Shown in pieces: positions 1 to 64,000 of a DNA stretch of 64,000 nt. Position numbers and translations under genes: made by a program. Source of the stretch: Eledone cirrhosa (lineage: Eukaryota); the NCBI GenBank assembly GCA_964016885.1, contig OZ024748.1, positions 17,484,001 through 17,548,000 of the forward strand, read 5' to 3'. The notes beneath the pieces were generated by a model that was not told where the DNA came from, did no database searches, and saw only the letters and a program-made list of their open reading frames with translations. Numbering within the stretch: the first letter of the stretch is position 1; every line of letters begins with the position of its first letter.

Positions 1-510
1 CAGTTCCTTATATTAAACAAAAAAAGTTCATTATTTAACGATCGTTTCTAGGATATATATGTGTTAGAATTGGCATGCATATTCAACAGATCTATGTACA
101 AAATTATACAAAATTATACAAACTATCAAAATTAAATATACATACCCAACACATATATATGCCGTCTTCAGAAATAATTATTTCTGAAGACGGCATATAT
201 ATGTGTTTGGTATGTATATTTAATTTTGATAGTTTGTATAATTTTGTATAATTTTGTACATAGATCTGTTGAATATGCATGCCAATTCTAACACATATAT
301 ATCCTAGAAACGATCGTTAAATAATGAACTTTTTTTGTTTAATATAAGGAACTGTTTCATTGTTTTATTCATTATTTTTTTAATATTTTATCTTGACTCT
401 GTATTCCGTTTATCTTTCACCGAAAGTGATCTCTTCTTTCTATGATATCCGGATTACATTGAGTTCTTCATACGGATTGGACACTACCGTAAACTCTTGG
501 TAGATTTATC

Positions 511-512
<2 letters not shown>
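1..512 (+). mobile_element. PLE-type terminal-repeat fragment (family A): 354-bp palindrome plus unique 3' tail ending in (TA)n
   Basis: 1-177 is the near-perfect reverse complement of 178-354 (axis 177|178); it contains an HHR core; tail 355-512 runs into (TA)n. Confidence 0.75.
177..325 (+). ncRNA. Type I hammerhead ribozyme with very long stem II (mirror copy on minus strand at 30-178)
   Basis: attattt-CTGAAGA(184-190)-stem II (atatatatgtgtt/aacacatatatat)-GAAA(307-310)-C-gatc-G-TT-aaataat; 7-bp stem I; palindromic stem III ACGATCGT. Confidence 0.8.
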
Positions 513-548
<36 letters not shown>

Positions 549-604
549 TTGTAGGTGTATGTTAAAAGTTGATTGTAATAGATGGAGGTAAAGAATATAC
601 ATAC

Positions 605-637
<33 letters not shown>

Positions 638-640
638 TAT

Positions 641-696
<56 letters not shown>

Positions 697-820
697 GTAT
701 AGTGGTAGCTATGGTGCCTCCGTAGGCGTATGCCAAAATTAGCACTCGATATTTCATCAGAGTAGAGTGTAGATATTATCAAGAAAACGAAAAATGCATC
801 TCCGATTTTTCGTTTTCTTG

Positions 821-883
<63 letters not shown>

Positions 884-888
<5 letters not shown>

Positions 889-1087
889 AGTAAGTAAGAC
901 CCCGACGGCTGAGCTCAAGCCGTTTCGACGGCTAATTCTGTACTCAATTGAGTACAGAATTAGCCGTCGAAACGGCTTGAGCTCAGCCGTCGGGGTCTTA
1001 CTTACTCCTATTACCCACTCTACTACCCTAAGTATTGAGTACTTTGGTGCGTTATGGTCCACCTGGTTCCTTACCACTTTTCCCTCG

Positions 1088-1088
<1 letters not shown>
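884..1088 (+). mobile_element. Fold-back cassette family B (3' half of an HHR plus tail) between (TA)n
   Basis: Perfect palindrome 884-1011 (axis 947|948); GAAA-CGGCT-tgagctc-AGCCG-TC at 969-991; tail shared with 9476-9552 and 36943-36988. Confidence 0.75.
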
Positions 1089-1127
<39 letters not shown>

Positions 1128-1846
1128 TTCTTTGCTTTTTCCTCATATTAGATTAGTACCGTCTCTTTTGCACACTCTCACTCTCTCACCCCCTTCTCAC
1201 TCTCTCACCCCCTTCTCACTCTCTCACTCCCTTCTCACTCTCTCACTCCCTCTCACTCTCTCTCACTTTCTCTGTCTTTCTCCCTCTCTGCCGCACACCC
1301 CTTCTCCCTCCTCACTCTCTCTCACCCCTTCTCACTCTCTCTCCCTTTTCTCACTCTCTCTCAGCCCGTCTCTCTTTCTCTCACCCCTCCTCCCTCTTAG
1401 TCCCTCCTCTCTCTCTTCCTCCTGCCTCTCCCACTCATCACATCACCCTCCTCCTCCTCCTGTCACTCTCTCTTTCTCACCATTACACTACTTACACTTT
1501 ATCAAATATTTTAATTTCAGTAAAAATGTTTGAAACCATTATTATCATCATCATCATCATCATTATTATTATCAATATTATCAATATTGACATTACATTG
1601 GTGAGACACTCTGCCAGTGAAGAATATGAAGAAAGTAATGAACAACAACAACCACAACAATCTACACAAATCTTTCACTAAACTAACTGACAGTATTATA
1701 GAATTCATTTACCAAAGGTCACTCAATGCCAGGAGGATTCTTGCAAATTAAGTAATAAAGTGCAAGCAGTATATTCCAAAAATTTATCTTTAATTGAATA
1801 AAATTTCATTACCTGTGTTTAATTTCTATGAATGTTTTAGAAAATG

Positions 1847-1881
<35 letters not shown>

Positions 1882-2248
1882 TTGAAAAATTAATATATTT
1901 AAAACATATTTAAAATATCAATAACGCAAAATGAAAAAAATGTCTAATGTAACAGCTCCACAATGAAGAGTATGTATATGAAAGGTGACTTTTATATATA
2001 ATTAGAATATCATTGAAAGCTGACGTTTTAATGTGTTTCTAAGACATTTACCATTTTGGCAGCAAATTGGTAGAGCCGTTACAACATTTAGCACAATGTT
2101 CTGTTCTGGTGTAAATCTTTCTTTAGTTCTTGTCATTCTAAGTTCAGATTCCACTGTGCTTATATATATGTATATATATATATATATCTATATATATATG
2201 TGTGTGTGTATATATATATGTATATATATATATATATCTATATATATA

Positions 2249-2289
<41 letters not shown>

Positions 2290-2291
<2 letters not shown>

Positions 2292-2462
2292 TCACCATCA
2301 TCATCTTCTTCGTTTAACATCCATTTTCCACGCTAGCATGGGTTAGACGGGAGTTGTCCCACTTGAGGCAAGGTTGGTCGGGTGACCATGTCTCGCTCAT
2401 ATAGGACTATCTGGCAGGTTTTCTACGGCTGGATGCCCTTCCTAACACCAACCACATTTACA
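2290..2462 (-). mobile_element. RTE-type LINE 3' end fragment with (GAT)n tail
   Basis: Matches the 3' part of 43252-43870 (tggatgcccttcctaacacc, tcccacttgaggcaag). Confidence 0.75.
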
Positions 2463-2471
2463 TATATATAT

Positions 2472-2582
2472 ATTAAAATAAAAGATTAAATTTTAAGCAA
2501 AGAATCGCTGCTTTCACCCTTAACGGGATCTTCTGTTATCGAGCCCTCTTTGGATTTTAGTCTTCGCATTTATTATTTTTAC
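2472..2582 (+). mobile_element. Family D cassette: inverted HHR arm joined to an internally deleted tail
   Basis: 2472-2535 matches the left arm of 48727-48853; 2536-2582 matches the tail at 36635-36683 and the PLE end at 21418-21465. Confidence 0.75.
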
Positions 2583-2630
2583 TATATATATATATATATA
2601 TGTGTGTGTGTAAATATATATATATATATT

Positions 2631-2823
2631 TAATATAGAAATGGCTTCTACAGGACTAGAATTGTTTCATTTGGGAGAAATCATCAGGAAGCCTTTGATG
2701 ATTTCTCTTGAATGAAACAGTTCTAGTCCTGTAGCAGCCATTTCTATATTAGATATTTATACTCTGCTTTGTATTGAGTACCTTACTTACTGTGGTTACC
2801 CTCAATTGAAGCCAGGATAAACT
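2631..2823 (+). mobile_element. Fold-back cassette family C between (TA)n
   Basis: Imperfect palindrome 2631-2751 centred on the stem-I sequence gaagcc; tail contains gtattgagtac. Confidence 0.75.
2643..2693 (-). ncRNA. Type I hammerhead ribozyme (family C)
   Basis: Minus strand: ggcttc-CTGATGA-tttctcccaaat-GAAA-ca-attctagtcc-tg-TA-gaagcc. Confidence 0.75.
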
Positions 2824-2880
2824 TATATATATATTTATAATTTTTTTTTTGTTTAATTACATAATAAACAACACAATATA

Positions 2881-2958
2881 ATTATTCCATTACCAAAGGT
2901 TTCGAGAAACTAGACAATTCTTACAGAAACGTCCAGCCCATTTATCAGACAAAATAAT
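2881..2958 (-). ncRNA. Hammerhead-like motif, core CUGAUAA (probably decayed)
   Basis: Minus strand: attattttgt-CTGATAA-..ggctggac..gtctagtt..-GAAA-cc-ttt-gg-TA-atggaataat; 10-bp stem I including 3 G-U pairs. Confidence 0.6.
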
Positions 2959-3114
2959 TATATATAAATATATTTATATAAATATATTTATCTATATATA
3001 TATATAGAGAGAGAGAAAGAGATGTATGTAAAAGGTAAACAGAAATAACAACACAATCGGTACAGTATATGGAAGTAATATATTAGGTTAACGCTTGATA
3101 TAGCAGGAAGAGGG

Positions 3115-3151
3115 TCTTAACGTTTCGGATGCTAGTCCTTTCATAAGAAGA
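3115..3151 (-). ncRNA. Minimal hammerhead, decayed (G5 to U), in the inverted terminal repeat of a PLE
   Basis: Minus strand: tctt-CTTATGA-aa-gga-ctagca-tcc-GAAA-cg-TT-aaga. Confidence 0.6.
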
Positions 3152-3529
3152 AGGAATGATAAATAAGATAGATTGAGGGGATGGGTGGGTTGGAATTGGA
3201 AAAAATGTCTTTAGATAAAAATAACAGGTCCATTCATGTTGACATCTCTTGCAAAACTGTTGGTGGTGGCGTTAAGTGGATGATGGAGTGCATCTACCTG
3301 AAATGGAAAAAAAAACGTTTTGTAAAAAGAACTATACTTGTGCATGTGTGTTATTATACGTCCGTACGAAGCTAAGAAAAAATGTGTGTGTATATGTGAG
3401 TAAAAGAGTGTGTGTGCATGTAAGTACGAAGTTATGAGCAACAGTATGTTAATAGAAGGGTTTGTATGTGTGTACAGAGCAGTGAAGGGAAAAGTGGAGT
3501 GAGTATATATAGTCGGCCTGTATTAGTTG

Positions 3530-3819
3530 TAACCCGCGTTCCTTTCCCTCTCACCTACCACTCCGGTGACATATCTTCCGTTCCTTCCGCATCCTCTCTT
3601 CTGACCCCATCACTTCTCGCTTTTTTCCAAACCCACCCATTACAGCTTTTAAGTGTGCCCGCAACCTCCACGACCTCCTGGTTTGCAGTTCCTTCTCGTC
3701 CTCTCCCATGACTCCACCCGGCTCTCATCCTTGTTCCCCGTTCCCACTGCAACACTTGTCTCTTCATTTCCACCCTCACCACTCTTTCAGGCCCTAACGG
3801 GTCTTTCCATATCCACCAC

Positions 3820-3826
<7 letters not shown>
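3530..3826 (+). pseudogene. Penelope-like element ORF fragment (linker and Cys knuckle between RT and GIY-YIG), frameshifted
   Basis: TRVPFPLTYH...FRILSSDPITSRFFPNPPITAFKCARNLHDLLV...PGSHPCS...HCNTCLFI...GPNGSFHIHHSFT resembles the PLE linker pattern; truncated at (CA)n; preceded by an inverted HHR-bearing region (about 3030-3530). Confidence 0.8.
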
Positions 3827-3884
<58 letters not shown>

Positions 3885-4184
3885 ATTCAATTACACATCA
3901 TTATTTCCTAAATATATGTCCTAGAAAATGTCGAACATGAACCTAGATTAATGAAGGAAATATTTTTTGTATAAATTTTACCAATTTAATACGCTGAAGA
4001 AAAAATTGCAAAATCTTGCTGGAAGAATCTTGAGAATTTGCAGCATATGCATTTTCCATATAGATTTTAATAAAATATTTCAGAATTCTTTCATTTACAT
4101 ATTCTTCAATATAATCACATTAAATCTTTTTTTTTTTTAACATTGTGTGTGTATATATGTATATATATATAGACAAATTGGCAA

Positions 4185-4348
4185 TCATTAAGATGTCGAA
4201 GATGCTACTTTTTTCCTTAAATAACTCTTAAAAATCTACCATGGATCCTGCAGGCTAAAAGTTGACTACTATTTTTTTTCAAATTTTTGGTTCTCAAAAT
4301 TAGGGTGTGTCCCCAAGGACGAAGCGTCTTTGGCGCCGGGAAATAGTG
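4185..4348. mobile_element. Tigger/pogo-like MITE remnant
   Basis: Reverse-complement similarity to 31903-31960 and 32200-32302 (ends gggaaatacggta). Confidence 0.5.
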
Positions 4349-4559
4349 CTTATGTATATAAGAAGGTGCATGGCTTAGGGGTGAGAGATTTGTATTTCTG
4401 CCAGAAGTTGCAACATGTAGATAGTATCAGTGATGGAAAGACCAATGGAAACATTGTTTCCTTGTTCTGATTTGATGACTTCCACCCAAATCGGTAAATT
4501 AATGAAGTTGGATCTTGTTGATTGATTCCCATTCTTCTATATATATATATATATATATA

Positions 4560-4732
4560 AGACGCTGTAGAGGTAGACCATGAAAAACATGGGAGGAGGT
4601 GGTGAGAGCAGATCACTGAAACTCACCGAGGAGATGACGAAGGACCGTGACAAGTGGAGAGATGCTGTGCTGAATAGGACCCGTCCAACCCTTGCAACCA
4701 GGGAAAAGCAGACGTAAAATGATGATGATGAT
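4560..4732 (+). mobile_element. RTE-clade LINE 3' end
   Basis: Encodes RGRP*KTWEEVVRAD...MTKDRDKWRDAVLNRTRP; ends gacgtaaaat(GAT)n. Confidence 0.75.
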
Positions 4733-5993
4733 AAGGATGATATATATATATAGATATATATATATATTTGTGTATGTGTCTGTGTGTGAGTGAATATGTA
4801 TATATCATCATCAGCGTTTCACATCCATTTTCCACACTATCATGAGGTGTGTGTGTGCCTTAGTAGTTAGGGTATTCAGTGGTATGTTTTGTTCTTGAGC
4901 AAGACAATATATTTCATGATATTTCAGCCTAGCCACACTCTGTATCACACTGAATCTTCCTGAGAATTATGTTATGGTTATACAAGTCTGTAGAATGCTC
5001 AGCCACTTGTAATGAATTTCTCACGTAGGCTGTTCTTTTGATGAAATTACCTGCAACACTCATCATCACAACTGTCACAGAGCCATCACCAACAACAACA
5101 CAGAACAATAACAACAAAAGCAACAACAATGACGACAACAAAAATGACAAAAGCAACAACACCTAGGACAACAATAACAACAACAAAAGCAATAACAACT
5201 ACATCAAAACCTAGCACAAGAACCAGAACTACTCCAAATTCAACATCCACCACCACAACAACAACAAAACAAAAGTAACAACACTCAGGACAACAATAAC
5301 AACTATATCAAAACCCAGAACAACTGCAAATTCAACATCCACAACAACAACAACAAGAAAATAAAAGTAACAACACCCAGGACAACGATAACAACAACAA
5401 ACACAATAACAACTATATCAAAACCTAGAACAATTCAATATTCACAACAACCACAACAACAACAGCAACAACAACAAAATAAAAAGATTTAAAATGAAGG
5501 CTCAGACAATAAAAACGAATTAGACAAGAAACAGACAGAGTTACTGATTGATTGATCTGATAGAAAGTGTTTTATATAGATCAATATAGAAATATGTTTA
5601 TTAATTGAATATTTTTAATCCTTTGAGTGGGACTTAGCAACTATTGTTACCATTTTAAACTGTTGATTTTACTTTAGTCAGCAACAATATCAACTCTAGC
5701 CACCATCTTCTTCTTCGCCACCTTCTTCTTCTGCCTTCTTCTTCTTCGTCTTCTTGCCTTCTTCTTCTTCTTCTACCTTCTTCGTCTTCTTTGCCTTCTT
5801 CTTCTTCTACCTTCTTCTACCTTCTTCTTTTTCTTCTTCTGCCTTCTTCTTCTTCGTCTTCTTGCCTTCTTCTTCTTCTTCTTCTACCTTCTTCGTCTTC
5901 TTTGCCTTCTTCTTCTACCTTCTTCTTTTTCTTCTTCTACCTTCTTCTTCTTCTTCTTCTTCTCCTTCACAATTGCACTGTGTGATGCTGAAT

Positions 5994-6378
5994 CATCAGC
6001 ATTTTACGTCCGCTTTTCCCTGCTTGCAAGGATGGGACGGGAACTGATTCTGGCTTGATTTCTACAGCTGGATGCCCTTCCTAACACCAACCTCATTTAC
6101 AGTGAGTGCTGGGTGCTTTTTTTTTTTCTGTGGCGTCTACACATCCACTTTACAGTGTGGACTGGGTGCTTTTTTGCCGTGGCACCTCCACGACCACTTT
6201 GCAGTGGAATGATAGGGACCCCAGTCCCTATCATCTCATTTCTACAGCTGAGTAAACTGGAGAAATGTGAAATAAAGTGTCTTGCTCAAGGAAACAACAC
6301 ATCACCCAGTCTGAGAATTGAACTCACAACCTTTTGATTGCAAGGCCAATGCTCTAACCACTAAGCCATGTGCTCTCC
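5994..6378 (-). mobile_element. tRNA-derived SINE family B
   Basis: Reverse complement of 7654-7998. Confidence 0.85.
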
Positions 6379-6505
6379 CTTAGAATTCCATGAAGGGTAT
6401 ATTCTGCATGTCTGTGGACCCTACCATAGTAAATTCTGTACTCTTGTACATGTATGACAATGACAAATGCATACAAAACTGACACACTTGCCAAACATAA
6501 TTTAA

Positions 6506-6694
6506 CCCTTTAGCATTTACATTACTTTATATAAACTATTATGTTTTTGTGGTAAACACTTCATCTCCCATAAATATCTCATATAATATTATTTATTTTG
6601 AGAACAATACCTTAACATAAGTATGAGTGGCCAGTTTGAACACAAAGAGGTGAGAGAATTCTGGCCGGATATGGCTGGTTTAAATACTAAAGGG
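6506..6694. mobile_element. piggyBac-type MITE
   Basis: TTAA-CCCTTTAG ... CTAAAGGG-TTAA; further copies at 16517-17139, about 32984-33394 and a partial at 49060-49242. Confidence 0.85.
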
Positions 6695-6715
6695 TTAAAA
6701 TAATTTCATTTAGAA

Positions 6716-6883
6716 GGGTGGTGGATTGGCAGTATCGGTAGAAGGTCGGACGCCATGCTTTGCAGCAAAGAGTTACGGCCCTTTGTGGTCTGAGTTCAAA
6801 TCCCGCCGAGGTTAACTTTGTCTTTCATCCTTACGAGGTCGATAAAATAAAGTACCAGTAATGCACTGAGATAATTGTTGGCC
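6716..6883 (+). mobile_element. tRNA-derived SINE family A (Meta/Sauria-like central domain)
   Basis: ggcagtatcggtag (A box-like), gagttcaaatccc (B box), ctttcatccttacgaggtcgataaaat core; more than 15 copies or fragments in the window. Confidence 0.85.
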
Positions 6884-7201
6884 TATTTCATTTAGAAGAA
6901 AGAGGGAAAGAAATACATAACTTGAGGAATGGAGTGTACATTATAGGGCTAGCTAGCTTAGGGTACAGGATAGACCGAAGACAGCCCTGGGCCCTGACAA
7001 TGTTGTGACCAATTTATGGATGGGGAGGGTTTGAAGGGGTTTATTATGTCCTCTTATAAATGTGTGTCAGTGATGTGATGTGAAGACTAATGGCTTATGT
7101 GTGTATCTCAATAGAATTATTGAAGCAACACCTATATTTTCTGTGTCTAGAACTAGGTGACGTTAAGAAGATTACAAGAAAAAATCACTTTATTTTTTAT
7201 C

Positions 7202-7233
<32 letters not shown>

Positions 7234-7653
7234 ATATATATTATATATACATATATATATGAGTGTGTATGTGTGTATAAATATATAAACGTATATATCA
7301 GTGTGTGTATATATATATATATATACATACACATATATGAGTGTTTGTATATATATATATATATATATGTGTATATAAATATGTGTATATATATATATGT
7401 GTGTGTATATCTATATATGTGTGTACATATGACATGTGTTATGTTTCTTAGCTTGATTGAATAAGAATGGATTTACAGTTTGGTAAGTCTTGGGAAAAGC
7501 TAGTGAACTGCAACATACCAAAAGACAGAAATACTTCAAGACATCTTAACTGATGTTTGCACTGAACTATGGCTTTTTTTATATCTTTATTATTCATTAC
7601 ATTACATGATTTCCCATAAGTCTTGAGCAAAAATATAGGTGTATATATATAAT

Positions 7654-7998
7654 GGAGGCACATGGCTTAGTGGTTAGAGCATTGGCCTTGCAATCGAATG
7701 GTTGGGAGTTCAATTCTCAGACCGGGCGATGTGTTGTTTCCTTGAGCAAGACACTTTATTTCACATTGCTCCAGTTTACTCAGCTGTAGAAATGAGATGA
7801 TAGGGACTGGGGTCCCTATCATTCCACTGTAAAGTGGACGTGTAGGTGCCACGGCAAAAAAGCACCCAGCACTCACTGTAAATGAAGTTGGTGTTAGGAA
7901 GGGCATCCAGCTGTAGAAATCAAGCCAGCATCAGTTCCCGTCCCACCCATGCAAGCAGAGAAAAAGTGGACGTTAAATGAAATGATGATGATGATGAT
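7654..7998 (+). mobile_element. tRNA-derived SINE family B, full length, with RTE-derived (GAT)n tail
   Basis: tggcttagtgg (A box), gagttcaattc (B box), ccttgagcaagacactt core, tail ggacgttaaatgaaatgatgatg. Confidence 0.9.
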
Positions 7999-8117
7999 AT
8001 ATATATACACACGTATATATATATATATTTATGTGTGTGTATGTATATATATATATATATAAATACACACACAGACACACATATATATATATATATATTT
8101 ATGTGTATGTGTATATA

Positions 8118-8169
<52 letters not shown>

Positions 8170-8184
8170 CACACACAGACACAC

Positions 8185-8236
<52 letters not shown>

Positions 8237-8350
8237 ATATATATATATGTGTGTATATGTGTATGTGTGTGTATATATATATAGAGAGAGAGAGTGAGAG
8301 AAATAGATGGATAGATACATACATAGATATATATATACATATAAATATAT

Positions 8351-8382
<32 letters not shown>

Positions 8383-8561
8383 GTGTCTGTGTGTGGAGGG
8401 GTGTATATGCATATATGTCTATGTGAAATGAAATGGTCTTCCATTAAAGAATGGAGAAAGACCACAGTGAAAGTAAAGTACTCAATACATTAAGTAGAGA
8501 GAGTACTTAATTTTATTTCAAATAAAAGTCACTTCTATATATGTGTATGTGTTTCTGTCTG

Positions 8562-9128
8562 TCATCATTATTATCATCATCATCATCATCATCGTCATCA
8601 TTTTCATCATCATCATTGTTGTCATCATCATCGTCGTCATTTTCATCCCCATCATCATCATCGTCATTTTCATCCACATCATCACCATCATCATCGCCAT
8701 CATCATCATCATCATCGCCATCATCACCATCATCATCGTCATTTTCATCATTACCATCATCATCATTACCATCATCATCATTACCATCATTACCATCATC
8801 ATCATCATTATCGCCATCATCATCGTCATTTTCATCAACATCATCACCATCATCATCACCATCATCATCATCATCATCGTCGTCATCGCCATCATCATCA
8901 TCATTATCGCTGTCATCATCATCATCATCGCTGTCATCATCATCATCATCGCCATCATCATCATCATCATTGCCATCATCATCATCATCATCATCGCCGT
9001 CATCATCATCATCATCATTGCCATCATCATCATCATCATTGCCATCATCATCATCATCATCATCATCATCATTGTCATCATAATCATCCTTGTCGTCATC
9101 ATTGTCATCATCATCATCATCATCATCA
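8562..9128. repeat. (CAT)n-type trinucleotide microsatellite
   Basis: Direct inspection; explains the poly-D/M/S/I ORFs. Confidence 0.95.
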
Positions 9129-9344
9129 CTGTTTAACATCTATTTTCCATGCTTCTCAGTCAGGCTATCACATTAAGAGGTCAGACATATCAAGGGACAT
9201 GTCTCCCACTAACCATCCAATAAAATTCTAATATTAAATACTTACACTTAACATTTTAAATACAAAGTGAGAAATACAATATTGGATAGACTTTAAAAAA
9301 CTGGGAGCCAAATTAAATTAGTCATTTAACTTATATATATATAT

Positions 9345-9552
9345 ATAGGAACGAGTAGGACCCCAACGGCTGAGCTCAAGCCATATCGACGGCTAATTCT
9401 GGACTAAATGTTTTAGTCCAGAATTAGCCGTCGAAACGGCTTGAGCTCAGCCGTCGGGGTCCTACTCGTTCCTATTACCCACTTTACTACCCTAAGTATT
9501 GAGTACTTTGGTGTGTTATGGTCCACCTGGTTCCTTACCACATTTCCTTTGT
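9345..9552 (+). mobile_element. Fold-back cassette family B, second copy
   Basis: Palindrome 9345-9475 with a different loop (ggactaaatgttttagtcc); same GAAACGGCT...AGCCGTC and tail. Confidence 0.8.
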
Positions 9553-9567
9553 TATATATATATAGAT

Positions 9568-9620
9568 GAGATTCTACAGGACTAGAACTGTTTCATTCTT
9601 TAGAAATCATCAGGAATCTC
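9568..9620 (-). ncRNA. Stand-alone type I hammerhead ribozyme (family C) between (TA)n
   Basis: Minus strand: gagattc-CTGATGA-tttctaaagaat-GAAA-cag-ttctagtc-ctg-TA-gaatctc. Confidence 0.85.
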
Positions 9621-9665
9621 TCTATATATATACACACGCACATATATATATATATAATCTCTCTC

Positions 9666-9715
<50 letters not shown>

Positions 9716-9800
9716 GGGAGAGTTGTGTATGCACACACACACACAAATGTCTATATATACATACACACTCATATATATATATGTGTGTATATATATATAT

Positions 9801-10397
9801 GTCAGGTCACCAATTGGTGCTACTGATAACATGTATCCCAGTACAACCTGTCCCATGGTCGGGTCGTTGGCGACTAAACTGGCAACACCACCAAGGTTTC
9901 TTGGTGAGGAGGGTGACTTTGGACATCCTGCAGGACTAAAAACAAAACCTGTCAAAAGGCAAAGGAGCTCTTAAGAGTCAATGGCCATCCAAAATCACCG
10001 GGAGAGATGATCCCTTAGCCTTTGTCAAGGCAGAATACTAGAAGGAAAACTCTGATATAACACCTGATGGTATCCAATGATGTTGATTTGTTCTTCTTTT
10101 TGGTAAATATCATCTTGGTTAAGAGAGTGGGACTGGCTTTGTGCAGTGCCTTTGCCTACTATAAAAGCTTCACGGCACAGGCATTGCTTTATATCTGGAG
10201 ATCTCTCTGCATTTGTCGTCACATGGTACCATGGGCCCAGCACTATGTGTCAATAATTGTCACAAGTGTAGTGTTTGTACCAGAGCTTTCAAGTCGCTGG
10301 CTGGACTAAAAAGTCACACTCGTTCAAGAGCATCGGTAGGGGTTCTCCTACATGGATATAAATAGTGGCCGTACTCGAAAACGAGTTGGCAGCCACC
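9801..10397 (+). mobile_element. Non-autonomous retroelement with RTE-like 5'UTR, flanked by (TA)n
   Basis: Highly similar to 61683-62250; contains the RTE 5'UTR-like motif agaaggaaaactctga. Confidence 0.65.
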
Positions 10398-10423
<26 letters not shown>

Positions 10424-10429
<6 letters not shown>

Positions 10430-10544
10430 ATAAATCGAGCTGGATAATTGCTTCTATCTTTCTATTAATATATATCAATCTATCTATCTAGTCATCAATC
10501 TTTATCTCCCCACCCTGCCATATATATATGTATATATATATGTG

Positions 10545-10585
<41 letters not shown>

Positions 10586-10742
10586 TATATATATATGTGA
10601 ACCTAATAAACCTTTATTTGTCTGCCTCTCTGTGTTGTTCCCATCTAAATTTGCACTATATATATATATATATATATATATAGTGCAAATTTAGATGGGA
10701 ACAAAACAGAGAGGCAGACAAATAAAGGTTTATTAGGTTCAC

Positions 10743-10781
<39 letters not shown>

Positions 10782-10879
10782 ATGGCAGGGTGGGGAGATA
10801 AAGATTGATGACTAGATAGATAGATTGATATATATTAATAGAAAGATAGAAGCAATTATCCAGCTCGATTTATAACAAT
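10424..10879. repeat. Long inverted duplication centred on (TA)n
   Basis: 10424-10656 is the reverse complement of 10683-10879; internal TA tract lengths differ. Confidence 0.9.
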
Positions 10880-11510
10880 CACAATAATTGGGTATGTCAT
10901 GTTGATTGCAGAAGTTATTAAAATTAATTATATATCACAGACACACACCCATATATATATATATGTATATATATATATATGTATATGTGTGTGTGTATGT
11001 GTGTCAATAATTATTGCATTAAAATGCAGAATGGAAGCAGAGACTAAATAAAGCAATGAGGGGATGCCAAGAATGGAGAGTAAATTATCATTTCAGTTGA
11101 TCCAACACGATAGCACTTGTATGTGTGTGTATGTGTGTATATATATATGTGCGTATATATATATATATATATGTGTGTATGTGCGTATATATATATATAT
11201 ATATATACGTGTGTGTGTATGTGTGTATATATACACATACACATACACACACATACATACACATACACACACATATATATGTATATACATACATAGACAT
11301 ACATATATATATATGCATTTATATATATGCATATATATATGCATATATATATATACACATACACACTCATATATGTATATATATATACACACACACATAT
11401 ATATACATACATATATATATATACATACACACACATATATATATATATAGAGAGAGAGAGAGAAAGAGAGTAATCATCATCATCATCATCATTTTACGTC
11501 CGCTTTTAAT

Positions 11511-11853
11511 GGAGGCACATGGCTTAGTGGTTAGAGCATTGGCCTTGCAATCGAAAGGTTGTGAGTTCAATTCTCAGACCGGGTGACGTGTTGTTTCCTT
11601 GAGCAAGACACTTTATTTCACATTGCTCCACTTTACTCAGCTGTAGAAATGAGATGATAGGGACTGGGGTCACTAACATTCCACTGCAAAGTGGTTGTGG
11701 AGGTGCCACGCAAAAAAGCACCCAACACTCACTGTAAATGAGGTTGGTGTTAGGAAGGGCATCCAGCTGTAGAAATCAAGCCAAAATCAGTTCCCGTCCC
11801 ACCCTTGCAAGCAGGGAAAAGCGGACGTAAAATGATGATGATGATGATGATGA
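11511..11853 (+). mobile_element. SINE family B
   Basis: Matches 7654-7998. Confidence 0.9.
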
Positions 11854-11855
11854 TT

Positions 11856-11893
<38 letters not shown>

Positions 11894-11934
11894 CAATACA
11901 TATATACAAATATATATATATACATACACACATA

Positions 11935-12210
11935 TCATCATCATCTTTACATTTTACGTCAGCCTCTTCCCTGCTTGCAAGGGTGGGACGGGAATTGATT
12001 TTGGCTTGATTTCTACAGCTGGATGCCCTTCCTAACACCAACCTCATTTACAGTGAGTGCTGGGTGCTTTTTTGCTGTGGCACCTACACGACCACTTTGC
12101 AGTGGAATGATAGGGACCCCAGTCCCTATCATCTCATTTCTACAGCTGAGTAAACTGGAGCAATGTGAAATAAAGTGTCTTGCTCAAGGAAACAACACAT
12201 CACCCGGTCT
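11935..12210 (-). mobile_element. SINE family B, 5' truncated
   Basis: Reverse complement of the family B body and tail. Confidence 0.85.
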
Positions 12211-13313
12211 GATGTATATATTTAGATATGTTTCTTTTATTTGCCACCAGGGCATCAAGAGTGGGACAAGTACAAAGGGGGGAGTTTACACAAAAAGGCG
12301 TCCTCAATAAGGAGGAGGCAATAACAATGTATAAAAATAAAATAAAATATAACAAAAAATAAAGATAGATAGATACAGATTTAAACATACCTCCACAACA
12401 TACACACGTGTGTGTGTGTAATAATGATTTGTAATTTAAGCACAAAGCCTGCAAGTTAGGGAAATGGTAAAGTCGATTATATCAACCCCAGTACTTAACT
12501 GGTACTTTATTTTATCAACCTATGTTTGTGTAATAAGAATATGAATAAATATATCAGGGTTCAAATGAGCGGGAATTACTCTGTGCATGGGCTTAGCAAG
12601 GTGTTCAATGAAATATAATCAATAAAATCAAATCATGGTTTTAAACATCCTGGCAAAATCCTAATCTATATATAAATTTGACTGACTTCAGTCTGTCTAT
12701 CACACAGTGTGAAGGGGATGGTAAAATAACTATAGCAAAACAGCAGCTGGTATTCCATTTCATATGCTGTGTGTGAGTATGTGTGTTTGTGTAAATATAT
12801 ATATGTATGTGTGTGTATGTGTATTTGTGTGAATGTATTTCTGTGAGTGTGTATTTTCGCAAGTGTGTCTGTGTTTGCACAGTTATATTTATATACTCCT
12901 ACATATAAATGTATACATACACACATACACACACATATATATACACAGTGTGTTGAAAAAAATCTTAATTTTGAATGCTACTAGAATTTTCAAAAACCAG
13001 CCAAGAATTCAATGACCATTTCTCTTTTTGATTGATCTGTATACAGTTGAATTTGTTCATTCTTCTTCCAGCCTCCAAGCGAGCAGTCTCAGAACTTCAA
13101 AGAAAGGTCATAGTTTTATGGTCACTGCTGCTTCACAGATGATAGGGAAATGGAAAACCCCCACCACCACCTTTGGTACATGACTGGTCAAATATTGTGT
13201 ACTCATATCTGACTGACCATGGGTTTCTCTCTCTAATGTGTGTCATCTTGATTGCAGAAACTATTAGATTGTATCATATATATCAAATATACACATTATA
13301 TATATATATATAT

Positions 13314-13420
13314 AGTCTGGAACTAGCTGTTCAAATGGCAAGAACTCAGCCATCGGGGTCCAAAATATTGAGTACTCTGGTGAGTAATGTTCTAACCAGT
13401 TTCTTACTGTATCCATTTTG

Positions 13421-13423
<3 letters not shown>
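13314..13423 (+). mobile_element. Diverged family B-related cassette between (TA)n
   Basis: aaa-tggc-aagaactca-gcca-tc-ggggtc followed by tattgagtactctggtg, homologous to 969-1050. Confidence 0.55.
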
Positions 13424-13462
<39 letters not shown>

Positions 13463-13671
13463 CTGAAGGTAGCTAAGATGCTTCCACAGGCAGTATGCCG
13501 GTTGAGCACTCTATGCTCTTACAGAGCAGAGTATGATATAATAGAAAACCAAAAATCAGTGATGCTTCTGAACTCAATTTATTGCCGGTGAAACAATTGT
13601 AACACACATTAAATTGAGTTCAGATGCATCACTGATTTTTGGTTTTCTATTATATATATATATATATTTAT

Positions 13672-14010
13672 GGAGGCACATGGCTTAGTGGTTAGAGCAT
13701 TGGCCTTGCAATCGAAAGATTGTGAGTTCAATTCTCAGACCGGGCGATGTGTTGTTTCCTTGAGCAAGGCACTTTATTTCACATTGCTCCAGTTTACTCA
13801 GCTGTAGAAATGAGATGATAGGGACTGGGATCCCTATCATTCCACTGCAAAGTGGTCGTCGAGGTGCCACGCAAAAAAGCACCCAGCACTCACTGTAAAT
13901 GAGGTTGGTGTTAGGAAGGGCATCCAGCTGTAGAAATCAAACCAGAATCAGTTCCTGTCCCACCCTTGCAAGCAGGGAAAAGTGGACGTAAAATGAAATG
14001 ATGATGATGA
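13672..14010 (+). mobile_element. SINE family B
   Basis: Matches 7654-7998. Confidence 0.9.
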
Positions 14011-14054
14011 AATGATATATAATAATAAAATGTGGAGAGGAGGCATACGAGTTA

Positions 14055-14090
<36 letters not shown>

Positions 14091-14094
<4 letters not shown>

Positions 14095-14813
14095 ACAGGG
14101 AGAAAGAGACGATTATGAGGAAGAAAAATATTTTTTTTCCTTTTTTTGTCTCTCTCTCTTTTTTTTCTGGGTTAGAAAATGATTAAAACGAAATGTTTTA
14201 CTTTGTGTGAAGTGTTAAGGTATTAGTTGATTTATTTATTATTTAACAATGGCATTTATTTATCTATTTATATATTTAATTATTGTCTATTACCGGTTTC
14301 TGCATTTATATGCATTATCAAATGATAGTGAAATGTATTAGTGTGGTGTCGCACATGTTAAACAGAAGGTGCAGAAAGAATAATGTTATATACAAACAAG
14401 GTTTAAGAAGTGAAAAGAAAAAAGAAAAAGGAAAAAAAAAACGTGCATAATGTGGAACGTAAAAAGTCAATGTGGAAGAAAAGTTAATGTTATTTACATT
14501 TTTCCTTTTTCTTTTCACTTGATAAACCTTATTTGTAAATAACATTATTCTTTCTGCACCTTCTGTTTAACATGTGCGACACCACACTAATACATTTCAC
14601 TATCATTTGATAATGCATATAAATGCAGAAACCGGTAATAGACAATAATTAAATATATAAATAGATAAATAAATGCCATTGTTAAATAATAAATAAATCA
14701 ACTAATACCTTAACACTTCACACAAAGTAAAACATTTCGTTTTAATCATTTTCTAACCCAAAAAAAGGAAAAAATATATATTTTTCTTCCTCATAATCGT
14801 CTCTTTCTCCCTG

Positions 14814-14818
<5 letters not shown>
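14091..14818. mobile_element. About 730-bp fold-back element between (TA)n with a U3-A8 HHR-like motif in each arm
   Basis: 14091-14434 is inverted to about 14499-14818; TTGATAA-tgcat-ataa-atgca-GAAA-ccgg-TA at 14607-14637. Confidence 0.75.
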
Positions 14819-14860
<42 letters not shown>

Positions 14861-15266
14861 GAAAAGAATCACTTCATTTTTATTTCTGAACAATTTAATT
14901 TCATTTTATAATATTATAATTTTACAATTTGGTTTTGTAGATCGAGTAAGTTCTTTGTTAACTTCGGTGGGAAGATTTTAAAAAGATTCCTGGTTAACTT
15001 TCCTGTAGAACTTTCTCGCATTCATCATATAGAAGATTATTTGTCACTAATATTGGCTACTATTTAATTGTTGAGTTGATAGATGGGTTATATGTGATTT
15101 ATTTCTAACATAATTTTATACCCAGCACATTGTCCATGATATACAAATATTTATTTAGTTGGCTAATCTACACATGCATGTAATTTTATACACCATGTTA
15201 GGTTAGTATAGATTTATTCCATTTACTAACAGGAAAATATTGTTTTACTCTTTAAAAAAAAACCCG

Positions 15267-15351
15267 CTGATGAGATTGTCTTCTTCCAGTGTTGCTTGTT
15301 TTAATCTATTGAGATAGTCAATGTTGTTTGTTGACAATTGAAACTGCAGTT
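15267..15351 (+). ncRNA. Hammerhead core with long stem II; stem I 3' strand lost
   Basis: CTGATGA-gattgtc...gacaatt-GAAA-C-tgca-G-TT; palindromic stem III ACTGCAGT. Confidence 0.6.
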
Positions 15352-16064
15352 ATTACTGGCACTCCATCGGTTATGATGACAAATTGTTCCAGTTGATCCA
15401 ATCAACAGAACAGTCTACTCATGAAATTAACGCGCATAACCATAAGGCAGTTCTCAGGGAAATTCGACATGACGTAGAATGTGACAAGGCTGGTTAGCTT
15501 GAATGCAGTAAAGATGGGATTAATGGTAAAGCTGTCTTAATTTAGTTTGCTTTACTAGGAATCTACCTGTCAGTAACTTTGTATATGTTATTATGTAACC
15601 TTTCATCCTTACGGGGTCGATAAAATAAAGTACCAGTAATGCACTGGGTAATTGCTGGCCTTGTGCCTAAAGTAGAAACAATTATGTATATATATATTAT
15701 ACATATATAAAGTCTGTGATCCTGAGACTGGGGAGACCACAAATCGAGGTAGTACCCTCTATCATATGTATCTATTGAGTTGAGAAATTTACTCTCATTT
15801 TTTTGGCATCACTCCACTGCTTTATTTAATCTCGCATAGGAGGCTAGCTAAATCTGCATAGGTTTCAGTTGTAATAACAACAATATGATATGACTGGGAG
15901 GTCCTTGTCTTTAAAACACTCTTGAAACCTTCTATTGGATTGTCAAGTATGAAATTTGTAGAAATTTGTTTTTTTCTACAAATTTCATACTTGACGATCC
16001 AATATAAGATACAACCTTATACATGTTCAACTATACTTGCATAAGTGTGCGTTACAATAACATA

Positions 16065-16467
16065 CAGGGTGAGTCATAAGTAACCGGGCAGTCCAACATT
16101 TATATACAATTGATAATATTAACATAAAATTCTGGTCATACATTACGAAACAAAACTTGATAAAATATTATATAACCATGGCTGATCACACACAAATAAG
16201 TGGATGTTCAGGGTCTGTGGGGGAGGCCAGCCCGTTGGACACCATTTGTTCACCATACAGAGAGATGGGGAGAGCGAGAGAGATGGAGGCGATGACAATG
16301 GGAGTTCAACTCTTTCATGTTTGGACCATATCCTTGTGGTTATGTTCATTATCTATAGAGTTCACCACTTTGTATAACAATCGCATCGTATATCCATTCT
16401 GTTCACTACTTCTGTGAAACTTGCAATAAAAATCTATTGACTTCCCCGTTACTTATGACTCACCTTG
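16065..16467. mobile_element. Tc1/mariner deletion derivative
   Basis: TA-cagggtgagtcataagtaac ... gttacttatgactcaccttg-TA; internal WPP-like transposase remnant on the minus strand, homologous to 27310-27443. Confidence 0.8.
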
Positions 16468-16516
16468 TATAAGTGTGTATATGATATGATAGGACTGGGG
16501 ACTTCTCTATCGTTAA

Positions 16517-17139
16517 CCCTTTAGCATTCACATTACTCTATATATACTATTATATTTTCATGGTAAATGCTTTATCTCACATAATATCGAATCTATGAGA
16601 TTTTGAAAGTATCTATTTTGAGAACAATACCATAACATCAGTTTGAGCGACCAGTTACAGCCAGTTTCAACAGTAAAAAGTAAAGAATTCTGGCCGGTTT
16701 GGGCCGGTTTGAACATTATAGGGTTAACCCTTTAGCATTTACATGACTCTATATATACTATTGTATTTTTGTGGTAAAGGCTTTATTTTACATAATTATC
16801 TCACATAATATCGAATCGATGAGATTTTGATATTATTTATTTTGAGACCTTAACTACAGTATGTGTGGCCAGTTACAGCCAGTTTGAACAGAAAGGGTGA
16901 GAGAATTCTGACCAGATATGGCTGGTTTAACCCTTTAACATTTAAACCGGCCATATCCGGCCAGAATTCTCTCACCTCTTTCTATCCAGGTTGGTCGTAA
17001 CTGGCTACTTATACTTATGCTAAGATATTGTTCTCAAAATAAATAATATCAAAATCTCTTAGATTCAATATTATGTGAGATAAAGTGTTTACGATGAAAA
17101 ATACAATAGTATATATAGTGTAATGTAAATGCTAAAGGG
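16517..17139. mobile_element. Three adjoining piggyBac-type MITEs
   Basis: TTAA at 16513, 16724, 16927 and 17140; third copy inverted. Confidence 0.85.
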
Positions 17140-17476
17140 TTAAAATACCCACGAAACTTCTGAAGCGATTCAATCTATTTGGAGACCAGTTAAACTCGCC
17201 AAAATGTGAGCTGTAAATTTTACATTTGTTTTATCTTCTCATTTCAAGAAACCCACCAAGGGAGAGAACTCAAAACCACATGATTGACAGTAGTATGTTA
17301 TACTTTATCACCTCAGCCTGCTGGGGTGGGGGGAGGAGGAATGGAGAGGGGGGAGATACAATAAACAAGGAAGAATAAAATATAAAAACTCAGAAAGAAA
17401 TTGAAAAAAAAATGGCAGAACCTGAAAAGAAAGTAGAACGAAATGTAACTTTACTTTTGAAAATTTGAATATGCAT

Positions 17477-17545
<69 letters not shown>

Positions 17546-18119
17546 CACACACATGTATGTCTGTGTGTTGATATATATATGCACACATACATATATGTAT
17601 GTGTGTGTGTGTCTGTGTCTTGATATATATATGTATACATATATATATATAGAATATATATATATATATATATCACATATATATATATCATATATATGTA
17701 TATATCACATGTATACATGTATATATAAATATGTATAATATACATATATATATCACATATATATATATGTATAATATACATATATATATCACATATATAT
17801 ATCTTATATATATATCATATATATATATATATCACATATATATATCTTATATATATATGATATATATATCATATATATATATATCATATATCTATATCAC
17901 ATATATATACATGTGATATATATATTTGTAATAAGTGTAAGCAACATCTTTGATGTAGCAATCAGAACAGAATTCAATAGTTTTTTCTTCCAGTCTTTCT
18001 GGAGAAAATGGTAAAAAAAAAATGAAATAATATAAAAAATATACAAACTAAATAAAATGAAAATTGAAGTAAAAAGTAAATTAAATATAAAATCTTTTGA
18101 AGAAAAATAAATATCTCAA

Positions 18120-19670
18120 GATTTGTCTTTGTTGTTAGTGTTGTTGTTGTTGGTGGTGTTGGGTGTTGTTGTTGGTGTTGTTGTTGTTGGTAGTGGTGGT
18201 GGTGGTGGTGTTGGTGTTGGTATTGTTGTTGGTGGTGGTGGTGTTTTGGTGGTGGTGGTGGTGGGTGGTGGTGTTGTTGTTGGTGTTGTTGGTGGTGTTG
18301 GTCGTTGTGGTTGTGATGTTGGTGTTGTTGTTGGTGGTGGTGGTGTCATTGTTGTTCGTGGTGGTTAGGGTGATGGTGGTGTTGTTCTTGGTGGTGTTGT
18401 TGATGGTAGTGTTGTTTTGGTGTTGGTGTTGTTGTTGTTGTTGGTGGTGTTGTTGCTGTTGTTTTTGTTAGTGATGTTGGTGGTGTTGATGTTGGTGGTG
18501 TTGTTATTGTTGGTGGTGTTGATGTTAGTGGTGCTGTTGTTGGTGGTGTTGATGTTGGTGGTGATGGTGTTGGTGGTGTTGTTGGTGGTGTTATTGTTAG
18601 TGGTGTTGATGTTAGTGGTGCTGTTGTTGGTGGTGTTGATGTTGGTGGTGATGTTGGTGTTGATGTTGGTGGTGGTGGTGTTGTTGGTGGGGCTGTTGTT
18701 GGTGGTGTTGATGTTGGTGGTGATGTTGGTGGTGGTGTTGTTGTTGGTGGTGATGTTGTTGGTGATGTTGGTGGTGATGTTGGTGTTGATGTTGGTGGTG
18801 TTGATTTTGGTGGTGGTGTTGTTGTTGGTGGGGCTGTTGTTGGTGGTGTTGATGTTGGTGGTGATGTTGGTGGTGGTGTTGATGTTGGTGGTGGTGTTGA
18901 TGTTGGTGGTGGTGGTGTTGTTGTTGGTGGTGATGTTGTTGGTGGTGTTGATGTTGGTGGGGCTGTTGTTGGTGATGTTGATGGTGGTGTTGATTTTGGT
19001 GGTGGTGTTGTTGGTAGTGTTGATGATGGTGGTGATGTTGGTGGTGTTCTTGATGTTGGTGGTGGTGTTGTTGTTGGTGGTGGGGATGGTGTTGTTGGTG
19101 GTGGTGTTGGTGGTGTTGTCATTTGTGCTGTGGTGGTGGTGGTGGTCATTGTGTTGTTTATGTTGTTGTTGCTGGTGGTGGTGGTGGTGATGTTGGTGGT
19201 GTTGTTGTTGTTGTACGTGTACTTTACTCTAGTCAGTGTATTTAGTACACTATTGGTGTATTTGGCAATGATACATATGTTGAAAACATGTTATTGCTGA
19301 TATTGGTATTGCTGCTGTTGCTGTTGTTGTTGTCATTGATGTTGTTGATATTGTTGTTGCTGATACTGCTGTTGTTGTTGCTGCTGACATTGTTGTTGTT
19401 GTTGTGGTTGTGGTTGTTCTTGTCATTGATGTTGTTGATATTGTTGTTGCTGATACTGCTGTTGTTGTTGTTGTTGCTGCTGCTGTTGGTGGTGTTGTTG
19501 TTGTTGTTGCTGTTGACAATGTTGCTTTTGTTGTTGTTGTTGCTGTTGTTGTCATTGTTGTTGTTGTTGCTGTTGTTGTCATTGTTACTGCTGTTGTTAT
19601 CATTGATGTTGTTGTTGATGTTGCTGTTTTTACTGCTGCTGTTGTATTTGTTGTTACTGGCATTGTTATA
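18120..19670. repeat. (GGT/GTT/GAT)n low-complexity trinucleotide tract
   Basis: Direct inspection. Confidence 0.9.
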
Positions 19671-19835
19671 GTCATATCACTTGTGTATGTTATTGTTTAC
19701 CAGTAATGCGCTGGGTAATTGCTGGCCTTGTGCCAAAAGTAGAAACAATTATTATTACTAATACTTCGGCCATTGTGGCCAATAAATGAAACAATTATAA
19801 ATATTAATACTACCTTTACAGGGTATCATTGAATT

Positions 19836-20013
19836 GGCAGTATCGGTAGAGGGTCTGACGCCATGCTTTGACGCATAGAGTTACGGCCCTTGCCATTCTG
19901 AGTTCAAATCCCGCCGAGGTTAACTTTGCCTTTCATCCTTACGGGGTCGATACAATAAAGTACCAGTAATGCACTGGGATAATTGCTGGCCTTGTGCCTA
20001 AAGTAGAAACAAT
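19836..20013 (+). mobile_element. SINE family A
   Basis: Matches 6716-6883. Confidence 0.85.
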
Positions 20014-20175
20014 TGTTGTTGATGTTGTTCTTTTCAATGTTGTTTTGTCACCCAATTACCTTTATCTTTATTGTTGTTGTTATTATTGCAGGTGTATGTT
20101 ATTGTTATTCTTGTCGTTACCATTGTATTCTTCGGTTGTTCTTGTTGTTATTGTCACCCAATTATTAATATTATT

Positions 20176-20395
20176 GGCAGTATCGGTAGAGCGTCGGACA
20201 TCCTATTTCGTGGCATAGAGTTACGGCCCTTTGCGTTCTGGGTTCAAATCCCACCGAGGTTAACTTTGCCTTTCGTCCTCACAGAGTCGATAAAATAAAG
20301 TACCAGTAACGTACTGGGGTCGATTTAACCAATTCGACTTTCCCCTCCTTCCCTTCAAATTGCTGGCCTTGTGCCAAAAATAAAAACAATTATTA
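20176..20395 (+). mobile_element. SINE family A (long variant)
   Basis: Family A plus a ggggtcgatttaa..ccc insert. Confidence 0.85.
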
Positions 20396-21349
20396 TTTTA
20401 TCAAATCAATTGTGTATGTTATTGGTGTTATTGTTATTATTGTTAGTCCTAAGGTCATTGTTGTTGTTGTTGTTCTTATTGTTGTTGTTATGTTGGTGGT
20501 GGCGGTGTTGGGGGTGGGGGGGGGGGTCTTGTTAGTTTCTATATCAGTGATGTTATGGCTGTTGGCTATTTTCATCCAACTGACATAATTTCCACATAAA
20601 GTTATATTTAGTGAAAGTCTACAACACTGGGAAAAACAACTTCACAAACACTCACCAAAAAAAAACAACTTTTTATCAAAACCTTTGAAAATAATTTTCT
20701 CCAAAAGAAGTAAAAAAAAAAATTAAGCAACATATTTTTTCCCCTTCAACAACAATAATAACGATAATGATGACAATTATGATGGTGGTGGTGGTGGTGG
20801 TGGTGATGGTGGTGGCGGTGGTGATGGTGGTGATGGTGGTGTTGGTGGTGGTAGTGTGGTGGTGGTGTGGTGGTGTGGTGGTGATGGTGGTGGTTGTGGT
20901 GGTGGTGGTAGTAGTGTGATGGTGGTGGTGGTGGTGGTGGTAGTGATGGTGGTGGTGATGATGGTGGTAGTGATGATGGTGGTAGTAATAGATATGGTGA
21001 TGATGATGGTGATTGCATTGGTTTTGGAGATGATGTTGATGATGATGATGATTGTGATTGTGATGATGATTGCGTTGGTCTTGAAGGTGATGATAATAAT
21101 AACAACAATAATAATAACAACAATAATAATAATAATAATAGGTAAATTAGGTATATTTGAAGTTCTGTGTAGAATTTCCAGTTGATTGTGTTATGTTCGT
21201 TGGTAAACAGACCGTGACTCTGCTAAGCTAAAATGGTGGCATTAGTGTTCCACTGGATGACGGTCAGCCAATAGGAATCACTGACAGTTCATACCATCTG
21301 TGTTTATGTCAGTTGTCAATTCTTCCCTCTCTCTGTCTGCGTGTATGTG

Positions 21350-21398
<49 letters not shown>

Positions 21399-21527
21399 TT
21401 ATATATATATATATATAGTAATAATAATAAATTTGAAGACTAAAATCCAAAGAGGGCTCGATAAGGATAAATATATATCAAATATATAAGAACCCTAGAG
21501 CAAATATTTATTAAAATAACAGGTTTA

Positions 21528-21578
21528 AGTTTAAGCAAAGAATCGCTGCTTTCATCCTTTACGGAATCTTCTGAAACT
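21528..21578 (-). ncRNA. Hammerhead (family D) in the PLE terminal repeat; core CAGAAGA (U4 to A)
   Basis: Minus strand: agttt-CAGAAGA-ttcc-gtaaa-gga-t-GAAA-gca-gcgattctt-tgc-TT-aaact. Confidence 0.65.
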
Positions 21579-22496
21579 AAAAAAAATCAATCTGTGAATG
21601 CAGAAGTAAATATTTTGAAAAACGTTGCAACCGAAGGAAGACAGGAAGATGATACTTTGGTTCGTGGAGACGTTCCCTGACAAAGAACAAAAAAAAACGA
21701 AGATAATACGTCATTATTTGGAGCGGTGAAAACAATTACACGCAAAGACAAAACCACGTTTATGATATAACTGAAGTCGTAGACTAAAATACTATTTAGG
21801 AAACCGAATGATTCTCGGCTTCAGAGTTAAGAATAATGTAAATAAATTACAGAGGTAATTGAAATTAAATAAATACATGCACTCATTCATATACGTACAT
21901 ACACATGCATACGCGAAAACACTCGCCATGGGTATGCAAATACAAGTACGTACACAAAAAAACACACACGCACATACAGAACCTACGCATCGCCTGTACC
22001 CGCACACATACGAACGTATACACCAAACACACAAAAAAAATATATAAAAATATATATATATATGTGTGTGCGTGTATACATATAATTATATAAACATATA
22101 TAAATATACACACATAAATACGTATATAACGCGCGCACACACATACCTATATGTAAATACACATTTGTTCGCAGACGTACGTCAACCAAAACACAAAGTA
22201 CACATATACACACACACCCTACGAACCTGCATACTCACACAGACGCAGGACTCACGTATACACATAACCATATGCACATGTACCAGTATATATAAAATAT
22301 AATATATACGCCTATAACATATACAAGCAAATATACGTACGAGAAAGTATACGTACCTTCACAAAACATACAGGTGATATATACTTACCTATACAAATAA
22401 GTAATGGTATAAACATAACATACTTAGCTACCACATCAAGACGTAAAATATCCGCGTATAGTTCGTGCTATCCGTTGGGGTATAATGTGGGGCCGT

Positions 22497-23040
22497 AATG
22501 TAGGAAGGTTTTGTGCAATTTATGTTTACAAACCGAAATTGCTTCATATTTTTTGTTTAAGGTGTGGTCTTTGGCGTAGAGTATTTCCAGGGCCTCAGCG
22601 GAGCAGGGGTCACATGGTTTTTATTTCCGTTATACGATCTAGCCTTAGCTAGGATCTCCCAGTGTAACTTATATTTGGTGTGGTTGTCTTTTAGACTCCA
22701 GATATAAACTGAAAGTGACGTCATATTCCTTCTTAAAGGGTTAAGAAAAGAATGGGTATGCATGTATAGACGCTGCTTGAATCTATTGGCGGTTGACCTT
22801 ATGTAGGCCTTACGGGACGTGGGTGTTTCAACCTTACATTTGTAGACAATGTTACTAGAGAGACATTTCCCGGATAGGGGGCAGTCAACCCGATTCCTAC
22901 AATTACAGTTAGTACTAGCTACAGGGTTGCGCGTGTTCTTACGGCTAGGTAATTTAGCTAAATTTGAAGCTGTGATGTTATGTGCAAGGTTAGGAGTAGT
23001 AGAGTAAGAAATTTTAATTGTATTTCTATTAAAAATGTTT
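22497..23040 (-). pseudogene. PLE GIY-YIG endonuclease domain (Naiad/Neptune-like), frameshifted
   Basis: IFNRNTIKISYS..CNCRNRVDCPLSGKCLSSNIVYKC..AYIRSTANRFKQRLYMHTHSF..TSLSVYIWSLK..WEIL; after the frameshift CDPCSAEALEI..LNKKYEAISVCKH. Confidence 0.9.
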
Positions 23041-23428
23041 ACGAACGCAGAAACGCGCACACAGAAGCACACAAAAACGCACAAAAAGTGCACAAATCGC
23101 GCACATAAAACGCAAAAAGTGCACATAAACGCGCACAAAATCGCGCACATAAAACGCACAAAAAGTGCACATGAAAGCACACAAAAACACGCACATAAAA
23201 GCGCACAAATGCCCACATAGAAGCGCACAAAACGAACACAGAAACTCGCACATAAAAGCGCACAAAACGCTCACGTAAAATCGCACAAAACGCGCACAAA
23301 AAATGCACATGAAAGTACACAAAAACGCGCACATACAATTACACAAATGCTCACATAAAACGCATAAAGTGCACATGAAAGTGCACAAAAACGCGCACAA
23401 AACGAACGCAGAAACGCGCACACAGAAA
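23041..23428. repeat. Irregular short-period repeat (AAAACGCAC/GCACATAAAA-like) joining Helitron and PLE
   Basis: Bounded by direct copies of acgaacgcagaaacgcgcacacagaa at 23041 and 23402. Confidence 0.85.
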
Positions 23429-25200
23429 GAGTCTGGCCCTGGGACTTGTTCATGGACATACCAAAACTGGCCCAAAGCGGAAATTGGAGTCTTCGGAAGG
23501 TGAACGGAATTTATGCTCCCGAGGGAATGAGAGGAATTCTCGGAATGAAGACATCATCACCTTTTCCGCATCCAGAAAGGATTGTTGCCTCGATTACATG
23601 TGCCATCAATTTTTTTACAGCCAGCCGTGTCCCGTTGCACAGTCTTGGCGGTACCAAATTCCGCAGCAGCATTACAGGGGTGCCAACTTTAAGGAGAAGC
23701 ATGTGAAGCGGTAGTCCTGGGGGCTCCAAAGAATTGAGGAACTCCGGCGGAAAGTTCACCACTTAATTGGGATCTGGCATCGTATCAACAGATTTGTAAG
23801 TGTGAAGAACACCAGGAAGGGGGTGCAGTCGTTGGTTTTGTTAACAGCAACGTTTTTTGGAGCTAGCACTGCTCTTTCACACAACCATGCGTGGTTCTCG
23901 TAATTGTCTCTCAAATCTGGAAATACTTTGTCTTTCAGCTCCCCCGCAGAATTAACTGAGGTCGAAAATGGCCACACTTCCAGCTCTCCTCCAGCGTCCA
24001 GAGATATTTTGCTGTCGCCAAGATTCAAAATCTCCTGTGCAAAATCCGCGGACGTTTGGTCGCCGTTTAATTGAGCTCTCGTGTTGGTTGTAAGAATCAG
24101 TGTCCTGACATGGCGCCACAGAGGAGAGGACTTTAGGCATGTTTGGACCTCATCTGCTCTTGTGCCTTTGGGAATGACGGGAAGAGTCTGCCTGAAGTCA
24201 CCCGAAAGCAGAAGCGTAACACCTCCCATAGGAGCCTGACAGCCTCTGATGTCATTTAGAGCTCTGTTTAATGCGTCCAGAGTTTTCTTATGGGCTATGG
24301 TGCACTCATCCCACACAATGAGCTGACATCGTTTTAGGACTTAGCCCTGGTTAGAGGTCTTGCTGATGCTGCAAGTAGGCGTTTCTGACGTTGTTAAATT
24401 GAGAGGCAATTTAAAACTGGAGTGTGCGGTCCTGCCACCGGGCAACAAAGTGGCAGCAATTCCAGAAGAGGCAACAGCAACCGCAATGTCCTTGTGCATC
24501 CTGACTTTCGCAAGGAGGAGTCTTGTTAAAAATGTTTTGCCCGTCCCTGCAGGAGCATCCAGAAAGAACATACCTCCTTTTCTGTGGCGCACATGGTCGG
24601 CAACAATGGTGTAAGCACGACGTTGGTCCGGAAGAAGTTGTGGTTCAGTTTCAAGGACGTACTTGGTAAGAGCATCGACGTCGTAGGACGTTTCTTGGAT
24701 AAGAGCTGTAGGAAGTACGTTTGACCCTGTACGGATTGTTTGGAGTAGACCATATGAGGACAAATAATTTCCGCCGAGTGATGCAACTCTATCCTCTCTG
24801 TCAATCAATGCTAGATTGAAGACCTCGTCGCTGGTACGTTCCATCTCAGGGTATTGCACTTGCGCCTGACGTTTGTTGTCCTCGGATAAGTCATCTTTAT
24901 ACTTGAGCCACAAAGAGATAGGATTACTCAGTTCGCAAGTTTGCAGCAGTGCTGCAAATAGAGCTCGTAGGCGCATAGGTGATTGAGATGCAACAGCTTC
25001 GAATAAAGTGGCATCCCACTGCGTACCGTCTTCTAGCAGGCCGCGCTTGAAGCAAGCTTCCCTGTAAGTGCTGCACATGGAACCGTCGGCAGTTCTAAGG
25101 TCATGAAAGGACTGGGGTCATCTTACCTCATGTAGCAGAAGACGTAGGTAGAAGCACTCATGCTGGTTCGAGTGCACTGTGTAAACTCTCCCTAGGTAAC
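23428..25200 (-). pseudogene. Helitron RepHel fragment (PIF1-family SF1 helicase) with stops and frameshifts
   Basis: FYLRLLLHEVR, TYREAC, DAPAGTGKTF (Walker A), [61 protein letters not shown]. Confidence 0.95.
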
Positions 25201-25286
25201 TGTCTCTATAATCTCATTTCTACAGCTGAGTAAACTGGAGCAATGTGAAATAAAGTGTCTTCGTCAAGGAAACAACACATATATAT

Positions 25287-25628
25287 GGCACATGGCTTAG
25301 TGGTTAGAGCATTGGCCATGCAATCGAAAGGTTGTGAGTTCAATTCTCAGACCGGGTGATGTGTTGTTTCCTTGAGCAAGACACTTTATTTCACATTGCT
25401 CCAGTTTACTCAGCTGTAGAAATGAGATGATAGGGACTGGAGTCCATATCATTCCACTGCAAAGTGGTCGTGGAGGTGCCACGGCAAAAAAGCACTCACT
25501 GTAAATGAGGTCGGTGTTAGGAAGGGTATCCAGCTGTAGAAATCAAGCCAGAATCAGTTCCAGTCGCACCCTTGCAAGCAGGGAAAATAGGACGTAAAAT
25601 GAAATGATGATGATGATGGTGATGATGA
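25287..25628 (+). mobile_element. SINE family B
   Basis: Matches 7654-7998; preceded by a short inverted fragment at about 25210-25280. Confidence 0.9.
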
Positions 25629-25629
25629 C

Positions 25630-25688
<59 letters not shown>

Positions 25689-27626
25689 TATATATATATA
25701 CATATATATATACACACACACATATATATATATACATATATATATATATACACACACATATATATATATACATATATATATATATACACACACACACATA
25801 TATATACACATATATATACATATATTTTATCGGCATTAATTGCAGAAAATATATTACTTGACATGAAACAGAAACAGACTCAGAGCTAACTAAACAGAAC
25901 GTAGATATTTGAAACAAGCCGAACGTAATCCAAAGGAAAAAATCAAACTTCAGCAAAATTGTGGGAAGCACCACGTAGAATGACAATTTTCTTAAGTTTC
26001 TATTTATTCCGGTAACATCGAGTTTATTCAATTGATTATATTTTCGGTTTTTCATTCTTGGTTCATGCTCTTCCATCTTCTCATTCTTTGTTTGTAATTT
26101 TTACTATTTTCTTTTTCCTTCTAGTTCTTTCTTGTTCTTCATCTCTTTCTATTTTCTATTTAGTATTTAAGCTTTTATTTTATATTTCTCTAATATAACC
26201 GTACAGTGCAGTATGTATGTTGTCATTGGTGAAAGTAGAGACTCCAAAAAAATCAATGGCTCTTAAAAGTTAGTTGGATGGATTTAGCCGTAAATCTTGT
26301 CAGAAGGCATAAAATTCTCCAACTCATTCACAACTGGAATTTGTCAAAGTGAAATCAATCAAATCATTCTTGCCCAATTAAACCCCCCCACCCCCCAGTT
26401 TTCATCGATTTTTTATGCTATTTATTTTTTTTGTGATGTTGGGGGGGGGGGGGGGGGTATTTTTATTTTATATTATTTTTTTTTATTTTTTTTATTTTTA
26501 TTATTGTATTGACATTTGTAAACCTATGAAAAATGTTTTCTTTTTTTTTCTTTTTTCTTTTTTTCTCTTTTCTTTTCCTTTTTAATCTGTTCATTGCTAG
26601 GAAACAGCAGTTGAGATTTATCTCATCCTTGCTGAATTTTATCCATGGTCTTGAATCATGTGAGAAACTTATATATAGATATGTAAGAATATTTTAGCAG
26701 TAGGGGAGGGGTTTCTTCTTGTTTCTTTTCTGTATTTAGTGTCTTTGCATTGACACAAGTCTATAAATTTATAGGGAAGACATGTTTCCATATATATAAG
26801 CACCATAGTTTCCCTGAAACCACTTTCATTCAACAACTGTTCCAAATCTCCTTCTTCTTCTTCTTCTTCTTCTCCTCCTCGTCCCCTCCTTCTCCTCTTT
26901 CTCCTCCTCGTCCCCGTCTTCTCCTCTTTCTCCTCCTCGTCCCCGTCTTCTCCTCTTTCTCCTCCTCGTCCTCGTCTTCTTCTTCTCCTCCTCATACTCC
27001 TTCTTTTTCTTCTTCTTCTCCTCCTCCTCGTCCCCTCCACCCTCCTCTTCCGCCATCCTCCCCTCAACCCCCCTCTTCCTCCTTCCCCCTCTTCCTCCTT
27101 CCCCCTCCTCCTTATCCCCTTCCTCTTTCTTCCCAATGGGTCATTGTCTCCTTTCACACTACTCTAGTCTCTACTCAACTAAATAAAATGAGTGGTACCT
27201 GTAATTCAATGGAGTCAGTCACGTCATACACTGCACTACATTATGGGTACACAAGTGCATCTCCCTTACCATCCTCCGGGGAAACGCCTTCTCCATTCTG
27301 TCCACCGGGGCTGTGGGGAGGTCAGCACGTGGGACCCCATTTGCTCACCATACAGAGATGGGGAGGGCAAGAGAGATGGAGGCGGTGACAGTGGGAGTTC
27401 GGCTCTTCCATGGTCGAACCATATCCCTGTGGTTGTGTTCATTAAGCAGTTAATGAGTCTGTTTATGTATATTTATATATGAATAATTGTCAAGAAAGGT
27501 GATGTAAAAGACAAGTCCACACACACACAGTAAGTGGATTGTTTTTGTTAATTTCATGATCTGGGTGTCCCATTGGTCAAATTAACTGGAACACACTGAG
27601 GTCCAACAAACACACACACACATTAA

Positions 27627-27878
27627 CCCTTATTAACCCAAATCACCTGAAACTGCCCTTCGTTCTATGATAGATACAAAGCTCTAAAGTTTGAAGTGTT
27701 TTTATTTATCTAAAATCCTTTCATCCTAATTTTAAGTTAGATCCTTTGTTAAGTTATATTCCAAACACCTGCTTAATAATCATAGAGTTAGGGTTGGGGT
27801 TACAAATTCTTCATTATTTTTTTAATTATTTGAAAATCATTGGCAGTTTATTTCATTAGAAACATGGAAACAAAAGGG
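27627..27878. mobile_element. Second piggyBac-type MITE family (old)
   Basis: ttaa-ccctt ... aaggg-ttaa. Confidence 0.5.
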
Positions 27879-27996
27879 TTAAAATATTTATATTTGAGTA
27901 GAAGCCTTCCACCATAATTTTAAATAGAAATCTTTGTGTGTCAAAAACATCAGCTTAATCTTTATATAAATTTGAGCGACTTCTATCTGTCGCACA

Positions 27997-28034
<38 letters not shown>

Positions 28035-29551
28035 GGAAGGAAGAGGATGGTGAAAAAACTATAGCAAAACAGCGGCTGGTATTGCATTTGCTATGTTGTG
28101 TGTGTGTGTGTTTTTGTGTAAATGTATGTGTGTGTGTTTGTGTGAATGTATGTGTGTGTGTGTGTGTGAAAGTATGTGTGTGTTTGTGTGAATGTATGTG
28201 TGTGTTTGCATGGATGTTTGTGTGAATGTATGTGTGTGTAAATGTATGTGTGTATTTGTGTGAATGTATGTATGTGTATTTGTGTGAATGTTACCAATAA
28301 CTTCAACAATACTAAATTTTGTAAGGATTCATTCCAACTTTCAACACATGTCAGCGTGTTGAAAGAAATTTTAGTAATCATATAAATCTAAATCCCTGCA
28401 AATTCTTGACTATTTTTGACATTATTTGAAAACCACAGACAGTGAGTTTCATCAGAAATATGGTTAAAAAAAGTGTTAAAAAGGAGGAGTAAGTGGAAGA
28501 ATCATCATCTGCAATGTGGAATTGAAACCATTCTGCTGCTTCAGTTTGGTTACTTCTTACATTTAGTCAAACCATTCAACATATCTCGTTAACTGGATTT
28601 ACTCTCTCTTTAGTATTTTCTTTAAGTAAAACCTAATTACAGATATAACGAACAGACAGATGAAGTTGGTAGATAGATTACAATCTTATTATCAAATGCA
28701 AATATATTTTGCTAAGATCTGTTAGGTTTTATTTTTGTCATTCCTCTTATTTTGCAGAGATATTCGATTTAAAGCTCTTGTATTTAATATTGTCAGCGCT
28801 ATAGACACCTGAACTCTTTCAGAAGAGAATGTTCAAATGTTCAGCTATGAATTAGTGCTAGACCTACATTTTCTCTAGAAATCTGATTATTTCAAAGCCT
28901 TAACAAAGCATCTATAAACAACAGGAAAAATTGTACATTTTTTTTGTTCCACAATTAGGAATTATACTACAATATCAATTTATTATTAGCTTTGTCTCAC
29001 CTACTAAATTTATACCTTGACTTTCTTCCTAATAAAATAGAAATCTGTAGAATAGCATTAAAGACAAGAAGACAAAACAATATTAAAACAAAACAAAAAA
29101 ATATAAATAAAGAAACAAAAACCTGTTTTATTCGCAAAATGGCTGACATTTCTTCAAATCATTTTATATTTTTATTTTTCGAAGAACTCAGCGCTGAACT
29201 AATTCGATCAAAACTAATACATATTGTAAGAAAACTAGCAGTAGCAAACAGCACATATATATATTCCCTTTGAACACGTACCTATTAAATTACTGTACGT
29301 AATATTCAAGATGAAAAACGAAATAAAATATAGCAAAACAAAGTAAAAATATTAACGTAAATGAAATATCTCCTCTAAAATTCTGACCTCAGTATTATTA
29401 CTAATAATGTCGCTTGGAATCAGTACCGAGACTTTCTAATTGTATTGTATATGGACGGTAATATACTATTAGCAGCAGACAACACAACACAAAGTGAAGA
29501 TTTATTGCTTAGCTTCACAGCATACATATATATCCTGATCTAACAATGGCA

Positions 29552-29552
29552 G

Positions 29553-29584
<32 letters not shown>

Positions 29585-29763
29585 TTGTATGTTTGTATGT
29601 ATGTATGTTTGTATGTAAATATATATATATGTATATATTTATATATGTATGTATATGTGTATATATATATATGTATGTATATGTATGTATATATATATAT
29701 ATGTATATGTATATATAAATGTAGGTATATATGTATATGTATATATATATATATGTATATATG

Positions 29764-29816
<53 letters not shown>

Positions 29817-29827
29817 GTATATATATG

Positions 29828-29858
<31 letters not shown>

Positions 29859-29907
29859 GTATATATGTATATATGTATATATATGTATATATATGTATAT
29901 ATATATG

Positions 29908-29940
<33 letters not shown>

Positions 29941-29955
29941 GTATATATATATATG

Positions 29956-29986
<31 letters not shown>

Positions 29987-30045
29987 GTATATATATATGT
30001 ATATATGTATATATATATATGTATGTATATATATATGTATATATG

Positions 30046-30136
<91 letters not shown>

Positions 30137-30137
30137 G

Positions 30138-30168
<31 letters not shown>

Positions 30169-30195
30169 GTATATATATATGTATATATACATATG

Positions 30196-30226
<31 letters not shown>

Positions 30227-30293
30227 GTATATATATATGTATATATACATATGTATATATATATGTATATATGTATATATATATGTATATATG

Positions 30294-30326
<33 letters not shown>

Positions 30327-30327
30327 G

Positions 30328-30358
<31 letters not shown>

Positions 30359-30396
30359 GTATATATATATGTATATATATATATGTATATATATAT
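29552..30396. repeat. (TA)n/(TATG) compound microsatellite
   Basis: Direct inspection. Confidence 0.95.
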
Positions 30397-30514
30397 GTGT
30401 GCATTTGTTTGTGTATATATCTATAAGTTGTGTTATCTAATTGGTTATTAGTAAATAAATGAAAAAAATCGAAGAATATATTATTACTTTTATTTTATTA
30501 TCATTATTAGGTTT

Positions 30515-31900
30515 GGCAGGATTAGTAGAGCGTCAGACACCATGCTTTGCAGCTTAGAATTATGGCCCTTTACGCTCTGAGTTCAAATCCCGCCAAGATT
30601 AACTTTGCCTTTCATCCTTATGAGGTCAATAAATAAAGTACCAGTGTAATACACTGGGGCTAATTGCAGGCCTTGTGCTAAAAATAGAAACATTATTATT
30701 ATTATTATTGCCAGTATCGGTAGAGCATCAGGACATGCTTTGCAGCATAGAGTTATGGCCATTTACATTCTGAGTTCAAATCCCGCCGAAGTTAACTTTG
30801 CCTTTCATCCTTACAGGGTTGGTAAAATAAAGTACCAGTCACGCACTGGGGTCGATTTAATCAACTTCCCCCTCCCCCCAAAAAATTGCTGGCCTTGTGC
30901 CTATATTATTTTCATCATCATCATCATTATCATCACTGTTGTAATTGATATTATTTAGAAGGGAAATATCAGAAGTGAAACAATATCTTGGTTACTACCA
31001 AATATTATTAATGTCCGCCGAAGTTAGCTTTGCCTTTCATCCTTTCAGGAGTCGATACAATAAAGTACCAGTAATACACTGGGGTCGATTTAATCGACTT
31101 TTCCCTGGCCTTGTGCCTATACTAGAAATCATTATTATTTCTATTGGCAGTATCAGTAGAGTCTCGGATGCCATGCTTTGCAGCACAGTTACGTCCCTTT
31201 ACGGACTGAGTTCAAATCCCGCCGAGGTTAACTTTGCCTTTCATCCTTACGGGGTCGATAAAATAAAGTACCAGTAATGCACTGGGATAATTGCTGGCCT
31301 TGTGCCGAAAGTAGAAACAATTATTATTTCTAGTACCAGTAACACACTGAGGGCAGTTTAATCGACTTTCCATCCCCCAAAATTCTTCGCCTTGTACCTA
31401 AATCAGAAACCATTATCATTAGTGAGTTCAAATCTTGCTGAAGTTATACCTTTGTCTTTCATCCTGGGCAGGGCACAGAGCACCATCATGAATTGAACTA
31501 TTGACCCTACAGTCATAAGCTAAACAGCATAACAACTGACACATCTTTACAATGGTAATATGTTTTATGAAAAATAAATTCCTATTTCCATTATTATTTC
31601 TGGAACTAAGGGTGGTGGAAAGGCAGTATCAGTAGGCTGAGAGTCCTGCCAAGGATATCTTTGCCTTTCATCCTTATGAGTCAATAACATAAAACATTGG
31701 GGTTGATTTTATCAACCTTTCCCTCCCCCAAATTGTTGGCCTTGTGTCTAAATCAGAAACCATTATAATATATTTATAATATATTTATAATATATAAGGT
31801 TAACTTTGCCTTTCATCCTTACGGGGTCGATAAAATAAAGTACTAGTAATACACTGAGATAATTGCTGGCCTTGTGCCAAAAGTAGAAACAATTATAATA
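30515..31900 (+). mobile_element. Head-to-tail cluster of SINE family A copies and fragments
   Basis: At least seven ctttcatcct cores in the same orientation. Confidence 0.85.
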
Positions 31901-31902
31901 TA

Positions 31903-32302
31903 TTGTATTTCCAGGCGCCGAACATGCTTCGTCCTTGATGACGCACCAAACTTTTGAAAAAAAATTGTTTCTACTTTTGGCACAACGTCAGCAATTACCC
32001 AGTACAACCCATGCTAGCGTTGAAGATGGACGTTAAATGAAGATGATGATGATGATTATTTCATTTTATCGACCCCCATAAGGATGAAAGGCAAAGTTAA
32101 CCTTGGCGGGATTTGAACTCAGAATAGCAAGGGCCATAATTCTATGCTGGAAAGCATGGTGTGCAAACCCGCTACCGATATTGCCAACCCACCACCCCTT
32201 TTGAAAAAATAATAAACAAACTTCGGCCTACAGGATGCAGGGTAGATTTTTGAGACTTATTTTAGGAAAAAAGTAGTGTCTTCGATGCTGGGAAATACGG
32301 TA
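31903..32302. mobile_element. Tigger/pogo-like MITE interrupted by inverted SINE A pieces
   Basis: gtatttcc ... gggaaatacggta termini; SINE A on the minus strand at 32056-32197. Confidence 0.55.
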
Positions 32303-33639
32303 AGTGATGGAACATTCCATAGATATGTGTACCCTTAAGGTAATTCATAAGAAGATTCAACATGATACACTGGGTGTCAAGGCTGGTCCTTTGAGTTACA
32401 GGTACAATCACTCCCTAAGAAGGGTTTCAAAACTTTCTCTGTCTGTCAAATGACTTGAGATGACCCATAGCTATGGTCAAAAAGACTTGCCCAAGACACT
32501 TACCATGCATTGGGGTTGAATGTGGGACCTTTTGATTGTATTCACATGTCATCAGAATGTTATTTGAAGCCATATGAGAGCAGTGGATTAGCAATATCGT
32601 TAGAGCATCAAACAGGCTTTGTAGCATATAATTAGGGTTCTTTACAATCTGAGTTCAAATCCCACCGAGGTTAGCTTTGCCTTTCATCCTTACGTGGTTG
32701 ATAAAATAAAGTACCAGTTGCACACTGGGGTCGATTAAATCTACTTTGCCCACCCCTAAAATTTGCGGGCCTTATGCCTAAATCAGAAACCATTATTTGA
32801 AGTCATATTACACTCAGATGACTTGGATCAACCCACAGATATGATAAATGACACTTGATAAAGGTTTGATGCAGTGGAATAGAACTCAAGACCTTATGAT
32901 TGGGTCCCCACTTCATTAGAATGTTATTACTTGAAGCCATATTTCACTTACATATGGCTTGGATCAACCCAAGTCTATGTTAACTCTTTAGCATTTCAAC
33001 TGGCTGTATCCAGCCAGAATTCTCTCACCTCTTTCTGCTCAAACCAGCTATATCCAGCCACTCATACTGATGATAATGTATTGTTCTCAAATTAAGTAAT
33101 ATCAAAATGTCATAGATTCGATATTATGTGAGATAATGGAGAAGACGTTTCCCCAGAGGATGGTAAGGGAGATGCGCTGGAAGAGTCATTCCATCTCACG
33201 AGGCTCACACCTGTAGTTGGCCCAGCTCAACACCTATGGTGGTGAGTAGGGAGGTAGCCCTAGGTCCAAGGACACCAGAAGTTTCCACTGCCAAGGGCAC
33301 GACCGCAACCGGTACTTGGAGGCAATTATGTGAGGTAATTGCTTTACTGTGAAAATACAATAGTAAATATAGAGTAATATAAATGCTAAAGGGGTAAATG
33401 ACACTTACCCAAGTTTTCAGACATTGGGATAGAACCCAGGCCCATATGCCTGGGTCTCCACTGAGTCATAATAATATCTTATTTCTTGAAAGCGTATTTA
33501 GAGGCAGTAGAATTTAATGTGAACAAATGCAATAGTCATTGGGTACAAACAGCCGAGTTTCATTTCGATATCTTCTCTGTACAATCGTTAAGATTAGTAT
33601 CTGTACTATATTGAACTTACTTTCAATCAATTATATATA

Positions 33640-34872
33640 CCTCTCTCCCCTTCTATCTCCTTCTCTCTCTCTGTTTCTTTTCTATTCCCCTTATCTCTTT
33701 CTGTTTCTTTTCTATTCCCCTTATCTCTTTCTGTTTCTATTCCCCTTATCTCTTTCTGTTTCTATTCCCCTTATCTCTTTCTGTTTCTTTTCTATCTCCT
33801 TCTATCCCCTTCTGTTTCTTTTCTATCTCCTTCTATCCCCTCTCTCACCGTTCCTTCCCTCTCTCCTTCTATCGCTCTCTGTTCCTTCTTTCTCTCCCTC
33901 TAGCTCTCTCTCCCCTTCTCTCTCTATATCCTTCTCCCTCGCCCTCTATTTCTTTATTCCTTCTCCCTCGCCCTCTATTTCTTTATTCCTTCTCTCACTT
34001 TTTTCTCACTCTCTCACTTCCTTTCTCGCTCACTCTTCTGTCACTTCTCCTCTATCTCTCTCTTCCTTCTCTCACTCTTTCTCTCTCCATCTCTCTCTCT
34101 ATCCATCTCTCTCTCTCTCCATCCATCTCTCTTTCTATCCATCTCTCTCTCCATCTCTCTCTCCATCCATCTCTCTCTCCATCTCTCTCTATCCATCTCT
34201 CTCTCTCCATCTATCTCTCTCTCCATCTATCTCTCTATCCATCTCTCTCTCTCTCTCCATCTATCTCTCTCCATCTATCTCTCTATCCATCTATCTCTCT
34301 ATTCATCTCTCTATCCATCTCTCTATCCATCTCTCTATCCATCTCTCTATCCATCTCTCTCCATCTCTCTCTCCATCTCTCCCTTCTCTCTCTTCCCATC
34401 TCTCCCTTCTCTCCCTTCCTCTCTCTTCCTTCTCTCTCCATCTCTCTCTCCTTCCCTCTCCCTCTCTCTCCCTTCCCTCTCTCCCATAGACATAATATAT
34501 CTTTGTGTCCTTCATCAAAGAATAATTACTATAAACTGATACAATTATTGAAACACTTATCAGCCAGAAAAATATACAGCATTTATTTTAATGTGTAATA
34601 GTTTCATTCTCTCCCAACTCTCTCCTCTCTCTCCCAACTCTCTCTAGCTCCCAACTCTCTCTCCTCTCCCTCTCCCACTCCCTCTCTCCTCTCCCTCTAT
34701 TACTCGCTCTGCCTCTCTCTTTTCCTCTCTCTCCCTTTCCCTATTACTCGCTCTCCCTATTACTCGCTCTCCCTCTCTCTATCTCGCTCTTCCTCTCTCT
34801 TTCCCCCTCTCTCTCTCTTTCCCCCTCTCCCTATTACTTGATCTCCCCCTCTCTATCTCACTCTCACTCTCT
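33640..34872. repeat. CT-rich polypyrimidine microsatellite tracts
   Basis: Direct inspection. Confidence 0.9.
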
Positions 34873-35520
34873 CATTGTATGAGCTCTAGAAAACATCTTT
34901 TAATATATATTTTGAAATATATATTAAATGCATATATTTATACATACATACACATATATATATATATTTATATTTATATACACACACGCATGTATATATA
35001 TATTGTAAAAAAAAATCAATATTTTCATTAAAAAAATTATATATATATATATATGTACACACACACACATGTATATACACTTATATACAGACACATGTAT
35101 TTATATACACCCACATATATTTATATACACACACATATATTCATAAACACACACGCATGTGTGTATATATATATATATATATTTGTGTGTATGTGTATAT
35201 ATATATGTGTGTGTGTGTGTATATAAGTGCATATATATGTGTGTGTGTACATATATGATTTTTTTTTCAATATAAAAAAAAAGCAATTTTCATTTTTTTC
35301 ATTGAGGTAGGTTAGGATACACTCTATTGAACAGAGAACAATGTATTACTGGTATTTGGTTCAATGAATATCAAGACTATTTTTATAGTCAATTTAGGCT
35401 ATGAATATTACCTATTTTCTTTGTTTGACTAATTTCAATATCTGAAAGTGTTTATCTACACACCTTTGACATAATAAATGTTTTATCTTCATTTATAATA
35501 AATTGTATACAATGCTAATG

Positions 35521-35551
<31 letters not shown>

Positions 35552-36524
35552 ATAATATTCAATTTGTATTGAAAACCCATTATTATAAACTATAATTTTG
35601 TAATATAATATTGACACTCAAATAAAGTATTTATTTATCTATCTCTCTAAATATTGTATATTATTTTGCTGCCATTTAATAGTAGAGAGATAAAAGGTGA
35701 AATAGAGGAGGTATAACAATGTTTTAACAACAACAACAGCAACAACAACTAAAGAGATAAATACTGTAAGATAGATTTTTTTATTTATTTAGTATGACCC
35801 ACTGAAATATTTACCATCTTATATCTCTACAAAAAGCCATGATGTAAATCACTTTTAAAGGTATACAAGGATCAGCAGAAAATTTCATAGGCTGACTATG
35901 AAGGAGTGATACTAGTGCTGTGAAATCTTGCATGCATAACTGCATAGTTTCTTTCCAGAGAGACTATGTTGAAAAATAAACCATATTTGATCATTCTATT
36001 ATAGTATCTTGGTCAGCCTACGAAATTTTCAGCTGCCCCGTGTATATATATATATATATATACAATTTTGTTTTGTGAAGAAACACAACTACCAACACTG
36101 CTGCTACTATCATGACTACACACCTCTCTCTACACACAAGAACTCATTCTCCAGTCCCCTTCTGAGCAAGGAAGATGGGAAAAAAAACTTATTCCAACAC
36201 TTAATTTAAAATCTTTAATTATTAGTTTTTAATTCTTATTAATTCTCTTTAATTGTAATACTCAACATTTGATAAGATGAATTTTAATAATACATCTAAA
36301 CCGGTTATATTTTATATACATTATAAAACTCTTTTTTAAAAGAATTGTCCCTCTCATTTTTTCAATAATGTCATCTTTTCAATTCTTGTTAATTGTAATA
36401 CTCAACGTTTGATAGGATAAATTTTATTAATACATCGAAACAAATAAACTAAAGTAATGGTGACTGGGAATACCTCCAAGACTTTATATTGTGATAGAGA
36501 TATCAGAGAAAGTTAGAGAATCAC

Positions 36525-36683
36525 TTCTGAAGATCCCATTAAGAGTGAAAGCAGCGATTCTTTGCTTAAACTTTAATCTGTTATTTTAATAAATTTTTGC
36601 TCTAGGGTTCTTATATATTTGATATTTATTTATCCTTATCAAGCCATCTTTGGATTTTAGTCTTCACATTTATTATTATTACT
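36525..36683 (+). mobile_element. Family D cassette starting at the HHR core
   Basis: ttCTGAAGA-tcccattaagagt-GAAAgca..tgcTTaaact plus the full tail matching 21418-21530, ending in (TA)n. Confidence 0.8.
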
Positions 36684-36987
36684 ATATATATATGTATATA
36701 TATATATATATATATAAATATATTCATATATGTATATATGTATATATAAATATATTCATATATCTATATATATATAAATATATTCATATATCTATATATA
36801 TATAAATATATTCATATATATATATATATAAATATATTCGTATATATATATATAAATTTGTATATATATATATCTATATAAATATATTTTTATATATATA
36901 TATATGAATATATATGTATGAATATATTCATATATATATATCTTTGGTGCGTTATGGTCCATCTGGTTCCTTACCACATTTCCTTCG

Positions 36988-37032
<45 letters not shown>

Positions 37033-37037
37033 TATAA

Positions 37038-37080
<43 letters not shown>

Positions 37081-37111
37081 TATAAATAAATATATATATA
37101 TATATAAATAA

Positions 37112-37190
<79 letters not shown>

Positions 37191-37192
<2 letters not shown>

Positions 37193-37556
37193 AAGAAAAA
37201 GGGATGAAATCGAAAATGCAACTGAAGTCTTATTTTTTTTAAAAATATATATATTTATTTGGTTCCTTTACCGGTTTCGCAGTTCTTCTGCTTTTCAAAA
37301 GGTGAGTTGAGATGGAGGGTCTGTGGTTTTTCTCACATCAGATGTGAGAAAAACCACAGACCCTCCATCTCAACTCACCTTTTGAAAAAAGAAGAACTGC
37401 GAAACCGGTAAAGGAACCAAATAAATATATATATTTTTTAAAAAAATAAGACTTCAGTTGCATTTTCGATTTCATCCCTTTTTCTTTATACTTCCACTCG
37501 TGTAGGACACCTCGGTTATTTTTCATTTTGTAAAAAAAACCTCACTTTCTAATATT
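37191..37556 (+). mobile_element. Fold-back cassette family E between (TA)n
   Basis: Palindrome 37191-37490 (axis 37340) plus tail; relatives at about 43035-43225 and 54690-54910 on the minus strand. Confidence 0.8.
37265..37302 (-). ncRNA. Minimal hammerhead, U3-A8 variant (family E)
   Basis: Minus strand: cctt-TTGAAAA-gcag-aagaa-ctgc-GAAA-ccgg-TA-aagg. Confidence 0.75.
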
Positions 37557-38068
<512 letters not shown>

Positions 38069-38074
38069 TATATA

Positions 38075-38162
<88 letters not shown>

Positions 38163-38174
38163 TATATATATATA

Positions 38175-38245
<71 letters not shown>

Positions 38246-38273
38246 ATTTATATATATATATATATATAAATAA

Positions 38274-38304
<31 letters not shown>

Positions 38305-38351
38305 AAAATAAATATATATAAATATATAAAAATAAATATATATATATAAAA

Positions 38352-38481
<130 letters not shown>

Positions 38482-38680
38482 ATATATATATATATATAAA
38501 AATAAATATATATATATATATATATCATCATCATCATCATCATCAGGTTTAGCGTCCGTGTTCCACGCTTGCATGGGTTTGGACATATATATAAAAATAA
38601 ATATATATTTCTATAAAAATAAATATATATATATATATATATAAAAATAAATATATATATATATATATATATAAAAATAA

Positions 38681-38713
<33 letters not shown>

Positions 38714-38724
38714 TATATATATAA

Positions 38725-38929
38725 ATCATCATCATCATCATCATCACCGTTTTACGTCCGTTCTTCCACGCTAGCATGGGTTAGATGGGTTGTCCTGTTG
38801 TGGGCAGTGTCTGGTCGGCTGACCATGCCTTGCTCATACAGGAACTGATCTGGCTTGATTTCTACAGCTGGATGCCCTTCCTAACACCAACCTCATTTAC
38901 AGTGAGTGCTGGGTGCTTTTTCGTGGCGC
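38725..38929 (-). mobile_element. RTE-type 3' end fragment
   Basis: Matches 52108-52300. Confidence 0.8.
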
Positions 38930-38941
38930 ATATATATATAA

Positions 38942-39000
<59 letters not shown>

Positions 39001-39085
39001 TATATAAATAAATAAATATATATAAATAAATAAATATATATATATATAAGTTATAAGAATCAAAGATCTGTTCAAAACATTTTTA

Positions 39086-39132
39086 TGCTTACAACTGTTT
39101 CCTCCAAACCTAGGTTTGGATTCTTCGGAGCA
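39086..39132 (-). ncRNA. Hammerhead-like motif, core CCGAAGA
   Basis: Minus strand: tgct-CCGAAGA-a-tccaaac-ctag-gtttgga-g-GAAA-ca-gt-tg-TA-agca. Confidence 0.65.
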
Positions 39133-39204
39133 ATTTATTAATGAATGAACACTTATATGACCTCCTTTTTCAACCCAAGAGACATACAGATACATATGCA
39201 AACA

Positions 39205-39865
39205 TTGTTGCTTGGTGGGTCGACATCCATTACAGCATTTAGTAGTCCACTACGATGACAAAAAGGTAGGGAGCCAATGTATCTCCTTGGAGCACTTCGG
39301 CCAGTATCTCAAAGAACTCTGTCATCCCATCAGGTGTAATGACTAGGGCTTTGGTGTTGGTGTAGAGCAGTGATATCGGGTCCACTATCTTCTTGGGGAT
39401 TCCATAAGTCTGTAAGATCTTCATCAGACAGTGACCGTCCACAGAATTAAAGGCCTTCCTAAAGTCAATGAAACTTGGACACTGACCAAGAAACTCACTC
39501 AGATGGTGGATGGGTGCTACACGAGAATGCTGAGGATGGTTCTGAACATTAATCAGTATACACTGAGGATGAAAAACTCGGAGCTGTATGGGAGCATCCC
39601 AAAAGTCAGCTCAAAAGTGACACAGAGGAGACTGTGGTTAGCTGGACATGCTCACCGACATCCAGAGTTGACATTGCACTCAGTGCTCCTGTGGTAGCCC
39701 TACATGGACACACTGGGAGAGGAAGACCAAGGTTAATGTATGTTGATGCCCTAATGACAGACACTGGTCTGTTGGAGATGCAGGACATGGCAGCAATAAT
39801 GATGGACACAGACCGCTGGAGAGAACTCGTCCATGGATCTCGGGAATTTTACCCGCCCTAGATGA
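39205..39865 (+). pseudogene. RTE-X-like LINE fragment with inverted 5' portion
   Basis: Minus strand 39473-39205: [33 protein letters not shown] (RT). Plus strand 39470-39860: ETWTLTKK..DGCYTRMLR..RRLWLAGHAHRH..GRGRP. Confidence 0.9.
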
Positions 39866-39947
39866 GATATATATATATGCCAGCATAACTTTGATTTTGC
39901 GTTTCGTTTCGCTTTTTCTAACTGCCGAAATACGATTCTCGCTGAAT

Positions 39948-39981
<34 letters not shown>

Positions 39982-39996
39982 ATATATATGTGTGTG

Positions 39997-40027
<31 letters not shown>

Positions 40028-40428
40028 GTGTATATATATATGTATATATATATATGTGTGTGTATATATATATATGTATATATATATATGTGTGTATATA
40101 TATATATGTATCTATATATATATTCATATATATATATATATGAATATATTCATATATATATATATATTTATATATATATATATGAATATATTTATATATA
40201 TATATATATATATATGAATATATTCATATATATATATATATTTATATATATATATATGAATATATTTATATATATATATATATATATATGAATATATTCA
40301 TATATATAAATATATGAATATATATTTATAAATATATTCATATATATAAATATATGAATATATATTTATAAATATATGAATATATATATATAAATATATT
40401 CATATATATATATAAATATATTCATATA

Positions 40429-40780
40429 AGGCACATGGCTTAGTGGTTAGAGCATTGGCCTTGCAATCAAAAGGTTGTGAGTTCAATTCTCAGACCGGGT
40501 GATGTGTTGTTTCCTTGAGCAAGACACTTTATTTCACATTGCTCCAGTTTACTCTACTAGCTGTAGAAATGAGATGATAGGGACTGGTGTCCCTATCATT
40601 CCACTGCAAAGTGGTCGTGGAGGTGTCACGGCAAAAAAGCACCCAGCACTCACTGTAAATGAGGTTGGTGTTAGGAAGGGCATCCAGCTGTAGAAATCAA
40701 GCCAGAATCAGTTCCCGTCCCACCCTTGCAAGCAGGGAAAAAGCGGACGTTAAATGAAATGATGATGATGATGATGATGA
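40429..40780 (+). mobile_element. SINE family B
   Basis: Matches 7654-7998. Confidence 0.9.
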
Positions 40781-41748
40781 TATATTAATATATTCATATA
40801 TATATATAAATATATGAATATATATATATAAATATATTCATATATATATATAAATATATTTAGATATATATATATATGAATATATTCATATATATAAATA
40901 TATGAATATATATATATATGAATATATATATATAAATATATGAATATATTCATATATATAAATATATGAATATATATATATAAATATATGAATATATATA
41001 TATAAATATATTCAGATAGATATAAATATATTCATATATATATATTCATATATATTCATATATATATATTCATATATATATATGAATATAATCATATATA
41101 TCACGAGTGAGAGGGTGAGGGTGAGCATGAGTGTGTAGAGTAGAAAGATAAATAAACTAAGATAATGGTGACAGAGAGACAAACTGACAAACAGACTAAG
41201 AATACCTTCAAGACTTTATATTGTGATAGAGATATCAGAGAAAGTTAGAGAATCACAATTAATACAATAAGTCTGCTGCTCACTTAGTTTGACGTATAAT
41301 TTTAAATGTCGTAGTTTATTCTCAAGAGATTCCAAGATATGATTGCCAAAATCTTTAATTACCCACCTAACTACTTGCTGCTTCCTCTTTGCGTAAATAA
41401 CCACTTTTGAATATTGGATCTAATTCTAACTTTATCACACTATGCTAGATAAAGCAATCTCAGGTGTGAAATTCTTCTCAGACATTATTAGGTTTTTAGT
41501 AATATCTTGCCAAAATTTTAAGAGATTTAATAATATAACTAACTTTCTCATTATTAAACGGGTGTTTAGAATATAACGTAACATGAAATGATGATTGAAG
41601 GTTTTTAGATAAGTATAAACACGTTAAAACAAACAAGCTTATATCAGGGTGGTTTCATGTGGTTTGGTATTAAAAGCGTTAATAAGATCTTTTCAAAACT
41701 TTTAATTTCTGTTAAATCATCACTATCAGCTATTGGATTCTACCAGCA

Positions 41749-42402
41749 CAGAGGTTCTCAAACTTTTTGGGCCACTGACCCCCCTCCTCCTCATGACCAT
41801 GTAATATTCTCAGTGCCCCTCGCCACTATATCCAAAGAGAACTGCCTACATGTAAATTGTAAAAAATATAGATTTTTAATTAATATACATAAAAATGATT
41901 AATTTATATATAATAATAATTGTATCTGCTATTGGCACAAGACGAGCAATTATCCCACTGGTACTTTATTTTATCGACCCCGTAAGGATGAAAGGCAAAG
42001 TTAACCTCGGCGGGATTTGAACTCAGACCATAAAGGGCCATAACTCTATGCTGCAAAGCATGGTGTCCGACTCTCTACCGATACTGCCAATCCACCTCCC
42101 TAAAAATAATAATAATAATAATAATGATAATGGTAATAATGCTCGGCGGGATTTGAACTCAGACCATAAAAGGGCATAACTCTATGCTGGAAAGAATGGC
42201 ATCCGACCCTCCACCTATACGGCCAATTTACATAAATATTATTTTTTATTTTACTATATTTATATATAATATGTACCATTTGATATTTAATATACTATTG
42301 TATCATCTCTACTGCCCCCTTGGGCCCCAGCACCCCCTGGACCTTCTCAACGCCCCCCACCCCCACCCTGAGGGGCAGTAGCACCCACTTTGAGAACCTC
42401 TA
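41749..42402. mobile_element. hAT (Charlie-like) MITE with nested SINE A copies
   Basis: cagaggttctcaaa ... tttgagaacctct; 8-bp flanks taccagca/tactagaa. Confidence 0.75.
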
Positions 42403-43251
42403 TACTAGAATGTTACCTGCTATATGTTCGGTGATTTTGGGAACATATGTTTTGTCGATGTTAGTAGCAGGTGTTATATAAATGCAATCCTATCTGGGGC
42501 CTTCACACTCCTGATGGAAAAACCCCTCGCTGGTTGACCTCCATCACTTTCTCTTTGGTTTTGGTCATGGCAGGGGTGTAGCCATACTCACCATGCTTGG
42601 TCAATTACAAGTTGGTGAGGTTGTTTAACCCATAGTTGGGATATAAATGTATTGACTGAAATAAATAAATGAATTCACTACGACTGTATTTGGCTTCAAT
42701 ATATTGTTCATACTCAAAGATTACAAATATATGGTAGATATATCATCATCATCATCATCATCACCGTTTTACGTCCGTTCTTCCACGCTAGCATGGGTTA
42801 GACGGGTTGTCCTGTTGTGGGCAGTGTCTGGTCGGCTGACCATGCCTTGCATATATGCCTTGCATATATTTATATATATATACATTGTTGATAATATATA
42901 TGAATTTATAGACCCATAACTCCTGAGGGAGATATAGAGGCACCATATTGACATACAGTGTTTCTAGGACATTTTTTGAAACCTGGCATAGTCCATCTCC
43001 TCCCCAGGAGATAGTATATATACATTTATATATAACAAAATGAGGGGTTTTTTTAATAAAAAAAAAAAAAAGATGTCCTACACGGGTGAAGTATAAGGAA
43101 AAGAAATTGAAAATGTAACTGGAGTCATTTTAAGAATCTTTATTTATTTCCTTTACCGGTTTCACAGTTCTTATGCTTTTCAAAAGTAGATTGAGATGGA
43201 GGGTTTGTGGTTTTTCTCACATCACATTTATATATATATAATGTTGTTTAC

Positions 43252-43870
43252 TCGAGAGAAGGCTACGTTGGTATGATCACGTGATGCGCATGAAAGACGA
43301 TAGCTGTATAACAAAGTGCAGGGCAATAAAGATAGACGGTAGCCACGGAATAGGCAGACCCAGAAAAACCTGGGACAAGCTGATAAATTCCGACCTCACA
43401 CACTTACACCTCACCAAGACAATGTCACTGGACCGAGACCTTTGGCGGTACTCAGTAATAGAGAAGACCCGCCTTACCTAAATACAAAGTAAAACCTACT
43501 ACAGTCAGTAGGCATCTCTAACAAAATACACCCCCGTCCCACCACCTCCACCCCATCCACACCGCCCCGTTCTATGTAAAGTTATGTTGGTGCCGCGCCA
43601 TCCAGGCCGAAACAAATGAGATCGTGTAGGTGTCACGTCAAAAAAACACACAGTCCACGCTGTAATGTGGCCGTGTAGGTAACACGGTAAAAACCTCCCA
43701 GCCCCACACTGTAAATGTGGTTGGTGTTAGGAAGGGCATCCAGCTGTAGAAAACCCGCCAGACAGTCCTATGCAAGCAAGACAATCACTCTTGCCTCAAG
43801 TGGGACTACCCCCGTCCAAACCCATGCAAGCGTGGAACACGGACGTTAAACGTTGATGATGATGATGATA
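43252..43870 (+). mobile_element. RTE-clade LINE 3' end (ORF end, 3'UTR, (GAT)n tail)
   Basis: [38 protein letters not shown]; inverse copy at 48251-48712. Confidence 0.85.
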
Positions 43871-43888
43871 CATTGTAGATAGTATTTG

Positions 43889-43922
<34 letters not shown>

Positions 43923-44192
43923 GGGTAAAGACCCCCTTCAGTCACAAATAAGCAAGGGATTTGTACCTAGAAATTTCCCCTCCAAGGCACAAGTTCGGGC
44001 AAGATTGTTTGTGGAAGACCAGCAGTTGCCCATACATACTAGACTCCCCTCTCCACATGTGAATGTATGATTAAAATGGGTTGATGCAACATAGGGTCCC
44101 TGGGTGAGACATCCATAAAACTTTACCTTAACTCTGTCATAGGATATGCAAGGCAAACTCTGCTTCGTGTGTGTGTGTGTGTGTGTGTGTGC

Positions 44193-44228
<36 letters not shown>

Positions 44229-44469
44229 AAAAAATCACTTCCTTTGAGTAGATTTCGAACATCATAAAAATCTTGTTTACGTCTCTGCAATAAAATATAA
44301 TTCTGTATGATTAATCAAAACAAAACTGACCCCCAAAAAATCTAATTTAAAAACAAATACTACTACCATTACTACTACTACTATTACTACTCATAATTTG
44401 TGCTCATAATTTTGGCATTTATTATACTGGTTGGATGCCCTTCCTAGCTATTAATAATAATAATAATAA

Positions 44470-44692
44470 TAGCTTCTACTATAGGCACAAGTCCAGCAAT
44501 TTGGGAGGAGGGGAAAGTCGATTAAATCGACCCTAGTGCGTGACTGGTACTTTATTTTATCGACACCGTAAGGATGAAAGGTAAAGTTAACCTCAGCGGG
44601 ATTTGAACTCAGACCATGAAGGGCTGTAACTCTATGCTTGCAAAGCAAAGCATGGTGTCCGACTCTCTACCGATAATACCAATCCACCGCCC
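44470..44692 (-). mobile_element. SINE family A
   Basis: Reverse complement of family A. Confidence 0.85.
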
Positions 44693-45470
44693 TTGATAAT
44701 AATGATAATAGTAATAATAACGATAATGGTAATAATGAATAAATAAAGAATAAGGTAACATTTACAACTTTTAGAAATAAACCATCTTGCCTTTCAATCA
44801 TTATTTTCTTTTATATATACCATGTTCAATCTAAGTTTAATAAAAATGTGTCCAATACCCAGTCTGTATTACAAACCCATTACTCTAGAACACAATAGAT
44901 GCTTTACAATAAGGTCACAACCTCATGACACACAAATCAAATGTAAAAAGGCACCTCAGTATGTACAGATTCCATACAACTGCCAATGTTTAAAAATATA
45001 GAGAAAAGACATTAGAAGGAAAAGTTTATAAACAAAAAAAAACACAAACAAAACAAAAAAAAAAATCAGTCCAGGAATTCTTTCCTGTTAAATTGAGATT
45101 TCATAAAGACAAGATAATAAAAGACTAGAATAGAAATACTTGGTAGTGTAGCAGACAATATTGGTGCCAATATTAGCAATAAAAGATATGTAGACCAAAT
45201 ATATACAGGAGAGAGATATATAATAGGATAGTGTGTGAGTCGGGTGGTCAATTTGTTGGCTGGTTGGCAATTTCTTGCAGCAAATCCAATGTATGTTATT
45301 TTGAACACACCGACACACACATATATATATATATATATATAAACACACATACATACATATTTATATATATACACATACATATATATATATATATATACAC
45401 ACACATACATATATATATATATATAAACACACATACATACATATTTATATATATACACATACATATATAT

Positions 45471-45505
<35 letters not shown>

Positions 45506-45648
45506 AACACACATACATACATATTTATATATATACACATATATATATATAAACACATACATACATATATAAACATACATACATACATATCATCATCATG
45601 ATCATCATCATCATTTAATGACTATCTTCCACACTAGCAAGGGTTTAC

Positions 45649-45683
<35 letters not shown>

Positions 45684-45798
45684 CATACCCACACACATAT
45701 ATATATATATAAACACACATACATACATACGTATATATAAACACACACACACACATATATGTGTTTGTGTGTGTTTCTGTGACATGTTTGTGTTGCTA

Positions 45799-45871
<73 letters not shown>

Positions 45872-46569
45872 ATGCTGTGTATCCATGTGTGTTTGTACAT
45901 ATTGGTGTATATTCATTTATCTCCATTTGTGTATGTATGTGCTCCTCTGTGAGAATATAATCACACACATACATGAACGGATGTGTGCACATACATACAC
46001 TTCAATTTGAAAAACTATTCCACAAAGGACTTTCCTGAAATGTCACATACAACACACTTGATAAAACCAGTACAGAAAGAGCAACTGTGAGCAATCACTG
46101 AGTGTTTGAAAGAGAAATACTTTGAATAGCAATAGAAACAGTGAAAAACATTGTGAAACTCTCCGAAAAATCTGTCAACCTTTTCATCATAAGTCTTGTT
46201 CGTCCATTTTCTCTGCTTCTTTACAAAACCATTCCTGAAAGAACACAAAGTACAAGTGGAAACATCTTGAGAATTATCTCTATATAAAATTGGACGTTTT
46301 TATTGAGTCTGACACAATTACAAATAGAAGATATTTTTCCGCTGATCTCAAAGATTTCAGACATTGAGAATGATCTGGAAGTATTTTGAAATGGAAACTA
46401 TAAGTATAGCTGTATGGTTAAGAAATTATCTTTGTAACATGTTTAGTTTGGGATTCAATTCTAAGGCAAATGGTCTTCACCCTTGGGTTGAACAATGTAT
46501 TGTGAGTGGAATCTGATAGATGGAAATTGTACAGAAATCCATCATATATATATATACATATATGTATGT

Positions 46570-46602
<33 letters not shown>

Positions 46603-46604
<2 letters not shown>

Positions 46605-46786
46605 ATTGTTTCTACTTTAGGCACAAGGCCAGCAATTACCCAGTGCATTACTGGTACTTTATTTTATCGACCCCGTAAGGATGAAAGGCAAAGTCAACCT
46701 CGGCGGGATTTGAACTCAGATCGTAAAGGGACGTAACTATGCTGGAAAGCATGGCGTCCAACCCTCTACCGATACTGCCAATCCAC
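46603..46786 (-). mobile_element. SINE family A
   Basis: Reverse complement of family A. Confidence 0.85.
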
Positions 46787-46819
46787 AATGGTAGGTATAT
46801 ATATATATGATGGTATATA

Positions 46820-47065
46820 CGTGTAGGTGTCACGACAATAAAACACACAGTCCACGCTGTAATGTGGCCGTGTAGGTAACACGGAAAAAACCTCCCAGTC
46901 CACACTGTAAACGTGGTTGGTGTTAGGAAGGGCATCCAGCCGTAGAAAACCCGCCAGACAGTCCTGAGCAAGACAACCAATCTTGCCTCAAGTGGGACAA
47001 GTCCCGTCCAGACCCATGCTAGCGTGGAAAATGGACGTTAAACGATGATGATGATGATGATGATG
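46820..47065 (+). mobile_element. RTE-type 3'UTR fragment
   Basis: Matches 43624-43870. Confidence 0.8.
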
Positions 47066-47298
47066 AATTTGTGTATATATATATATATATATTATTAATA
47101 GTAATAAATGGAAAATATCACTATAGCATCATATTTATTTTATTATACTTAATTTCATGGATACCAACTTATGGTATGCTTTCATCAGATAAAAAACAAT
47201 GGTTGATGTATCAGATACCCAAAGTATAAACTTTCATCTTCAGCTTACAGTGGGCATGCGGATAAAAAACTCAAAATTTCACAGGATATACCTTAACG

Positions 47299-47333
<35 letters not shown>

Positions 47334-47859
47334 TGGAATATCAGGAAACAAAAAAGAAACGCAGGAGTAAATATTACAAATATTATTAATTTCATGCTTG
47401 GTGAGATTGGGGGGGAGGGAACTCCGACAAGGAGTGAGGGGGGGAGGTTAGCGAGAAAAATATAAATAAAAATAAATTGAAAATGCAACATGCAGTGGAA
47501 AATAAAAGTTATAAAAATGTGAGAGAAGTGTATGGATTCGGGATGTGGTGGTTTATGAGGGGTGGATGGAAGGGCAGAGAGAGAGGGATGGAAAAATGGA
47601 GTCCAAGCGGGGATGGCAGAAAGTGAGGTGTGTGTGTGTGTGGAGATGTACATGTGTGTGTGTATGCGAGGATGTAAGTGTCAGTCTGGGGGAGAGTGGG
47701 TGTACGTGCTTGTGGGTTTTGAAAAACCATTGTATGTGTTGGAGTGGAGTGTATTTCTGTGTGTGTATAGTCTCTGTATGTGTGTGTGTGTGTGTGTGGA
47801 TGGAAAAGGGTCGGATGGGGTGGGGGAGATCGTGATGGATCCGGAATATATATATATAT

Positions 47860-48080
47860 CAACAGTCGATCAACTTTCATCAAATCGGACCGAGGAAACA
47901 ATGTTTCCATTGGTCTTTCCAATTGCTAATACTTTCTATTCATCACAACTCCAGGTAGAAGGAACAACGTGAAATAAAGTGTCTTGCCCAAGGACATAAC
48001 GCATCGCCTGGTCCGGGAATTGAACTCACAACCTCATGATTGAGAGTTCAATTCTCTAACCACTCAGCAATACACCTTCA
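47860..48080 (-). mobile_element. Third tRNA-SINE family (head related to family B)
   Basis: Minus strand: gagttcaattccc B box and ccttgggcaagacactt; body related to about 4432-4480. Confidence 0.65.
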
Positions 48081-48250
48081 CACACACACATATATATATA
48101 TATACACACACACACACTCATTGAAAAACCAAACCAAACTGCTAATTATATCATATTTTGTGTATGTAATAAATCTCATATTTCTTAGCTTCATAACTTC
48201 TTCACCTACAATTATCTGTTTTCGTATTTGAAAAAGTATTAATTTATAAT

Positions 48251-48712
48251 CATCATCATCATCATCATCATCAACGTTTAACGTCCGTGTTCCACGCTTG
48301 CATGGGTTTGGACGGGGGTAGTCCCACTTGAGGCAAGAGTGATTGTCTTGCTCGCATAGGACTGTCTGGCAGGTTTTCTACAGTTGGATGCCCTTCCTAA
48401 CACCAACCACATTTACAGTGTGGGTCTGGGAGGTTTTTACCGTGTTGCCTACACGGCCACATTACAGCGTGGACTGTGTGTTTTTTTGTCGTGACACCTA
48501 CACGATCTCATTTGTTTCGGCCTCGATGGCGCGGCACCAACATAACTTTACATAGAACGGGGTGGTGTGGATCGGGTGGGGGTGGGGGGGGGTGGGACGG
48601 GGTGTATTTTGTTAGAGATGCCTACTGGCTGGAGTAGGTTTTACTATATATTTAGGTAAGGCGGGTCTTCTCTGTTACTGAGTACCGCCAAAGGTCTCGG
48701 TCCAGTGACATT
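48251..48712 (-). mobile_element. RTE-clade LINE 3' end
   Basis: Reverse complement of 43420-43870. Confidence 0.85.
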
Positions 48713-48726
48713 ATAATATATATATA

Positions 48727-48853
48727 TATTAAAATAACAGATTAAAGTTTAAGCAAAGAATTGCCGCTTTCACCCTTAACGGGATCTTCTGAAGATCCCG
48801 TTAAGGGTGAAAGCAGCGATTGTTTGCTTAAACTTTAATCTGTTATTTTAATA
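48727..48853. mobile_element. Family D palindrome with its axis inside the HHR core
   Basis: gggatcttc-T(48790)-gaagatccc; plus strand CTGAAGA-tccc-gttaa-ggg-t-GAAA-gca..tgc-TT-aaact. Confidence 0.8.
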
Positions 48854-48917
48854 AGTATATATATGTATATATTCTTTTAGTTTTTTACTTGTTCCAGCCA
48901 TCCAACCATGCTGGGAC

Positions 48918-48978
<61 letters not shown>

Positions 48979-49439
48979 TAGGGAAAAACATGTCAATCGG
49001 TACATTGACGTGTTTTTTCCCATAGATTCGAAATTCTGTGAGATAATTATCTTTAGTTTTTACATTACTTTATATACACTACTGTATTTTCATAATTATC
49101 TCACATAATATCAAATCTATGAGATTTTGATATTATTTATTTTGAGAACGATACCTTAACATAAGTATGAATGGCCAGTTATGGCCGGTTTGAACGGAAA
49201 GAGGTGAGAGAATTCTGGCCGGTTTAAATACTAAAGGGTTAACACAAAAATACAATAGTAAATATAGAGTAAAGGGTGAAATATATCTACTTCTTTCTCT
49301 CAATTGTTATTCTCAGTGTATAATAATCTGCAAGGAGCAATTATTGTAGGATGGAGGGGGTCCTTGAAATAACTCATTTAAATAAAAAGGTTTCCTTGAA
49401 AATGAAGTGATTGAGAACCACTGTTCTCAAAGGAATTAT

Positions 49440-49877
49440 TATCATCATCATCATCATCGTTTAACGTCCATCTTCCACGCTAGCTTGGGTTTAGACGCGA
49501 ATTGTCCCACTTGAGGCAAGATTGGTCGTCTCACTCGTATAGGACTGTCTGGCAGGTTTTCTACGGCTGGATGCCCTTCCTAACACCAACCACGTTTACA
49601 ATGTGGACTGGGAGGTTTTTACTATGTTACCTACACGGCCACATTACAGCGTGGACTGTGTGTGGTTTTTTTTTGTCGTGACACCTACACGACCTCATTT
49701 GTTTAGGACTGGATGTTGTGGTACCAGCATAGCTTTACAGAGGAAGGGGTGGTGTTGATGGGGGTGGGTGTGGTGGAGTTGGGGTAGTGGGATGGGGGTG
49801 TATATTTGATTAAGAGGTGCCTACTGACTGTAGGTTTCGCTTTGTACTTAGGCAAGGTGGAGTTTCTGTATTACTGC
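49440..49877 (-). mobile_element. RTE-clade LINE 3' end
   Basis: Diverged copy of 48251-48690. Confidence 0.8.
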
Positions 49878-50668
49878 GCCAATTATATTTAATAGAACTG
49901 CTGATATCAACAAGTTGTATATCTTAAACTGCAGCACATTACATTACAACAATCAGGATACTCATTCTATTTCTCATTCTCCCCCCCCCCCCTCTTTCTC
50001 TTCCTCTCCCTCTCTCCTCTGTCCTGTCCTCTCTCCTGTCCTCTATCTCTATCTCTCTCTCTCTCCCCTGTCCTCTCTCTCTCGCTCCTGTCCTCTCTCC
50101 TCTCCTCTATCTCTGTCTCTCTCTCTCTCTCCCCTGTCCTCTCTCTCTCGTTCTTGTCCTCTTTCTCTTTCTCTCTCCTGTCTTCTCTCTCTCCCTCTAT
50201 CTTATTCCTTCAGTTTCCTTCTCTCAATTTCTCTTTTTTCATACTCTCTCTCTCTCTCTCTCTATCTATCTCTCTTTTTTCATACTCTTTCTCTATCTCT
50301 TATGTCCTCTCCCTCTCTATCTCTCTCTCATTCCTTCAGTTTCTTTCTCTCACTTTCTCTCTTTTTCTCTCTCAATCTCCCTTTTTTCACTCTCTCTCTT
50401 TCCTCTCTTTCTCTCTCCCTCCCACCACCACTATTTAATAACATCAACAACAACAACAACAACAGCAACAACAACATAAACAAAAAAATTACAGCCTTAC
50501 CAGACATATTCATTAAAGTTTGGGTGATTTATAAACAAACTAATGCAACAACAACAACACCAACAACAACACCAACAACACCAACAACAACAACAACACC
50601 AACAACAAGAACAACAAGAGCAACTAGAACAGCAATGCAACCAGTAGAGTTTAATCATATTTTCAGCA

Positions 50669-50703
<35 letters not shown>

Positions 50704-51028
50704 CGAGAGAGAGAGACGCACACACACATATATATATAGAGAGAGAGAGAGATATATACATATATGTATTCATATATATACTTACATTTTATTATAGAAA
50801 TGACATATATATATATAATTTCTATAATAAAATGTATATATATGTGTGAGTGTGTGTATATATGTGCAACGCAGACACACACACATATATATATATATAT
50901 ACACATACTCATACATTTTATTATAGAAATGACATATATATATATAATTTCTATAATAAAATGTATATATATGTGTGAGCGTGTGTATATATGTGTGTGC
51001 ATCTATCTATATATATATATATAATTTT

Positions 51029-51064
<36 letters not shown>

Positions 51065-51310
51065 TACATGTTGCAGGCTGTATACTCTTGTAGTAATTTC
51101 ATGTTATTACTATTTTTTTTATTGTTATTCTTATTAATTTCATTTTATCAATGGGAGAAAGAGGGGGGGGGGATAATGAGGAGGGGGAATAGGTGATGAT
51201 GATGATGTAGGTGAAGGTGGATATGATGGAGATGATGATGATGATGATGGAGAAGGAGGTGATGATGGTGATGGAGGTGATGATGATGATGATAGTGATG
51301 TAGAAGGAGG

Positions 51311-51342
<32 letters not shown>

Positions 51343-51690
51343 ATGATGATGATGGTGATGTAGAAGGAGGTGATGATGATGATGGTGGTGCTGCTGGAGA
51401 AGGTGATGATGATGATGATGATGATGATGTAGGAGGTGATGATGATGATGATGATGATGAAGATGATGATGATGTTGGAGAAGGAGGTGATTAGGATGAT
51501 GACGGAAAAGTAAGAGGAGGAAAGTAGAAGAGAAAGGTAAACAACAACAACAATAACAACAACAACAATTGAAGAAAGTGCAAAAGAGAAGGTGTGATAG
51601 GGAGGAAGAGGCGGGGGGGCATGATAAAGAAATAAATTTTACAATTTACAAATTTGATTTCATTTTCATATTTCAATAAGTCACTATTTA

Positions 51691-51724
<34 letters not shown>

Positions 51725-51988
51725 TCTATTTATTTATTTTTGTTTTTCATTATTATGTTCTGGTTATTTTCTTGCTTAAGTTTCACTTTATTATGATGAC
51801 ATTTAGTAAATTTGAACGTCGATATAATAACATAGACACATAGAAGTGTTGAGAAAATTGCTTAAGGTATCACATTTTTCCCATGATGACATTCAACAGT
51901 GTGATAAATGATAGCAATGTTAGATGTTACATGTGTATGAATATATGATGAATATATATATATATATATATATATATAATAAAACTAA

Positions 51989-52019
<31 letters not shown>

Positions 52020-52061
52020 TATTAGTTAGAAGACTCAACTGTGTGTATAGGTATGCATGTG

Positions 52062-52104
<43 letters not shown>

Positions 52105-52107
52105 TAT

Positions 52108-52756
52108 ATCATCATCATCGTTTTACGTCCGTTCTTCCACGCGAGCATGGGTTAGACGGGTTGTCCTGTTGTGAGCAGTGTCTGGTCAGCTGACTATGCC
52201 TTGCTCATACAGGAACTGATTTGGCTTGATTTCTACAGCTGGATGCCCTTCCTAACACCAACCTCATTTACAGTGAGTGCTGGCTGCTTTTTCGTGGCGC
52301 CTACACGTCCACTTTACAGTGTGGGCTGGGTGCTTTTTTGCCGTGGCACCTCCACGACCACCTTGCGGTGGGGGATGTGGGGGCATATTGTCTATATGCT
52401 TCAGCTTGTACCCATGGGAGGTCGGGTACTCTGTATTAATGCGTGACGCCAGAAGTCACGGTCGTGTGTCATTGACTTTGAGAGGTGTAGTTGGGTAAGG
52501 TCGACTTTTATCACCTCATCCCAGGCCATCTTGGGTCTCCCCACTCTGCGGTTTCCATCAACTTCTAGTGCTCTGCACTTTTTTATGCAGCTGTCATCCT
52601 TCATACGCATAACATGTCCATACCAGCGCAGTCGCCTCTCCTGAACACAACATTTGATTCCTCTTATGCTCAGTCTCTCTCTCAATTCATTTATGCTTTG
52701 TCGTTCACGTATATTACTGTTACACATCCATCGGAGCATGCAGGCTTCGTTTCTCT
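52108..52756 (-). mobile_element. RTE-clade LINE 3' end with ORF remnant
   Basis: [44 protein letters not shown]. Confidence 0.9.
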
Positions 52757-52854
52757 TTATATATATATATTCTATATATATATATATATATATATAATAC
52801 ACATGCATGTGTATTATATATATATATATAAATATAAAAATATATGTATGGATG

Positions 52855-52903
<49 letters not shown>

Positions 52904-52989
52904 TTTTATAGTTAGATATATATATACACACATTTTTATATATATTATATGTATATACATCCATTATATATATATATATAAATATAAAA

Positions 52990-53021
<32 letters not shown>

Positions 53022-53164
53022 CATACATATGTATTATGTATGTATATGTGTGTATATATATATGTGTATTTATATATATATATATATGTATTATGTATGT
53101 ATATGTGTGTGTATGTATGACATATATATATATATATGCATTATGTATGTATGTATATGTGTGG

Positions 53165-53213
<49 letters not shown>

Positions 53214-53271
53214 CACATATACATATGTATGTATATATATATATACACACACACACACATATATATATATT

Positions 53272-53450
53272 GGCAGTATCGGTAGAGGGTCGGACGCCAT
53301 GCTTTACAGCAAAGAGTTACGACCCTTTATGATCCGAGTTCAAATCCCGCCGAGGTTAACTTTGCCTTTCATCCTTACGGGGTCGATAAATAAAGTACCA
53401 GTAATGCACTGGGATAATTGCTTGCCTTGTGCCAAAAGTAGAAACAATTA
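53272..53450 (+). mobile_element. SINE family A
   Basis: Matches 6716-6883. Confidence 0.85.
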
Positions 53451-53559
53451 TATAATAATATATGTAGAAATAAACACAGTAAATATATAAAACAATTGTG
53501 GTATTCTCTACCCTCGTAATTTTAGACACAGAATTTACTGTTTTTATTTCTACATATAT

Positions 53560-53597
<38 letters not shown>

Positions 53598-54380
53598 ATA
53601 ATGATGGCTGCGCGTTGCAAATGGTGGTGCATATGAAAAAGTAAGTCCTTCATCAGTGACCCTCCAACCGTCCCAGGCATTTCATCGCTTTAAGGGCCAT
53701 ATGCCTCAGGTTGGTGCGAACAACGGCTAAAAAAAGTCGTTGGGACACGTAAATAAAGGGGACGTTAGGGTAACAAACAAAATGGTTTAAGCAACGGAAA
53801 GTGAGAAGAAATAGACAAGTCCCAGATCTCTATGAATATAAACTCGGTGAAATCGTGAACAAGAGACAAAAGATCATCAAACCTGGTTGAAATGTGAGCA
53901 AGGAAGGAATTTCGCACAGGTCTAACGGGGGGGGGGGGAGAAAAAGAAGAAGAAGAAGAAGAAGAAGAAGGGGTCTGGTCTACGAATTCGGTAAACATAA
54001 GTTTTGTGAAGTCGCAGACGAAAGAGAAAGAGAGAAATTCCATATCAGCTTGACCAAGACCGCGCGAGAAAAGAATTACACACAGGTCAAACTTGAAGGA
54101 GGAGGAGGAAAGAGGAGGAGGAGAGGTAGTGACAGAGAATGAGTGAGTGAAAGTTGAGGAGGAGGCTAACAGAGAGAGAGACTGCTAGAAAGGGTAAAAG
54201 GTACAAAGAACGAGAAAGGGTTAAATATATATATATATTAAGTTCCGAAACATCTATGATCTGCAGTTCACAGCTGATGAAGGGCTTCTTCTCTTGTTTC
54301 GTCCATATTACCATCTTAAACTTTGCTTACAGTAACCACACAGCCTGCTTCGTTTCTTGTAATTTTATCTATATATATAT

Positions 54381-54411
<31 letters not shown>

Positions 54412-55950
54412 GGAAAATGTTTAACCCAGACGGCAGAGCTCAAGCCGTTTCGACGGCAATATGTATGTTTGTGTCTAATATATATTGAAGAGATAAATGT
54501 ATATTATATAGTTTGCATTTTGATTATAATACATACAGTATGTCTATATAAATATATATTTGCTCTATGGGTGTATATATATATATACAATCCTTATCAA
54601 GACCTCTTTAGATTTTGGTCTTTGTAATTATTATTACTATGTGTATGTGTGTGTCTTGCTCTCTCTCTCTCTATATATATATTTTTTTTTTTTTTTAAAT
54701 AGAGGTGTGACACACGAGTTGTGATATATTAGTAAAAATGACAAATTTTTCCCAGTGAAAAATAGTATAATTAGGAATAAGTATAAATTAGTAATAAGTA
54801 TTAGTTAGTAATAAGTTTTAGTTTTAAGTTTTTACCGGTTGCGCATTTCTAATGCTTTTCAAAAATAATTTTGAGATAGAGCGCTCGTGATGTTTGCTCT
54901 CATCTGATCAGTTTTGGAAATTCTTCCTGTTTTATGTAAAAAAAGTGGCTCCAGAGGTATTAAGATTTGGTTGGTTGTTGAATGTCACGTGAATAAGTAC
55001 TATAAATTTTGCGCCAATTCGTGTTGCAAAAATTCTGGTATTCAAAACAATTTTGATTGGTCGGTAGAGGTCACGTGAATGTTAAAAATTGATTTTAGCG
55101 CGAACTGGTTTGGCGCCAAATGTAGGTTTGTCGAAGAGTGTCCTTTTTCGCTTGATTGAGTTGAAGTCATGTTGAGAAGTCACTGAAAAACATGTCTATT
55201 AAGACAAATATGTGTGTGTAGTAAATAGGTTCATTGTTGTGATAATGGTCAGTAGGGATGTGTCTGTGAGTTGCAGTCATGTTGAAAGATCAACAGTTCA
55301 GGTGTCTATTAAGACAAATATGTGTGTGTGTGTGTAGCAGAGTGGTTCGTGGTAGAGGGAATGAATTGGTCAATAGGAATGTGTGTGGGGGTATCTTAAC
55401 ATGTTGAAACATATTTTTCAGCTCTTATCTTATATGGAGAAGTGTGTGTGGGTGTCTGTTTGTATGTTAATGTACGCGCATGTGTGTGTGTGTGTGTGTG
55501 TGGATGGACCAGTATTTTTGTGATACTGGTAAAAATGGTGTACATTATTCGATATTTTCAGTAATTTGCAAAAACGATTCTCTCAAAAGAACATCAAAAA
55601 CATCAATAATAAAAGAGGTGAAATGATGTATAGTATTGTCATAACACCAAGGTGTGTGTGAGTGTCCAGATTGTACGTACTGCAAGGGGAATCCATTAGG
55701 CCCTGCCGTATGGGATACTTGTGTACAAATATGTATGTGCCCATCAATGTGCAATATGTGTATGTATCTGTGCGTATGTGTATGTATGTGTGTCGGCACG
55801 CTTATATCTATAAACATCAAAAGGTATGCAAATTTGTGTATATTTGTGTTGCACAATAGGACATGTGTGTTTACGTATGTCATTGTGTTTATATGTGGAT
55901 AGAAATGTATGTAGGATGTATGCTAATGTAGGTATGTATATATACACACA

Positions 55951-56275
55951 CACACAAAGAGGTATATGTTCAGTTATAGGGGATGGAATACCACCAGAAT
56001 GAAAACCATATTGTCTATGAAAGGAATGGAGAATACATATCAATTAAAAGAATAAATTAAAATGTATAAACCATCCACTAATAACTCTAGTTATAAAAGG
56101 GTGTTTTGTACATTAATGAAACAACATGTCCACACTGTAAGAATATTAATATATGGTCTGTACATTTTAATTTATTCTATTAATTAATATGTATTCTCCA
56201 TTCCTTTTGTAGACAATTTGGTTTTCACTCTGGTGGTATTATATCTCCGATAATTGAACACATACCTCTTTGTGT
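55951..56275. repeat. Old diverged inverted repeat
   Basis: 55951-56073 versus 56154-56275. Confidence 0.8.
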
Positions 56276-56384
56276 ATTTTTCTCTATATATTGTCTTATA
56301 AAGAGCGCGGAATCTATTTCTCAAGCTCATTAAATTACAGGGGATTAACTTGAGTCTCTAACTCCGTTTTTTAATTTGATATAT

Positions 56385-56713
56385 CATTTCATTTCACGTC
56401 CGCATTTCCCTGCTTGCAAGGGTGGGACGGGAACTGATTCTGGCTTGATTTCTACAGCTGGATGCCCTTCCTAACACCAACCTCATTTACAGTGAGTGCT
56501 GGATGCTTTTTTGCCGTGGCACCTCAACGACCCCTTTGCAGTGGAATGATAGGGAACCCAGTCCCTATCATCTCATTTCTACAGCTGAGTAAACTGGAGC
56601 AATGTGAAATAAAGTGTCTTGCTCAATGAAACAACACATCACCCGGTCTGAGAATTGAACTCACAACCTTTCGATTGCAAGGCCAATGCTCTAACCACTA
56701 AGCCATGTGCCTC
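56385..56713 (-). mobile_element. SINE family B
   Basis: Reverse complement of 7654-7998. Confidence 0.9.
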
Positions 56714-56723
56714 TCTCTCTCTC

Positions 56724-57075
<352 letters not shown>

Positions 57076-57393
57076 TTATATATATATATAATAATAATAT
57101 GAAATAACAGGAGGCCAAAAATGGTTGAATTTTCCTAAATATTTATATCTCCAAACACTATGCACATTTCAGTGGCCTTATACGTATATAGTCCTACATT
57201 CCTTATATAGATATATGTATATGTTCAGGTAAGCCTAAGTGAATGTTAATGAATGTGTGTGCGTGTATGCATTTCTGTGTGTGTGCGTGAGTTAGTATGT
57301 TAGACTGAGTGAAAGATATAGAGACATGGAGAGAGATAGAGATAGCAAGACAGGGGGAGAGTGAGAGCACAGAGAGATAGAGATAGCAGGAGG

Positions 57394-57431
<38 letters not shown>

Positions 57432-57609
57432 ATTGTTAAAATATTGAGGAGTGATTTATTGGTTAAATGTTGTGAAAACTTCAAATAATGAACTAGCTTA
57501 ATAAATATTTTCCTTGGGGTTGTAGAAATATCGGTATTGGTAATTATTGTGTTTAACAACATTCTAAATTTACTTCAAGACAAATAATATTAGAAAAATG
57601 AGAAAAAGA

Positions 57610-57663
<54 letters not shown>

Positions 57664-57795
57664 CCACACATATACATACATACATAATGCATATATATAT
57701 ATATATATATATATACACCCACACATATACATACATACATAATGCATATATATATATATATGTCATACATACACACACATATACATACATAATAC

Positions 57796-57826
<31 letters not shown>

Positions 57827-57870
57827 TATATATATACACACATATACATACATAATACATATGTATGTAT

Positions 57871-58096
57871 ATCATCATCATCATCATCATCATCATCAAC
57901 GTTTAATGCCCGTGTTCGACGCTTGCATGGGTTTGGACGGGGGTTTTCCCACTTGAGGCAAGAGTGGTTGTCATTGCTCGCATAGGACTGTCTGGCGGGT
58001 TTTCTACAGCTGGATGCCCTTCCTAACACCAACCACATTTACAGTGTGGGGCTGGGAGGTTTTTACCGTGTTGCCTACACGACCACATTACAGCGT
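57871..58096 (-). mobile_element. RTE-type 3'UTR fragment
   Basis: Matches 48251-48470. Confidence 0.8.
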
Positions 58097-58100
58097 ATAT

Positions 58101-58147
<47 letters not shown>

Positions 58148-58384
58148 TGTATATATATATAATGTATATAAAAATGCATATATATGTATATATAGATGTA
58201 TATATATATAATGTATATAAAAATGCATATATATGTATATATAGATGTATATATATATAATTTATATAAAAATGCATATATATGTATGTATAGATGTATA
58301 TATATATATAATGTATATAAAAATGCATATATATGATGTATGTATAGATGTATATATATATAACGTATATACATACGTGTGTAT

Positions 58385-59053
58385 ATATTGCAATGGCTTA
58401 CATTTTTAAACACAATATCTTCCTTTGTTACATTTTTATTCCTTTCTCTCGTTTGTTTTATTCATGCTCATGCTTTTTCCCTGACATCACATAAAATTCT
58501 GTGTGTACTTCTTGTTGCTTAATTGCTATAAATTAATGTTTCATCTCGTCTCTTACTCCATTGGACAGTGTTTGGCTTATGTCAGATGCTGTGACCCCGG
58601 GTGGGCCATCAGTATTGTTTGTAGGATGCCAAAGTCCATCTTAATGGTCGATGACCTTGGAGTTTTGTGTCCTTCGTTTGTATTTTATTTTTTAAGGTTT
58701 CCCCTTGAAAAATTGTTTTCCATATTGCCTTGTTTCCATTCATTGCCTTGTGCTCTCTTGTTAATTTTCTTATGTTTATCAATACTAATGTGATGTACTT
58801 ATTATTCTCCCCCCCCCCACACACACACACACCGCTCCATTTATTGCAATGGCTTACATTTTTTAACATGATTTCTTACTTTCTTTTTCTTGCTTTTTTT
58901 CTCCCTTTTTTTTCCTTTGTTTTCATTCATGACTCTCGTGCTATAAGAGGTGCCACACTTTTTTCTTGATGTCACATAAAATTCTATGTGTACTTGTAGC
59001 TTAAATGCAATAAATTAATGTTTTATGTCATGTATCTTACTCCATTTAGACAG
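58385..59053 (+). repeat. Diverged direct duplication of about 190 bp
   Basis: 58385-58568 versus 58842-59053 (tattgcaatggcttacatttt ... tcttactccatt). Confidence 0.75.
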
Positions 59054-59359
59054 CATACACATACCTACATACATACATACACATACATAACTACATACAC
59101 ACATACATACACACAAACACACACACATACATATAAAACAACTAGAACTATGACAGTAGAGAAATTTGTATTAAGGAAAGGTATTTATCTAATTTATTAA
59201 ATAAAATATGGCAGGCAATAAATATTGTTCACTTTTGTAATATTTGGTCTATCTCACTCTTGTTCCATTCCACAGCTGGCATTGTGAAATTGTTTTATTG
59301 TATCATTACACATGGTCAGTAATATGATTAGCTCCTCTCACTTGCAATAGGATTTTGTT

Positions 59360-60810
59360 TTGTGGGGGAGATTCTTTTGTCATACATGCCCAATCATGAG
59401 TGTATGTCTGGGGAGATTTTATTGTCATACATGCCCAATCATGAGTGTATGTCTGGGGAGATATTTTTGTCACACATGCCCAATCATGTGTGTGTGTTTG
59501 GGGAGATTTTTGGTCACTCATGCTCAATCATGTGTGTGTGTCTGAGGAGATTTTTTGTTACACATGCCCAATCATGTGTGTGTGTCTGAGGAGAGTTTTT
59601 GTCACACATGCCCAATCATAAGTAAATGTCTGGGGAGATTTTGGACACATGTGCCTGGGCTTGACTGTGTTTCTGTTGAGTTTTTTTTTTTTTTTTGTCA
59701 TACAGGCCTGGTTGTGACTGAGGAATGTTTTTGGACACACATGGATAGTTGTAACTATGTGTCTCAGGAGACTGTTGGTCACATAGGCATGGTTTTGACT
59801 GTGTCTGAGATTTTTGTTCCCACAGGCATGGTTTTGACTGTGTGTCTGAGATTTTTTCCCACAGGCTTGTTTTGACTGTGTGTCTGAGATTTTTGTTCCC
59901 ACAGGCTTGTTTTGACTGTGTGTCTGAGATTTTTGTTCCCACAGGCTTGTTTTGACTGTGTGTCTGAGATTTTTGTTCCCACAGGCATGGTTTTGACTGT
60001 GTGTCTGAGATTTTTTCCCACAGGCTTGTTTTGACTGTGTGTCTGAGATTTTTGTTCCCACAGGCTTGTTTTGACTGTGTGTCTGAGATTTTTGTTCCCA
60101 CAGGCTTGTTTTGACTGTGTGTCTGAGATTTTTGTTCCCACAGCCTTGGTTTTGACTGTGTGTCTAAGATTTTTGTTCCCACAGGCATGGTTTTGACTGT
60201 ATGTCTGAGATTTTTGTTCCCACAGGCATGGTTTTGACTGTGTGTCTGAGACTTTTTTCCCACAGGCTTGTTTTGACTGTGTCTGAGATTTTTGTTCCCA
60301 CAGGCATGGTTTTGACTGTGTGTCTGAGATTTTTGTTCCCACAGGCTTGGTTTTGACTGTGTGTCTGAGATTTTTGTTCCCACAGGCTTGTTTTGACTGT
60401 GTGTCTGAGATTTTTGTTCCCACAGGCTTGGTTTTGACTGAGTTACTGAGGAGATATTTGGTTATATAGGCTTTGTTTTGACTGTGTGACTGTGGGGTTT
60501 CTTACTCACACAGGCTTGGTTGTGACTGTGTGACTGTGGGTTTTCTTGTTCCCACAAGCTTGATTGTGACTGAGTAACTGTGGGGTTTCTTGTTCCCATG
60601 GGCTTGGTTGAGACTGTGTGACTGAGGTGGTTTTTGGTCACAAAGGCTTGGTTGTAACTGACTGACTGAGGACGTTTTTGGTCACACATTCCTGGTCCTG
60701 ACTGTGTGTTTTTAGTCACATCGGCTTGGTTGTTACTGAGGAGATTTTTGGTCACACAGGCTTGGTTGTGAATATGTGACTGAGGAGGTCTTGATTGTGT
60801 GTCTGAGGAG
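59360..60810. repeat. Minisatellite: about 45-bp units grading into homogeneous 40-bp units
   Basis: Core unit gactgtgtgtctgagatttttgttcccacaggcttgtttt, about 16 copies at 59790-60440. Confidence 0.95.
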
Positions 60811-61354
60811 TTTACTTTGCAGTCATGGGAATTCTGTATTCTGACTTCTTCCATGGCACCTTCAGTAAGTGTTTTCTAATAATTACCCCCTTCATGATAA
60901 TCAATGCCATGTGTGTGGAATTTGGTTGCCAGAAACCAGACACTGCAGAAGTCTGTTGTTTATATATATTTTAGGGAAATTGTAACAATGTGATGTCCCA
61001 CATATTTTCCTTATTCACTTCAAATGGGAGAAGGGTCATCCCATTTAGACTTTTACCATCACCATGATGAAACGGGGAAAGCTGTCAGCTACAGAATATT
61101 TTGAACACATTGCCCATCACTCTATAACCAATACATTATCCAGTCTCTTATTTCACCTTTTTGTAATTTTAAACTGAAGTGTTCTACCTAATCTTTGTCT
61201 TCTGTTTCTGTTGTGTCATTATTTCTTAGCACTTCCCCACTACACATATAGTCACCCACACGCATACATACACTCACATACATATACACTCACATGTGTG
61301 TGTGTGTATATATATATGTGTGTGTATGTATATATGTATGTATATGTATGTATG

Positions 61355-61400
<46 letters not shown>

Positions 61401-61552
61401 TACATATGTGTATGGATGTGTATGCATATCTGTATGTATGTATATATATATATATATGTATGTATACATATATGTATGTATGTATATGGATGTATGTATG
61501 TATACGTATGTATATGGATGTATATATGTATGAATGTATATGTTTATATATG

Positions 61553-61583
<31 letters not shown>

Positions 61584-61682
61584 GTATATATGTATATATA
61601 TATATATGTATATATGTAATTATATATGTATGTGTATATATGTATATATATATATGTGTGTATATATGTATATATATATATG

Positions 61683-62250
61683 TATACAACCTGTCTCATG
61701 GTCGGGTCATTGGCGACTAAACTGGCAACCCCACCAAGGTTTCTTGATGAGAAGGGTGACTTTGGACATCGTGCAGGACGAAAAACAAAACCTGTCAAAG
61801 GGCAAAGGAGCTCTTAAGAGTCAATGGCCATCCAAAATCACTGGGAGAGATGACCCCTTAGCCTTTGTCAAGGCAGAATTCTAGGAGAAGGAAAACTCTG
61901 ATATAACACCTGCAACTCTGATGGTATCCAATGATGTTGACTTGTTCTTCTTTTTGGTAAATATCATCTTGGTTAAGAGAGTGGGACTGGCTTTGTGCAG
62001 TGCCTTTGCTCACTATAAAAGCTTCACGGCACAGGCATTGCTTTATATCTGGAGATCTCTCTGCACTTGTCGTCACATGGTACCATGGGCCCAGCACTAT
62101 GTGTCAATAATTGTCACAAGTGTAGTGTTTGTACCAGAGTTTTCAAGTCGCTGGCTGGACTAAAAAGTGACACTCGTTCATTGCATCGGTAAGGGTTCTC
62201 CTACATGGATATAAAGTAGTGGCCGTACTCGAAAAGAGTTGGCAGCCACC
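61683..62250 (+). mobile_element. Second copy of the RTE-5'UTR-like non-autonomous element
   Basis: Matches 9842-10397; followed by 1.7 kb of (TA)/(TATG). Confidence 0.65.

Positions 62251-64000
<1,750 letters not shown>

What the first reader, a model, noticed from the sequence alone, without database searches (positions are those of the whole stretch)
9568..9620. Bare 53-nt hammerhead with stem I covariation against 2643-2693
The core and stem III region are shared, but stem I is gagattc/gaatctc here versus ggcttc/gaagcc, which is compensatory change. The insert is essentially only the ribozyme between TA repeats. Families C and D both show U opposite U at positions 10.1/11.1 instead of the usual G-C pair.
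Basis: partly seen in the sequence, partly recalled or inferred. Interest (0 to 1): 0.7.

Follow-up and report, generated by a model that had tools for sequence, protein, structure and literature searches.

The report
Hammerhead end of a Penelope retrotransposon
This self-cutting-RNA motif is real, but it is the shortest leftover of a known kind of jumping gene (a Penelope-like element) that left tens of thousands of such ends in TA repeats of this animal genome, and its odd U-U pair is already in print.

Summary
The type I hammerhead is real (minus strand 9620-9568; predicted cut 9575/9574). It is not a free-standing ribozyme insert. Its core occurs 27,850 times in the genome. It sits in the terminal repeat of a Penelope-like element with a 713-aa RT/GIY-YIG ORF, full-length in 12 of 20 loci, carrying Hydra-clade motifs. 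The window copy is the shortest class of insertion into (TA)n. Stem I covariation is genuine: two compensatory pairs in 33 distinct rows, but probably only two events. U opposite U at 10.1/11.1 is published: Perreault 2011, and 14 of 25 Hydra families in Craig 2021 File S2. Inferred extras: 5' ends pile up at the first base of stem I, about 30 nt behind a TATA box, which suggests the transcription start; 40 of 44 inverted pairs join one long and one short end; the active fold is predicted only as a dimer; there is no excess of ends at the cut site. Cleavage is untested. The scan noted this element class before, on other DNA.

The parts
9614..9619 (-). Stem I 5' arm (AGAUUC), element-encoded; its first base is the predicted transcription start of the element
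   Evidence: Same six bases in full elements, 30 nt behind the first T of TATAAATA; start site inferred
9620..9622 (-). Three junction bases (GAG) not found in the full element; the G at 9620 makes the seventh stem I pair
   Evidence: Full elements have CCC here; window sequence
9607..9613 (-). Catalytic core C3-A9 (CUGAUGA)
   Evidence: Sequence
9595..9606 (-). Stem-loop II: U10.1 (9606) opposite U11.1 (9595), three pairs UUC/GAA, loop UAAA
   Evidence: Sequence; loop letters vary across copies; only 7 genome copies have both U changed, 1 of them to G-C
9591..9594 (-). Core G12 A13 A14 A15.1
   Evidence: Sequence
9576..9591 (-). Stem III ACAG/CUGU with 8-nt loop holding a self-complementary CUAG; predicted dimer interface
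   Evidence: Cofold of two copies
9574..9575 (-). Predicted cleavage site after GUA (A17 = 9575)
   Evidence: cleavage not tested
9568..9574 (-). Stem I 3' arm (GAAUCUC)
   Evidence: Sequence; pair probabilities 0.89-1.0
9560..9567 (-). Last element-derived bases, merging into the TA run: the shortest of three recurrent 3' ends
   Evidence: Matches the full element up to +15 after the cut site; 5 of 53 sampled copies end at +15/16
9553..9564 (.). (TA)6 target repeat on the 3' side
   Evidence: Sequence
9623..9632 (.). (TA)5 target repeat on the 5' side
   Evidence: Sequence
2643..2693 (-). Hammerhead of an older subfamily of the same element (GGCUUC/GAAGCC), short 3' end
   Evidence: same arms in TATA-linked copies such as L162, L168, L171
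2694..2823 (+). Inverted partner of the 2643 copy, with a broken first core base and the long 3' tail
   Evidence: Sequence; scored long/short

Best explanation
This is the hammerhead-bearing end (pseudo-LTR) of a Penelope-like retrotransposon with Hydra-clade motifs, here cut down to about 60 bases inside a (TA)n repeat, likely because reverse transcription began just 3' of the ribozyme and ran off the 5' end of the element's RNA. Shown: the same motif lies about 170 nt upstream of the start codon of a 713-aa RT/GIY-YIG ORF and again 4.8-5.4 kb further on in the same orientation; copies have three recurrent 3' ends, each just before a templated TA; 5' ends cluster at the start of stem I. Inferred (about 70%): a CCAAT/CACCC/TATA promoter in the upstream repeat starts the RNA at the first base of stem I. 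Inferred (about 75%): the element's endonuclease nicks (TA)n and its RT primes at two internal sites, one for each DNA strand, which gives head-to-head pairs with one long and one short end. Inferred (about 60%): the ribozyme cuts slowly alone and better as a dimer or with protein help, so most inserted copies come from uncut RNA. This promoterless copy is most likely inert.
For: 27,850 exact core matches, reversed control 0. Full 713-aa ORF in 12 of 20 loci; motifs RWR 38, DKT 116, YRDD 347, CxCX5C 566, IVY..YIG 585, CxxC 666, CxH 694 fit the Hydra description (PMC8557442 section 11). All 6 of 6 extended loci have a same-strand hammerhead behind the ORF, and 4 of 6 an inverted one. 3' ends of 53 young copies: 31 short, 19 long, 3 run into the ORF. 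5' ends: 28 of 53 stop within 8 nt of C3 by script, 22 run on for 45 nt or more, and 3 values are alignment overruns into TA (one search read). TATA-to-stem-I distance is 29-32 nt in 35 of 40 copies of several subfamilies although the spacer differs. Direct TA junctions: 61 at stem I start, 10 at the cut site, 7 at a control site in loop III (10 vs 7 p=0.63). Inverted pairs: 40 of 44 long+short, 4 short+short, 0 long+long (p=6e-9). Monomer hammerhead fold probability 0.0015; active double hammerhead -24.2 against -21.0 kcal/mol for two misfolded monomers.
Against: No cleavage or RNA data. No tree was built, so the clade rests on motifs; Pfam gave only a sub-threshold GIY-YIG match (E 0.067) and no RT match. 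Most short 5' ends stop at -5 (GATTC), one base short of the predicted start at -6. The pattern needs an intact core, so 5' ends inside the core are invisible, and inverted partners are counted twice. Fold-back of the cDNA at stem I, or the CAG splice-acceptor-like site at -5, could also cluster ends here. The three junction patterns differ in length (28, 29, 23 letters). The dimer MFE (-27.0) uses a stem II register that ties up G12-A14; 105 of 840 loop permutations dimerise as well. D. virilis Penelope has a TATA-less promoter (PMC2377424 abstract).
Confidence: 0.9

Rival explanations
1. The bare hammerhead is a minimal non-autonomous retrozyme that copies itself through its own small (circular) RNA, borrowing the PLE enzyme.
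For: 11 identical bare copies with the same junction letters exist; animal retrozyme families as short as 51 bp and solo monomers are reported (bioRxiv 10.64898/2026.07.22.740005).
Against: No head-to-tail array among the first 100 core matches; the two loci with two same-strand copies hold different subfamilies. The sequence is identical to the end of ORF-bearing elements. Several of the identical bare copies share flanks (L196, L202, L203, L208, L213), so they were multiplied as passengers of a larger repeat. The insert has no promoter.
Confidence: 0.05
2. Same element, but the clustering of 5' ends at stem I comes from cDNA fold-back or from a splice acceptor, not from a transcription start.
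For: 57 of 100 sampled copies were flagged as having inverted sequence upstream (loose test); stem I arms give 6 nt of microhomology (L048); a pyrimidine tract plus CAG precedes ATTC; in D. virilis the intron ends at the 5' end of helix I (PMC4209133).
Against: 61 copies join TA directly at this point without inversion; no shared upstream exon is seen in the junctions; the GGCTTC subfamily lacks the AG at this place; TATA spacing is kept.
Confidence: 0.25
3. The motif is a catalytically dead relic kept only as an RT-binding or promoter signal.
For: U-U at 10.1/11.1, a 3-bp stem II and predicted misfolding; no excess of 5' ends at the cut site; in Anolis Poseidon, ribozyme mutants still insert in vitro (PMC11167929).
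Against: All core bases are kept across subfamilies with compensatory stem I changes and across Hydra families of several phyla; U-U is the best tolerated mispair (PMC3088659).
Confidence: 0.15

Closest known systems
Hydra-clade Penelope-like elements (Craig et al. 2021, PMC8557442; section 11, passages, supplement parts 1-2 of 59 and search hits read)
   Same: Single RT + C-terminal GIY-YIG ORF, DKT, RW(K/R), CxCX5C, CxxC and CxH motifs, hammerhead in the terminal repeat, (TA)n targets, inverted 5'-truncated partner, tail at one end only; U opposite U in 14 of 25 listed families (my count by eye; one row repeats another family's sequence).
   Different: A different family from Hydra-1_Obim, whose hammerhead has other stems. 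Unit length 4.8-5.4 kb because of a 2.5-3 kb TA/TG-rich 3' region (published ones generally under 3 kb). Loop III has 8 nt instead of 1-3. Tail about 68 nt instead of 30-40.
Minimal type I hammerheads of metazoan PLEs (Cervera and de la Pena 2014, PMC4209133; parts 1-2 of 4 read)
   Same: Located in pLTRs, mostly found as solo truncated copies, palindromic helix III, proposed dimer activity, many subfamilies with covariation.
   Different: They keep G10.1-C11.1, a long helix II and almost no helix III; this one has U-U, a 3-bp helix II and a 4-bp helix III.
Natural hammerheads with U10.1-U11.1 (Perreault et al. 2011, PMC3088659; section 8 and passages read)
   Same: Stem II opens with a U-U mismatch; very short stem II.
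   Different: The text read does not tie that variant to PLEs or give its rate; figures and supplements were not seen.
Poseidon PLE of Anolis (Frangieh et al. 2024, PMC11167929; parts 1-2 of 4 read)
   Same: Two internal RT start sites that define an optional tail, AT-rich targets, both strands cut and extended, uncut RNA as main template.
   Different: There the ORF starts inside the ribozyme and the RT start is not homologous to the target; here the ATG lies about 170 nt downstream and each 3' end abuts a templated TA.
Non-LTR retrozymes (PMC7229834 part 2 of 6; bioRxiv 10.64898/2026.07.22.740005 parts 1-2 of 5)
   Same: Short non-coding repeats with a type I hammerhead, related to PLE ends.
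   Different: Defined by head-to-tail tandem units and circular RNA; neither is seen here.

Membership tests
Type I hammerhead ribozyme | Core C3 U4 G5 A6 N7 G8 A9, G12 A13 A14, A15.1-U16.1, H17 | tested here: met
Type I hammerhead ribozyme | Three helices with stem I open, supported by covariation | tested here: met
   95.3% of cells paired; 2 stem I pairs change on both sides; slid controls 36-44% paired; stems II and III show no double change
Type I hammerhead ribozyme | Site-specific self-cleavage | not testable with these tools
   No bench data; junction counts show no peak at the cut site
Type I hammerhead ribozyme | Loop I-loop II tertiary contact of fast natural hammerheads | tested here: inconclusive
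   Bases beyond stem I do not pair consistently across subfamilies
Minimal PLE hammerhead (Cervera 2014 consensus) | G10.1-C11.1 pair and long helix II | tested here: not met
   U-U and 3 bp; not filed under this consensus
Hydra-clade PLE | Single ORF with RT and C-terminal GIY-YIG | tested here: met
   713 aa, YRDD at 347, IVY..YIG at 585-604; Pfam GIY-YIG below cut-off
Hydra-clade PLE | DKT in place of DKG; RWK motif | tested here: met
   DKT at 116; RWR at 38, a conservative change
Hydra-clade PLE | CxCX5C linker; CxxC and CxH in the EN C-terminus | tested here: met
   Positions 566, 666, 694
Hydra-clade PLE | CCHH motif absent from the EN | tested here: inconclusive
   Two Cys lie inside the GIY-YIG core, 9 residues apart, not in the close spacing that I recall for CCHH; no alignment made
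Hydra-clade PLE | Hammerhead in the terminal repeat; insertion into (TA)n | tested here: met
Hydra-clade PLE | Placement in the Hydra clade of an RT tree | not tested
   Published sequences were only seen as text
Non-LTR retrozyme | Head-to-tail tandem units, each with a hammerhead | tested here: not met
   None among the first 100 matches
Non-LTR retrozyme | Circular RNA of unit length | not testable with these tools
   No raw RNA reads offered

The most novel reading that the evidence does not exclude
The hammerhead is the capped first 50 bases of the element's mRNA and cuts only when two RNAs are held together in a dimeric RT complex; the same complex primes both target strands from two different RNA sites; and the (GA)k runs found only at 5' junctions are made by the telomerase-related RT stuttering on a cap-plus-AGA end. 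Thousands of young junctions would then record the full, still unsolved PLE insertion cycle.
Probability: 0.15. Interest if true: 0.6.

Novelty: new member of a known kind. Interest (0 to 1): 0.22.

Why it matters
As a ribozyme it is ordinary: both the class and the U-U variant are published. Its value is as material. The family is young, has many full-length ORFs and tens of thousands of junctions, so it offers a good system for two open points on Penelope-like elements: what the hammerhead does, and how inverted ends with a one-sided tail arise. It would also be a ready test of how a U-U-closed, 3-bp stem II hammerhead behaves as monomer and as dimer.

Tried and rejected
Rfam scan of the window: only a tRNA-like match, no hammerhead model at gathering score. 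Folding z-score of the 53-mer is -1.17, 29 of 200 shuffles fold as well, so stability alone is no support. Inverted-repeat search was swamped by TA runs. Idea of a 140-nt circle that includes the TA repeat: dropped when the ORF-bearing element was found. Extended stem I beyond six pairs: seen by eye in the young subfamily, not in older ones. Covariation as an artefact of inversion: rejected, because copies with genuine upstream DNA show it; of the 30 loci, four (L151, L156, L160, L174) were left out of the alignment as inverted, rearranged or truncated, and L056 for an extra U; 13 young copies were picked to cover variants. A Watson-Crick subfamily at 10.1/11.1: none, 7 copies with both bases changed. 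Extra G at 5' junctions as a trace of the cap: junctions too mixed to call. The first classification script had an offset error; ends were recomputed, whose aligner overruns by about 6 nt into TA. Sequencing runs: no RNA holder listed; contigs laid on 9330-9700 did not span the locus and gave no verdict on an empty allele. The full form of the neighbouring 9347-9552 repeat was not resolved (23 mixed matches). Paper searches showed no paper on this exact family; Repbase and Dfam were not available, so it may be catalogued there. An earlier count said 13 intact ORFs; recounting one search gives 12 of 20. Look-up of earlier findings by sequence gave nothing.

Full report
Observation. The minus strand of 9620-9568 parses as a type I hammerhead with a complete core, a 3-bp stem II opened by U opposite U, a 4-bp stem III with an 8-nt loop, and GUA before the 3' arm of stem I. 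The predicted cut lies between 9575 and 9574. A second copy lies at 2693-2643; the shared core occurs twice in the window and never in 100 shuffles. Rfam does not find either at gathering score.

A large repeat family. The window lies in a 3.0-Gb genome of 1796 contigs; an octopus-like animal is my inference from size and repeat content, not a tool result. The core pattern has 15,469 + 12,381 exact matches, with 0 for the reversed control. The loci show a fixed layout: upstream DNA with CCAAT, a CACCC-rich stretch and TATAAATA, then the hammerhead, then either (TA)n or a further tail and then (TA)n.

The parent element. In L044/L061 the tail runs on into an ORF. Of 20 close loci, 12 hold a full 713-aa frame. 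It has RWR, DKT, YRDD, CxCX5C, a C-terminal GIY-YIG-like core, CxxC and CxH, which are the features given for the Hydra clade of Penelope-like elements (PMC8557442 section 11). Pfam gave only a weak GIY-YIG match, and no tree was built. In 6 of 6 extended loci a second hammerhead follows the ORF on the same strand; where both are present they lie 4.8-5.4 kb apart, and 4 of 6 loci also have an inverted copy. This is the pseudo-LTR arrangement described for these elements. Older stem I subfamilies lie beside inverted ORF pieces 80-84% identical to this protein in 2 of 30 loci (L164, L170).

Why the insert is bare. Among the first 100 core matches on the largest contig, 53 belong to the young subfamily. 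Their 3' ends fall in three places: about +10 to +15, +21 and +89 after the cut site, each just before a templated TA; 31 are short, 19 long and 3 run into the ORF (the script's values overrun by about 6 nt). Their 5' ends are bimodal: 28 of 53 stop within 8 nt of C3, 22 continue for 45 nt or more, and 3 are overruns into TA. Inverted partners are counted twice here, and ends inside the core cannot be seen. The window copy combines the shortest 3' end with the clustered 5' end; 11 copies have exactly this form. The first base of stem I lies 29-32 nt behind the TATA box in 35 of 40 copies from several subfamilies. I infer that the RNA starts there and that bare copies are run-off products of its first 60 or so bases. 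Direct TA junctions number 61 at this point, 10 at the cut site and 7 at a control site. So inserted copies come mostly from uncut RNA, as reported in vitro for Anolis Poseidon (PMC11167929). A TATA box with an initiator in a pLTR was proposed before for rotifer Penelope (PMC3846280 passages), while D. virilis Penelope is TATA-less (PMC2377424 abstract). Fold-back at stem I and a splice acceptor remain rivals.

Inverted pairs. Of 44 head-to-head pairs in all loci fetched up to then plus the window, 40 join a long and a short end, 4 two short ends and none two long ends (p = 6e-9 against independent ends). The 2643 locus is such a pair. A tail at one end only is known, and two RT start sites with both strands extended were shown in vitro.

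Covariation. On 40 aligned copies (33 distinct; the window copy plus 39 with genuine upstream DNA), 95.3% of cells pair, against 36-44% for slid partners. Two stem I pairs change on both sides (A-U/C-G and A-U/G-C); stems II and III show no double change. The seventh pair is not kept. The shuffle control is exceeded for paired cells (0 of 500) but not for the number of covarying pairs (473 of 500), and the copies are related, so this is about two events. The wider support comes from the published Hydra table, whose stems differ freely around the same core.

U opposite U. Only 7 copies have both bases changed, one to G-C, so the family has no Watson-Crick branch under that pattern. A second, unrelated family in the window has the same mismatch (5 matches; 696 exact core matches in the genome). 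The feature is known. Perreault et al. 2011 report natural U10.1-U11.1 and note that it supports more activity than other mispairs. In Craig et al. File S2, 14 of 25 Hydra families show it by my count, without comment in the text that I read.

Likely activity. As a monomer the hammerhead fold has probability 0.0015; the best fold pairs the core with loop III. Two copies can form a double hammerhead through the near-palindromic stem III, at -24.2 against -21.0 kcal/mol for two monomers, though a catalytically wrong stem II register scores -27.0 and 105 of 840 loop permutations dimerise as well. Dimer dependence and low activity are reported for PLE hammerheads (PMC4209133). Slow, dimer- or protein-assisted cutting is my best guess; nothing was assayed. 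A 5'-UTR role in translation, as shown for fungal viruses (PMC13725137 passages), is possible for the full element and untested.

Unexplained. GA runs stand at 75 5' junctions, as many as direct TA junctions. In 19 of 20 loci a TA run precedes the GA run, and in only 1 of 20 does a GA run follow the 3' TA run, while 8 of 868 TA runs in the window are followed by one. Microhomology joining, RT stutter and later microsatellite growth all fit. At the window locus a second (TA)n(GA)4TT lies about 35 nt upstream, which leaves microhomology open.

Verdict. Real, correctly read, and explained: a new family of a known kind of element, with a known ribozyme variant. Interest is low for the finding as posed and moderate for the junction statistics. 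Supplements of the bioRxiv preprint were not opened and could list similar monomers; figures of the cited papers were not seen.

Noticed in passing
window 2503-2533 (-), 21541-21571 (-), 36529-36559 (+), 48759-48821 (both strands): Second hammerhead family with CUGAAGA core, U opposite U at 10.1/11.1, longer stem III and an apparent CUU cleavage triplet; 24 of 25 sampled copies have an inverted copy directly upstream, only L237 shows a stem I 5' arm.
   Followed up: partly
window 9347-9552, also about 880-1080, 13330-13410 and 54423-54451: Another TA-inserted fold-back family with GAAAC-stem-GUC and a tail that shares the motif TATTGAGTAC with the family studied; its 5' core half is missing in these copies and was not resolved. 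The shared motif could be an RT-binding signal.
   Followed up: partly
window 22471-23045 (-): Fragment of a related Hydra-like endonuclease region, 48-52% identical to the 713-aa protein.
   Followed up: no
L082-L087, behind the stop codon: The element carries a 2.5-3 kb TA/TG microsatellite-like 3' region that is recognisably shared between copies, so it may itself spread simple repeats and offer targets for its relatives.
   Followed up: no
L196, L202, L203, L208, L213: Bare hammerhead copies with the same inverted microsatellite flanks on different contigs, apparently multiplied as part of a larger repeat.
   Followed up: no
window 6307-6370 (-) and similar stretches near 7720, 11577, 12189, 13738, 25350, 40493, 56628: tRNA-like match (Rfam 30.3 bits) inside a repeated element, probably a tRNA-derived SINE.
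   Followed up: no
window 62848-64000: About 1.1 kb of nearly pure TA repeat.
   Followed up: no
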